11,507 nucleotides of DNA, taken from a virus (taxonomy: Duplodnaviria > Heunggongvirae > Uroviricota > Caudoviricetes). A program made the position numbers and the translations under genes. This document shows, piece after piece, positions 1 to 11,507 of the stretch. The first letter of the stretch is position 1. The number at the start of each line of letters is the position of its first letter. Location of the stretch: IMG/VR virus record IMGVR_UViG_2740892442_000015; one strand, written 5' to 3'. A model generated the notes under the pieces. The model was not told the origin of the DNA, did not search any database, and saw only the letters and a list, made by a program, of their open reading frames with translations.

Positions 1-468
1 TTTTGAATATGGAAATAAATCAATTATATTGCCAATTATTCCATCTTTTTGACAAAAGAGAATTATTATTAGATAAATGAAAGTAAACGTAATAAATGAG
101 ATGAAAACTTTCATAAATGCCATAAAGTTATATTTTAACGTGGGCATCTGTGTTTTTTTATGTTGTATTGACATCATCTGAAGAAACATCTCGGGTTTGG
201 ATAGTGTTGCAAATATTGTGAAACCAGCAATGAGAAAACCTAAGGTTGTCACTGCAAAGTTAAAACCAATCAAAGCCCAGTTTCTAATGTCAGATACTAA
301 ATGAGACATATCCTTCTCAATAAAAAAAGAGTTTGTTAATAAAAAAATAGATGCTGTGAGCAAAATGCAAATATGGAATGTACTAATAGTAATCCGTTTG
401 CAGAGCAAGTAAACATCCCAAAGGTTTTTCTCTTTGGTTATTTCTTTAGCATCTATTTTATTTATCAT
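1..468 (-). CDS. Partial ORF (first 156 codons; C-terminus lies beyond window start) encoding a predicted multi-pass membrane protein; last gene of the repressor-linked operon
   Basis: My own translation of the minus strand from ATG 468-466 to position 1 is open for 156 codons with no stop (MINKIDAKEITKEKNLWDVYLLCKRITISTFHICILLTASIFLLTNSFFIEKDMSHLVSDIRNWALIGFNFAVTTLGFLIAGFTIFATLSKPEMFLQMMSIQHKKTQMPTLKYNFMAFMKVFISFITFTFIYLIIILFCQKDGIIGNIIDLFPYSK...). The start overlaps the TGA stop of the upstream gene (ATGA at 465-468). It has several long hydrophobic stretches. It is absent from the supplied ORF track, probably because it has no stop inside the window. In this very AT-rich DNA an open frame of this length is unlikely by chance. 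Confidence 0.6.
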   Translation of the reverse strand, partial: MINKIDAKEITKEKNLWDVYLLCKRITISTFHICILLTASIFLLTNSFFIEKDMSHLVSDIRNWALIGFNFAVTTLGFLIAGFTIFATLSKPEMFLQMMSIQHKKTQMPTLKYNFMAFMKVFISFITFTFIYLIIILFCQKDGIIGNIIDLFPYSK

Positions 469-1493
469 CGACCAAACCTTTCATATATATTGCTAATAAT
501 TCTAATCGTCTTTTGTGAAAGAGAACGGGGTAGAGATATCTTACCTTCTTCTACAAGATTTTCATACCGCTCATAACTTTCATTTGCAGCTACTACCGTA
601 TCCTTTGATAATTCATTCATCTCACTTAACAAAACAAAGTCATCATTGCTACCTTTGATTATATCACCATTGTCATCATATCCTTTAATATTTATTCCTG
701 AATTAGCCAATCTGGTTGCTGATGTGAGTTGTTCTAAAACAGCACCATGATTCAAGCCTGAATCGGTGTTTGAAAAGCGAATAGATGTAGAAATACTTCC
801 CATTTCGTCTCCGGCACTTTCAAGTGACTCCCAAAATTCGTCGTTATCAATTTCTTCTTGATTTGTAGGGAGAAGTTTTACTGAGACATTTTGGATTTTA
901 TTAAAATTATCAATAAATTGCTCTAGGCTTTGTTTGTCAGTTAACGGCGTTATTCTTAGCTTCGGGCGTTTGATTTCGTTCCGTAAGCTTTTTTTAGTGA
1001 CTCGAGGTAAGTCAGGGTTTTCTTTGCGTTCTTCTTGTGCGGTTTCGTATAAATGAGATATGTATTTTTCATATTCTATGTTTAAGAAACACTGACTTGT
1101 TGACTGAAAGTTTTGAATTGTGGGAGCACCACTAACTTCCTTGCAAAGAATTAATCTGTGAGTGTTTAATATTAGAAGAAAGAAAGAGCTCGGGGCTGTT
1201 TCAAGCTCTTTATGATCTTCAACCAGATCAGCACCATCAAATACTTGTTCTCTGGTTAATAATGTATTCTTAATAATCCGACCTTTAATTCCGAGTACTG
1301 GGGGTGTTGCTTCTTCGTCAAGTATGACGCATTCAGTATCAATGAAAAAGAACTCTGATTTGTCAGATATTCTGCGGATGTTTGCCATCTCCAAAAAAGA
1401 GGGGAAAACAATTTCATCATAATAGTCTAGCAAAACATCATCACCAAAACGGAGAGTATAATTTCCAAATTCGAGTTTTTTTATAAAATCCAT
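465..1493 (-). CDS. Hypothetical 342-aa protein, acidic and Ser/Asn-rich, no motif I recognise (no P-loop, no tyrosine-recombinase signature); middle gene of the repressor-linked operon
   Basis: ORF from the track. A GAGG Shine-Dalgarno sits about 8 nt upstream of the ATG at 1493. It lies 15 nt downstream of the repressor gene on the same strand, and its stop overlaps the start of the next ORF. Spot counts give roughly 30 percent GC, far below the tail genes. Confidence 0.8.
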   Translation of the reverse strand: MDFIKKLEFGNYTLRFGDDVLLDYYDEIVFPSFLEMANIRRISDKSEFFFIDTECVILDEEATPPVLGIKGRIIKNTLLTREQVFDGADLVEDHKELETAPSSFFLLILNTHRLILCKEVSGAPTIQNFQSTSQCFLNIEYEKYISHLYETAQEERKENPDLPRVTKKSLRNEIKRPKLRITPLTDKQSLEQFIDNFNKIQNVSVKLLPTNQEEIDNDEFWESLESAGDEMGSISTSIRFSNTDSGLNHGAVLEQLTSATRLANSGINIKGYDDNGDIIKGSNDDFVLLSEMNELSKDTVVAANESYERYENLVEEGKISLPRSLSQKTIRIISNIYERFGR

Positions 1494-1508
1494 TACTATG
1501 CCTCAAGA

Positions 1509-2387
1509 TTAAATAGTACGGTACTGTGAGAAAATTTTGGCAACTAATTTTATATCTTCTTTTTCACAATCAAATGTTAAATCATCGTCTGTTACTCGAA
1601 GATTGCCTCCAGGTAATAGAAAAATTTGTTTTAACTTGAAATTATTTTGGTATTGAACAATCCATCTTCCGTCTTCAACATTAGCTTTATTCATGTGTGC
1701 AATATTTATGCAATGTTCGTCTTCAATTGCGAGTAAATCATTAAAATGAGGAAGCAGGGACTTATCTATCAATAAATGACCAGCATCGAAAATTTGATTG
1801 TCAATAAGTTTTACTTTAGGAATTTCTAAAGCTTCACTTTCTTCGCTTCCAAGTTTTTGCCCGCGCCCAGTTGCTAACCATAAAAGAGAAGTTCTTGTTT
1901 CCAACGAGCATCTTATGATCCAGTCAGCTGGGAATGTGTCTCGCAAGTATCTATTCGCCATTGTGCTTTTAGACACATTCAAATGGTCGGCAAGTTCTTG
2001 TCTTGTTTTAAAGCCATACGCTTCCATTAGCCTGTTTATCGCATTACGTCCACCTGAATCCAGATTTGGATGGTTCACAATTGGGTTCTCGTTGGTGGTG
2101 GCTTTGGGAACATATTGAACCAATGATGCTGGTTCCTCTAATTTAGCGGGAACTTCGGTATTCTTAGGAAATGGCACGCCTTTTCCGAATGAGAGCCACT
2201 CTATAGATGCTCCTGTTTCAATTGCACACTGAATTACCCAGTCAGCAGGAAATGCGTCACGCATCCAGCGCGTTCCCATAGTACTTGCAGATACATTGAA
2301 CTGTTCACATAGGGCTTGCCGCGTCTTGAATCCATACGCTTCAAGCATGCGCGTTATGACTGCCTGTCCTCCGTTTTTGAAATTCAT
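1509..2387 (-). CDS. Phage CI-type repressor-like protein with two tandem N-terminal HTH domains (186 CI-like family) and a C-terminal LexA/S24-like domain that appears degenerate
   Basis: Residues about 8-70 (VITRMLEAYGFKTRQALCEQFNVSASTMGTRWMRDAFPADWVIQCAIETGASIEWLSFGKG) and about 115-177 (AINRLMEAYGFKTRQELADHLNVSKSTMANRYLRDTFPADWIIRCSLETRTSLLWLATGRG) are about 60 percent identical to each other and match my memory of the phage CI repressor HTH domain. The C-terminal part (GRWIVQYQNNFKLKQIFLLPGGNLRV) resembles the LexA/CI S24 fold, but I see no G-x-S-M motif. The gene is divergent from an Apl/Cro-like gene. Confidence 0.8.
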   Translation of the reverse strand: MNFKNGGQAVITRMLEAYGFKTRQALCEQFNVSASTMGTRWMRDAFPADWVIQCAIETGASIEWLSFGKGVPFPKNTEVPAKLEEPASLVQYVPKATTNENPIVNHPNLDSGGRNAINRLMEAYGFKTRQELADHLNVSKSTMANRYLRDTFPADWIIRCSLETRTSLLWLATGRGQKLGSEESEALEIPKVKLIDNQIFDAGHLLIDKSLLPHFNDLLAIEDEHCINIAHMNKANVEDGRWIVQYQNNFKLKQIFLLPGGNLRVTDDDLTFDCEKEDIKLVAKIFSQYRTI

Positions 2388-2512
2388 CTAGTACGCCTTT
2401 GAGTAATATTGAGTTGATACTTCTCAAATGAAGAATTAATGTGTGCGAAAGTGAACTTGACGGTGTTAATCACCAGTTACCACACATCATGTTAATCGAG
2501 GAATCTTGCATC
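2388..2512. promoter_or_regulatory. Divergent intergenic switch region between the repressor gene and the Apl/Cox-like gene; likely carries both promoters and operators
   Basis: 125-nt gap between divergent start codons. TTGACG at 2457-2462 is a -35-like hexamer. The 8-mer TGTTAATC occurs twice (2464-2471 and 2490-2497). GGTGTTAATCACC at 2462-2474 has inverted 4-bp arms. A further TTAAT lies in the gaattaatgtg stretch just upstream. Confidence 0.45.
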
Positions 2513-2734
2513 ATGACTCCACATATTTCAATCACCTTAGCTGTTCCATCTGTTTCTATTGAGAAATACAGCGAACTGACTGGCTTATCTATCGACACCA
2601 TCAATGACATGCTGGCTGATGGACGTCTTATTCGCCATCGTCTCCGTAAGGATAAAAAGCGAGAAAAGGTGATGATCAATATCGCAGCAATGACTGTTGA
2701 TGCACTCGCTGAATGCAATTTGAGCATTAACTAG
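2513..2734 (+). CDS. Small HTH DNA-binding protein, Apl/Cox/Cro-like (73 aa)
   Basis: First gene transcribed away from the repressor. ATG at 2513 gives MTPHISITLAVPSVSIEKYSELTGLSIDTINDMLADGRL..., which contains an HTH-like segment. The track ORF starts at 2441 from an upstream codon, so the exact start is uncertain (another in-frame ATG lies at 2489). Confidence 0.55.
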   Translation: MTPHISITLAVPSVSIEKYSELTGLSIDTINDMLADGRLIRHRLRKDKKREKVMINIAAMTVDALAECNLSIN

Positions 2735-2748
2735 TTCCATTTTGGGTT

Positions 2749-3276
2749 ATGTCAGAGATGTCGAATATGTTTGATTACCAAGTTTCCAAACATCCACATT
2801 TTGATGAAGCCTGTCGTGCATTCGCATTGCGCCACAACCTGGTGCAACTGGCAGAACGTGCTGGCATGAATGTGCAGATTCTGCGGAACAAGCTGAACCC
2901 AGCTCAACCTCATTTATTAACCGCACCAGAAATCTGGCTGCTTACCGATCTGACTGAAGATTCAACGCTGGTAGATGGTTTTCTGGCACAGATTCATTGT
3001 CTGCCATGTGTACCGATTAATGAGGTGGCAAAAGAGAAACTGCCACATTACGTCATGAGTGCAACCGCAGAGATCGGGCGTGTTGCTGCAGGTGCGGTAT
3101 CTGGCGATGTAAAAACCAGTGCCGGTCGTCGTGATGCCATCAGCAGCATTAATTCTGTAACACGACTGATGGCGCTGGCGGCTGTTTCATTGCAGGCCCG
3201 TTTACAGGCTAACCCTGCGATGGCGAGTGCAGTTGATACTGTGACTGGCCTCGGTGCTTCATTCGGTTTGCTGTGA
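2749..3276 (+). CDS. Phage regulatory protein CII-like (phage 186 CII / CP76 family)
   Basis: 175-aa ORF. Segments such as [23 protein letters not shown] and [28 protein letters not shown] match my memory of the 186 CII family. It sits directly after the Apl-like gene, as in phage 186. An alternative start at ATG 2767 (MFDYQ...) is possible. Confidence 0.75.
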
Positions 3277-3283
3277 GGTGCTT

Positions 3284-3580
3284 ATGCTGACGAAAGAACC
3301 ATCATTTGCATCGCTGCTGGTAAAACAAAGCCCGGCAATGCACTACGGTCACGGCTGGATCATGGGAGAGGATGGTAAACGCTGGCATCCATGTCATTCA
3401 CAAGATGAATTGCTGTCTGAATTGACCACGAGAAAATGGAGAAAGTCCAAATGTATGCGGCAGAAAGTGAAGTGGTTTATCAGTTTCGTTACAGAGGGGA
3501 GAGTTATTCAGTACCTGAAGATGATTTGCTCTGTTGCTATCCGTCGTTGTCGGGCGATGGTAGCTACTTTTTCACGCTAA
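3284..3580 (+). CDS. Hypothetical small protein (98 aa from ATG 3284); coding status uncertain
   Basis: ATG at 3284 is preceded by GAGGTG and lies 8 nt after the CII-like stop. The C-terminal half overlaps the next ORF in another frame and has odd composition (rich in W, C, R, K). Confidence 0.3.
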   Translation: MLTKEPSFASLLVKQSPAMHYGHGWIMGEDGKRWHPCHSQDELLSELTTRKWRKSKCMRQKVKWFISFVTEGRVIQYLKMICSVAIRRCRAMVATFSR

Positions 3581-3675
3581 AGGATGGAACCTTTATACGT
3601 GGTGAAAAAGTACAAGAAGTGATGCGTATAAAGACATCACCTCTTGAACGTTATCGGCGAAGTATTTATCGGTAA
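3436..3675 (+). CDS. Hypothetical small protein (79 aa, or 74 aa from ATG 3451)
   Basis: ORF from the track. GGAG at 3437-3440 precedes the ATG at 3451. Amino-acid composition is balanced. It occupies the position of the small fil/dhr-type genes after cII in 186-like phages, but I do not recognise the sequence. Confidence 0.45.
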   Translation: MEKVQMYAAESEVVYQFRYRGESYSVPEDDLLCCYPSLSGDGSYFFTLKDGTFIRGEKVQEVMRIKTSPLERYRRSIYR

Positions 3676-3914
3676 CGATCTATCAGTGTCTGTATCAGAT
3701 GAGTGAATTCTTGTTGTTTAACCGAACCTAAAGGAAGTTTGTTTAATTCTTCGCGGAGGAGCTCAAAAAATGCAGATTGATTTGCTGAGTCAGTTCGAAA
3801 TAAGGAGTGGATCAGACCTGAAACAAGAATTCGTTGAACAGCAACCTCATCGCGAAGACTGGAGATCTCGTTTTCAAGTTGCTCTAAACGCTCTCTTTCA
3901 ACCGGGTTCAACAT
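3666..3914 (-). CDS. Hypothetical 82-aa protein with a coiled-coil-like N-terminus
   Basis: ORF from the track. On the minus strand an AGGA Shine-Dalgarno lies about 7 nt upstream of the ATG at 3914. It is divergent from the 113-aa ORF and its 3' end overlaps the plus-strand ORF ending at 3675 by 10 nt. Confidence 0.5.
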   Translation of the reverse strand: MLNPVERERLEQLENEISSLRDEVAVQRILVSGLIHSLFRTDSANQSAFFELLREELNKLPLGSVKQQEFTHLIQTLIDRYR

Positions 3915-3995
3915 TGATGATTCCTTCTAGCTATCAATATGTTGGTAATGGATCATATCAAAAATTTTTTAGTAGATGTGTTGTGGGATGCATAA

Positions 3996-4337
3996 ATGGC
4001 TATTGAAGGCGCTGCGGCGACTGTTCCATTAAGTCCCGGTGAACGCCTGAATGGACTTAATCACATAGCGGAATTAAGGGCGAAAGTATTTGGCCTGAAT
4101 ATTGAGTCAGAGCTTGAGCGGTTTATTAAAGATATGCGTGATCCACGGGATATCAATAATGAACAAAATAAACGGGCACTGGCTGCCATATTCTTTATGG
4201 CAAAAATTCCAGCTGAACGTCATAGCATCAGCATTAATGAGCTGACCACTGACGAAAAGCGGGAGCTGATTAAAGCAATGAATCATTTTCGTGCAGTGGT
4301 GAGCTTATTTCCCAGACGGCTAACCATGCCGAATTAA
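3996..4337 (+). CDS. Hypothetical 113-aa phage protein; lies just upstream of the tape measure region but could not be confirmed as a tail assembly chaperone
   Basis: ORF from the track with a weak Shine-Dalgarno (GGGA). I found no open -1 or +1 frame extending it toward the tape measure start, so a canonical chaperone frameshift arrangement is not supported. Confidence 0.55.
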   Translation: MAIEGAAATVPLSPGERLNGLNHIAELRAKVFGLNIESELERFIKDMRDPRDINNEQNKRALAAIFFMAKIPAERHSISINELTTDEKRELIKAMNHFRAVVSLFPRRLTMPN

Positions 4338-4404
4338 CCAACTAATGAAATTAATGGCGTAAACCCGCCGGGCATCCCTTTATCTAAATTCAGGAGAATT
4401 GATT

Positions 4405-4638
4405 ATGCGTAATATTGAAATCCTCACGACTAAAACCGGACCGGATGACGCAGGGCTTAATATTTTACTGACAGAGGCTCGTCTGGAAGAACGTCGGGCA
4501 AGGGCTGAAGCAATGGCAGCTCGCCTTGATAGCCTGGCGTGTCATATCACATCCCGCCAGCTAAACCACGTCAAAGCGGCAGAACTGCTGCGTGTAACTG
4601 CTGAAGCAATCCAGAACGAAGCGCAGGAGATCCACTAA
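4405..4638 (+). CDS. 77-aa ORF with a strong ribosome-binding site, in the same frame as the tape measure ORF and separated from it by one TAA; possibly the N-terminal part of a disrupted tape measure gene
   Basis: AGGAG at 4393-4397 lies 7 nt upstream of ATG 4405 (the track starts at TTG 4399). The stop TAA at 4636-4638 is followed two codons later by the tape measure ORF start in the same frame (4645-4405 = 240, a multiple of 3). The protein is helical and Ala/Arg/Glu-rich. Confidence 0.5.
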   Translation: MRNIEILTTKTGPDDAGLNILLTEARLEERRARAEAMAARLDSLACHITSRQLNHVKAAELLRVTAEAIQNEAQEIH

Positions 4639-4644
4639 TGGCTG

Positions 4645-7011
4645 ATGCAATGGATCTCGTACACCCGCAATATTGAACAGCTCGGTGATGCGCTGAACTA
4701 TCTGGATGATAACGCCATGTCGAAAGGGGCAGACATCATTGATGTGATGCAACGTCTGGGCGGTGTGGCTGACCGTCTGGATTATCGTAAAGCGGCGGCG
4801 CTGGGTTCCACCTTCCTGACACTGGGCGCTGCGCCAGAGGTTGCAGCCAGTGCAGCAAACGCGATGGTGCGTGAATTGTCCATTGCCACCATGCAAAGCA
4901 AGAGTTTCTTTGAAGGGATGAATCTGCTGAAACTCAATCCTGAAGTGATTGAAAAGCAGATGACGAAGGATGCGATGGGAACTATCCAGCGTGTGCTGGA
5001 GAAGGTGAACGCACTGCCGCAGGACAAGCGTCTGTCTGCCATGACCATGTTGTTTGGTAAAGAGTTTGGCGATGACGCGGCGAAACTGGCAAACAACCTG
5101 CCGGAACTACAGCGCCAGCTAAAACTGACAGCGGGCAATGATGCGCTCGGTTCCATGCAGAAAGAATCCGACATCAACAAGGACTCACTTTCTGCTCAGT
5201 GGTTGCTGGTTAAAACCGGAGCGCAGAATACCTTCAGCAGCCTGGGCGAAACGCTGCGCCAGCCGCTGATGGATATTCTGTACACGGTGAAAAGCGTTAC
5301 GGGAGCGTTGCGTCGCTGGGTGGAAGCTAACCCGGAACTGACGGGCACACTGATGAAAGTAGCCGCTATTGTGGCTGCGGTTACCGTAGGCCTCGGCACC
5401 TTGGCTGTGGCGCTGGCTGCAGTGCTGGGGCCGCTGGCAGTCATCCGTCTGGGATTCTCTGTGCTGGGCATCAGAACGTTACCTTCCGTTACGGCAGCAG
5501 TAACACGAACCAGCAGCGCGTTGTCCTGGCTGGCTGGCGCACCACTGGCACTGCTGCGACACGGGCTTGCTTCATCGGGTAACGCAGCGGGTTTACTTAC
5601 TGCGCCGTTGTCGTCTTTGCGCCGTACGGCATCACTGACGGGAAATGTCCTGAAAACTGTTGCAGGTGCGCCGGTTGCACTTTTGCGGTCTGGATTATCC
5701 GGTTTACGTGCGGTTGCTGTGATGTTTATGAATCCTCTGGCGGTACTGCGCGGTGGACTGACCGCTGCAGGTACGGTGCTGCGAGTACTGGCATCTGGTC
5801 CACTGGCGATGCTGCGCGTTGCCCTGTATGCCATATCTGGTCTGTTAGGTGCTCTGCTCAGTCCGATAGGTCTAGTGGTTACTGCACTGGCAGGCGTGGC
5901 GCTGGTTGTCTGGAAATACTGGCAACCCATCACCGCATTTCTCGGTGGCGTGGTGGAGGGATTCAAAGCGGCGGCAGGTCCCGTCAGTGCCGCATTCGAA
6001 CCACTTAAGCCTGTGTTCCAGTGGATTGGCGACAAAGTGCAGGCGCTGTGGGGCTGGTTTACTGACCTGCTGACGCCCGTTAAGTCGACCTCTGCCGAAC
6101 TGCAGAGTGCAGCGGCAATGGGGCGACGATTCGGGGAGGCCCTGGCGGAAGGGCTGAATATGGTCATGCATCCGCTGGACTCCCTGAAATCCGGCGTTTC
6201 CTGGTTGCTGGAGAAACTCGGCATTGTCAGTAAAGAGGCCGCAAAGGCAAAACTACCGGAAAGCGTGACGCGTCAGCAACCTGCGACGGTGAATGCAGAC
6301 GGCAAAGTGATGATGCCATCGGGTGGTTTTCCATCATGGGGATATGGCTTTGCGGGGATGTATGACAGCGGCGGGTATATCCCGCGCGGGCAGTTTGGCA
6401 TCGTCGGTGAAAACGGGCCGGAAATTGTTAACGGCCCGGCAAATGTGACCAGCCGGAGAAATACAGCTGCACTGGCTGCCGTTGTTGCCGGAATGATGGG
6501 CGTTGCTGCCGCGCCAGCAGAGCTTCCACCGTTGCACCCTTTGGCACTTCCCGCGAAAGGTGGAGAAGCAATTGTGAGTCGCGCAGCCACTGTGCCGCTC
6601 GTTCAACGGATTGAGGCACCGACGCAGATCATCATTCAGACGCAGCCAGGACAAAGTGCGCAGGATATTGCGCGGGAGGTGGCACGCCAGCTTGATGAAC
6701 GTGAACGCAGGCTGAAGCAAAAGCCAGGAGTAACTACAGCGATCAGGGGGGATACGACGCATGATGATGGTGCTGGGATTGTACGTGTTTATGCTGCGCA
6801 CCGTTCCGTATCAGGAACTGCAGTATCAACGCAGCTGGCGACATGCGGCAAACAGTCGGGTAAACCGACGTCCGTCCACGCAGTTTCTGGGACCGGAAAA
6901 CGACATGCTGACGCTTTCCGGTGTTCTTATGCCGGAGATAACAGGCGGCAGGCTGTCGTTGCTGGCACTGGAGCAGATGGCAGAACAGGGGAAAGCATGG
7001 CCCCTGATTGA
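4645..7011 (+). CDS. T: Phage tail tape measure protein (P2 gpT-like); probably disrupted at both ends, since the 3' 250 nt of this ORF overlap gpU
   Basis: The N-terminal region (GADIIDVMQRLGGVADRLDYRKAAALGSTFLTLGAAPEVAASAANAMVRELS) matches my memory of the tape measure core motif. A central hydrophobic region carries repeated xPLAxLRxGL motifs. It sits immediately upstream of gpU and gpD. The ATG at 4645 has no Shine-Dalgarno within normal spacing. Translation past about 6760 looks like out-of-frame junk and overlaps the recognisable gpU frame. Confidence 0.85.
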   Translation: MQWISYTRNIEQLGDALNYLDDNAMSKGADIIDVMQRLGGVADRLDYRKAAALGSTFLTLGAAPEVAASAANAMVRELSIATMQSKSFFEGMNLLKLNPEVIEKQMTKDAMGTIQRVLEKVNALPQDKRLSAMTMLFGKEFGDDAAKLANNLPELQRQLKLTAGNDALGSMQKESDINKDSLSAQWLLVKTGAQNTFSSLGETLRQPLMDILYTVKSVTGALRRWVEANPELTGTLMKVAAIVAAVTVGLGTLAVALAAVLGPLAVIRLGFSVLGIRTLPSVTAAVTRTSSALSWLAGAPLALLRHGLASSGNAAGLLTAPLSSLRRTASLTGNVLKTVAGAPVALLRSGLSGLRAVAVMFMNPLAVLRGGLTAAGTVLRVLASGPLAMLRVALYAISGLLGALLSPIGLVVTALAGVALVVWKYWQPITAFLGGVVEGFKAAAGPVSAAFEPLKPVFQWIGDKVQALWGWFTDLLTPVKSTSAELQSAAAMGRRFGEALAEGLNMVMHPLDSLKSGVSWLLEKLGIVSKEAAKAKLPESVTRQQPATVNADGKVMMPSGGFPSWGYGFAGMYDSGGYIPRGQFGIVGENGPEIVNGPANVTSRRNTAALAAVVAGMMGVAAAPAELPPLHPLALPAKGGEAIVSRAATVPLVQRIEAPTQIIIQTQPGQSAQDIAREVARQLDERERRLKQKPGVTTAIRGDTTHDDGAGIVRVYAAHRSVSGTAVSTQLATCGKQSGKPTSVHAVSGTGKRHADAFRCSYAGDNRRQAVVAGTGADGRTGESMAPD
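5520..5880 (+). repeat. Degenerate in-frame tandem repeats inside the tape measure gene
   Basis: Peptide motifs APLALLRHGL, APLSSLRRT, APVALLRSGL, NPLAVLRGGL and GPLAMLRVAL recur at intervals of about 20-25 residues. The corresponding DNA segments (ccactggcactgctgcg, ccgttgtcgtctttgcg, ccggttgcacttttgcg, cctctggcggtactgcg, ccactggcgatgctgcg) repeat at a period of about 65 nt. Confidence 0.5.
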
Positions 7012-7246
7012 AGGCAGCGGCACGATTTACGGCATGTATGTGATTGAGGGACTGAATCAGACTAAAACGGAGTTTTTCCGCGACGGTATGCCGCGCCGGA
7101 TTGAGTTCACCCTGTCGCTCAAACGGGTGGATGAATCCCTGTCCGATATGTTCGGTGATCTCAGTGCGCAACTGAATAATCTGCAGGACACGGCAACGTC
7201 TGCCTTAAGTGATATCAGTAAAACGGTGGGAGGGCTGCTGTCGTGA
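6761..7246 (+). CDS. U: Phage tail protein U (P2 gpU-like), 161 aa
   Basis: ORF from the track starting MMMVLGLYVFMLRTVPYQELQYQRSWRH..., which I recognise as P2 gpU-like. Its length is close to P2 gpU, and its stop overlaps the gpD start (GTGA at 7243-7246). Confidence 0.9.
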   Translation: MMMVLGLYVFMLRTVPYQELQYQRSWRHAANSRVNRRPSTQFLGPENDMLTLSGVLMPEITGGRLSLLALEQMAEQGKAWPLIEGSGTIYGMYVIEGLNQTKTEFFRDGMPRRIEFTLSLKRVDESLSDMFGDLSAQLNNLQDTATSALSDISKTVGGLLS

Positions 7247-8343
7247 ATTTCAGCTCAGAACTGCTTAACAAAGGCAACAAAACTCCCGCATTCAGCATCA
7301 GTATTGAGGGCAGGGATATCACCACTGTGCTGGATAACCGCCTGATGAGTTTGACGCTGACGGATAACCGGGGCTTTGAAGCGGACCAGCTTGATCTGGA
7401 GCTGGATGACGCTGACGGAAAAATCGTGCTGCCGCGCCGTGGTGCGGTCATTACGCTGGCGCTGGGCTGGAAGGGGCAGCCGCTTTTCCCGAAAGGGGCA
7501 TTCACAGTGGACGAGATTGAACACACTGGCGCACCGGACCGCCTGACTATCCGGGCGCGAAGTGCTGATTTTCGGGAAACGCTGAATACCCGCCGTGAAA
7601 AATCGTGGCATAAGACCACCGTCGGGGAAGTGGTGAAGGAAATAGCCGCGCGGCACAAGCTGAAGATGGCACTGGGTAAAGACCTGTCGGATAAGCCCGT
7701 GGAGCATATAGACCAGACTAATGAGAGTGACGGCAGTTTTCTGATGCGGCTGGCGCGACAGTACGGTGCCATCGCGTCGGTGAAAAATGGCAATCTGTTA
7801 TTCATCAGGCAGGGGCAGGGCAAAAGCGCCACTGGTAAACCTCTGCCAGTGATCACTATCACACGCAAGGACGGCGACAGTCACCGATTTACCCTGGCAG
7901 ATCGCGGAGCCTACACGGGCGTAATTGCCAGCTGGTTGCATACCCGCGAACCTGCGAAGAAAGAAAGCACCACGGTGAAGCGTAAGCGCAGAACTAAGAA
8001 GCAGAAGAAAGAGCCGGAAGCGAAGCAGGGCGATTACCTGGTGGGTACGGATGAAAACGTGCTGGTACTTAATCGCACTTATGCCAACCGGAGCAACGCC
8101 GAACGAGCGGCGAAAATGCAGTGGGAACGCCTGCAACGCGGCGTTGCGTCATTCTCGCTACAACTGGCGGAAGGGCGGGCAGATCTCTACACGGAAATGC
8201 CAGTGAAAGTCAGTGGCTTTAAACAGCCGATAGATGATGCGGAATGGACTATTACCACCCTGACGCATACTGTCAGCCCGGATAACGGTTTTACGACCAG
8301 TCTGGAGCTTGAAGTGAAGATTGATGATTTCGAAATGGAATGA
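7243..8343 (+). CDS. D: Phage tail protein D (P2 gpD-like, late control D family), 366 aa
   Basis: ORF from the track with a GTG start overlapping the gpU stop. It holds the gpD position between U and ogr, as in P2, and the sequence matches my memory of the family. Confidence 0.9.
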   Translation: MNFSSELLNKGNKTPAFSISIEGRDITTVLDNRLMSLTLTDNRGFEADQLDLELDDADGKIVLPRRGAVITLALGWKGQPLFPKGAFTVDEIEHTGAPDRLTIRARSADFRETLNTRREKSWHKTTVGEVVKEIAARHKLKMALGKDLSDKPVEHIDQTNESDGSFLMRLARQYGAIASVKNGNLLFIRQGQGKSATGKPLPVITITRKDGDSHRFTLADRGAYTGVIASWLHTREPAKKESTTVKRKRRTKKQKKEPEAKQGDYLVGTDENVLVLNRTYANRSNAERAAKMQWERLQRGVASFSLQLAEGRADLYTEMPVKVSGFKQPIDDAEWTITTLTHTVSPDNGFTTSLELEVKIDDFEME

Positions 8344-8433
8344 TTCTTCGCAATGGAGAACTTTTAAGTTTTCAAAATGGAATAATGCGGTATCATTATT
8401 GTGAATTTAGCAAAAATGGGGAGAACTCGAAAA

Positions 8434-8652
8434 ATGATGATTTGCCCACTGTGTGGAAGTGCCGCCCATACTCGCAGCAGTTTTCAGGTATCTTCATTGA
8501 CCAAAGAGCGTTACAACCAGTGCCAGAACATTAACTGCAGCCATACTTTTGTTACTCATGAAACTTTTGTTCGTTCGATTGCAACGCCAAAAGAGTCAAA
8601 TCCGGTTCAGCCGCATCCAATGAAATCAGGACAGGTGGCGCTCTCTCTTTGA
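8434..8652 (+). CDS. ogr: Ogr-type zinc-finger late transcription activator (P2 Ogr / 186 B family), 72 aa
   Basis: MMICPLCGSAAHTRSS...NQCQNINCSHTF carries the C-x2-C...C-x4-C zinc-finger pattern and resembles P2 Ogr in length and sequence. It is the last phage gene before host DNA, as in integrated P2. The track ORF starts upstream at 8401 from an alternative start codon. Confidence 0.85.
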   Translation: MMICPLCGSAAHTRSSFQVSSLTKERYNQCQNINCSHTFVTHETFVRSIATPKESNPVQPHPMKSGQVALSL

Positions 8653-8732
8653 CGCTGCCGCCATTTTGTCGCCATCGTTAAAAAACAGTGCTTCTAACAT
8701 CATGATTTTAAAGAGCATAAATTTCAGGCAAC

Positions 8733-8775
8733 AAAAAACCCATCAACCTTGAACCGAAATGGCGGGGTTGATGGG
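8733..8775 (-). terminator. Rho-independent terminator candidate for minus-strand transcription, probably the ybjL terminator
   Basis: Perfect 10-bp inverted repeat CCCATCAACC (8739-8748) and GGTTGATGGG (8766-8775). On the minus strand the stem is followed directly by TTTTTT (complement of the A run at 8733-8738). The loop is long (17 nt), but its outer bases can partly pair. Confidence 0.5.
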
Positions 8776-8887
8776 CTCCACAAAATGGGGACATCAAAGA
8801 AAAGCAGTGGCACTAATTAAGACTGATGCCCTGCGGAAAAGTTCTGCGGTTGTGCAAAAAAATTTCATTTTCAGGGCAACTTCAGTT

Positions 8888-10573
8888 TTATCCTAATCCT
8901 GGCCATACCATGACGATGATTGTCCCTGCCAGCGTCAGCAGGACGTTGGCGATTGCATAGGTGCCCGCATAGCCCAGCGCCGGGATGTTACTGCGAGCTG
9001 TATCACTGATGATCTCCATTGCCGGCGCGCAGGTACGTGCGCCCATCATTGCGCCGAACAACAGCGCGCGGTTCATTCGCAATACATAAGCACCGAACAA
9101 GAAACAGATAACCACGGGCACCAGACTGACAATCAATCCGGCAATCAACATCTGACCGCCAATCGCGCCCAGGCCGTTATTAATACCGCTACCGGCGCTC
9201 AGACCAACGCCTGCCATAAACACCATCAAGCCGAACTCTTTCACCATGCTTAATGCACCCTGCGGAATGTAACCGAAGGTCGGGTGGTTAGCACGCATAA
9301 AGCCCAGCATAATTCCGGCGAATAACAACCCGGCAGCGTTCCCCATGCCGAAACTGAATGTGCTGAACTGGAAGGTGATCATCCCGATCATCAGCCCAAT
9401 AACAAAGAAGGCGCAGAATGCCAGCAGGTCAGTGACCTGGCTGTGAATCGAGATAAAGCCGATGCGATCGGCGATGGTTTTTACGCGGCGGGCATCGCCG
9501 CTGACTTGTAAAACGTCACCTTTGTTAAGCACGACGTTGTCATCTATCGGCATCTCAATCTGGCTACGAATGACGCGGTTAAGGAAGCAACCGTGATCGG
9601 TCAACTTCAGTTGTGCGAGACGTTTACCTACAGCGTTATGGTTTTTAACGACCACTTCTTCAGTGACGATACGCATGTCGAGAAGGTCACGATCGAAAAC
9701 TTCTTTACCGTTACGGAAGCTGGGATCGAGTCGGGCATGGGCGTCGGGATAGCCTACCAACGCTATTTCATCGCCCATTTGTAGCACGGCATCACCGTCT
9801 GGATTTGCCAGAATCCCGTTACGTCGAATACGTTCAATGTAGCAGCCGGTTTGTCGATAAATACCCAGTTCACGCAGATTTTTGCCGTCGGTCCAGGCCA
9901 CCAGTTCCGGGCCGACGCGATAGGCGCGGATCACCGGTAAATAAACCTTACGGTTGGCATCAGTGTCCAGGCCACGTTCGCGGGCGATTTGCTGGGCGCT
10001 GGTCTGTAAGTCCTGATGCTGCAATTTCGGCAAGTAACGCGCACCAACAATCAAACTCACCAGACCGATTAAATAGGTTAAGGCATACCCGAGGCTCAGA
10101 TTATCCAGTGCCAGTGAGAGCTGCCTGCTTTCCATGCCGGAATGACGCAGTGTATCGCCAGCACCGACCAGAACCGGTGTCGACGTCATAGAGCCTGCTA
10201 ACATACCGGCCGTCAGGCCAATATCCCAGCCAAACAGCTTACCTAACCCTAAGGCGATCACCAGCGCACTGCCAACCATCACCAGTGCTAACATTAGGTA
10301 ATTTTTCCCATCGCGAAAAAAAATGGAAAAAAAGTTCGGTCCGGCTTCGACCCCGACGCAGAAAATAAACAGCATAAAGCCAAGATTAAGCGCATCGGTG
10401 TTAATGCTGAAATGTTGTTGGCCTAATAACAGCGATACGACTAAAACGCCAATGGAATTACCCAGTTGGATCGAACCAAGTCGTAACTTTCCGAGACATA
10501 GCCCAAGCGCGAGGACCACAAATAATAACAGAATGTAATTCCCATTTAACAATTCGGCGACGTTTATATTCAC
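8888..10573 (-). CDS. ybjL: Putative transport protein YbjL (AAE-family membrane transporter with internal RCK/TrkA-C-like domains), 561 aa
   Basis: ORF from the track. The length and sequence ([25 protein letters not shown]...) match my memory of E. coli YbjL. Hydrophobic N- and C-terminal blocks flank a soluble central region. It is adjacent to ybjM and grxA, as in the E. coli chromosome. Confidence 0.93.
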
Positions 10574-10842
10574 GGAGGCTAACTTCTTGTTTACTAGTAA
10601 GCTGTTGAAAGAAATGGTAATTTACGATAATGTTTTTTACCAGAATTCAGGGCGCAGATTCATTCAGCGCACCTAAACGATAGTAAAGTAACAATATATT
10701 TTACTAGTGTAATCACATTAGGTATCAACGGCTATATGAATTGCGTTGGCCTATATTAGCATGGAATGCGAAGCGGCTTTATCTTACTGAACGCCACACT
10801 GGCGAAAAATGTGTTCGATAGACGCAGTGTCAGGAGGAACGA
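10574..10842. promoter_or_regulatory. Divergent ybjL / ybjM promoter region
   Basis: 269-nt AT-rich gap between divergent start codons. The motif TACTAGT occurs twice (10595-10601 and 10702-10708). AGGAGG lies about 8 nt upstream of the ybjM GTG start. Confidence 0.4.
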
Positions 10843-11220
10843 GTGAAACATAAACAACGTTGGGCGGGGGCAATCTGCTGTTTTGTCCTCTTCATTGTGG
10901 TGTGCCTTTTTCTGGCGACGCACATGAAAGGCGCTTTTCGGGCTGCCGGGCATCCTGAAATCGGCTTGCTATTTTTCATTCTTCCTGGAGCAGTCGCCAG
11001 CTTCTTTTCACAGCGTAGAGAAGTCCTGAAACCTCTGTTTGGCGCAATGCTGGCGGCACCCTGTTCGATGCTCATTATGCGGCTGTTTTTTTCACCGACG
11101 CGCTCATTCTGGCAAGAGCTGGCATGGTTACTAAGCGCGGTGTTCTGGTGTGCGCTGGGGGCACTGTGTTTCTTATTTATCAGTAGTTTGTTTAAACCAC
11201 AGCACAGAAAAAATCAGTAA
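10843..11220 (+). CDS. ybjM: Inner membrane protein YbjM, 125 aa
   Basis: ORF from the track with a GTG start and a strong upstream AGGAGG. The protein is hydrophobic. Its position between ybjL and grxA matches the E. coli gene order. Confidence 0.85.
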   Translation: MKHKQRWAGAICCFVLFIVVCLFLATHMKGAFRAAGHPEIGLLFFILPGAVASFFSQRREVLKPLFGAMLAAPCSMLIMRLFFSPTRSFWQELAWLLSAVFWCALGALCFLFISSLFKPQHRKNQ

Positions 11221-11240
11221 AGCCCTCAACGCGAGGGCTT
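11220..11240 (-). terminator. GC-rich hairpin between convergent ybjM and grxA; likely the grxA terminator
   Basis: AAGCCCTC aacgc GAGGGCTT forms an 8-bp stem with a 5-nt loop. On the minus strand it is followed within about 7 nt by TTTTTT. On the plus strand no U-run follows, so it is a poorer terminator for ybjM. Confidence 0.4.
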
Positions 11241-11249
11241 GTCAGACGA

Positions 11250-11507
11250 TCAGGCGTCCAGATTTTCTTTCACCCATGCAGCAAAATCGGTATAGCCGCC
11301 GATATGTTGCTGATCGACAAAAATCTGCGGCACGGTTTCTACGGGTTTACCTGCCTTTTGTTGTAGATCTTCTTTAGTGATCCCTTCCGCACGAATATCT
11401 ACATACTGATACTGAAAATCATCGCGTTCATTGCTCAATTTCTCAGCCAGATCTTTTGCACGCACACAGTAAGGGCAACCCGAACGACCAAAAATAACGG
11501 TTTGCAT
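11250..11507 (-). CDS. grxA: Glutaredoxin 1 (complete; start codon is at the last bases of the window)
   Basis: 85-aa ORF MQTVIFGRSGCPYCVRAKDLAEKL... with the CPYC active site. It matches my memory of E. coli GrxA in length and sequence. Confidence 0.95.
   Translation of the reverse strand: MQTVIFGRSGCPYCVRAKDLAEKLSNERDDFQYQYVDIRAEGITKEDLQQKAGKPVETVPQIFVDQQHIGGYTDFAAWVKENLDA

Follow-up and report, generated by a model that had tools for sequence, protein, structure and literature searches.

At the edge of a viral DNA stretch of 11,507 nucleotides (IMG/VR record IMGVR_UViG_2740892442_000015; hereafter the window), the end of the sequence cuts through a membrane-protein gene, which we call B, that directly follows a gene, A, for a soluble protein with the fold of lambda RexA. 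By analogy with characterized systems, we consider the two genes to be probably a cI-linked, RexAB-type abortive-infection cassette of a defective 186/P2-like prophage, in which A would serve as sensor and B as membrane effector. The A-B pairing and its tight junction are invariant, and the cassette resides on prophages and other mobile elements and here occupies an immunity-operon position; an interaction between A and B, pore formation and an anti-phage function would follow by analogy. The original prediction recognized a real membrane gene and missed the identity of the pair, namely a RexA-fold protein and a membrane partner in the position of RexB within a prophage immunity operon.

The minus-strand frame of B had been predicted to stay open from the ATG at 468-466 to window position 1, and re-translation recovers the same 156 stop-free codons, with first residues MINKIDAKEITKEKNLW; the remaining two minus-strand frames of this region contain 17 and 10 stops. 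Such a frame had been judged improbable, and at the local base composition 156 open codons are expected by chance with P ~4e-6. When the full B gene was shuffled 2,000 times, the longest ORF over six frames had a mean length of 58 codons and was at most 145 codons long; the real sequence has 226. Window positions 1-468 are identical to the matching part of Escherichia coli TUM10008 (L001:11033-11713), where the B stop codon lies 213 nt past window position 1, with no early stop just outside the window, and the full product is 226 aa. B is absent from the supplied ORF track for the sole reason that ORFs crossing the source end were not listed; its earlier description as unlisted holds for that track but not for public RefSeq, which carries it as hypothetical protein WP_000608638.1. 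Table 1 gives the coordinates of B and its neighbours. On the opposite strand, the ORF track lists a 67-aa ATG-initiated ORF (window 373-576) antisense to the A/B junction; in DNA this rich in AT, it is probably fortuitous.

Table 1. Coordinates of the cI-A-B region in the window.
Feature	Position	Strand	Remarks
B, first 156 of 226 codons	1..468	-	TM1-TM3 and conserved cytoplasmic loop in the window; RexB position
B remainder: TM4, C-terminal cytoplasmic helix, stop	beyond window position 1	-	from the L001 extension
ATGA overlap	465..468	-	B start (468-466) over A stop TGA (467-465); -4 nt junction
AAAGG Shine-Dalgarno-like motif	477..481	-	8 nt upstream of B start, inside the A 3' end; atatatgaaaggtttggtcg followed by ATG
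A, 342 aa, soluble, lambda RexA/RdgC fold	465..1493	-	obligate gene upstream of B
cI-A spacer, 15 nt	1494..1508	-	between cI stop and A start; GAGG at 1501-1504
186-type CI immunity repressor, 292 aa	1509..2387	-	PF07022 (2 stretches, E 4e-59) and PF16452; PGAP 'phage repressor protein CI'

At least three long hydrophobic segments had been predicted for the B product. A Kyte-Doolittle scan finds them at residues ~26-50, 65-89 and 115-141, together with a fourth at ~160-196 that lies outside the window. Lysine and arginine are enriched in both the N-terminal segment and the C-terminal tail as well as in the 90-120 loop, and the predicted topology is thus N-in/C-in. An AlphaFold2 model built with 63 homologues is confident (pLDDT 86.9, pTM 0.77) and contains long helices at 30-50, 54-89, 110-138 and 155-224, the last of which continues as a cytoplasmic helix. 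The hydrophobicity scan and the model both predict a four-helix inner-membrane protein; the truncated gene had already been read as encoding a membrane protein.

The frame of B is conserved: an alignment of 32 homologues, from 89% down to 42% identity, contains 45 invariant columns. Conserved elements are an N-terminal motif (T-x-E-K-x-L-W), TM2 (GFLIAGFTIFAT..KP), the central cytoplasmic loop (TLKYNF..FMKVF) and the end of TM4 (F.FN.Y....M..LRW), with peaks of conservation in TM2 and the cytoplasmic loop and not in the periplasmic loops. Synonymous saturation made dN/dS mostly incomputable, and pN and pS are given instead. Across five enterobacterial relatives and the Vibrio and Stutzerimonas orthologues, pN (0.13-0.38) lies far below a saturated pS (0.71-0.89), which points to purifying selection. 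B is thus a genuine, conserved gene under purifying selection.

The gene immediately upstream encodes a protein with the RexA fold, a two-domain, RdgC-related architecture, and by analogy A is probably a cytoplasmic, DNA-binding dimer. Neither A nor B has a match in Pfam, PADLOC, PHROGs or NCBIfam, and sequence comparison of both with the PDB returned only noise. The -4 nt A/B overlap also occurs in Kosakonia and is found in at least eight species-level loci or lineages, and the AAAGG motif ahead of B, a putative Shine-Dalgarno sequence, is kept in Kosakonia as well. This junction geometry makes the translational coupling of A and B claimed by the original prediction plausible.

Homologues of the two proteins are numerous and uniformly anonymous: a database of 5.8 billion sequences yielded 280 for B and 167 for A, all unnamed or annotated as hypothetical. 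A profile search with B returned 505 clusters at 50% identity, of which 410 had E <= 1e-10; lengths of 200-240 aa prevail in nearly all of the clusters. With one genome taken per species, we identified 26 B loci in Gamma-, Beta-, Alpha- and Deltaproteobacteria, Cyanobacteria, Verrucomicrobiota, Armatimonadota and Abditibacteriaceae. An HMM scan of all ORFs found B directly preceded by a same-strand A homologue in every informative locus (25/25). The two genes likewise adjoin each other in 17/17 IMG/VR viral contigs and in 64/64 fetched loci overall, many of which are redundant, and the junctions across fetched loci mostly measure -4 to +6 nt. A Salmonella branch of the family (89% identity) is very abundant, with single sequences present on 578 and 222 contigs.

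One protein of 531 aa (P0255) has the appearance of an A-B fusion, its N-terminal 246 residues being A-like (hhalign 99.8%) and residues 319-518 forming a B domain. The linker resembles out-of-frame translation; we rejected a natural fusion in favour of a likely frameshift or gene-call artefact and counted the protein as evidence of A-B adjacency only.

Window positions 1-2500 match 13 of 5,426 complete E. coli genomes at >=99.8% identity, and these carriers come from different hosts and countries. The gene order in TUM10008 begins at ybjL with ogr, gpD, gpU, a 5'-truncated tape-measure gene, DUF2732, DUF5347, Fil and CII, and continues with a small divergent gene followed by cI, A, B and int, beyond which lies rcdA. 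The element is a 186/P2-like prophage in a defective state: it lacks replication gene A, the capsid genes and most tail genes, and only T', U, D and ogr remain beside ybjL. In the window, the early-region gene DUF2732 (~4405-4638) abuts the tape-measure gene within positions 4405-7011 on the plus strand; the latter lacks its N-terminus and is marked as a pseudogene by PGAP.

The cI, A, B, int order is shared by 186-like prophages of Kosakonia, Serratia, Dickeya and Raoultella, by 12 IMG/VR contigs and by the viable Peduoviridae Klebsiella phage 4LV2017; with the 15-nt cI-A spacer, it is found in six enterobacterial genera, 4LV2017 and the 12 IMG/VR contigs. A cI-int defence hotspot has already been described in Vibrio P2-related phages (Rousset et al.). 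The B homologue of 4LV2017 (NC_047818.1; L014:1244-1849, minus strand; 201 aa, 39.5% identical) has no RefSeq feature, and 12 phage records related to 4LV2017 likewise contain a B homologue. The integrase ORF of this phage reaches position 1154, compared with an annotated CDS end at 1082.

The CI protein of the window consists of two tandem Phage_CI_repr HTH domains and a Phage_CI_C domain. Relatives in Kosakonia, Serratia and Dickeya encode a single-HTH CI of 187-198 aa, and the duplicated form is common to STEC005, Raoultella and 4LV2017 (313 aa). We considered whether the double-HTH cI might be a local recombination artefact of the arrival of the AT-rich module and rejected this, because sister prophages, Raoultella and 4LV2017 share the architecture, which is thus a lineage trait.

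Beyond these prophages, the pair occupies diverse settings, and 41 of the 64 loci have no 186-type cI nearby. It ends corticovirus-like prophages in Vibrio parahaemolyticus and V. vulnificus, sits on islands with integrase, toxin-antitoxin and restriction-modification genes in Halomonas, Nitrosomonas and Vibrio, and forms part of a small chromosomal islet in Stutzerimonas. An integron context was sought for the examined Vibrio members and not found; these lie in prophages or mobile elements instead.

We presume cI to be the first gene of a cI-A-B lysogenic operon. At 15 nt, the cI-A spacer is too short for a separate promoter or terminator, and a consensus scan found no terminator-like site within it; scanning for promoters and terminators was otherwise uninformative (8 promoter-like sites against 10.6 expected). 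From their position, cotranscription of cI, A and B in the lysogen is most likely. Between the B stop (11713) and the int ATG (11804) of TUM10008, L001:11745-11790 contains a promoter-like TTGACA-CTGTataaaaaaACAG-TATAAA with an embedded LexA-box-like motif, and this sequence is kept in Kosakonia (L002) and Serratia (L010). Its presence suggests that in these prophages a separate promoter under SOS control serves int and that a cI-A-B transcript need not enter int.

Base composition also groups the three genes. GC3 is 0.30 in B, 0.28 in A and 0.33 in cI, compared with 0.50 in int, 0.62-0.64 in tail genes and 0.58 in host genes. The codon frequencies of B correlate with those of A (r = 0.60) and cI (r = 0.58), and at most at 0.35 with those of int, tail genes and host genes; a comparison of codon usage with the 342-aa gene thus bears out the reading of B as a coding sequence. 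The compositional break is sharp, with window positions 1-2387 (cI, A, B) at GC3 0.28-0.33 set against 2388-11507; int, CII, tail and flanking host genes have GC3 values of 0.42-0.64, and the AT-rich block reaches into cI. The GC content of B is 27-37%, and the A/B pair is AT-rich in every host.

Drawing on lambda RexAB, Sucellos, RexABpp and the CarolAnn/Sbash type as analogues, we propose that A and B would be expressed in the lysogen along with cI, as in lambda cI-rexA-rexB. In this scheme A, probably a dimer that binds DNA, would sense a superinfecting phage from the cytoplasm and, once activated, switch on B. B might then oligomerize into a pore or channel, and the resulting collapse of membrane potential or integrity would arrest growth and abort the infection.

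We also weighed other functions for the pair. The location of A in the immunity region, where it follows cI after 15 nt, would suit a pair that mainly tunes the lysis-lysogeny decision of the prophage, with A binding DNA or repressor as lambda RexA does without RexB, and B modulating or antagonizing A. We consider this unlikely as the main role, since the pair also occurs apart from a phage switch or 186-type cI (in Stutzerimonas, Halomonas, Nitrosomonas, a Vibrio mobile element and corticovirus-like prophages), the majority of loci noted above have no such cI nearby, and the pair has been kept in this defective prophage, where no lytic genes are left for it to control. Such a role would nonetheless be compatible with defence, and the two are not mutually exclusive.

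The degraded state of the prophage, with its replication, capsid and most tail genes gone and its tape-measure gene truncated, raises the question of whether the cassette is an inert passenger in this strain, intact in sequence and either silent or decaying. A is interrupted by a nonsense mutation in one of the 13 E. coli carriers, some E. coli encode a B truncated to 173 aa, and a GC content of 28-35% would be typical of xenogeneically silenced DNA. Against this, cI, A, B and int are intact in the lineage of the window and >=99.8% identical in 13 genomes, and the whole family is under purifying selection. We regard inertness as quite improbable; it bears in any case on activity in one strain and not on the identity of the genes.

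Loci in which A is broken speak to the dependence of B on its partner. A is disrupted by nonsense mutation, splitting, IS insertion or decay in five loci (L001:10008-11036, L046:5977-7004, L043:5975-6999, L044:6388-6999 and L025:1144-2044). In four of these B is intact, A having suffered a nonsense mutation (TUM10008), splits (a Raoultella-type prophage and Halomonas) or an IS insertion (Nitrosomonas); both genes have decayed in L025. The four independent losses indicate that B is apparently tolerable without A, in keeping with the mechanism proposed above. They could also be taken to mean that B excludes superinfecting phages by itself, through a block of DNA entry or an envelope change, and that A is only a regulator or chaperone. 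Sie-type proteins are small prophage membrane proteins that act in superinfection exclusion, and such proteins often work in this manner. For B, however, the invariant adjacency to A across phyla and the tight junction favour a two-component machine, the validated analogues Sucellos, CarolAnn and Sbash require both genes, and conservation is strongest in TM2 and the cytoplasmic loop, not in periplasmic loops, so that we give a stand-alone B very little weight. Least probable of all is a toxin-antitoxin-like addiction module that stabilizes the mobile element, with toxin B neutralized by A: overlapping AT-rich genes on mobile elements, often beside bona fide toxin-antitoxin pairs, would suit it, but loss of A with B intact should then kill and is found in four independent loci, and the fold of A is that of a DNA-binding sensor and no known antitoxin fold.

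A RexAB-type abortive-infection cassette thus remains the reading we favour, and A/B is an ordinary kind of system in an unrecognized and widely distributed version. RexAB has been known for longer than any other abortive-infection system, and how it works is not settled; to our knowledge, RexB has no solved structure and no recognizable relatives. The A/B family, whose membrane partner is a different one and is modelled with confidence, offers another way into the question of how a DNA-binding sensor in the cytoplasm turns on a membrane effector. It also exposes an annotation gap: hundreds of genomes of Salmonella and E. coli list the pair as 'hypothetical', and it is missed by family and defence libraries. 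Prophage cassettes like this one can alter the phage susceptibility of clinical Enterobacteriaceae and are thus relevant to phage therapy and typing.

Among known systems, the closest in kind is Rex. A has the RexA fold, B is a four-TM protein encoded immediately downstream, and the two are placed on a prophage, in or next to the presumed repressor operon; A/B is most likely a RexAB-type two-gene exclusion system on a prophage, a known kind. The layout of cI, rexA and rexB in lambda is the same as that of cI, A and B here, whereas lambda RexA (PF15969; PDB 8TWQ) and RexB (PF15968) have no sequence-level similarity to A and B. The RexA and RexB models of Pfam (E <= 10) and PADLOC (E <= 1) did not match A or B, while the lambda proteins themselves scored E 1e-97 and 8.5e-92 (Pfam) and 9e-110 and 8.6e-61 (PADLOC). 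Profiles of A and B aligned with lambda RexA and RexB at hhalign probabilities of 1.4% and 0.4%. The proteins also differ in size (A 342 aa versus 279 aa; B 226 aa versus 144 aa), and B has in addition, relative to lambda RexB, the N-terminal cytoplasmic T-x-E-K-x-L-W motif and the long C-terminal cytoplasmic helix. A/B is carried by a phage of 186/P2-like and not lambdoid type, in a slot bounded by cI and int.

Sucellos (SclA/SclB), the nearest candidate for the identity of A/B, was described from the Vibrio cholerae chromosomal integron as a pair that is RexAB-like by predicted structure without a Pfam Rex domain match (Darracq et al., bioRxiv 10.1101/2024.07.02.601686). Both genes are required, the system acts by abortive infection, SclB is a predicted transmembrane pore, and homologues outside Vibrio are 'often in Salmonella' prophages (10.1101/2024.07.02.601686). 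The encoding genes are probably VCA0367-VCA0368. Compared by description only, these Salmonella prophage homologues recall the abundant Salmonella branch of the A/B family; Sucellos has further been reported from a Nitrosospira phage in DefenseFinder-based work, and the A/B family has a Nitrosomonas member. On the other hand, Sucellos lies in an integron and the examined Vibrio A/B members lie in prophages or mobile elements, and the best 120 matches of either A or B included no V. cholerae-named or very high-count cluster, so that any relationship would be distant. On a comparison by description only, we think it possible, and lean somewhat against it, that the A/B family would be classed as Sucellos.

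RexABpp (PP_5643/PP_5644) of Pseudomonas putida prophage P1 combines a DNA-binding A protein with membrane damage that is stimulated by A and dependent on B (PMC12894663). Compared by description only, it differs from A/B in having two extra genes between the pair and cI (PMC12894663). Rex-like systems of actinobacteriophages comprise CarolAnn gp44/gp43, Sbash gp30/gp31 and Butters gp30/gp31. The CarolAnn/Sbash type pairs a DUF4747-related soluble protein of ~370 aa with a four-TM protein of 165-178 aa and is expressed from the prophage; the CarolAnn pair is cotranscribed with the repressor, both genes are required in CarolAnn and Sbash, and the mechanism proposed for the type is a sensor and an ion channel. 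Its hosts are Actinobacteria. The E. coli A protein has no match to DUF4747 (PF15931), 5 of 71 A-family members match below the gathering score (best E 1.2e-4), and the A homologues of Halomonas and V. vulnificus have precomputed matches at E <= 1e-5. Sbash gp31 scored against the B model at noise level only (E 4.9). We rejected Kiwa, which consists of a four-TM KwaA and a DUF4868 KwaB: A/B has no KwaA/KwaB match, and its membrane gene does not come first.

The PADLOC candidate PDC-M18 occupies the identical cI-to-int slot of a sister prophage at ybjL/rcdA in 18 E. coli genomes. In STEC005 (L015:7076-8801) it comprises a soluble A protein of ~400 aa and, after a 1-nt gap, a 173-aa B with four hydrophobic segments; this cargo matches the PDC-M18A and PDC-M18B HMMs at E 1e-36 and 5e-24. 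As a relative of A/B it was rejected, with an hhalign probability of 0.1% and A and B lacking a PADLOC match. Setting these comparisons side by side, those with Sucellos and RexABpp by description only, we tentatively suggest that A/B may constitute a large, phylum-spanning unnamed family that combines a RexA-fold sensor with a four-TM effector unrelated to RexB and that is distinct from lambda Rex, Sucellos and RexABpp. This would imply recurrent pairing of RexA-fold sensors with different membrane effectors, and the cI-int slot of 186/P2-like enterobacterial prophages may be a hotspot where cassettes of a soluble sensor and a four-TM protein, such as A/B and PDC-M18, are swapped.

Follow-up and report, generated by a model that had tools for sequence, protein, structure and literature searches.

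A probable RexAB-type module in the AT-rich slot that separates repressor from integrase in a decayed 186/P2-like prophage

RexAB of phage lambda was the first abortive-infection system to be discovered, and lambda RexA is a dimer that binds DNA and has an RdgC-like fold. Lambda RexA interacts with both CI and Cro and stabilises the lytic configuration, with RexB as its antagonist (PMC11077077). Only five Rex-like systems have been described according to a 2026 paper. RexABpp of the Pseudomonas putida prophage P1 (PP_5643/PP_5644) was found to have BLAST relatives in pseudomonads only (PMC12894663). As described in a preprint (bioRxiv 10.1101/2024.07.02.601686), Sucellos (SclA/SclB), encoded by cassette 68 of the Vibrio cholerae superintegron, is RexAB-like by structure though missed by the Pfam domain, acts by abortive infection with both genes needed, and has homologues mainly in prophages, often those of Salmonella. 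The actinophage Rex-like systems are expressed in lysogeny and provide phage-specific defence, with the CarolAnn pair co-expressed with the repressor; in Butters, the roles are reversed, the RexA-like protein being the effector that the membrane protein sequesters (PMC7542560, PMC12894663). For lambda RexAB, RexABpp, Sucellos, and, among actinophages, the systems of Sbash and CarolAnn, an abortive mechanism acting at the membrane has been proposed or shown. With regard to the location of such cargo, a cI-int hotspot is known from K139-like Vibrio phages, and 8% of the defence systems of P2 phages are located between int and primase (Rousset et al. 2022; PMC13586616).

The DNA analysed here, referred to as the window, is a stretch of 11,507 nt (IMG/VR record IMGVR_UViG_2740892442_000015) from a decayed 186/P2-like prophage inserted between rcdA and ybjL (Table 1). 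An earlier note on this DNA had described an AT-rich cargo block at positions 1-2440 beside GC-rich tail genes, based on spot counts of G+C that proved exact (14 at 1-60, 18 at 601-660, and 39 at 5401-5460). The break itself was borne out, at 33% GC compared with 56% in the tail genes and about 50% in host DNA. GC content was 0.333 over positions 1-1870, 0.433 over 1871-2440, 0.452 over the early genes (2441-4640), 0.559 over the tail genes (4645-8343), and 0.495 over the host genes (8888-11507). When sequence outside the window was included, composition was likewise not uniform: in the matching 30-kb E. coli locus, the AT-rich block of 2151 bp had a GC content of 0.323, more than 7 SD under the mean of the 480 other windows of the same size (0.505 ± 0.025, minimum 0.442), and GC3 was 0.28-0.30 in both cargo genes compared with 0.55 in the host genes and 0.58-0.64 in the tail genes. 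Amino-acid usage of a membrane protein was considered as the sole source of the low GC and was ruled out because GC3 was just as low as the values at the other two codon positions, GC1 and GC2, and because a GC3 of 0.28 was found for the soluble protein as well.

While the break is real, its limits and its neighbourhood differ from those first proposed. The right edge lies not at 2440 but at a sharp GC drop at about 1865-1870, within cI, where the second HTH domain ends; the left edge lies about 240 bp beyond the start of the window, at the integrase promoter region. The block holds cargo, yet about a sixth of it (approximately 357 of 2105 bp) is the cI C-terminal domain (CTD), its right-hand portion, with a GC content of 0.30, whereas the 5′ part of cI (0.45 GC) falls outside. 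The adjacency to tail genes was found to be the product of a deletion. Comparison with the intact prophage of strain 20A24 revealed that 25.7 kb are missing: by blastn, window 3994-4660 corresponds to L040 5423-6089 and window 4662-11507 to L040 31817-38663, with the end of a DUF2732 gene joined to the middle of the tape-measure gene. It is because of this internal deletion that the tail genes, about 27 kb distant in intact relatives, stand beside the early genes. In the intact 20A24 prophage, the classical gpA-portal hotspot was also seen to be occupied by a retron St85.

Table 1. Features of the window, with coordinates in window positions.
Feature	Position	Strand	Basis and remarks
Membrane partner, first 156 of 226 codons	1..468	-	ORF and translation; GC 0.28
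rexA-like gene, 342-aa soluble protein, predicted RexA-type fold	465..1493	-	GC 0.35
Spacer between cI and the rexA-like gene, 15 nt	1494..1508	-	GAGG ribosome-binding site (RBS) 7 nt before ATG, read from sequence
cI 3′ part, linker and Phage_CI_C oligomerisation domain (residues ~175-292)	1509..1865	-	Pfam PF16452 at residues 188-285
cI 5′ part, two tandem Phage_CI_repr HTH domains	1866..2387	-	Pfam PF07022, two stretches, E 4e-59
cI and cox/apl divergent control region	2388..2512		Gene order as in 186
cox/apl-type excisionase-repressor gene	2513..2734	+	PHROG 575, E 1.6e-28
Junction of the 25.7-kb deletion	4660..4662		blastn against the 20A24 prophage and its annotation

The AT-rich block was found to consist of the cI CTD and, in the interval from cI to int, two genes that share one orientation. 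The gene for the soluble protein overlaps the start of the membrane-protein gene by 4 nt, and the latter, when complete, spans window -212..468 (L001 13788-14468) and thus begins outside the window, to its left in these coordinates. Neither the spacer between cI and the cargo nor the region between the cargo and int had a terminator-like site on the minus strand, the first one occurring after int, and the sole minus-strand hairpin of the stretch (window 418-437) falls within the coding sequence of the membrane-protein gene. As read from the DNA, this layout argues for co-transcription of the module with the repressor, given (i) the shared strand with cI; (ii) the short gap with its RBS; (iii) the overlap of the two genes; and (iv) the lack of a terminator-like site. 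The lysogenic promoter for cI and the cargo would lie in the divergent control region or just within cox/apl, by synteny with pR/pL of 186. A consensus scan identified no strong promoter in this control region and a promoter scan no convincing site for the cargo genes themselves. In addition, an Rfam scan of window 1-2800 returned no RNA family, and a repeat search identified no flanking direct or inverted repeats able to mediate cassette exchange.

Neither of the two cargo proteins (WP_000345586.1 and WP_000608638.1) had a match in Pfam, PHROGs, PADLOC, or NCBIfam. The RexA profiles of Pfam (E up to 10) and PADLOC (E up to 1) did not match the 342-aa protein, although lambda RexA itself, the control, was recovered at E 1e-97 and 9e-110, respectively. 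Likewise, hhalign of the family profiles against lambda RexA gave a probability of 1-2%, which is not significant, and a profile search of PDB sequences returned noise alone (E 2). At this same 1-2% probability, hhalign twice aligned the same short stretch, GNS-x-V-x-L-x-G-x-D-x-x-GD of the family with RexA residues 212-230. Pfam DUF4747 (PF15931) did not match the 342-aa protein of the window; among 104 family representatives one matched (E 0.0085), the best score in the family (P0097, 21.5 bits, E 1.7e-4) is under the gathering threshold of 27 bits, and precomputed PF15931.11 matches are given for about 20 family members. When the predicted structure of the 342-aa protein was compared with the PDB, lambda RexA was the top match by two methods, and the model displays a RexA/RdgC-type two-domain fold. 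The membrane partner has four hydrophobic segments (residues ~25-51, 64-90, 115-149, and 160-196) and an all-helical AF2 model (pLDDT 85.7), for which the best Foldseek match in BFVD was at E 0.94. It matched no RexB profile in PADLOC, and hhalign with RexB gave a probability of 0.5%. Of the 42 loci with room for a partner gene, 41 have a homologue of it directly 3′ of the gene for the RexA-like protein.

The family to which the module belongs comprises about 700 clusters at 50% identity in Alpha-, Beta-, and Gammaproteobacteria. It is common in Salmonella, E. coli, Cronobacter, and marine Gammaproteobacteria, with further members in Vibrio and a nitrifier. In an exhaustive search of representatives, the best 150 matches end at E 5.5e-60, and no bridge to RexA was found among them. 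Both proteins are highly conserved over their full length across hundreds of clusters, at identities of 45-80% and with dozens of residues invariant, a pattern that implies purifying selection. The module was also found in unrelated contexts: in Vibrio harveyi its neighbours are Druantia genes, in Plesiomonas they are early genes of lambdoid type, and elsewhere in Vibrio they are PM2-type capsid genes, while in Pseudomonas it lies in chromosomal islets. These findings agree with the different evolutionary origin proposed in the earlier note, as the block is compositionally foreign and its cargo, a mobile module, sits in an exchangeable slot.

That the block was acquired recently, as also proposed, did not hold. 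The module is 1-28 GC points under its flanks in 27 of 27 loci examined, including those in hosts of 62-67% GC; low GC in every host examined is therefore a lasting family trait that does not serve as a clock. Furthermore, the stretch from int through the membrane and soluble genes to the cI CTD is collinear with one prophage of Kosakonia (73% nucleotide identity) and one of Serratia (65%), making the module old cargo of this phage lineage. The cI CTD was likewise of 30-36% GC in nine of nine relatives of the 186-like group examined, whatever their cargo, compared with 44% in phage 186. Low GC is thus a trait of the mobile module family and of the cI CTDs in this phage group, not a sign of recent arrival. 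The block, about 2.1 kb in length with a GC content of 28-35%, falls within the range preferred by H-NS. With this composition (0.32 vs 0.51 for the host) and the rarity of the module in E. coli (13 of 5426 complete genomes, vs 1135 with this integrase), the block could be viewed as recent xenogeneic DNA that is silenced by H-NS and has no current function. We consider this highly improbable: aside from the age of the association, the selection implied for both proteins speaks against a lack of function, and the block contains the essential cI CTD within the predicted cI-int transcription unit, so that blanket silencing would hit the repressor too.

Related prophages that lack the block were compared and found to carry other cargo at the same place. 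The flanks, int with about 60 bp on the left and cox/cII on the right (the cox/apl-type gene being the first of the conserved genes), are 90-98% identical among siblings that share the attachment site. Seven slot contents were identified in this integrase group, six at the E. coli rcdA site and one in Klebsiella phage 4LV2017, which has a 41%-identical allele of the same two-gene module; the slot is empty in phage 186, which differs in integrase and attachment site. In strain AMSHJX01, the slot holds the PADLOC candidate system HEC-01 (E 6e-208 and 9e-76), with homology to this prophage ending at window 1865 and sibling homology resuming at window 2499. The HTH part of its CI is 81-84% identical in amino acid sequence to that of the window and the CTD 27%. 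The block between the repressor and integrase genes is, therefore, a swappable slot, holding immunity plus cargo, of a 186/P2-like prophage.

In one sibling comparison, the module was exchanged along with the cI CTD, with the junction at window 1865. This exchange, the position of the module against cI, and the behaviour of lambda RexA, which favours the lytic state and binds CI and DNA while RexB opposes it (PMC11077077), would also fit a RexA-like protein that chiefly tunes the lysis-lysogeny switch of its own phage, with the partner as antagonist and exclusion as a side effect or absent. Such a role is compatible with exclusion of other phages, but as the main function it appears quite unlikely. 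Members of about 50% identity are found far from any 186-type repressor (beside Druantia, in Pseudomonas islets, and beside the PM2-type capsid genes of Vibrio), where a switch accessory would be useless, and the identity of the cI CTD follows that of the module weakly (43, 34, and 28% vs 80, 58, and 41%, respectively).

Overall, we favour the interpretation that the 186/P2-like immunity-plus-cargo slot of this prophage holds, together with the cI CTD, a RexAB-type module that probably provides lysogen-expressed abortive infection. This interpretation is based on the RexA-like model, the translationally coupled partner with its four segments, the strict association of both genes in Alpha-, Beta-, and Gammaproteobacteria, the lambda-like position, and the defence cargo in sibling slots. 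By analogy with the described systems, the pair would be transcribed together with cI in lysogens; upon infection by a second phage, the RexA-like protein may sense a phage cue and switch on the membrane partner, which in turn may depolarise or permeabilise the inner membrane, such that growth stops and the infection is aborted. Two small coupled genes on mobile elements, one for a membrane protein, could instead represent another membrane-acting module, either a toxin-antitoxin (addiction) pair or a superinfection exclusion system that blocks DNA entry, with the soluble protein merely a regulator. A HigB toxin gene near the module in Pseudomonas and the sequestering membrane protein of Butters (PMC7542560, PMC12894663) are in line with this idea; nevertheless, we judge it very unlikely, as no toxin-antitoxin family of PADLOC or Pfam was matched, the best and specific structural match was RexA, and antitoxins do not typically reach 342 aa or have a DNA-binding fold of this kind.

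A bolder proposal, which we put forward as an unlikely one, is that the module represents a large RexAB-type family that is unrecognised by Pfam, PHROGs, PADLOC, and NCBIfam, is distinct from the described Rex-like systems, and in 186-like coliphages has been exchanged at least once with the CI oligomerisation domain as one AT-rich unit. If true, this would suggest a conserved partnership of CI repressors with the RexA fold across lambdoid, P2/186-like, and actinobacterial temperate phages, and would make Rex proteins an ancestral immunity-switch accessory instead of a peculiarity of lambda. The family found here, with its predicted RexA fold and hundreds of clusters missed by the four libraries searched, is in any case a candidate that is cheap to validate. 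The switch of phage 186 is well understood, and this setting offers a second genetically tractable coliphage context in which to study the cues sensed by RexA-type proteins and their possible cross-talk with the repressor. More generally, a sharp GC drop beside a prophage repressor marks a slot for defence cargo and shows neither recent acquisition nor silencing.

Compared with lambda RexAB, the present pair has in common (i) a soluble protein, of predicted RexA/RdgC-type fold, followed by a four-segment membrane protein; (ii) the position directly downstream of cI on the same strand; and (iii) a region that is AT-rich vs the rest of the phage (rexA 40%, rexB 42.5%, and cI 45% GC in lambda). 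It differs in that no sequence similarity to the lambda proteins (Pfam RexA PF15969; PDB 8TWQ) was detectable for either protein, both proteins are larger (342 vs 279 aa for RexA and 226 vs 144 aa for RexB), and the carrier is not lambdoid but a 186/P2-like myovirus with a 186-type CI, in which the module lies between cI and int. In the RexABpp prophage, two genes separate the repressor from the pair, whereas here the pair abuts cI; judged by its published description, RexABpp is probably a separate sequence family. Sucellos, compared by description only, fits the present family in the published account (RexAB-like by structure, Salmonella prophages); V. cholerae is absent from the names of the family cluster members, and no V. 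cholerae protein was among the best 120 of 348 matches of a Vibrio-centred profile search. The systems of the actinophages Sbash (gp30/gp31), CarolAnn (gp44/gp43), and Butters (gp30/gp31) are likened to the present pair by description, as each combines a 4-TM partner with a cytoplasmic protein in which the DUF4747/RexA signal is weak, and belong to phages of Actinobacteria. As in the P2-like defence hotspots, a variable locus between conserved phage genes holds differing anti-phage systems in sibling prophages, the recognised system here being HEC-01 in a sibling; however, the P2 hotspots chiefly described for E. coli are gpA-portal and the tail region, whereas among the 186-like prophages compared here cI is exchanged as well, in part or as a whole.

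The GC content of the window was examined by a sliding-window profile and found to be 29-38% from position 1 to ~1870, with the early genes at 40-46% and the tail genes at 50-61%. Within the 30-kb E. coli locus containing the window, a 2,151-bp block had a GC content of 32.3%, compared with a mean of 50.5 ± 2.5% (minimum 44.2%) for 480 other windows of the same size, and the GC3 of the two cargo genes was 0.28-0.30, whereas host genes had a GC3 of 0.55 and tail genes 0.58-0.64. Based on this block-to-window comparison and the GC3 contrast, the compositional break described in the earlier note is real and far outside chance; the spot counts of G+C reported there (14, 18, and 39) were likewise exact on recount. 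The limits of the AT-rich block, which had been placed at 1-2440, required adjustment at both ends, as (i) positions 1871-2440 have an ordinary GC content of 43%, such that the right edge is instead a steep rise in GC at ~1865-1870; and (ii) the block extends ~240 bp past the left end of the window.

The block was found to encode the linker and oligomerisation domain at the C-terminus of CI, followed by the 342-aa and 226-aa proteins. Only 15 nt, including a GAGG ribosome binding site, separate the cI stop codon from the next ATG, and the two cargo genes overlap by 4 nt. No minus-strand terminator-like site was detected in the spacers separating cI, the cargo genes, and int; the sole such site of this stretch was a weak hairpin (418-437) within the coding sequence of the membrane gene, and a terminator-like site was present beyond int. 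This operon layout suggests that the cargo genes are transcribed together with cI, like rexAB in lambda. In phage 186, cI directly adjoins int with nothing in between. The region included no Rfam family and no notable repeat. A near-consensus TTGACA-N16-TATAAA site was also identified just upstream of int (13723-13750 of L001, the E. coli locus; ~250-277 bp left of the window), in the conserved sequence that flanks the variable slot on the left; this predicted promoter may serve int alone, whatever cargo lies upstream.

Features of the prophage, contents of the cI-int slot in same-integrase prophages, and extra cargo of the intact sibling (L040, strain 20A24 locus)
Feature	Position	Strand	Remark
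int	just left of window	-	gene order 1
226-aa gene	first 156 codons inside window	-	gene order 2
342-aa gene	465-1493	-	gene order 3
cI	1509-2387	-	gene order 4
cI linker and oligomerisation domain (Pfam Phage_CI_C)	1509 to ~1865	-	
cox/apl, cII, fil, 82-aa minus-strand ORF	after cI		
DUF5347 gene, DUF2732 gene	next		
5'-truncated tape-measure gene, then gpU, gpD, ogr, ybjL	right part		
AMSHJX01 slot			HEC-01: AAA ATPase and DUF4276 protein (PADLOC E 6e-208, 9e-76)
2014C-3097 slot			558-aa DUF4041 protein
SCU-105 slot			four genes, one with ASCH domain
AR434 slot			314-aa hypothetical gene
P276M slot			63-aa gene
Klebsiella phage 4LV2017 slot			allele of same two-gene module, 41%/37% identical
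20A24 extra cargo (retron St85; DUF6216 gene)	L040 11145-13193 and 21518-22324		

The abrupt transition from AT-rich cargo to GC-rich tail genes had been taken to indicate a foreign origin and recent horizontal acquisition. Of this reading, a mobile and exchangeable module was upheld, while recent arrival was not. The module was lower in GC than its flanks in all 27 loci examined, by 1-28 points (e.g., 41% in Denitromonas, at 67% GC), and the lambda genes were at 40% (rexA), 42.5% (rexB), and 45% (cI). The cI C-terminal domain was 30-36% GC in 9 of 9 relatives of this group, whatever their cargo, compared with 44% in phage 186. Furthermore, the stretch from int to the cI C-terminal domain was collinear in Kosakonia and Serratia prophages at 73% and 65% nucleotide identity, respectively, with the protein identities dropping in parallel (Int 90/73%, soluble 80/58%, and membrane 76/50%). 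Thus, with low GC family-wide and these stretches collinear and co-diverging, the composition is a persistent signature of a mobile, exchangeable module and not a mark of recent arrival.

The window was found to be E. coli chromosome near-identical to strain TUM10008, with a 186/P2-like prophage integrated between rcdA and ybjL. Strain 20A24 carries an intact sibling prophage of 35 kb, compared with which the window lacks 25.7 kb, comprising the genes for replication, head, and lysis and most of those for the tail; at the deletion junction (~4661; window ~4660-4662) the end of the DUF2732 gene is fused to the middle of the tape-measure gene. It is thus prophage decay that brought the cargo next to the GC-rich tail genes, and this deleted form was detected in only 1 of 5,426 complete E. 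coli genomes (TUM10008).

Smaller differences were also observed. Compared with TUM10008 and 20A24, the window lacks 1 nt at ~6718, which changes the reading frame of the tape-measure gene, itself already truncated, such that its ORF reaches 7011 (not 6765) and overlaps gpU; either further decay or a sequencing error may account for this. At position 920 the window has G where TUM10008 has A, which creates a stop codon and splits the TUM10008 342-aa gene into ORFs of 191 and 112 aa (two hypothetical proteins in PGAP); the window copy is intact. A 578-bp segment (3416-3993) missing from the 20A24 prophage encodes a longer fil C-terminus and the 82-aa ORF (3666-3914, minus strand; 41% GC; PHROG 26925, unknown function), and looks like a second small moron.

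The integrase of this prophage was identified in 1,135 of the 5,426 genomes, 13 of which carry the module. Among same-integrase prophages, of which six occupy the rcdA site of E. coli and one is Klebsiella phage 4LV2017, the flanks were 90-98% identical and the slot content differed in each; the Klebsiella phage shares 98% identity in Int and 100% in CII despite its divergent module. The left junction of the slot is fixed ~60 bp upstream of int, and the right one falls either within cI, where the HTH and C-terminal domains meet (window 1865), or at the cox start (window 2499). The cI-int slot is thus a cargo hotspot. For K139-like P2 relatives, a defence hotspot between cI and int was reported previously (PMC9122126), and an int-primase hotspot accounts for 8% of P2 defence systems (PMC13586616). 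In the 20A24 prophage, which has the same Rex-like module, the classical gpA-portal hotspot is occupied by retron St85 and the tail region includes a DUF6216 gene, such that as many as three cargo slots are in use in a single phage. The CI proteins were variable in architecture: that of the window (292 aa) has two tandem Phage_CI_repr HTH domains (residues ~9-70 and 116-177) followed by one Phage_CI_C domain, and tandem HTH domains were also present in the CI proteins of the siblings AMSHJX01 (297 aa), AR434 (292 aa), SCU-105 (299 aa), and Klebsiella phage 4LV2017 (313 aa), while phage 186 CI (192 aa) and those of other siblings (188-198 aa) have a single HTH.

Neither cargo protein matched a model in Pfam, PHROGs, PADLOC, or NCBIfam, and the family is both large and unannotated in these databases. 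A word-indexed search revealed the 342-aa family to be well conserved (167 clusters at 90% identity; 45-80% identity with many invariant residues), and an exhaustive HMMER search identified 696 clusters at 50% identity, nearly all of 320-350 aa. The 226-aa family (280 clusters) parallels it in taxa; this protein includes four hydrophobic segments and was confidently modelled by AF2 as entirely helical. Of 42 loci with downstream DNA, 41 had the membrane gene directly after the soluble gene; these loci span Gamma-, Beta-, and Alphaproteobacteria and IMG/VR viral contigs; the two proteins are a conserved pair. The order cI, soluble gene, membrane gene, int was kept in 16 of 16 loci of at least 59% identity. 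In the Klebsiella phage 4LV2017 record (L030, NC_047818) the gene of the 201-aa partner (1244-1849) is unannotated, leaving an empty 770-bp gap between int and a 349-aa hypothetical gene. In other settings, the module adjoins Druantia genes in V. harveyi and lambdoid early genes (CI/Cro-type repressors and replication protein P) in Plesiomonas, and a Pseudomonas copy has a HigB toxin gene nearby. The copies of V. vulnificus and V. parahaemolyticus (loci L036-L039) are downstream of small, mostly unannotated genes, one encoding a PM2-type coat protein (Pfam P2_N/P2_C), in what is possibly a corticovirus-like prophage; a DUF3653 gene follows the module, with Zot-type (filamentous phage) genes next in one strain.

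The AF2 model of the 342-aa protein, derived from a 55-sequence alignment, had a pLDDT of 86.5 and a pTM of 0.84. When searched against the PDB by Foldseek, the only significant matches were to lambda RexA (8TWQ chains B and A; E-values of 1.2e-6 and 9.6e-6, probability 1.00), with the next-best at E 0.05; the structural relatives of the model are the set given in the RexA structure paper (PMC11077077). The match is at the domain level only, as the TM-scores to RexA were low (0.32-0.38). A sequence link to RexA was not found by any method used: hhalign of the family against RexA was not significant, the Pfam RexA and PADLOC RexA/RexB models matched the lambda proteins and none in the 342-aa/226-aa families, and the DUF4747 matches of the 342-aa family were sub-threshold. 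The membrane partner resembled neither RexB nor any BFVD model.

By analogy, we infer an abortive-infection mechanism in which the RexA-fold protein would detect a signal of the infecting phage and activate its membrane partner, which would collapse membrane integrity or potential and thereby abort the infection. A rival reading, compatible with this one, is that the module tunes the switch of the prophage that carries it, a role demonstrated for lambda RexA. The abortive-infection reading is drawn from four systems: (i) lambda RexAB, which has been studied experimentally; (ii) P. putida RexABpp, in which RexA overexpression causes RexB-dependent growth arrest and membrane permeabilisation; (iii) V. 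cholerae Sucellos, which requires both genes and leads to abortive infection; and (iv) the experimentally studied Sbash and CarolAnn systems. Overall, systems of this kind have been described before, as RexAB-type abortive-infection modules and as P2-family defence hotspots. The family may be the recently named Sucellos, which was described as RexAB-like by structure only and is frequent in Salmonella prophages; the 342-aa/226-aa family is abundant in Salmonella.

Follow-up and report, generated by a model that had tools for sequence, protein, structure and literature searches.

Phage 186 CI reads its pR operators and its FL and FR sites with a single head, and the pR operators are unlike FL and FR in sequence. 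FL lies inside cI, at codons 90–96. This repressor is a model for cooperative gene control, in which DNA is wrapped and looped around a 14-mer wheel of CI (PMC3675496). SOS induction of 186 proceeds via the LexA-controlled antirepressor Tum and not by cleavage of CI (PMC7708051), whereas LexA, lambda CI and UmuD, the S24 proteins, undergo RecA-stimulated self-cleavage. A literature search for described 186-type CI proteins with two heads returned no paper naming or studying such a subfamily, and proteins of this kind currently carry just the annotation 'phage repressor protein CI'.

The window (the whole 11,507-nt stretch analysed, IMG/VR record IMGVR_UViG_2740892442_000015) comes from a defective 186-like prophage (Peduoviridae) that sits in E. 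coli between rcdA and ybjL. Deletions have left only a remnant of this prophage, its tape-measure gene being truncated, which explains why the tum region is missing from the window. The cI gene (1509–2387, minus strand) is an intact ORF whose 292-aa product is identical to WP_001009712.1; by its ORF, its Pfam matches, its match to 2FJR and its RefSeq annotation it codes for a two-headed 186-type immunity repressor. Compared with the 186 map, it comes first in the leftward lysogenic operon, lying upstream of int and divergent from apl-cII-fil. The first gene of the rightward (lytic) operon is apl/cox-like (2513–2734, plus strand; 73 aa, 'hypothetical' in RefSeq). Its product had no match in Pfam, and the homologue in prophage L002 matched PF10743 (Phage_Cox) weakly. 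A 186-type cII gene follows (2749–3276, plus strand; PF06892, E 4e-42). Searches of the downstream 342-aa gene with PADLOC, Pfam and NCBIfam returned nothing, and no repressor-naming model was found in NCBIfam.

The first-pass annotation had predicted two Phage_CI_repr domains in the cI product, and a Pfam profile search located both, at residues 5–70 and 111–176 (PF07022, two stretches, whole-protein E 4e-59), together with a single PF16452 (Phage_CI_C) match C-terminal of both heads (E 2e-16). An AF2 monomer model likewise contained two five-helix domains, a low-confidence linker and a beta C-terminal domain. Head 1 (D1; 2178–2375, minus strand; recognition helix VSASTMGTRWMRD) has its five helices at residues 7–67, with pLDDT values of 81–90. 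The inter-head linker (2058–2177, minus strand; residues 71–110) is predicted to be disordered over some 36–40 residues (pLDDT <50 at residues 75–109); both its sequence and its length vary across homologues, and its last ∼12 residues (NENPIVNHPNLD) match the N-terminal arm of the single-headed 197/198-aa CIs. Head 2 (D2; 1860–2057, minus strand; recognition helix VSKSTMANRYLRD), also of five helices, occupies the place of the 186 CI N-terminal domain. It is followed by the 186-type oligomerisation domain (1512–1832, minus strand; residues 186–292). Since phage 186 CI (PDB 2FJR) aligned end to end with residues 115–290 (E 1e-23), the protein corresponds to a complete 186-type CI plus an extra, fused head. 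Its identity and architecture as a two-headed 186-type CI are nearly certain. A short, single-headed isoform made from an internal start was considered but is not supported: the linker has no ATG, and its sole GTG (V104) is not kept in the two-headed prophage L005.

The two heads are indeed tandem copies of a CI-type HTH domain, as proposed from the sequence at first sight, although their identity is lower than the ∼60% then estimated: D1 and D2 share 54% identity at the protein level and 58% at the DNA level over a 68-residue core (BLASTP of residues 1–105 against 106–291, E 2e-31). Their recognition helices differ. The repeat is also visible in the DNA, where the 11-mer CCATACGCTTC occurs exactly twice, at 2014–2024 and 2332–2342 (one nucleotide further on than the 2331–2341 given before). 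The copies are 318 nt, or 106 codons, apart and in frame, and two copies were reached in none of the shuffled sequences. Identity between the D1 and D2 DNA is 63%, 78% and 34% at the first, second and third codon positions, which indicates that the duplication is old. The protein is not the product of a recent duplication within the gene; it is a mosaic put together by recombination.

The C-terminal domain had been described as LexA/CI-like without a recognisable G-x-S-M motif, and both points were borne out. The domain has the PF16452/2FKD-type beta structure, a LexA-like fold. In a profile alignment to E. coli LexA, the loop SGMSMKDIGI, which bears Ser119, falls opposite a 10-residue gap; LexA Lys156 aligns to K253, in a column that is mostly Arg in the family. 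No conserved Ser or Lys column was found in this domain across 44 two-headed homologues, so the alignment proposed as a check for the Ser-Lys dyad shows that it is not present. Pfam gave no match of the cI product to Peptidase_S24 (PF00717) down to E = 1, and the hinge GRGQKLGSEESEALEIPK contains neither an Ala-Gly nor a Cys-Gly cleavage site; the sole AG of the protein (residues 201–202) sits within the C-terminal domain and has an Ala that varies among homologues. This domain corresponds to the oligomerisation domain of 186 CI: it has a LexA-like fold but lacks the catalytic dyad, which is normal for the 186-type CI family, induced through the antirepressor Tum and not through self-cleavage. 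The absence of the dyad agrees with the earlier suspicion that RecA-stimulated cleavage may not occur, but the further suggestion that such a repressor might not respond to SOS does not follow, as 186 is SOS-inducible through Tum. Some sources label proteins of this type 'HTH and peptidase S24 domain', even though they have no catalytic dyad.

Comparison with related prophages points to different histories for the parts of the gene. Positions 3–2089 of the window are 87% identical to the single-headed prophage L007, positions 1865–3400 are 91% identical to the two-headed L005, and positions 2179–2842 are 71% identical to L002, which encodes a 206-aa CI. D1 shares 84–89% identity with the N-terminal domains of 206-aa CIs that have a single head, and D2 shares 72–79% with those of single-headed 195–199-aa CIs. 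For the C-terminal domain, identity is 80–88% with the single-headed P0004, P0005, P0007 and P0009 but falls to 25% with the two-headed P0003. Among 18 main-clade two-headed genes, mean identity was 88% for D1, 84% for the upstream DNA, 80% for D2 and 38% for the C-terminal domain. The similarity of the upstream DNA correlated with that of D1 (rho 0.39) rather than with that of D2 (0.12) or of the C-terminal domain (−0.03), and D2 similarity correlated with C-terminal domain similarity (rho 0.50), all modest values obtained from non-independent pairs. The neighbour-joining tree of the 66-column domains carries no support values. These sequence comparisons show that the gene is a recombination mosaic in which the operator region co-travels with head 1, and head 2 with the C-terminal domain. 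An origin of the linker from the 5′-UTR/operator of a single-headed ancestor was rejected because, when 2030–2200 was compared with the L007 intergenic region, homology started only at 2089. Relative to L005, D1 shows 15 synonymous changes and one non-synonymous change (dN/dS 0.014), against dN/dS values of 0.12 for D2 and 0.35 for the linker. Conservation is highest in D1, HTH helices included, and the D2 recognition helix is almost invariant. Judged by these substitution patterns, both heads are under purifying selection.

The cI–apl intergenic switch region (2388–2512) lies between divergent genes, and face-to-face promoters with promoter-proximal operators would be expected in it. The switch regions of L005 (91%) and L002 (71%) are homologous to it; the one in L007 is not. 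At the position of the primary operator it contains an imperfect palindrome, ACTTCTCAAATGAAGAAT (2419–2436), which is a candidate operator for D1 and occurs only once in the window. As read from the sequence, it is flanked by a putative −35 box (TTGATA, 2414–2419) and −10 box (TAATGT, 2437–2442) of a rightward promoter; this promoter is tentative, because a promoter/terminator consensus scan gave nothing useful in the switch region. The position of the palindrome is homologous to that of CTTTCC-AAAT-GGAAAG in L002 and to that of GTGAAG-N4-CGTCAC in main-clade two-headed phages. The operator of the 206-aa CIs, GGAAAGT-N11-ACTTTCC, was absent from the switch region of the window, with only chance matches elsewhere; although D1 is so close to the heads of these CIs (84–89% identity), the promoter-proximal palindrome of the window is imperfect and unlike theirs. 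Prediction of operators from the recognition helix alone was dropped, since identical helices were found with different intergenic repeats (L021 and L060; Xenorhabdus and L127).

The palindrome class of the pR region in phages with a 197/198-aa CI is GTNCCCAWWTGGGNAC, its perfect variant being GTCCCCAATTGGGAAC. Searched for the intergenic palindrome of these phages, the window gave a single match, with two mismatches, and this match is not intergenic: it is the operator-like palindrome GTTCACAATTGGGTTC (2073–2088), formed by the arm codons just before D2 and a candidate D2 site. It lies 299–314 nt inside cI, an FL-like position, and has a PWM score of 16.3, compared with 6.1 or less elsewhere in the window. 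The window copy is degenerate (GTG for GGG; five of the eight pairs symmetric). The motif CCCWWWWGGG is present at the same intragenic position in L005, L095 and L097; in L095 the site is almost perfectly palindromic and its PWM score reaches 24.9 out of 26, so that it surpasses the half-site found in single-headed phages and is not decayed. In the single-headed phages with a 197/198-aa CI, the palindrome stands at −45 and a half-palindrome at +14, whereas two-headed genes of this head-2 class lack an intergenic copy and carry exactly one at +299 to +353. The palindrome was absent from two-headed genes with another class of head-2 helix (e.g. 4LV2017). At the homologous position, the codon before the Pro ends in C in 17 of 17 unique sequences, over five amino acids (background 36%), and CCA encodes the Pro in 15 of the 17 (background 34%). 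This wobble constraint is partly confounded, as the arm is also conserved in the protein (x-P-[IN]-E), and it comes from phylogenetically related sequences. An FR-like site between apl and cII (∼2735–2750, GTTCCATTTTGGGTTA) was rejected: 12 of its 16 positions match, but its internal spacing is wrong and its score is under the PWM threshold.

We lean slightly towards the view that a defective 186-like prophage here encodes, as its immunity repressor (CI), a complete 186-type CI with a second head fused in front, and that this repressor works by two-operator looping. The mechanism itself, with two heads reading two classes of operator that are assigned from sequence patterns, has about an even chance of being right. 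Like 186 CI, the repressor would use its C-terminal domain to dimerise and oligomerise. Head-1 pairs, on their long tethers, would bind promoter-proximal operators in 2388–2512 and repress the rightward lytic promoter, and head-2 pairs, held to the C-terminal domain in the manner of the N-terminal domain of 186 CI, would bind the other palindrome class, which would survive only within the cI coding sequence. This intragenic site would lie ∼300 bp from the start of cI and ∼350 bp from the candidate promoter-proximal operator, a distance of the order of that of 186 FL; with two operator classes so spaced, a single oligomer could loop the DNA, much as in FL–pR looping. The two recognition tasks of the single-headed 186 CI would here be split between two heads. 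Inactivation in intact relatives would probably depend on a Tum-like antirepressor rather than on RecA-stimulated self-cleavage (the two-headed phage 4LV2017 has a DinI-like ORF after gene A), and in this remnant nothing would be left to induce. A related but rather doubtful proposal is that the heads have two independent DNA specificities, so that a lysogen, even one carrying this remnant, would be immune to two heteroimmune 186-like groups at once. Head 1 would then act on the lytic promoter of its phage and head 2 would keep the specificity of the 197/198-aa CI group, the intragenic site additionally providing FL-type looping and autoregulation. Recombination in the conserved HTH-coding DNA would reshuffle heads, C-terminal domains and operators into new immunity combinations.

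Other readings give the heads unequal or joint roles. Head 1 might be the sole DNA binder, with head 2 serving as a structural spacer, as a platform that supports the C-terminal wheel, or as an antirepressor dock, and the palindrome being left over from the operator of the single-headed ancestor. The degenerate window copy, the lack of the palindrome in some two-headed lineages and the co-travelling of head 2 with the C-terminal domain, as expected of one structural unit, are consistent with this, but it is hard to reconcile with a near-invariant head-2 recognition helix and the dN/dS of 0.12 for head 2, with the near-perfect site in L095 (24.9 out of 26) and with the constrained wobble positions at the intragenic site, and we consider it unlikely. 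The converse, that head 2 binds all the DNA as in 186 CI while head 1 is a regulatory module (an antirepressor decoy or sensor, or auto-inhibitory), takes account of the flexible tether and of the fact that head 2 and the C-terminal domain already make up a complete 186-type repressor. Yet head 1 is the best-conserved part of the protein down to its HTH helices, and the intergenic operator DNA co-varies with it and is inherited together with it; moreover, two-headed phages have no intergenic palindrome of the head-2 type, which would leave head 2 alone without an evident promoter-proximal site. This makes a regulatory head 1 improbable.

Equally improbable is the first-pass suggestion of a single-chain pseudo-dimer, in which both heads of one polypeptide would fill the two halves of one operator. 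Each chain does have two linker-joined HTH domains, and bipartite HTH proteins such as POU factors act in this way (PMC11873960). Against it, the linker (36–50 residues, disordered and poorly conserved) is far longer than needed, and a complete 186-type dimerising and oligomerising C-terminal domain is kept. The candidate operators are symmetric and of separate classes, not asymmetric composites, despite the different recognition helices, and each head has its own evolutionary partners. The suggestion is hence not favoured. That the fusion is an accidental, non-functional product of a decaying prophage might be thought from the deletion remnant and its truncated tape-measure gene, but this is effectively refuted: complete phage genomes share the architecture, dozens of diverged clusters from several genera have it, and both heads are under strong purifying selection.

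The two-headed design is common in enterobacterial prophages and widely distributed. It was present in 46 of the top 120 homologue clusters and in at least nine clusters at the 50% identity level, the latter from Pantoea, Hafnia, Citrobacter, Edwardsiella, Enterobacter and Shewanella. It was also found on ∼36 viral contigs, many of them of 25–38 kb, and in two complete phages, Klebsiella phage 4LV2017 and Salmonella phage PSP3. Such a natural form of the 186 repressor, which would carry four heads per dimer and apparently has two classes of operator, lends itself to testing how looping and immunity depend on head number, tether length and site class, and is also an example of immunity evolution via domain and operator shuffling. 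The result also corrects a tempting mis-annotation of the protein as a peptidase S24 protein.

Among the described systems, phage 186 CI (PDB 2FJR, 2FKD; PF07022 and PF16452) has a single head, to which the window protein adds a further PF07022 domain and a disordered linker, which would give four heads per dimer instead of two. From the LexA, lambda CI and UmuD family the window protein differs in having neither a PF00717 match nor the Ser119 loop of LexA; that family self-cleaves, where the 186 family is inactivated by an antirepressor. Two HTH domains per chain also occur in the POU factors (PMC11873960) and in the XRE-family repressor of the C. difficile phage phiCDKH01 (PMC11172241), but these belong to unrelated HTH families; the POU heads act as one unit on adjacent half-sites, whereas the long tether and the oligomerising C-terminal domain of the window protein suggest independent pairs of heads. 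The CIs of the Peduoviridae phages PSP3 (AAN08403.1, 286 aa) and 4LV2017 (ARB15674.1, 313 aa) share the design, with two PF07022 domains and one PF16452 domain as here, although their identity to the window protein is only 28–42%. In PMC3448106 the greater length of PsP3 CI was put down to its having a longer C-terminal domain, so its two-headed architecture went unremarked. In PSP3 CI the linker is shorter and the recognition helices are quite unlike those of the window protein, and 4LV2017 CI belongs to the main head-1 clade, with an 18-residue N-terminal extension and another promoter-proximal palindrome.

The cI gene of the window is an ordinary member of a common, unremarked branch of two-headed 186-type CI repressors, and lies in a dead prophage. 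It is an intact ORF (1509-2387, minus strand) coding for a 292-aa product, in which Pfam recognized two PF07022 (Phage_CI_repr) stretches (whole-protein E 4e-59) and a single PF16452 (Phage_CI_C) domain at residues 188-285 (E 2e-16). PHROGs assigned the protein to phrog_4, a transcriptional-repressor family; no NCBIfam model named it. Comparison of one half of the protein with the other (E 2e-31) agrees with the proposal of the first-pass annotation that two CI-type HTH domains are present in one chain. Over 68 core residues, head 1 (residues 5-70) and head 2 (residues 111-176) were 54% identical at the protein level and 58% at the DNA level. Third codon positions showed just 34% identity, so the duplication is old. 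It had also been said to be visible in the DNA, and the 11-mer repeat is indeed real (2014-2024 and 2332-2342, in frame, with a spacing of 318 nt). The CI of phage 186 (PDB 2FJR) matched residues 115-290 end to end (E 1e-23); the window CI is therefore a complete 186-type repressor with an extra head (5-70) and a linker in front. An AlphaFold2 model, for which 44 two-headed homologues were the input, placed five-helix domains at residues 7-67 and 113-173 and a beta-rich C-terminal domain at 186-290. The linker (75-109) had a pLDDT below 50, and the pTM was 0.40, as expected where domains move independently.

The window cI and its switch region were found at ≥98% identity in 13 of 5,426 complete E. 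coli genomes, and a 90-95% identical version in 18 more. Members of the protein cluster of the window CI are on record from at least 1,000 contigs. When the best homologues were clustered at 90% identity, 46 of 120 clusters had two heads, and the architecture recurred in about 36 viral contigs of IMG/VR, many of which measure 25-38 kb. The CI family as a whole is small (218 matches at E ≤0.001 among 1.84 billion representatives). All nine distant representatives checked contained two PF07022 and one PF16452 domains, with 29-35% identity where listed; the genera named in distant two-headed clusters were Pantoea, Hafnia, Citrobacter, Edwardsiella, Enterobacter and Shewanella. Complete Peduoviridae genomes code for such proteins as well, for example those of Klebsiella phage 4LV2017 (313 aa) and of the classical Salmonella phage PSP3 (AY135486.1, 23218-24078; 286 aa, two PF07022 plus one PF16452). 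The literature search found no paper describing a two-headed 186-type CI; a 2011 comparison of P2-like regulatory regions ascribed the greater length of the PsP3 CI to 'a longer C-terminal domain' (PMC3448106). A distant 460-aa protein from the representative search (P0249) matched the HTH region of the window CI in five stretches but drew no PF07022 call (E ≤1e-4); possibly it consists of multiple HTH repeats.

A region 100% identical to the window is present in E. coli TUM10008 as the remnant of a prophage after deletions, between rcdA and ybjL. Its gene order is integrase, three annotated hypothetical genes, cI, an apl-like gene, cII, fil, a hypothetical gene, DUF5347, DUF2732, a 5'-truncated tape-measure gene, U, D and ogr; the replication gene, tum, the head genes and most tail genes are missing. 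In the window, the slot between cI and the left edge, towards int, holds an intact 342-aa ORF (465-1493, minus strand) and the beginning of a second gene that the edge truncates. Neither gene (within 1-1493) had a Pfam or PADLOC match. Relatives carry other genes in this slot: an AAA_15/AAA_21 ATPase and a DUF4276 protein in the two-headed prophage L005, a 349-aa hypothetical protein in 4LV2017 and gp28 in PSP3. The slot resembles a variable site for moron or defence genes. An 82-aa ORF (3666-3914, minus strand) between fil and the DUF5347 gene, hypothetical in RefSeq and with no Pfam match, is oriented against the early operon, which otherwise runs rightward. The DUF2732 gene (4399-4638) is immediately adjacent to the truncated tape-measure gene (4645 onward). 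The tape-measure ORF (4399-7011 region) extends beyond the gpU start and ends in an implausible C-terminal tail, suggestive of a frameshift.

The G-x-S-M motif reported as missing is indeed absent: in a profile alignment with E. coli LexA, the Ser119 loop (SGMSMKDIGI) faced a gap in the window CI, and Lys156 aligned to a position occupied mostly by Arg across the family. Among the 44 two-headed homologues, the conserved columns of the C-terminal domain were G197, D208, D239, G240, W242, P259, F272 and C274 only, with no conserved Ser or Lys. Such a C-terminal domain is usual for the 186 family. Since SOS induction of 186 proceeds through the LexA-controlled antirepressor Tum and not by CI cleavage (PMC7708051), the missing motif says nothing special about the SOS response, and the suggestion that this repressor might escape SOS induction does not follow from it. 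A DinI-like ORF lies downstream of gene A in 4LV2017.

Both heads are under purifying selection and are probably functional. Relative to the 91%-identical L005, head 1 showed 15 synonymous differences and one non-synonymous (dN/dS 0.014); dN/dS was 0.12 for head 2 and 0.35 for the linker. The domains have different closest relatives. The N-terminal domains of single-headed 206-aa CIs were 84-89% identical to head 1, and those of 195-199-aa CIs 72-79% identical to head 2. The C-terminal domain was 80-88% identical to that of 195-197-aa CIs and merely 25% to that of the two-headed protein P0003, whose heads 1 and 2 were 99% and 86% identical to the window heads. The DNA is likewise mosaic: identity was 87% over 3-2089 with L007 (a prophage of Klebsiella aerogenes whose CI is single-headed and which shares the two downstream genes), 91% over 1865-3400 with L005, and 71% over 2179-2842 with the 206-aa-CI prophage L002. 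L007 had no counterpart of 2090-2498, a stretch that takes in most of the linker together with head 1 and the intergenic region. On these grounds the gene looks like a recombinant of an existing two-headed gene with a single-headed one, the putative crossover lying within the conserved DNA that codes for head 2. A neighbour-joining tree of 164 head domains, to be read with caution as it carries no support values, contained a large clade composed solely of head-1 domains; the window head 1 nested outside it, among the 206-aa CIs, which suggests that head 1 may have been acquired or replaced more than once. Among 18 distinct main-clade two-headed genes, the mean identity of head 1 was 88%, that of head 2 80% and that of the upstream 95 bp 84%; the C-terminal domain averaged 38% and the linker 30%. 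Similarity of the upstream DNA was correlated with head-1 similarity (rho 0.39), not with that of the C-terminal domain (-0.03) or of head 2 (0.12), and head 2 correlated with the C-terminal domain (0.50). The operator region plus head 1, and head 2 plus the C-terminal domain, therefore appear to be two candidate modules.

Group-specific 16-bp palindromes occupy a fixed site some 35-40 bp ahead of the cI start: GTNCCCAWWTGGGNAC in the 197/198-aa single-headed phages, CTTTCC-AAAT-GGAAAG in the 206-aa phages and GTGAAG-N4-CGTCAC in the main-clade two-headed phages. The window group has an imperfect palindrome, ACTTCTCAAATGAAGAAT (2419-2436), a tentative candidate for the head-1 operator. The 197/198-aa phages carry an additional half-palindrome at +14, where the arm K-Y-P-N-E is encoded. 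In two-headed genes sharing that head-2 class, the intergenic region lacked the 197/198-aa-type palindrome; a single copy was present at +299 to +353, where the homologous arm immediately preceding head 2 is encoded. The copy of the two-headed locus L095 was nearly perfect (PWM 24.9 out of 26). In the window, the candidate head-2 palindrome GTTCACAATTGGGTTC (2073-2088) is degenerate, with two mismatches, and was the sole match in 11.5 kb (0.12 expected at ≤3 mismatches); it scored 16.3, and the rest of the window ≤6.1. At the homologous position in 17 unique sequences, the codon before Pro always ended in C (background 36%) even though it coded for five different amino acids, so the motif is not due to protein sequence alone, and the Pro codon was CCA in 15 of 17 (background 34%). 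This wobble pattern, which spans 2060-2100 and the homologous x-P-[IN]-E codons of L005, L095, L007, L138 and other loci, indicates a probable DNA-level constraint (CCCAAT) embedded in the arm coding sequence. Lineages with another head-2 class lack the intragenic palindrome, and knowing the recognition helix is not enough to predict the operator. Inside the apl-like gene, TTCTATTGAGAAATA (2554-2568) is an inverted copy, 80% complementary, of the promoter-proximal TACTTCTCAAATGAA (2418-2432), some 136 bp to the right and kept in L005, L095 and L097; it may represent another site for the repressor or for Apl, or a mere effect of coding sequence (IEKY). The Xenorhabdus and Photorhabdus loci (L012-L063) have a long inverted repeat in the cI-apl intergenic region, roughly 60-110 bp ahead of cI, and the arms of this repeat co-vary from one species to another (CTCATCAAAG...CTTTGATGAG versus CCCAATAAAG...CTTTTGCGGG); the CI recognition helix is identical across these loci. 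Such a pattern points to a possible structured element, of RNA or DNA, more than to a simple operator.

Most likely, the 186-type C-terminal domain would mediate oligomerization of the window CI. Pairs of head 1, held on long tethers, would occupy promoter-proximal operators and repress the rightward promoter, and head-2 pairs would bind the intragenic palindrome at its FL-like position. A single oligomer would bridge both sites and loop out some 350 bp, in the manner proposed for FL and pR of 186 (PMC3675496); in intact relatives, induction would depend on a Tum-like antirepressor. The first-pass annotation was sound in its observation and right in part in its interpretation. Three features argue against its single-chain pseudo-dimer: the linker is long and disordered, the oligomerization domain is retained, and the candidate operators are symmetric palindromes of separate classes. 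It is possible that head 2 has lost DNA binding, or that head 1 is a purely regulatory module. An accidental gene fusion is excluded, the two-headed architecture being conserved and carried by complete phages. Of greatest interest is the possibility of dual operator specificity, or dual immunity, plus FL-like looping.

Compared with the window CI, that of PSP3 has a shorter linker and very different recognition helices. The FL site annotated for CI in phage 186 lies inside cI, at codons 90-96, 269-285 nt from the gene start; the candidate window element is 299-314 nt from the start of its cI. The 186 pR operators, which contain CTCAATTGGGAG, are unlike the FL and FR sites (TTCAC-N5-GTGAA), and in 186 CI a single head reads both.

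Follow-up and report, generated by a model that had tools for sequence, protein, structure and literature searches.

A defective P2/186-family prophage in Escherichia coli rybB, very probably the product of one internal microhomology deletion

We analysed a stretch of 11,507 nucleotides (the window) from the IMG/VR virus record IMGVR_UViG_2740892442_000015, which shows two differences from NZ_CP135658.1, the chromosome of Escherichia coli TUM10008. The gene order in that chromosome is rcdA, int, cargo, CI through Ogr, and ybjL, and a prophage remnant of ∼10.2 kb occupies the rybB 3′ end, with rcdA and ybjL on either side; E. coli K-12 has the unoccupied site rcdA-rybB-ybjL. The element extends rightward to an att core at 8730-8743, and a match to Klebsiella phage KP12 stops at 8743. 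Leftward it runs past the window to an integrase gene and attL. Its features are as follows, in window coordinates except where L001 is named:

L001 13557-13570, left of the window: attL core, second copy of the 14-bp repeat
L001 13645-14697, left of the window: tyrosine integrase (Int_N and Phage_integrase domains)
1-468, minus strand: membrane-protein gene, 226 aa, first 156 codons in the window (PGAP WP_000608638.1; L001 14788-15468)
465-1493, minus strand: gene for a RexA-like 342-aa protein, cargo between cI and int
1509-2387, minus strand: CI immunity repressor, 186 type (Pfam: Phage_CI_repr twice, and Phage_CI_C)
2388-2512, no strand: presumed switch region with pR/pL-type promoters and operators, from its position between the divergent cI and apl
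2513-2734, plus strand: Apl/Cox-like excisionase and repressor (phrog_575, E 1.6e-28)
2767-3276, plus strand: CII-like lysogeny activator (PF06892, E 3e-42; 69% identical to 186 CII)
3284-3580, plus strand: Fil-like cell division inhibitor, 98-aa variant (PF10893, phrog_32377)
3666-3914, minus strand: small gene, 82 aa (phrog_26925)
3996-4337, plus strand: DUF5347 early gene (PF17282, E 4e-33)
4405-4638, plus strand: DUF2732 early gene (PF10809, E 5e-28; its homologue is the 186 gene at 24433-24666)
4638-4663, plus strand: stump of a TraR/DksA-like zinc-finger gene, 8 codons and 2 nt, by alignment to intact alleles
4662-4663: deletion junction, a 2-bp microhomology (CA) common to both parents
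4663-6764, plus strand: truncated tape measure gene T, codons 326-1025 (PhageMin_Tail match from profile position 74 of 201)
6761-7246, plus strand: gpU tail protein (PF06995, E 3e-44)
7243-8343, plus strand: gpD, baseplate hub/late control D (PF05954)
8369-8396, plus strand: weak promoter-like site upstream of ogr (9 of 12 in a consensus scan; site count no higher than the chance expectation)
8434-8652, plus strand: Ogr/Delta-type zinc-finger late activator (PF04606, NF007241)
8730-8743, no strand: attR core AACAAAAAACCCAT, the last 14 nt of rybB (direct repeat search)
8730-8808, minus strand: host small-RNA gene rybB, full length, serving as attB (Rfam RF00110, 105 bits, model 1-79 of 79)

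The immunity and lysogeny genes are of the 186 type: in tblastn searches CI, CII and Fil matched phage 186 and not P2. Pfam and PHROG assignments give a divergent layout, with CI (Phage_CI_repr/Phage_CI_C) opposite the Cox/Apl-like gene and CII and Fil following the latter, and the spacer at 2388-2512 sits where pR and pL lie in phage 186. The CI gene ends just left of 2388, the start of the interval described in an earlier sequence-only reading of this DNA. Its N-terminal HTH domain is duplicated, the two copies being 55% identical to each other, and intact prophages carry the identical protein (WP_001009712.1). A terminator-like hairpin at 3613-3646 belongs to the 82-aa minus-strand gene, which is also found at the equivalent place in the intact KS-NP019 prophage; gene and hairpin together (3613-3914) are a native variable module of the early region. 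The last whole gene left of the junction is that of DUF2732. Because window positions 1-4663 are gaplessly collinear with KS-NP019, the ORFs at 3284-4638 (Fil, the 82-aa gene, DUF5347 and DUF2732) are ordinary genes of the early operon, native to it; they are neither debris of the junction nor late genes, the latter being a case that the sequence-only reading had named as a refutation.

Distally the order is T-U-D, then the Ogr/B zinc-finger activator adjoining the att site. T lacks the first 325 of its 1025 codons, and PGAP calls it a pseudogene ‘missing N-terminus’. The retained arm has one mismatch in 2037 nt to the 20A24 T gene (window 4664-6700), and the gpU and gpD proteins are both identical to their 20A24 counterparts. 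Ogr, whose start is most likely 8434 rather than 8401, is 54-55% identical to P2 Ogr and 186 B. The promoter-like site at 8369-8396 coincides in position with the P2 ogr promoter and 186 pB, and it is ranked as weak because the scan gave no more sites than chance. No CI operator motif common to the cI-apl switch region and the D-ogr spacer was found (no shared words of at least 7 bp, with 2.1 shared 7-mers expected). The integrase, attL and attR, CI, Apl, CII, U, D and Ogr all look intact.

These assignments, made with Pfam, PHROG and the ORFs, bear out the order given by the sequence-only reading (CI-like, Apl-like, CII-like, small ORFs, tape measure, gpU, gpD, Ogr), as well as its view of the element as a derivative of a 186-type prophage with an intact-looking CI repressor and Ogr late activator. 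The integrase and attL that it proposed to look for were both found just left of the window. Its term ‘mosaic’ adds nothing, as intact relatives and phage 186 itself pair the same immunity region with T-U-D-Ogr.

Downstream of cI in the lysogenic operon lies a RexA/RexB-like gene pair. The 342-aa cytoplasmic cargo protein has a RexA fold at ∼12% identity to RexA, and its 226-aa partner has four hydrophobic segments by hydropathy; the partner gene extends left of the window, with the integrase gene next. The pair resembles lambda RexA/RexB and the RexAB-type PP_5643/PP_5644 from a cryptic prophage in Pseudomonas putida (PMC11077077, PMC12894663): a RexA-fold cytoplasmic protein comes first, then a putative four-TM membrane protein, directly downstream of the repressor gene. 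It differs in having no sequence-level match to Pfam families and in the length of the partner, 226 aa against 144 aa for RexB. Neither cargo gene had a match in Pfam, PHROGs, PADLOC, NCBIfam or PDB sequences, and relatives of these genes give a weak DUF4747 signal. In Vibrio, Pseudomonas and Serratia, too, the 226-aa gene immediately follows the 342-aa gene. TUM10008 carries a natural nonsense allele, G920A, in the pair.

The junction can be read to the base because both parental arms persist in intact sister prophages at the same site. KS-NP019, the closest to the left arm, is 99.83% identical over window 1-4663 without gaps, and 20A24, the closest to the right arm, is 99.93% identical over window 4662-11507; the left parent is matched through 4663 and the right parent from 4662. 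We aligned the intact TraR/DksA-like alleles of EC05, AHB21 and KS-NP019 (the full gene in 20A24 is PF01258): the junction leaves the TraR/DksA-like gene at codon 8-9 and enters the tape measure gene, 1025 codons long, at codon 326. It interrupts both genes internally without keeping the reading frame, and the TraR frame ends at a stop at codon 13. The sister prophages imply one internal deletion of 22.5-25.7 kb; since no single sequenced prophage parents both arms, this length is given as a range and the true parent is one that we infer. Among 5,426 complete E. coli genomes the junction is spanned only in TUM10008.

The sequence-only reading had placed the junction between about 3676 and 4400; base-level alignment moves it to 4662-4663. 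Our results agree with its claim that nothing remains of what lay between the early operon and the tape measure gene, and its direct joining of early genes to distal tail genes stands, although the tape measure gene was not kept whole, the deletion having cut T.

The deleted segment held the remainder of TraR, Dam methylase, replication gene A with ori, an operon of a LexA-box-controlled small ORF (62 aa) and a DinI/Tum-like gene, a cargo hotspot, cos, the portal, terminase, scaffold, capsid, lysis, baseplate, fibre, sheath, tube and E/E′ genes, and T codons 1-325. No replication, capsid, lysis, baseplate, fibre, sheath or tube genes lie between the early and the tail genes, and the window as a whole has no portal, terminase, scaffold, capsid, lysis, baseplate, fibre, sheath or tube gene and no cos-like site. 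Replication endonuclease A with ori is absent from attL to attR; in intact relatives it lies inside the deleted span. The same span in the intact phage includes a LexA box (CTGTAAATATAAACAG) that precedes the 62-aa ORF and the DinI-like gene. Between the DinI-like protein and the C-terminal half of 186 Tum the identity is 41%; the 62-aa ORF has no similarity to the N-terminal half of Tum and could, judging by its position, encode an antirepressor.

The closest known elements are the rybB prophages of the Felsduovirus (Fels-2-like) type, which share the attachment site and are likened to the remnant by site and gene order; among 62 hits of a phage search, one record was named Felsduovirus and eight were Salmonella phages. 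Related prophages are present in roughly 1,300 complete E. coli genomes. The intact 20A24 and KS-NP019 prophages are ∼35 kb long with the gene order of the remnant, and intact rybB prophages have variable cargo between int and cI and also after gene A; in comparison the present copy is without the central 22-26 kb. Coliphage 186 (Eganvirus ev186, NC_001317) shares int, cI, apl, cII, fil, DUF2732 and the DksA-like zinc finger, together with the distal end G(T), F(U), D, B(Ogr) and attP, and both it and the intact relatives have an SOS operon with a DinI/Tum-like protein. The differences are that the proteins are only 29-69% identical, that the present CI has two HTH domains, that the cargo is not the same, and that 186 integrates in a tRNA-Ile gene (ileY in its record) whereas the present element is in rybB. 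Other remnants (G3/10, WCHEC050613, EC05, HL15, EC71, AHB21, 730V1, C21 and MB19) have also kept int, repressor and cargo at one end and D-ogr at the other, but have individual breakpoints, some of them IS-associated, where the present one has a single clean microhomology junction. The ogrK-yegZ remnant of E. coli K-12 is another defective P2-like prophage. The rybB site is a known E. coli defence hotspot (#29) held by Felsduovirus prophages (Hochhauser et al. 2023, PMC10121019), the Klebsiella island Kpn38RybB is a rybB-integrated counterpart (PMC4048246), and defective P2 elements retaining near-identical defence genes have been described (bioRxiv 10.64898/2026.02.27.708500).

We conclude with high confidence that this is a defective P2/186-family prophage in rybB that lost its central ∼22-26 kb through one microhomology deletion. 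In the history we propose, a Fels-2/186-like temperate phage (Peduoviridae) would have entered the 3′ end of rybB by its tyrosine integrase, duplicating the 14-bp core; one illegitimate recombination at CA would then have fused TraR codon 8-9 to T codon 326, with loss of ∼22.5-25.7 kb. The event is recent, to judge by arms that still match intact prophages at 99.8-99.9% identity and by a junction found in one of the 5,426 genomes and in one IMG/VR contig.

Deletion endpoints are reused across independent remnants. Of 36 endpoints in 10 remnants, 6 coincide to within 8 bp between strains whose partners differ, against 0.31 expected, and none of 20,000 simulations reached 6 coincidences, under a null model that is uniform and ignores sequence preferences. 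At the present left breakpoint, G3/10 and a metagenome contig (L045) break in the same CA and are there joined to an inverted capsid-gene fragment.

A hot spot or a two-step origin is the alternative to be weighed most seriously, though we think it doubtful: breakage or stalling would recur at TraR codon 8-9, or a G3/10-type ancestor would have suffered a second deletion. A random illegitimate event does not predict a left breakpoint nucleotide shared with the independent G3/10 remnant, and a modest hairpin (GAGATCCA/TGGATCTC) ends 5 nt ahead of the junction site, though with a z-score of about -2 only. A G3/10-type remnant is unlikely as the ancestor because the T arm of the window differs from G3/10 at 86 of 2037 sites and from 20A24 at 1 of 2037. 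Nor did exact-pattern scans for the TraR codon 8-9 breakpoint yield a third partner for the left end: IMG/VR gave the window-type junction and intact alleles, GTDB genomes only chance hits in unrelated taxa, and JGI metagenomes one G3/10-type contig and chance hits. Either origin gives the same deletion remnant as its end product. Two specific agents were considered and rejected: deletion by an invertase acting at quasi-sites, since the junction sites do not look like the crossover sites native to the phage (TTCTCGCATACC-TT-GGTTTGGGAGAAG), and A-protein nicking at ori-like sites, the P2/186 ori core (CTCGGAGTYCTGTCAATAACTGT) not being found at the hot spots.

The other explanations are each very improbable. 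Were the element a naturally small functional one, such as a P2-like phage satellite or hitch-hiker or a tailocin-like cluster, its retention of int, att sites, excisionase, repressor and Ogr would fit, and P4-type satellites likewise use Delta/Ogr-type activators. Such an element is hardly expected to have its junction genes cut mid-gene and fused out of frame, arms nearly identical to those of intact 35-kb prophages, no cos-like site or replication gene, and a junction in a single genome lineage; the tail remainder, moreover, is T′, U and D only, without sheath, tube or baseplate. An assembly artefact, in which a chimeric contig collapsed a full prophage, gains a little from a 1-nt frameshifting deletion in T at 6716; this is private to the window, the two nearest public copies lacking it, and suggests some error in the source sequence. 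The same junction, however, is present both in the closed RefSeq chromosome and in an IMG/VR contig (L032) whose independence is assumed. Rearrangement, with relocation of the structural and replication genes to another part of the genome, had been set against deletion by the sequence-only reading, and deletion is upheld: the attL-to-attR interval has early and distal tail genes only, the whole window and the junction query each match the TUM10008 chromosome once, and a chimeric query built from the junction and seven probes of 120 bp taken from the deleted span (A, Q, P, N, J, FI and the 5′ end of T) hit that chromosome in one place, the junction, with no second match for the probes.

As to the functional state of the deletion remnant, we infer from its gene content that it can no longer replicate, be packaged or form particles, and SOS inducibility has probably been lost. 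CI would still silence the early promoter and should protect against phages that share its immunity type. Expression of the lysogenic operon (cI, the RexA-like gene, the gene of its putative 4-TM partner and int) probably continues and may keep other phages out. If the remnant were derepressed, Int and Apl could excise it as a non-replicating circle, and, the late promoter of T′, U and D having been lost, these genes would be transcribed from the early promoter.

This is thus an ordinary defective prophage of a known kind, already annotated as such at RefSeq. IMG/VR lists the element as a viral contig, yet it is a non-viable phage; for annotation, its borders are the rybB att cores, and the host genes ybjL, ybjM and grxA lie outside it. 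Internal deletions are a common state of defective P2-like prophages, and the significance of the present remnant is small in itself; it is a clean, datable example, and its practical use lies in annotation. More tentatively still than for the hot-spot or two-step origin, the deletion might be one case of a recurrent, site-preferring grounding of rybB-type P2/186-like prophages that spares the lysogenic operon and its RexAB-like cargo. If true, this would point to fixed sites of breakage or template switching, for example forks stalled at hairpins or a site-specific nick. The RexAB-like pair and the reuse of endpoints could merit a dedicated survey.

As the sequence-only reading held, the window carries a deleted, cryptic prophage remnant, borne out by comparison with intact relatives. 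Intact prophages occupy the same chromosomal site in two complete E. coli genomes, 20A24 and KS-NP019. The CI, 226-aa, 342-aa, U, D and Ogr proteins of 20A24 are the same as those of the remnant, and between their genes lies a full replication, head, lysis and tail gene set. Window 4662-11507 matches 20A24 at 99.93%, and window 1-4663 matches KS-NP019, whose early region has the same protein accessions as that of TUM10008, gaplessly at 99.83%. All window DNA to 4663, including a variable module at 3416-3993, is thus native early-operon DNA.

The left-hand parent has the sequence ...ATGGATCTCGTACA/GCAGCGC, which covers codons 1-9 of a TraR/DksA-type zinc-finger gene; this gene starts at an ATG that overlaps the stop codon of DUF2732. 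The sequence of the right-hand parent, within the tape measure gene, is ...AAAATCCCCA/CCCGCAAT, and that of the window is ...CTCGTACACCCGCAAT. Compared, these place the crossover within the dinucleotide CA at 4662-4663, several hundred bases from the interval first proposed (3676-4400). Measured on 20A24 the deletion spans 25,727 bp, and measured on KS-NP019 22,487 bp; it took away the first 325 of 1025 tape measure codons. Past the junction the TraR reading frame meets a stop codon after 12 codons; an ATG that falls in frame at 4645 is there by chance.

The missing genes might instead have been rearranged to another part of the chromosome. To examine this, the junction was joined with seven 120-bp probes, drawn from A, Q, P, N, J, FI and the 5' part of T in the deleted span, into one query. 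On the TUM10008 chromosome this query hit the junction and no other place, which argues strongly for deletion. In a set of 5,426 complete E. coli genomes TUM10008 alone spans the junction; one contig of the viral contig collection IMG/VR has it too, which speaks against an assembly artefact.

The window is Escherichia coli DNA: all of it aligns with strain TUM10008 (NZ_CP135658.1, 4454108-4465615), and the two differ only by G/A at 920 and by a deletion of 1 nt at 6716. The TUM10008 gene order is rcdA, integrase, the 226-aa gene, the 342-aa gene, CI, the remaining remnant genes, ybjL, ybjM and grxA. The contig IMGVR_UViG_3300028952_000017 matches the window from position 1357 of the contig onward, bar the deletion at 6716. 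It is cut at the integrase stop codon and presents the remnant plus host rybB, ybjL, ybjM and grxA as viral; its boundaries and ‘virus’ label are both misleading. At 6716 the window has G where both TUM10008 and this contig have GG, so that the last ~16 codons of the tape measure remnant are frameshifted and its ORF now runs to 7011, past the gpU start; an error in the sequencing of its source is a possible cause. At 920 the window, the contig and 20A24 have G; the A of TUM10008 makes a stop codon, and the 342-aa, RexA-like gene is there annotated as two ORFs.

Genes of the remnant, with families assigned by Pfam and PHROG searches
1509-2387, minus strand: CI, two Phage_CI_repr domains and Phage_CI_C
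2513-2734, plus strand: Cox/Apl-like excisionase, phrog_575
2767-3276, plus strand: CII, PF06892
3284-3580, plus strand: Fil, PF10893
3666-3914, minus strand: 82-aa gene, phrog_26925, with a terminator-like hairpin at 3613-3646
3996-4337, plus strand: DUF5347, PF17282
4405-4638, plus strand: DUF2732, PF10809
from 4663, plus strand: tape measure remnant, PhageMin_Tail match beginning at profile position 74 of 201
6761-7246, plus strand: GpU, PF06995
7243-8343, plus strand: GpD, PF05954
8434-8652, plus strand: Ogr, PF04606

These searches confirm the gene order first described; the genes at 3284-4638, which might have been late genes, are recognisable early genes. CI, CII and Fil match phage 186 and not P2, and U, D and Ogr are ~50% identical to both alike, so that the element is accurately described as having distal tail genes behind a 186-like immunity region. 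The earlier account needs correcting in its junction position, the status of its small ORFs and the word ‘mosaic’.

In CI a pair of HTH domains, sharing 55% identity, stands in tandem ahead of the usual C-terminal domain. The protein measures 292 aa, against 192 aa for that of 186 and 189-198 aa for the remaining prophage CIs in the comparison; the intact prophages have the same two-HTH protein. In strain AHB21 a 307-aa relative (L008 2353-3276) adjoins a KAP NTPase. The module at 3416-3993, between fil and DUF5347, comprises a longer Fil C-terminus and the 82-aa gene with its hairpin; it is present in KS-NP019 and absent from 20A24, and window 2600-4660, module included, occurs undivided in 508 complete genomes.

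The 14-bp sequence AACAAAAAACCCAT occurs as a direct repeat, 17 nt past rcdA (TUM10008 locus L001, 13557) and at window 8730-8743, giving a remnant of ~10.2 kb core to core. A full-length RybB small-RNA gene occupies 8730-8808 on the minus strand (Rfam, 105 bits); the repeat is its last 14 nt, so the att core is the 3' end of rybB, a sigma-E-dependent sRNA gene. K-12 has the empty arrangement rcdA-rybB-ybjL. The site has been described as a hotspot: in 109 E. coli genomes it is occupied, by Felsduovirus prophages alone (PMC10121019). RybB is also occupied by a Klebsiella island (PMC4048246).

Related prophages in many other strains have differing internal deletions. Ten remnants placed on the 20A24 prophage gave 36 endpoints, six of them coincident within 8 bp between strains, with a different partner each time.

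Coincident endpoints (20A24 coordinates)
6592: window and G3/10, at the same CA dinucleotide
5576/5580: EC71 and HL15
8946: EC05 and MB19
21066/21074: EC05 and EC71
31283/31289: MB19 and EC71
24094/24095: AHB21 and C21

In the individual loci they fall at window 4662-4663, L003 5632, L005 7969, L006 4616, L007 4605 and 8235, L008 7097, L073 15444 and L075 16435. The window T arm differs from 20A24 at 1 of 2037 sites and from G3/10 at 86, so the window and G3/10 deletions are independent events. A uniform null predicts 0.31 coincidences, and in 20,000 simulations six were never reached; since this null is crude and the remnant sample non-random, endpoint reuse is a lead, not a result. Invertase quasi-sites and A-protein ori-like sites were rejected as its cause. 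The TraR breakpoint lies 5 nt beyond the end of a modest hairpin.

The remnant is without gene A and its ori, nearly all morphogenetic genes and cos (no cos-like sequence was found in the window), from which we infer that it could not replicate, be packaged or form particles. In the intact relatives a strong LexA box, CTGTAAATATAAACAG (14/16 matches), precedes a 62-aa ORF and a DinI-like gene, which shows 41% identity to the C-terminal half of Tum, the antirepressor of 186. Because this operon falls in the deleted span, the remnant has probably lost SOS induction. Intact 20A24 also has a LexA-box-like sequence, CTGTTTTTTTATACAG (13/16 matches), a short way upstream of int (L002 2206); it falls between int and the 226-aa gene, in the part left of the window. 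The components that are intact are CI, Apl, CII, Int, both att cores, U, D and Ogr, which match their counterparts in viable-looking prophages exactly or almost exactly; homoimmune exclusion, and residual excision if the element were derepressed, are plausible on this gene content. A comparison bearing on CI control of ogr found no motif shared by the switch and ogr promoter regions.

Searches of Pfam, PHROGs, PADLOC, NCBIfam and PDB sequences matched neither of the two cargo genes between cI and int. Across Gammaproteobacteria the 342-aa protein has 167 homologues, all unnamed, and its gene is followed by a 203-217-aa partner in all three other contexts examined: a Vibrio island, adjoining DruA; a locus close to HigB in Pseudomonas; and a P2-like prophage of Serratia, where the pair once more occupies the cI-int interval. 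The partner here, of 226 aa, has four hydrophobic segments, and the layout of cI, RexA-like gene and membrane-protein gene matches cI-rexA-rexB of lambda. It is also similar to a RexAB-type pair carried by a cryptic prophage of Pseudomonas putida, for which defence of this host was recently shown (PMC12894663). Sister prophages carry differing cargo at two spots (L002 11645-13693; L072 11424-12485; L005 1627-3303; L007 1594-3327; L008 810-2327): retron St85 or a PIN-domain protein after gene A, and a SNIPE-associated protein, DUF4276 plus AAA ATPase, or a KAP NTPase between int and cI, in agreement with published P2 defence hotspots.

As a defective prophage the element is ordinary, its family and its site both being known, and the truncation of its tape measure gene is already annotated in RefSeq. 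Defective P2 elements are reported in a recent preprint to keep near-identical defence genes (10.64898/2026.02.27.708500), which fits this remnant, though the RexA-like gene of TUM10008 has a nonsense mutation.

Follow-up and report, generated by a model that had tools for sequence, protein, structure and literature searches.

The tape-measure reading frame that overruns gpU in a defective 186/P2-like prophage of Escherichia coli is a truncated remnant with a one-base frameshift

Introduction

The DNA considered here (11,507 nt in length and henceforth referred to as the window) contains an open reading frame of 788 aa (4645..7011, + strand) that reads as a phage tape-measure gene and runs 251 nt into a second open reading frame of 161 aa (6761..7246, + strand), which encodes the tail protein gpU. 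The locus raises the question of why one tail gene should overrun the next by such a distance, which base change is responsible, and in what state the tape-measure gene was when that change appeared. An earlier note on this DNA proposed an indel in one of two homopolymer runs, either a real pseudogenising mutation or a sequencing error. Here, we compare the window with intact and defective relatives and conclude that it represents an E. coli chromosomal site, flanked by rcdA and ybjL, at which a 186/P2-like (Peduoviridae) prophage has become defective, and that the frameshift came second, as a lesion without consequence in a gene that was already dead.

Results

The tape-measure frame passes its native stop and overruns an intact gpU gene

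The frame that opens at 6761 encodes a full-length GpU domain, and its product is a member of the GpU tail protein family that is 48% identical to P2 gpU over 157 aa and has zero differences from the copy in E. coli TUM10008, which is annotated there as WP_000980413.1. The earlier view that the long tape-measure frame overruns a genuine gpU gene therefore holds. The features of this boundary are as follows:

6761..7246, + strand: gpU tail gene, intact (PF06995, E=2.8e-44, profile positions 1-120 of 120)
6761..6764, + strand: ATGA, in which the native tape-measure stop (TGA) overlaps the gpU start (ATG)
6718..7011, + strand: out-of-frame extension of the tape-measure frame, 97 codons plus stop, overlapping gpU from 6761

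The shifted frame misses the stop within ATGA and stays open over 97 codons of an alternative frame of gpU, up to a TGA at 7009-7011; this extension takes the place of the 15 native C-terminal residues AKARSNYSDQGGYDA. A Pfam search of the overlapping tail returned no family match, in line with the earlier description of its translation as junk. In the adjacent frame the last upstream stop is at 6702-6704 and the frame is hence open from 6705; it encodes TQAEAKARSNYSDQGGYDA and ends on a TGA at 6762-6764, within the ATGA common to the gpU ATG. Both this neighbouring frame and the two runs singled out previously, an A4 run at 6719-6722 and a G6 run at 6746-6751, are present in the window as had been described, and the G6 run is probably part of the gpU ribosome-binding site. 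The coupled ATGA stop/start, which had been put forward as the expected arrangement, is indeed the native state: in annotated intact relatives the tape-measure and gpU coding sequences overlap by exactly 4 nt.

A deletion of ~25.7 kb has removed the first 325 codons of the tape-measure gene

Comparison with relatives revealed that the two halves of the window do not adjoin in intact prophages. From 1 to 4663 the window aligns with early-region DNA of this family of prophages (99.9% to strain ETEC4091), and the match to the tail region of intact prophages starts at 4662, with 99.93% identity to strain 20A24. A three-way alignment placed the breakpoint at 4662-4663. Of a TraR/DksA-family gene, the initial 26 nt are retained before the junction, and in 20A24 coordinates ~25.7 kb is absent between the two halves. 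The features around the junction are as follows:

4638..4676, + strand: TraR/DksA-family stub of 8 native codons, 4 foreign codons and TGA, encoding MADAMDLVHPQY
4645..4662, + strand: fortuitous ATG and six codons, out of frame with the TraR stub, opening the tape-measure frame by chance
4662..4663, + strand: point at which the ~25.7 kb deletion joined the two halves, at a CA microhomology of 2 nt; early DNA on the left, tape-measure codon 326 on the right
4663..6717, + strand: what is left of the 5'-truncated tape-measure gene, still in the native frame; its residues are those of positions 326-1010 in the 1,025-aa 20A24 protein, without a difference

The junction is rare: a 76-nt probe spanning it was contiguous in only one of 5,426 complete E. 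coli genomes, that of TUM10008, and split in ~1,100 others. As seen in an intact relative, the deleted DNA holds the remaining early genes and the genes for the sheath, the tube and the E/E' chaperone. Replication genes are among those lost and, judging from Peduoviridae gene order, the capsid, lysis, baseplate and fibre genes were probably lost as well.

It follows that the window does not hold a full-length gene of ~1,025 codons behind E/E', tube and sheath genes; homology begins at codon 326 and the DNA upstream of it is early-region DNA. Consistently, the match to PF10145 (PhageMin_Tail), at residues 9-138 of the 788-aa frame, covers only profile positions 74-201 of 201, because the deletion junction cuts the domain. 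The ATG at 4645, which the earlier note had taken as a genuine gene start, is accidental and opens the truncated frame by chance, and the remnant is promoterless and N-terminally truncated. An AGGAG at 4625-4629 would act as the ribosome-binding site for the TraR ATG at 4638; the frame that opens there ends at 4674-4676, which makes it doubtful that the remnant is translated. With the first 325 codons already lost to the deletion, the earlier suggestion that a one-base change had pseudogenised the gene is moot. We regard this structural description, namely a truncated remnant at a deletion junction in a defective prophage, as virtually certain.

The remaining gene content and the chromosomal setting are those of a cryptic prophage

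The rcdA-int ... ogr-ybjL context is identical in TUM10008, 20A24 and ETEC4091, which places the window at an established prophage site, and the loss of replication and virion-assembly genes extends, relative to 20A24, from the TraR-like gene to codon 326 of the tape-measure gene T. The genes that remain, in addition to gpU, include the following:

465..1493, - strand: hypothetical prophage gene of 342 aa between the integrase gene and CI, intact here and carrying a nonsense SNP in TUM10008
1509..2387, - strand: phage 186-type CI repressor, 292 aa (PF07022 in two stretches and PF16452; annotated as CI in relatives)
2767..3276, + strand: CII-family regulator of the early operon (PF06892, E=3.6e-42, and the annotation of relatives)
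3996..4337, + strand: DUF5347 early gene (domain search and the annotation of a relative)
4405..4638, + strand: DUF2732 early gene, the last intact gene before the deletion (domain search and the annotation of relatives)
7243..8343, + strand: gpD tail gene of the late control D family, intact (PF05954)
8434..8652, + strand: ogr/Delta-like zinc-finger late activator, the last prophage gene before ybjL (coordinates mapped through the TUM10008 alignment)
8888..10573, - strand: host gene ybjL, the right flank of the prophage (annotation of relatives)

The early region contains two hypothetical genes, the 186-type CI, a small regulator, CII, Fil, the DUF5347 and DUF2732 genes and the start of the TraR/DksA gene. 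The two open reading frames between int and CI gave zero matches in Pfam and PADLOC scans. With CI intact, repression of the entire early operon is to be expected.

The closest known tape-measure genes are those of 186/P2-like Peduoviridae prophages of E. coli and Klebsiella, which share with the window the downstream order of U, D and ogr. From position 4662 the DNA is 99.9% identical to 20A24, whose tape-measure protein is WP_101191063.1, and 97.6% identical to Escherichia phage 500465-1 (genus Wadgaonvirus), where the counterpart is gp40; relative to both, the window is without the first 325 codons, the upstream E/E', tube and sheath genes and one G near the 3' end. Phage P2 (NC_001895) shares the T-U-D-ogr order and differs in several respects: its early region has C and Cox, whereas that of the window is 186-like (CI, CII, Fil), and its T and U genes are separated by 14 nt with an AAGGAGG ribosome-binding site, whereas the window and its relatives have the ATGA overlap. 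An alignment with P2 gpT (815 aa) had been suggested as a way of examining the C-terminus. A central block of 153 aa does align with the remnant, at 45% identity, but the C-termini are unrelated and hence uninformative for the lesion, and close relatives were therefore used instead.

The frameshift is the loss of one G from a GG dinucleotide

We aligned window positions 6640-6800 with two intact relatives, the 20A24 prophage and Escherichia phage 500465-1. This comparison with close homologues, which the earlier note had also called for, located a single lost base and confirmed the native ATGA end.

6716..6717, + strand: missing G; GG in all relatives, single G at 6717 in the window

The alignment contains a single gap: the window reads CTGAAG-CAAAAG where the relatives read CTGAAGGCAAAAG, so that one G of the GG at 6716/6717 is absent. 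The change is thus GG to G (CTGAAGGCAAAAG to CTGAAGCAAAAG) and lies 2 nt upstream of the A4 run. The lengths of the A4 and G6 runs are unchanged, both being as in the window in all three aligned sequences. As a result, the frame shifts at 6717, and the native C-terminus AKARSNYSDQGGYDA on the gpU-overlapping TGA is recovered only after the G has been re-inserted. When the G was restored at 6716/6717, 700 of 700 residues were identical to residues 326-1025 of the 1,025-aa 20A24 protein, and the product ended in RRLKAKARSNYSDQGGYDA with its stop on ATGA. A megablast search with positions 6300-7100 gave more than 1,000 matches among the 5,426 complete E. coli genomes, and the matches listed each span 802 bases against the 801 bases of the query. 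The earlier prediction that one extra base would restore the stop was correct in that the window has exactly one base fewer than every intact relative; the site is the GG dinucleotide and not the A4 or the G6 run.

The single-G allele is private to the window sequence

Of the 1,066 E. coli records detected with a 76-nt probe that had the site at its centre, none matched at 99% identity or above, so that all 1,066 carry the extra base and the single-G allele is in none of them; the same allele was found in 0 of 32 phage records. One scan each of the GTDB species representatives, IMG/VR and metagenome contigs gave zero exact 48-nt matches to it, and the GG allele, which served as a positive control, was found at 120 loci or more in IMG/VR. 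At the protein level, an exact look-up of the 788-aa frame in an index of 153 billion genes returned no record, and the RLKQKPGVTT junction was absent among the 60 listed matches to the frameshifted tail in a search of a 5.8-billion-sequence collection; what this search did return were deletion chimeras of unrelated origin and variants with other frameshifts. Many such chimeras also end in the alternative frame of gpU. Among database copies of the gene end, entry P0007 has several shifts, and entry P0006, with 25 member sequences, has the G6 run shortened to G5. The single-G allele is private to the window sequence.

The most informative relative is TUM10008 (NZ_CP135658.1), which shares with the window the deletion junction, the rcdA...ybjL site and the remnant gene set. 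Over the 11,507 nt just two positions separate these sequences: the site of the G at 6716/6717 and position 920, where there is a SNP. The SNP falls in codon 192 of the 342-aa gene, which is CAA (Gln) in the window and in ETEC4091; TUM10008 has TAA, which, as judged from these sequences, is TUM10008's own derived nonsense change. Each sequence having one private change on a common background in which the 25.7 kb deletion was already present, the two are sister lineages and not the same assembly. TUM10008 differs from the window in keeping the GG, and its remnant ends on ATGA; PGAP has annotated this copy (RS168_RS22110) as a tape-measure pseudogene, 'incomplete; missing N-terminus'. Loss of the G in the window would consequently postdate the death of the tape-measure gene, or else be an error.

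Genuine mutation or assembly error

Our preferred reading, to which we assign a probability of roughly 0.5, is that the missing G is a genuine, private and neutral mutation that arose after the big deletion. The window has 17 homopolymer runs of 6-8 nt, and every one of them is as long as in TUM10008, which argues against a generally indel-ridden assembly. On the other side, an allele seen once has the appearance of a sequencing error, and a branch of the window's own with 0 substitutions and 1 indel is slightly unusual for a real mutation.

The same structure would also result if the missing G were a base-calling or assembly error, the real DNA having GG and its remnant ending on ATGA. We consider that this has a little less than an even chance of being correct. 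It would account for an allele that is unique across all collections searched and that is the only indel relative to TUM10008 in 11.5 kb, and the other database entries of this gene end mentioned above (P0007 and P0006) show frameshifts of the type expected from assembly noise. However, the site is a 2-mer rather than a long homopolymer, and the agreement of 17 of 17 runs with TUM10008 weakens a model of homopolymer error, although an isolated error is still compatible with it; moreover, a dead gene is free to gather real frameshifts.

Other readings of the overlap

The proposal that a base was lost by slippage from the A4 or the G6 run, pseudogenising an otherwise intact tape-measure gene, appears highly improbable. 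It is true that a base added in silico at either run also restores the ATGA stop, and that in other database sequences (P0006, G6 to G5) an indel has indeed occurred at the G6 run. However, these repairs yield either ...RLKQKARSNY... or ...KQKPGVTTAIRGGYDA, neither of which occurs in any relative, whereas the GG repair gives the exact native sequence, and the gene, already without 325 codons, was not intact. Furthermore, relatives have not changed the length of either run: among the fetched loci carrying the GG allele, the A4 run is conserved in 123 of 123 and the G6 run in 122 of 123, the one exception being a G7 that arose by an A-to-G substitution with the length unchanged, and all 123 continue ...ATGATGATGG after the run. 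The lesion is thus not a length change in a mononucleotide run of several bases, and the homopolymer indel of the earlier note has to be replaced by a base lost from the GG dinucleotide. The counter-test set by that note asked for intact homologues that have the same run lengths and also read through: the run lengths do match (A4 and G6), but no homologue reads through.

Since the deletion placed the tail-end block (the T remnant, U, D and ogr) directly behind the CI-controlled early operon, the block could in principle be a domesticated, expressed module in which read-through of T tunes the output of gpU, gpD and Ogr. The intactness of the genes would speak for this, but the remnant is too young for gene intactness to be a sign of selection, and we consider such a module very unlikely.

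Tail gene clusters are known to contain programmed frameshifts, those of P2 E/E' and lambda G/GT being examples, and the extended frame is open for 97 codons; nevertheless, that the read-through is functional, as a programmed frameshift or as an evolved overlapping extension giving a longer tape-measure variant or control of gpU translation, has a negligible probability, because the arrangement is absent from all 1,066 E. coli records, all 32 phage records and all 123 fetched loci, the extension is without a family match and merely an alternative frame of gpU, and the N-terminal third and every tail-building partner gene are gone. With zero conservation among relatives, a programmed frameshift or functional overlap was rejected.

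Discussion

The tape-measure frame that overruns gpU shows that an anomaly of reading frame, when viewed by itself, can be secondary to a far larger lesion, in this window a 25.7 kb deletion whose junction lies 2 kb upstream and which was revealed only by comparing relatives. Illegitimate recombination at the 2-nt CA microhomology deleted ~25.7 kb, from the 9th codon of the TraR-like gene to tape-measure codon 325. Taking the missing G as a genuine mutation, the dead remnant would then have lost one G of the GG at 6716/6717, and with it the correct frame for its 15 final native codons. Such a one-base deletion, private to this sequence, selectively neutral and later than the big deletion, would be ordinary prophage decay. 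We infer this order of events from the comparison with TUM10008, and the neutrality of the second lesion and the absence of expression of the remnant are likewise what the structure leads us to expect. In a remnant without its own start, a third of the protein and all assembly partners, the frameshift would be without phenotypic consequence.

Grounded, or cryptic, prophages decay by deletion and point lesions (PMC6379469), and the window resembles those reviewed there in the retention of the integrase and repressor, the deletion of morphogenesis genes and the presence of a secondary small lesion. Compared with other grounded prophages it has nothing distinctive and is very young, its leftover genes being 99.9-100% identical to those of intact prophages. 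The picture is thus that of a standard grounded or cryptic prophage, as already known; nothing in it is novel, and it has no bearing on open biological questions. The practical outcome is a correction of annotation: the 788-aa open reading frame should not carry the name of a tape-measure protein, as it is a pseudogene that has been 5'-truncated by a prophage-internal deletion and has a 3' frameshift, and gpU should keep its ATG at 6761.

CI repressor and flanking genes

The following features lie around the CI gene and in the tape-measure remnant:

1509-2387 (-), CI repressor, 292 aa; PF07022 and PF16452 matches
1-1493 (-), two genes lying between CI and the integrase: one of 226 aa that the start of the window truncates (L003:7288-7968) and one of 342 aa
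5196-6224 (-), 342-codon open reading frame antisense to the middle of the remnant, a part rich in Ala, Leu and Gly

The CI helix-turn-helix domain (PF07022) was matched in two stretches of the repressor and the C-terminal domain (PF16452) was also matched, and the protein thus appears, from its domain matches, to have DNA-binding domains in tandem at its N-terminus. In this it would differ from the CI of phage 186, which is roughly 190 aa long. The position between integrase and CI often holds accessory cargo in temperate phages; Pfam and PADLOC scans of the 226-aa and 342-aa genes returned no match. The 342-aa gene is intact in the window but carries a nonsense SNP (window 920, CAA to TAA) in E. 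coli strain TUM10008. The antisense frame is annotated in no relative; it is almost certainly spurious, a frame left open in coding sequence that is repetitive and rich in G+C.

Gene order at the deletion

4638-4676, TraR/DksA stub left by the deletion, 12 codons

The stub is preceded by a good AGGAG ribosome-binding site (4625-4629), and the deletion brings the tail genes U and D, together with ogr, to a position immediately behind the early operon that CI controls, an arrangement that might conceivably have some effect.

Frameshifts and proposed deletions reaching gpU

6761-7011, alternative frame of gpU, the shared C-terminus of the chimeras

The G run at 6746-6751, suspected by the earlier note, is not the indel site in the window but is one in other assemblies: in P0006, an ENA protein cluster of 25 member sequences, the tape-measure C-terminus reads ...NYSDQG followed by DTTHDDGAGIVRVY, a G6-to-G5 frameshift at the matching run that yields the same read-through into gpU. 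The protein search with the frameshifted tail also returned chimeras (P0001-P0005, P0008, P0009 and P0013) whose C-terminus is gpU read out of frame, ...GADGRTGESMAPD*. Their N-terminal partners include CII (PF06892), a TraR-like N-terminus, lysozyme (PF00959), a PF04717 protein and others. Since many chimeras carry this one common C-terminus, the matches suggest that this prophage family has undergone many independent internal deletions with an endpoint within gpU.

Follow-up and report, generated by a model that had tools for sequence, protein, structure and literature searches.

Temperate phages are known to attach at the 3′ ends of small RNA genes, among them those for tRNAs, tmRNA, CyaR, SdsR and RybB, and to bring a replacement 3′ end with them. 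Integrases directed at the ends of tRNA or tmRNA genes (3′ side) follow this logic and regenerate the gene. The att sites of phage P2 comprise a 27-nt core and arm repeats, and RybB is an important envelope-stress small RNA. In Escherichia coli, rybB lies between ybjK (rcdA) and ybjL, and has a Rho-independent terminator and conserved σE motifs (Papenfort 2006, PMC1804206). The "rybB ncRNA" was listed as the insertion site of the P2-like prophages Rybb*W, Rybb*B and Rybb*Cr in E. coli W, B and Crooks, respectively (Archer et al. 2011, PMC3032704), and Table 2 of the same study assigns P2 itself, as well as the K-12 remnant ogr-D′, to the "cyaR RNA". The P2-related prophage NC-MV of E. coli NC101 was likewise found integrated between ybjL and rcdA (2026 paper, PMC12803456). 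Both the site and the fact that this phage family uses it are already known, and the attachment site described below is in that respect an ordinary feature. PMC3032704 and PMC12803456 give no core sequence, and the core is defined here. What is added here is only the base-level core for this locus, with corrections to the identity of the hairpin at the junction and to the status of an imperfect repeat that had been flagged there.

The stretch of DNA analysed here, referred to as the window, is 11,507 nucleotides long. A near-identical locus is present in E. coli TUM10008 (NZ_CP135658.1, 4454108-4465615), which we examined with 6-kb flanks (locus L004), alongside the empty-site locus of K-12 (locus L001). 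According to the annotation of the TUM10008 locus, window positions 1-8729 belong to a P2/186-type prophage remnant of ~10.2 kb. The gene order in L004 starts with the host genes mdfA, ybjH, ybjI, ybjJ and rcdA, continues with int, three hypothetical genes, CI, (apl/cox-like), CII, fil and further early genes, and ends with a truncated tape measure gene T, U, D and ogr before the host genes ybjL, ybjM and grxA. This places attL between rcdA and int, and attR between ogr and ybjL. The order int ... D-ogr is typical of P2-like prophages, with the tyrosine recombinase gene beside the other junction. The phage content of the window itself consists of cargo ORFs, 186-type CI, CII, Fil, the truncated T, U, D and ogr, while the integrase and attL are situated 0.3-1.45 kb to the left of window position 1.

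The integrase gene (L004 4645-5697, outside the window) lies 75 nt from the attL core and encodes a protein with the Pfam domains PF00589 (Phage_integrase) and PF24624 (Int_N). Its product shares 98-98.6% identity with the integrases of Elveevirus-type phages (4LV2017-type Klebsiella phages, Kp4880-1) and of vB_EcoM-813R9, compared with ~49% to the HP2 integrase and 38-39% to that of P2. At the other end of the element, the last phage gene before attR is the late-gene activator ogr (8434-8652, plus strand), which was identified by Pfam (PF04606, Ogr_Delta, E-value 5e-22) and RefSeq.

We are highly confident that window positions 8653-8743 represent the attR of a P2/186-family (Peduoviridae) prophage that used a P2/HP1-type tyrosine integrase and is inserted at the 3′ end of rybB, between rcdA (ybjK) and ybjL. 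A three-way comparison of attB, attL and attR revealed a single stretch common to all of them, the 14-mer AACAAAAAACCCAT at 8730-8743, which is identical in the three sites. This 14-mer occurs twice in the TUM10008 locus (L004 4557 and 14731, the latter corresponding to window 8730) and once in the K-12 locus (L001 3014). The attL copy is located 10,174 bp upstream of the attR copy, outside the window. The empty site in K-12 reads GTAGTAGATAAGTTTTAGAT + AACAAAAAACCCAT + CAACCTTGAACC, attL reads GTAGTAGATAAGTTTTAGAT + AACAAAAAACCCAT + TTATGTAAACGGGTTAATG, and attR reads TTTTAAAGAGCATAAATTTCAGGC + AACAAAAAACCCAT + CAACCTTGAACC, so that the core sits exactly on both breakpoints of homology to the empty site. 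Phage-specific bases end at 8729 and host-specific bases start at 8744.

The preliminary description of this DNA had placed the right end of the prophage between the ogr stop codon at 8652 and a hairpin downstream of it, and had proposed an alignment with a prophage-free genome to define attR and its core. The alignment with K-12 did define them, with the core at 8730-8743, and the junction indeed falls in that interval, 8729 being the last phage-only base. Strand exchange took place within 8730-8743, a crossover region that overlaps the first 5 nt of the hairpin arm; the exact exchange points would lie somewhere in these 14 nt. Similarity to the empty site extends beyond the core, as attR and the K-12 attB agree at 23/27 positions over 8717-8743 (ATAAATTTCAGGCAACAAAAAACCCAT versus ATAAGTTTTAGATAACAAAAAACCCAT), including 9/13 positions to the left of the core. 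Because of this resemblance, megablast alignments to empty-site genomes begin at 8717, ahead of the short 14-nt identity that E. coli shares with the phage.

In K-12, rcdA is directly followed by ybjL without an intervening prophage (locus L001), as the preliminary description had stated. Its expectation of a strain-specific insertion was also borne out by the intact attB in 4227/5426 complete E. coli genomes. An intact site is lacking in ~22% of the genomes, which may be of use for prophage boundary calling. In the split genomes that were listed, the match to attB stops at L001 3027, the last base of the core. D-ogr adjoins ybjL in 1115 genomes, as it does in the window, and the junction was identical in every occupied genome that was examined or listed.

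A search with the Rfam model for RybB (RF00110) identified what the integrase had targeted. The match spans 8730-8808 on the minus strand and covers model positions 1-79 of 79 with 105.3 bits, against a gathering score of 40; the empty site of K-12 obtained a score identical to that of the window. The match ends at 8730, the left edge of the core, and the att core therefore corresponds to the last 14 nt of rybB (AUGGGUUUUUUGUU, minus strand), which comprise the 3′ stem arm and the U-tract of the terminator. The gene for this σE-dependent, Hfq-binding small RNA is intact in the window (8730-8811, minus strand), where we take G8811 to be its 5′ end based on the known GCCACUGC start. A putative σE promoter was read by eye against the σE consensus at 8818-8844 (minus strand), with a -35 element GAACTT (8844-8839), a 16-nt spacer and a -10 element TCTTA (8822-8818) that is positioned 6 nt before the start at 8811.

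The hairpin at 8739-8775 (minus strand) is the Rho-independent terminator of rybB. It contains a 10-bp inverted repeat (CCCATCAACC/GGTTGATGGG at 8739-8748 and 8766-8775), and the minus-strand fold has a 12-bp stem with a free energy of -24.1 kcal/mol (z -2.6), followed by U6 within UUUUUUGUU (8738-8730). A simple terminator scan of 8300-9100 found none, as its loop limit of 3-8 nt excludes a hairpin with a 17-nt loop. The assignment as a terminator therefore rests on the fold and on the Rfam model with its consensus structure.

The preliminary description had given the position of this hairpin correctly and had named it the ybjL terminator, which leaves its identity incomplete. A rival reading would see nothing more than a ybjL terminator in the hairpin, an intergenic terminator as the target of the phage, and rybB as incidental. 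The host gene ybjL, identified from its ORF and annotation as an aspartate:alanine antiporter (8888-10573), is on the same strand and ends 113 nt upstream of the hairpin. As there is no other terminator between the ybjL stop codon and rybB, read-through from ybjL probably also ends at this hairpin. Still, the full-length covariance-model match of 105 bits stops exactly at the core boundary, a putative σE-type promoter separates ybjL from the hairpin, and the site is named rybB in the literature, all of which makes it very unlikely that rybB is incidental. The two descriptions are compatible in so far as the phage recognises a DNA sequence and not the identity of a gene, and we retain rybB as the gene whose 3′ end is occupied.

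The sequence of rybB is the same in the lysogen and the non-lysogen. Only 14 nt of it are duplicated, not the gene, and an Rfam scan found no RybB-like match at attL or in the phage attP loci. The gene stays intact in lysogens, and we infer that RybB expression is unaffected by the integration.

We reconstructed an attP of 314 nt by joining the core to the phage halves of attR and attL. This sequence is contiguous in Klebsiella phage KP12, where it aligns over 314/314 nt at 97.5% identity between ogr and int. Escherichia phage ESSI2_ev040 has a diverged version (~74% identity) that is likewise contiguous. Klebsiella phage 4LV2017 (Elveevirus, KY271398) was deposited in prophage order, with attL annotated by the depositors as GCAGGCAACAAAAAACCCAT and attR as CAGGCAACAAAAAACCCAT. 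To the right of its attR follows host DNA that corresponds in Klebsiella to the window from 8744 on and represents the terminator of Klebsiella rybB. Together, the annotated sites and this flank indicate that the identity between phage and host amounts to 19-20 nt in Klebsiella, (G)CAGGCAACAAAAAACCCAT, versus 14 nt in E. coli. The att/int module is shared with Klebsiella phages, with a longer core identity there, which may likewise be of use for prophage boundary calling.

These comparisons suggest how the element may have entered the chromosome. The attP of the phage contains AAATTTCAGGCAACAAAAAACCCAT, in which the U-tract and 3′ stem arm of the terminator of its own int gene mimic the last 14 nt of rybB (19 nt in Klebsiella). 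Directly downstream of int, attL contains a phage-supplied hairpin (AACCCGUUUACAUAAAUGGGUUUUUUGUU, minus strand) of 9 bp followed by U6 (-9.0 kcal/mol), and because of this position the core in the free phage provides the int terminator with its 3′ arm and U-tract, just as it does for the rybB terminator in the host. Exchange inside the common AACAAAAAACCCAT regenerates both terminators and gives two products. At attR, rybB is complete, has a hairpin and U-tract of its own, and continues into DNA of the phage P arm and ogr; at attL, the phage hairpin and U-tract end int and are followed by host DNA and rcdA. Binding sites for the proteins involved (arm-type, IHF and core-type) are predicted from sequence.

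In free phage genomes, the phage-derived P arm of attR (8653-8729) continues directly into the P′ arm and int. It opens with a conserved 22-mer, CGCTGCCGCCATTTTGTCGCCA (8653-8674, plus strand), in which GYCGCCA occurs twice, 11 nt apart. The P′ arm contains a second copy with one mismatch, embedded in the last part of the int coding sequence (L004 4663-4684). Two copies per attP were found both in the window element and in ESSI2_ev040 (L007 1150-1169 and 1333-1352), where none would be expected by chance. In one alignment of diverged arms, the 22-mer is invariant while its flanks diverge; in ESSI2_ev040, it carries a single change (CTGTCGCC), again with diverged flanks. The motif CGCTGCCGCCAYTTTGTCGCCA (20-22 nt) is a feature of both attP arms in three diverged arm variants, with one copy directly after the ogr stop codon and the other within the int 3′ coding end. 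The P′ arm additionally contains two copies of a conserved AACAATAAGTTAG.

A less likely alternative is that the 20-mer after ogr is a mere relic of an int 3′ end. We do not favour this, as non-coding P arms keep the 20-mer unchanged even though their flanks have diverged. Conservation of the 20-22-mer on both arms suggests a function, and we consider the 22-mer on both arms and the AACAATAAGTTAG pair to be candidate sites for arm-type integrase binding or for accessory factors. Two further ideas strike us as unlikely. One is that CGCTGCCGCCAYTTTGTCGCCA is more than an ordinary arm-type integrase site and, for example, couples integrase binding to int expression or termination, or marks a boundary for swaps of the att/int module and cargo between Peduoviridae. 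Separately, the phage DNA that follows the RybB U-tract might subtly alter the formation of the RybB 3′ end in roughly one fifth of E. coli strains.

The left edge of the P arm is a mosaic boundary, as homology to E. coli 2c3 resumes at window 8653 after an extra ORF. This ORF of 120 aa lies between ogr and the P arm (L009 1947-2309). In ESSI2_ev040, an abortive-infection family gene replaces ogr (L007 305-1123). The gap between ogr and the P arm is a cargo hotspot, and the boundary of the att module corresponds to window 8653 each time.

At the junction, the preliminary description had flagged an imperfect direct repeat that brackets the hairpin, and had offered it as a possible remnant or duplication of the att core. 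A text match located both strings as claimed, AAATTTCAGGCAAC at 8719-8732 (copy 1) and AAATTTCATTTTCAGGGCAAC at 8860-8880 (copy 2). Their best gapped alignment is TTTCA-GGCAAC versus TTTCAGGGCAAC, and the longest exact word in common is the 8-mer AAATTTCA. When the host side was shuffled, 12/2000 shuffles scored as well for that single 14-mer query, and 25/300 when any P-arm 14-mer was allowed as query. Our repeat search did not report the 8719-8732/8860-8880 pair. The repeat is real as text and not convincingly above chance, its statistical support being marginal.

The two copies also differ in origin. Copy 1 is composed of 11 phage bases (8719-8729) and the first 3 bases of the core, lies in the contiguous attP of KP12 and is absent from the K-12 empty-site locus. 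Its AAATTTCA part is not conserved in the attP of ESSI2_ev040, which reads ATATAACAGGCAAC. Copy 2 belongs to the host DNA that separates the ybjL stop codon from the rybB promoter, and K-12 has it unchanged at L001 3144. The preliminary description had stated that its reading would fall if the repeat were present at the empty site of prophage-free strains and the junction mapped elsewhere. Copy 2 is indeed present at the empty site; the junction, as described above, lies inside the interval that had been given.

Could copy 2 be a degenerate secondary attB, or a scar left when a related phage once integrated and excised? It is only 130 bp from the real attB and is in part similar to the phage side of the core region (TTTCAGGGCAAC versus TTTCAGGCAAC). 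Conversely, copy 2 is followed by TTCAGTTTTATCC and not by the shared core AAAAAACCCAT. The likeness moreover concerns the phage-specific half, which need not match attB, and where attB of E. coli and attP differ at 4/13 positions. Given this, the marginal statistics of the similarity, and the fact that, among the E. coli matches listed, all splits of the locus fell at the rybB core, we regard a secondary site or scar at copy 2 as extremely unlikely. There is next to no chance that the pair is an att-core duplication or remnant from integration: the exact 8-mer, the wider TTTCAGG(G)CAAC and the few shuffles that scored as well with the single query speak for it, but a duplication arising from integration would bracket the prophage and not 130 bp of host DNA, both copies are at the same prophage end, only copy 2 is in the empty site, copy 1 is ordinary phage attP whose 8-mer is not kept in ESSI2_ev040, 25/300 shuffles reach the score once scanning is allowed for, and the true duplicated core occupies both ends of the element. 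The core is the 14-mer AACAAAAAACCCAT, present at 8730-8743 and, at the other prophage end, in attL. The practical use of these results is mainly correct annotation, with the exact junction core at 8730-8743, the hairpin assigned to rybB and the flagged repeat treated as irrelevant.

The prophage itself is a defective remnant that keeps int, both att sites, the immunity region and T′-U-D-ogr. An internal deletion junction at window 4663 joins the early region, after the DUF2732 gene, to the middle of the tape measure gene T. Compared with 4LV2017 by blastn, 23.6 kb are missing (positions 5786-29358), and at the TUM10008 locus the tape measure is annotated as "missing N-terminus". Since the remnant is without most phage genes, the integration is historical.

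Genes absent from the window prophage include those for replication, head, lysis, baseplate, fibre, sheath and tube. The deletion creates a fused ORF of 788 aa (window 4645-7011) that starts 18 nt upstream of the junction at 4663. The window differs from TUM10008 by a single substitution, G for A at 920, through which a stop codon is lost and two annotated ORFs merge into one of 342 aa (465-1493, minus strand), and by a 1-nt deletion near 6716 that shifts the 3′ end of the T pseudogene. The LH10-b-1 prophage, which occupies the same rybB site, has a different internal deletion in which gpM is fused to the tape measure gene (L002 16141-18451). This difference implies that prophages at the rybB site have decayed independently, more than once.

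Accessory or defence genes are often found beside int in P2-like prophages. The cargo ORFs between int and CI, of 342 aa (465-1493, minus strand) and 226 aa (L004 5788-6468, minus strand), had no family in Pfam or PADLOC. At 292 aa, the CI repressor (1509-2387, minus strand) exceeds the 189-aa CI of the related LH10-b-1 prophage. It matches the Phage_CI_repr HTH domain in two stretches, in addition to the CI C-terminal domain, and may represent a variant with tandem HTHs. Window 3415-3994 has no match in the LH10-b-1 prophage and contains an ORF of 82 aa (3666-3914, minus strand) between fil and the DUF5347 gene. Neither Pfam nor PADLOC gave a family for this ORF, which probably represents a small moron. 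Phage 4LV2017, whose att/int module is the same, encodes an RNA-directed DNA polymerase (L006 10905-12888), and retron Ec86 is noted in the prophage at the rybB site of E. coli B (PMC3032704). Retron or reverse transcriptase cargo may be recurrent in this phage group.

How does this element compare with the systems described before? The Rybb*W, Rybb*B, Rybb*Cr and NC-MV prophages, which we compared by their descriptions, belong to the same phage family and use the same chromosomal site. The window element differs from them as a remnant of 10.2 kb that has lost 23.6 kb internally and whose CI/CII/Fil immunity region is of the 186 type. Its attP arms are shared in near-identical form with 4LV2017, KP12 and vB_EcoM-813R9, and in KP12 the hit to the reconstructed attP also includes the matching int 3′ end. 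These three are full length, at 33-35 kb, in contrast to the remnant.

The arrangement of P2 at locH/cyaR is alike in having a Peduoviridae tyrosine integrase, the 3′ end of a small RNA gene as target and ogr adjoining the junction, and is unlike in its integrase (38-39% identity), its core and the small RNA gene concerned. HP1 and HP2 of Haemophilus, as well as integrases that target tRNA or tmRNA genes, also rely on a phage copy of the 3′ end of a small structured RNA, with integration regenerating the gene, and HP2 Int, at 49% identity, was the closest classic named phage integrase among the matches listed. The window element departs from the HP1/HP2 type in that its target is the terminator of an Hfq-dependent small RNA and not a tRNA, with only 14-19 nt duplicated.
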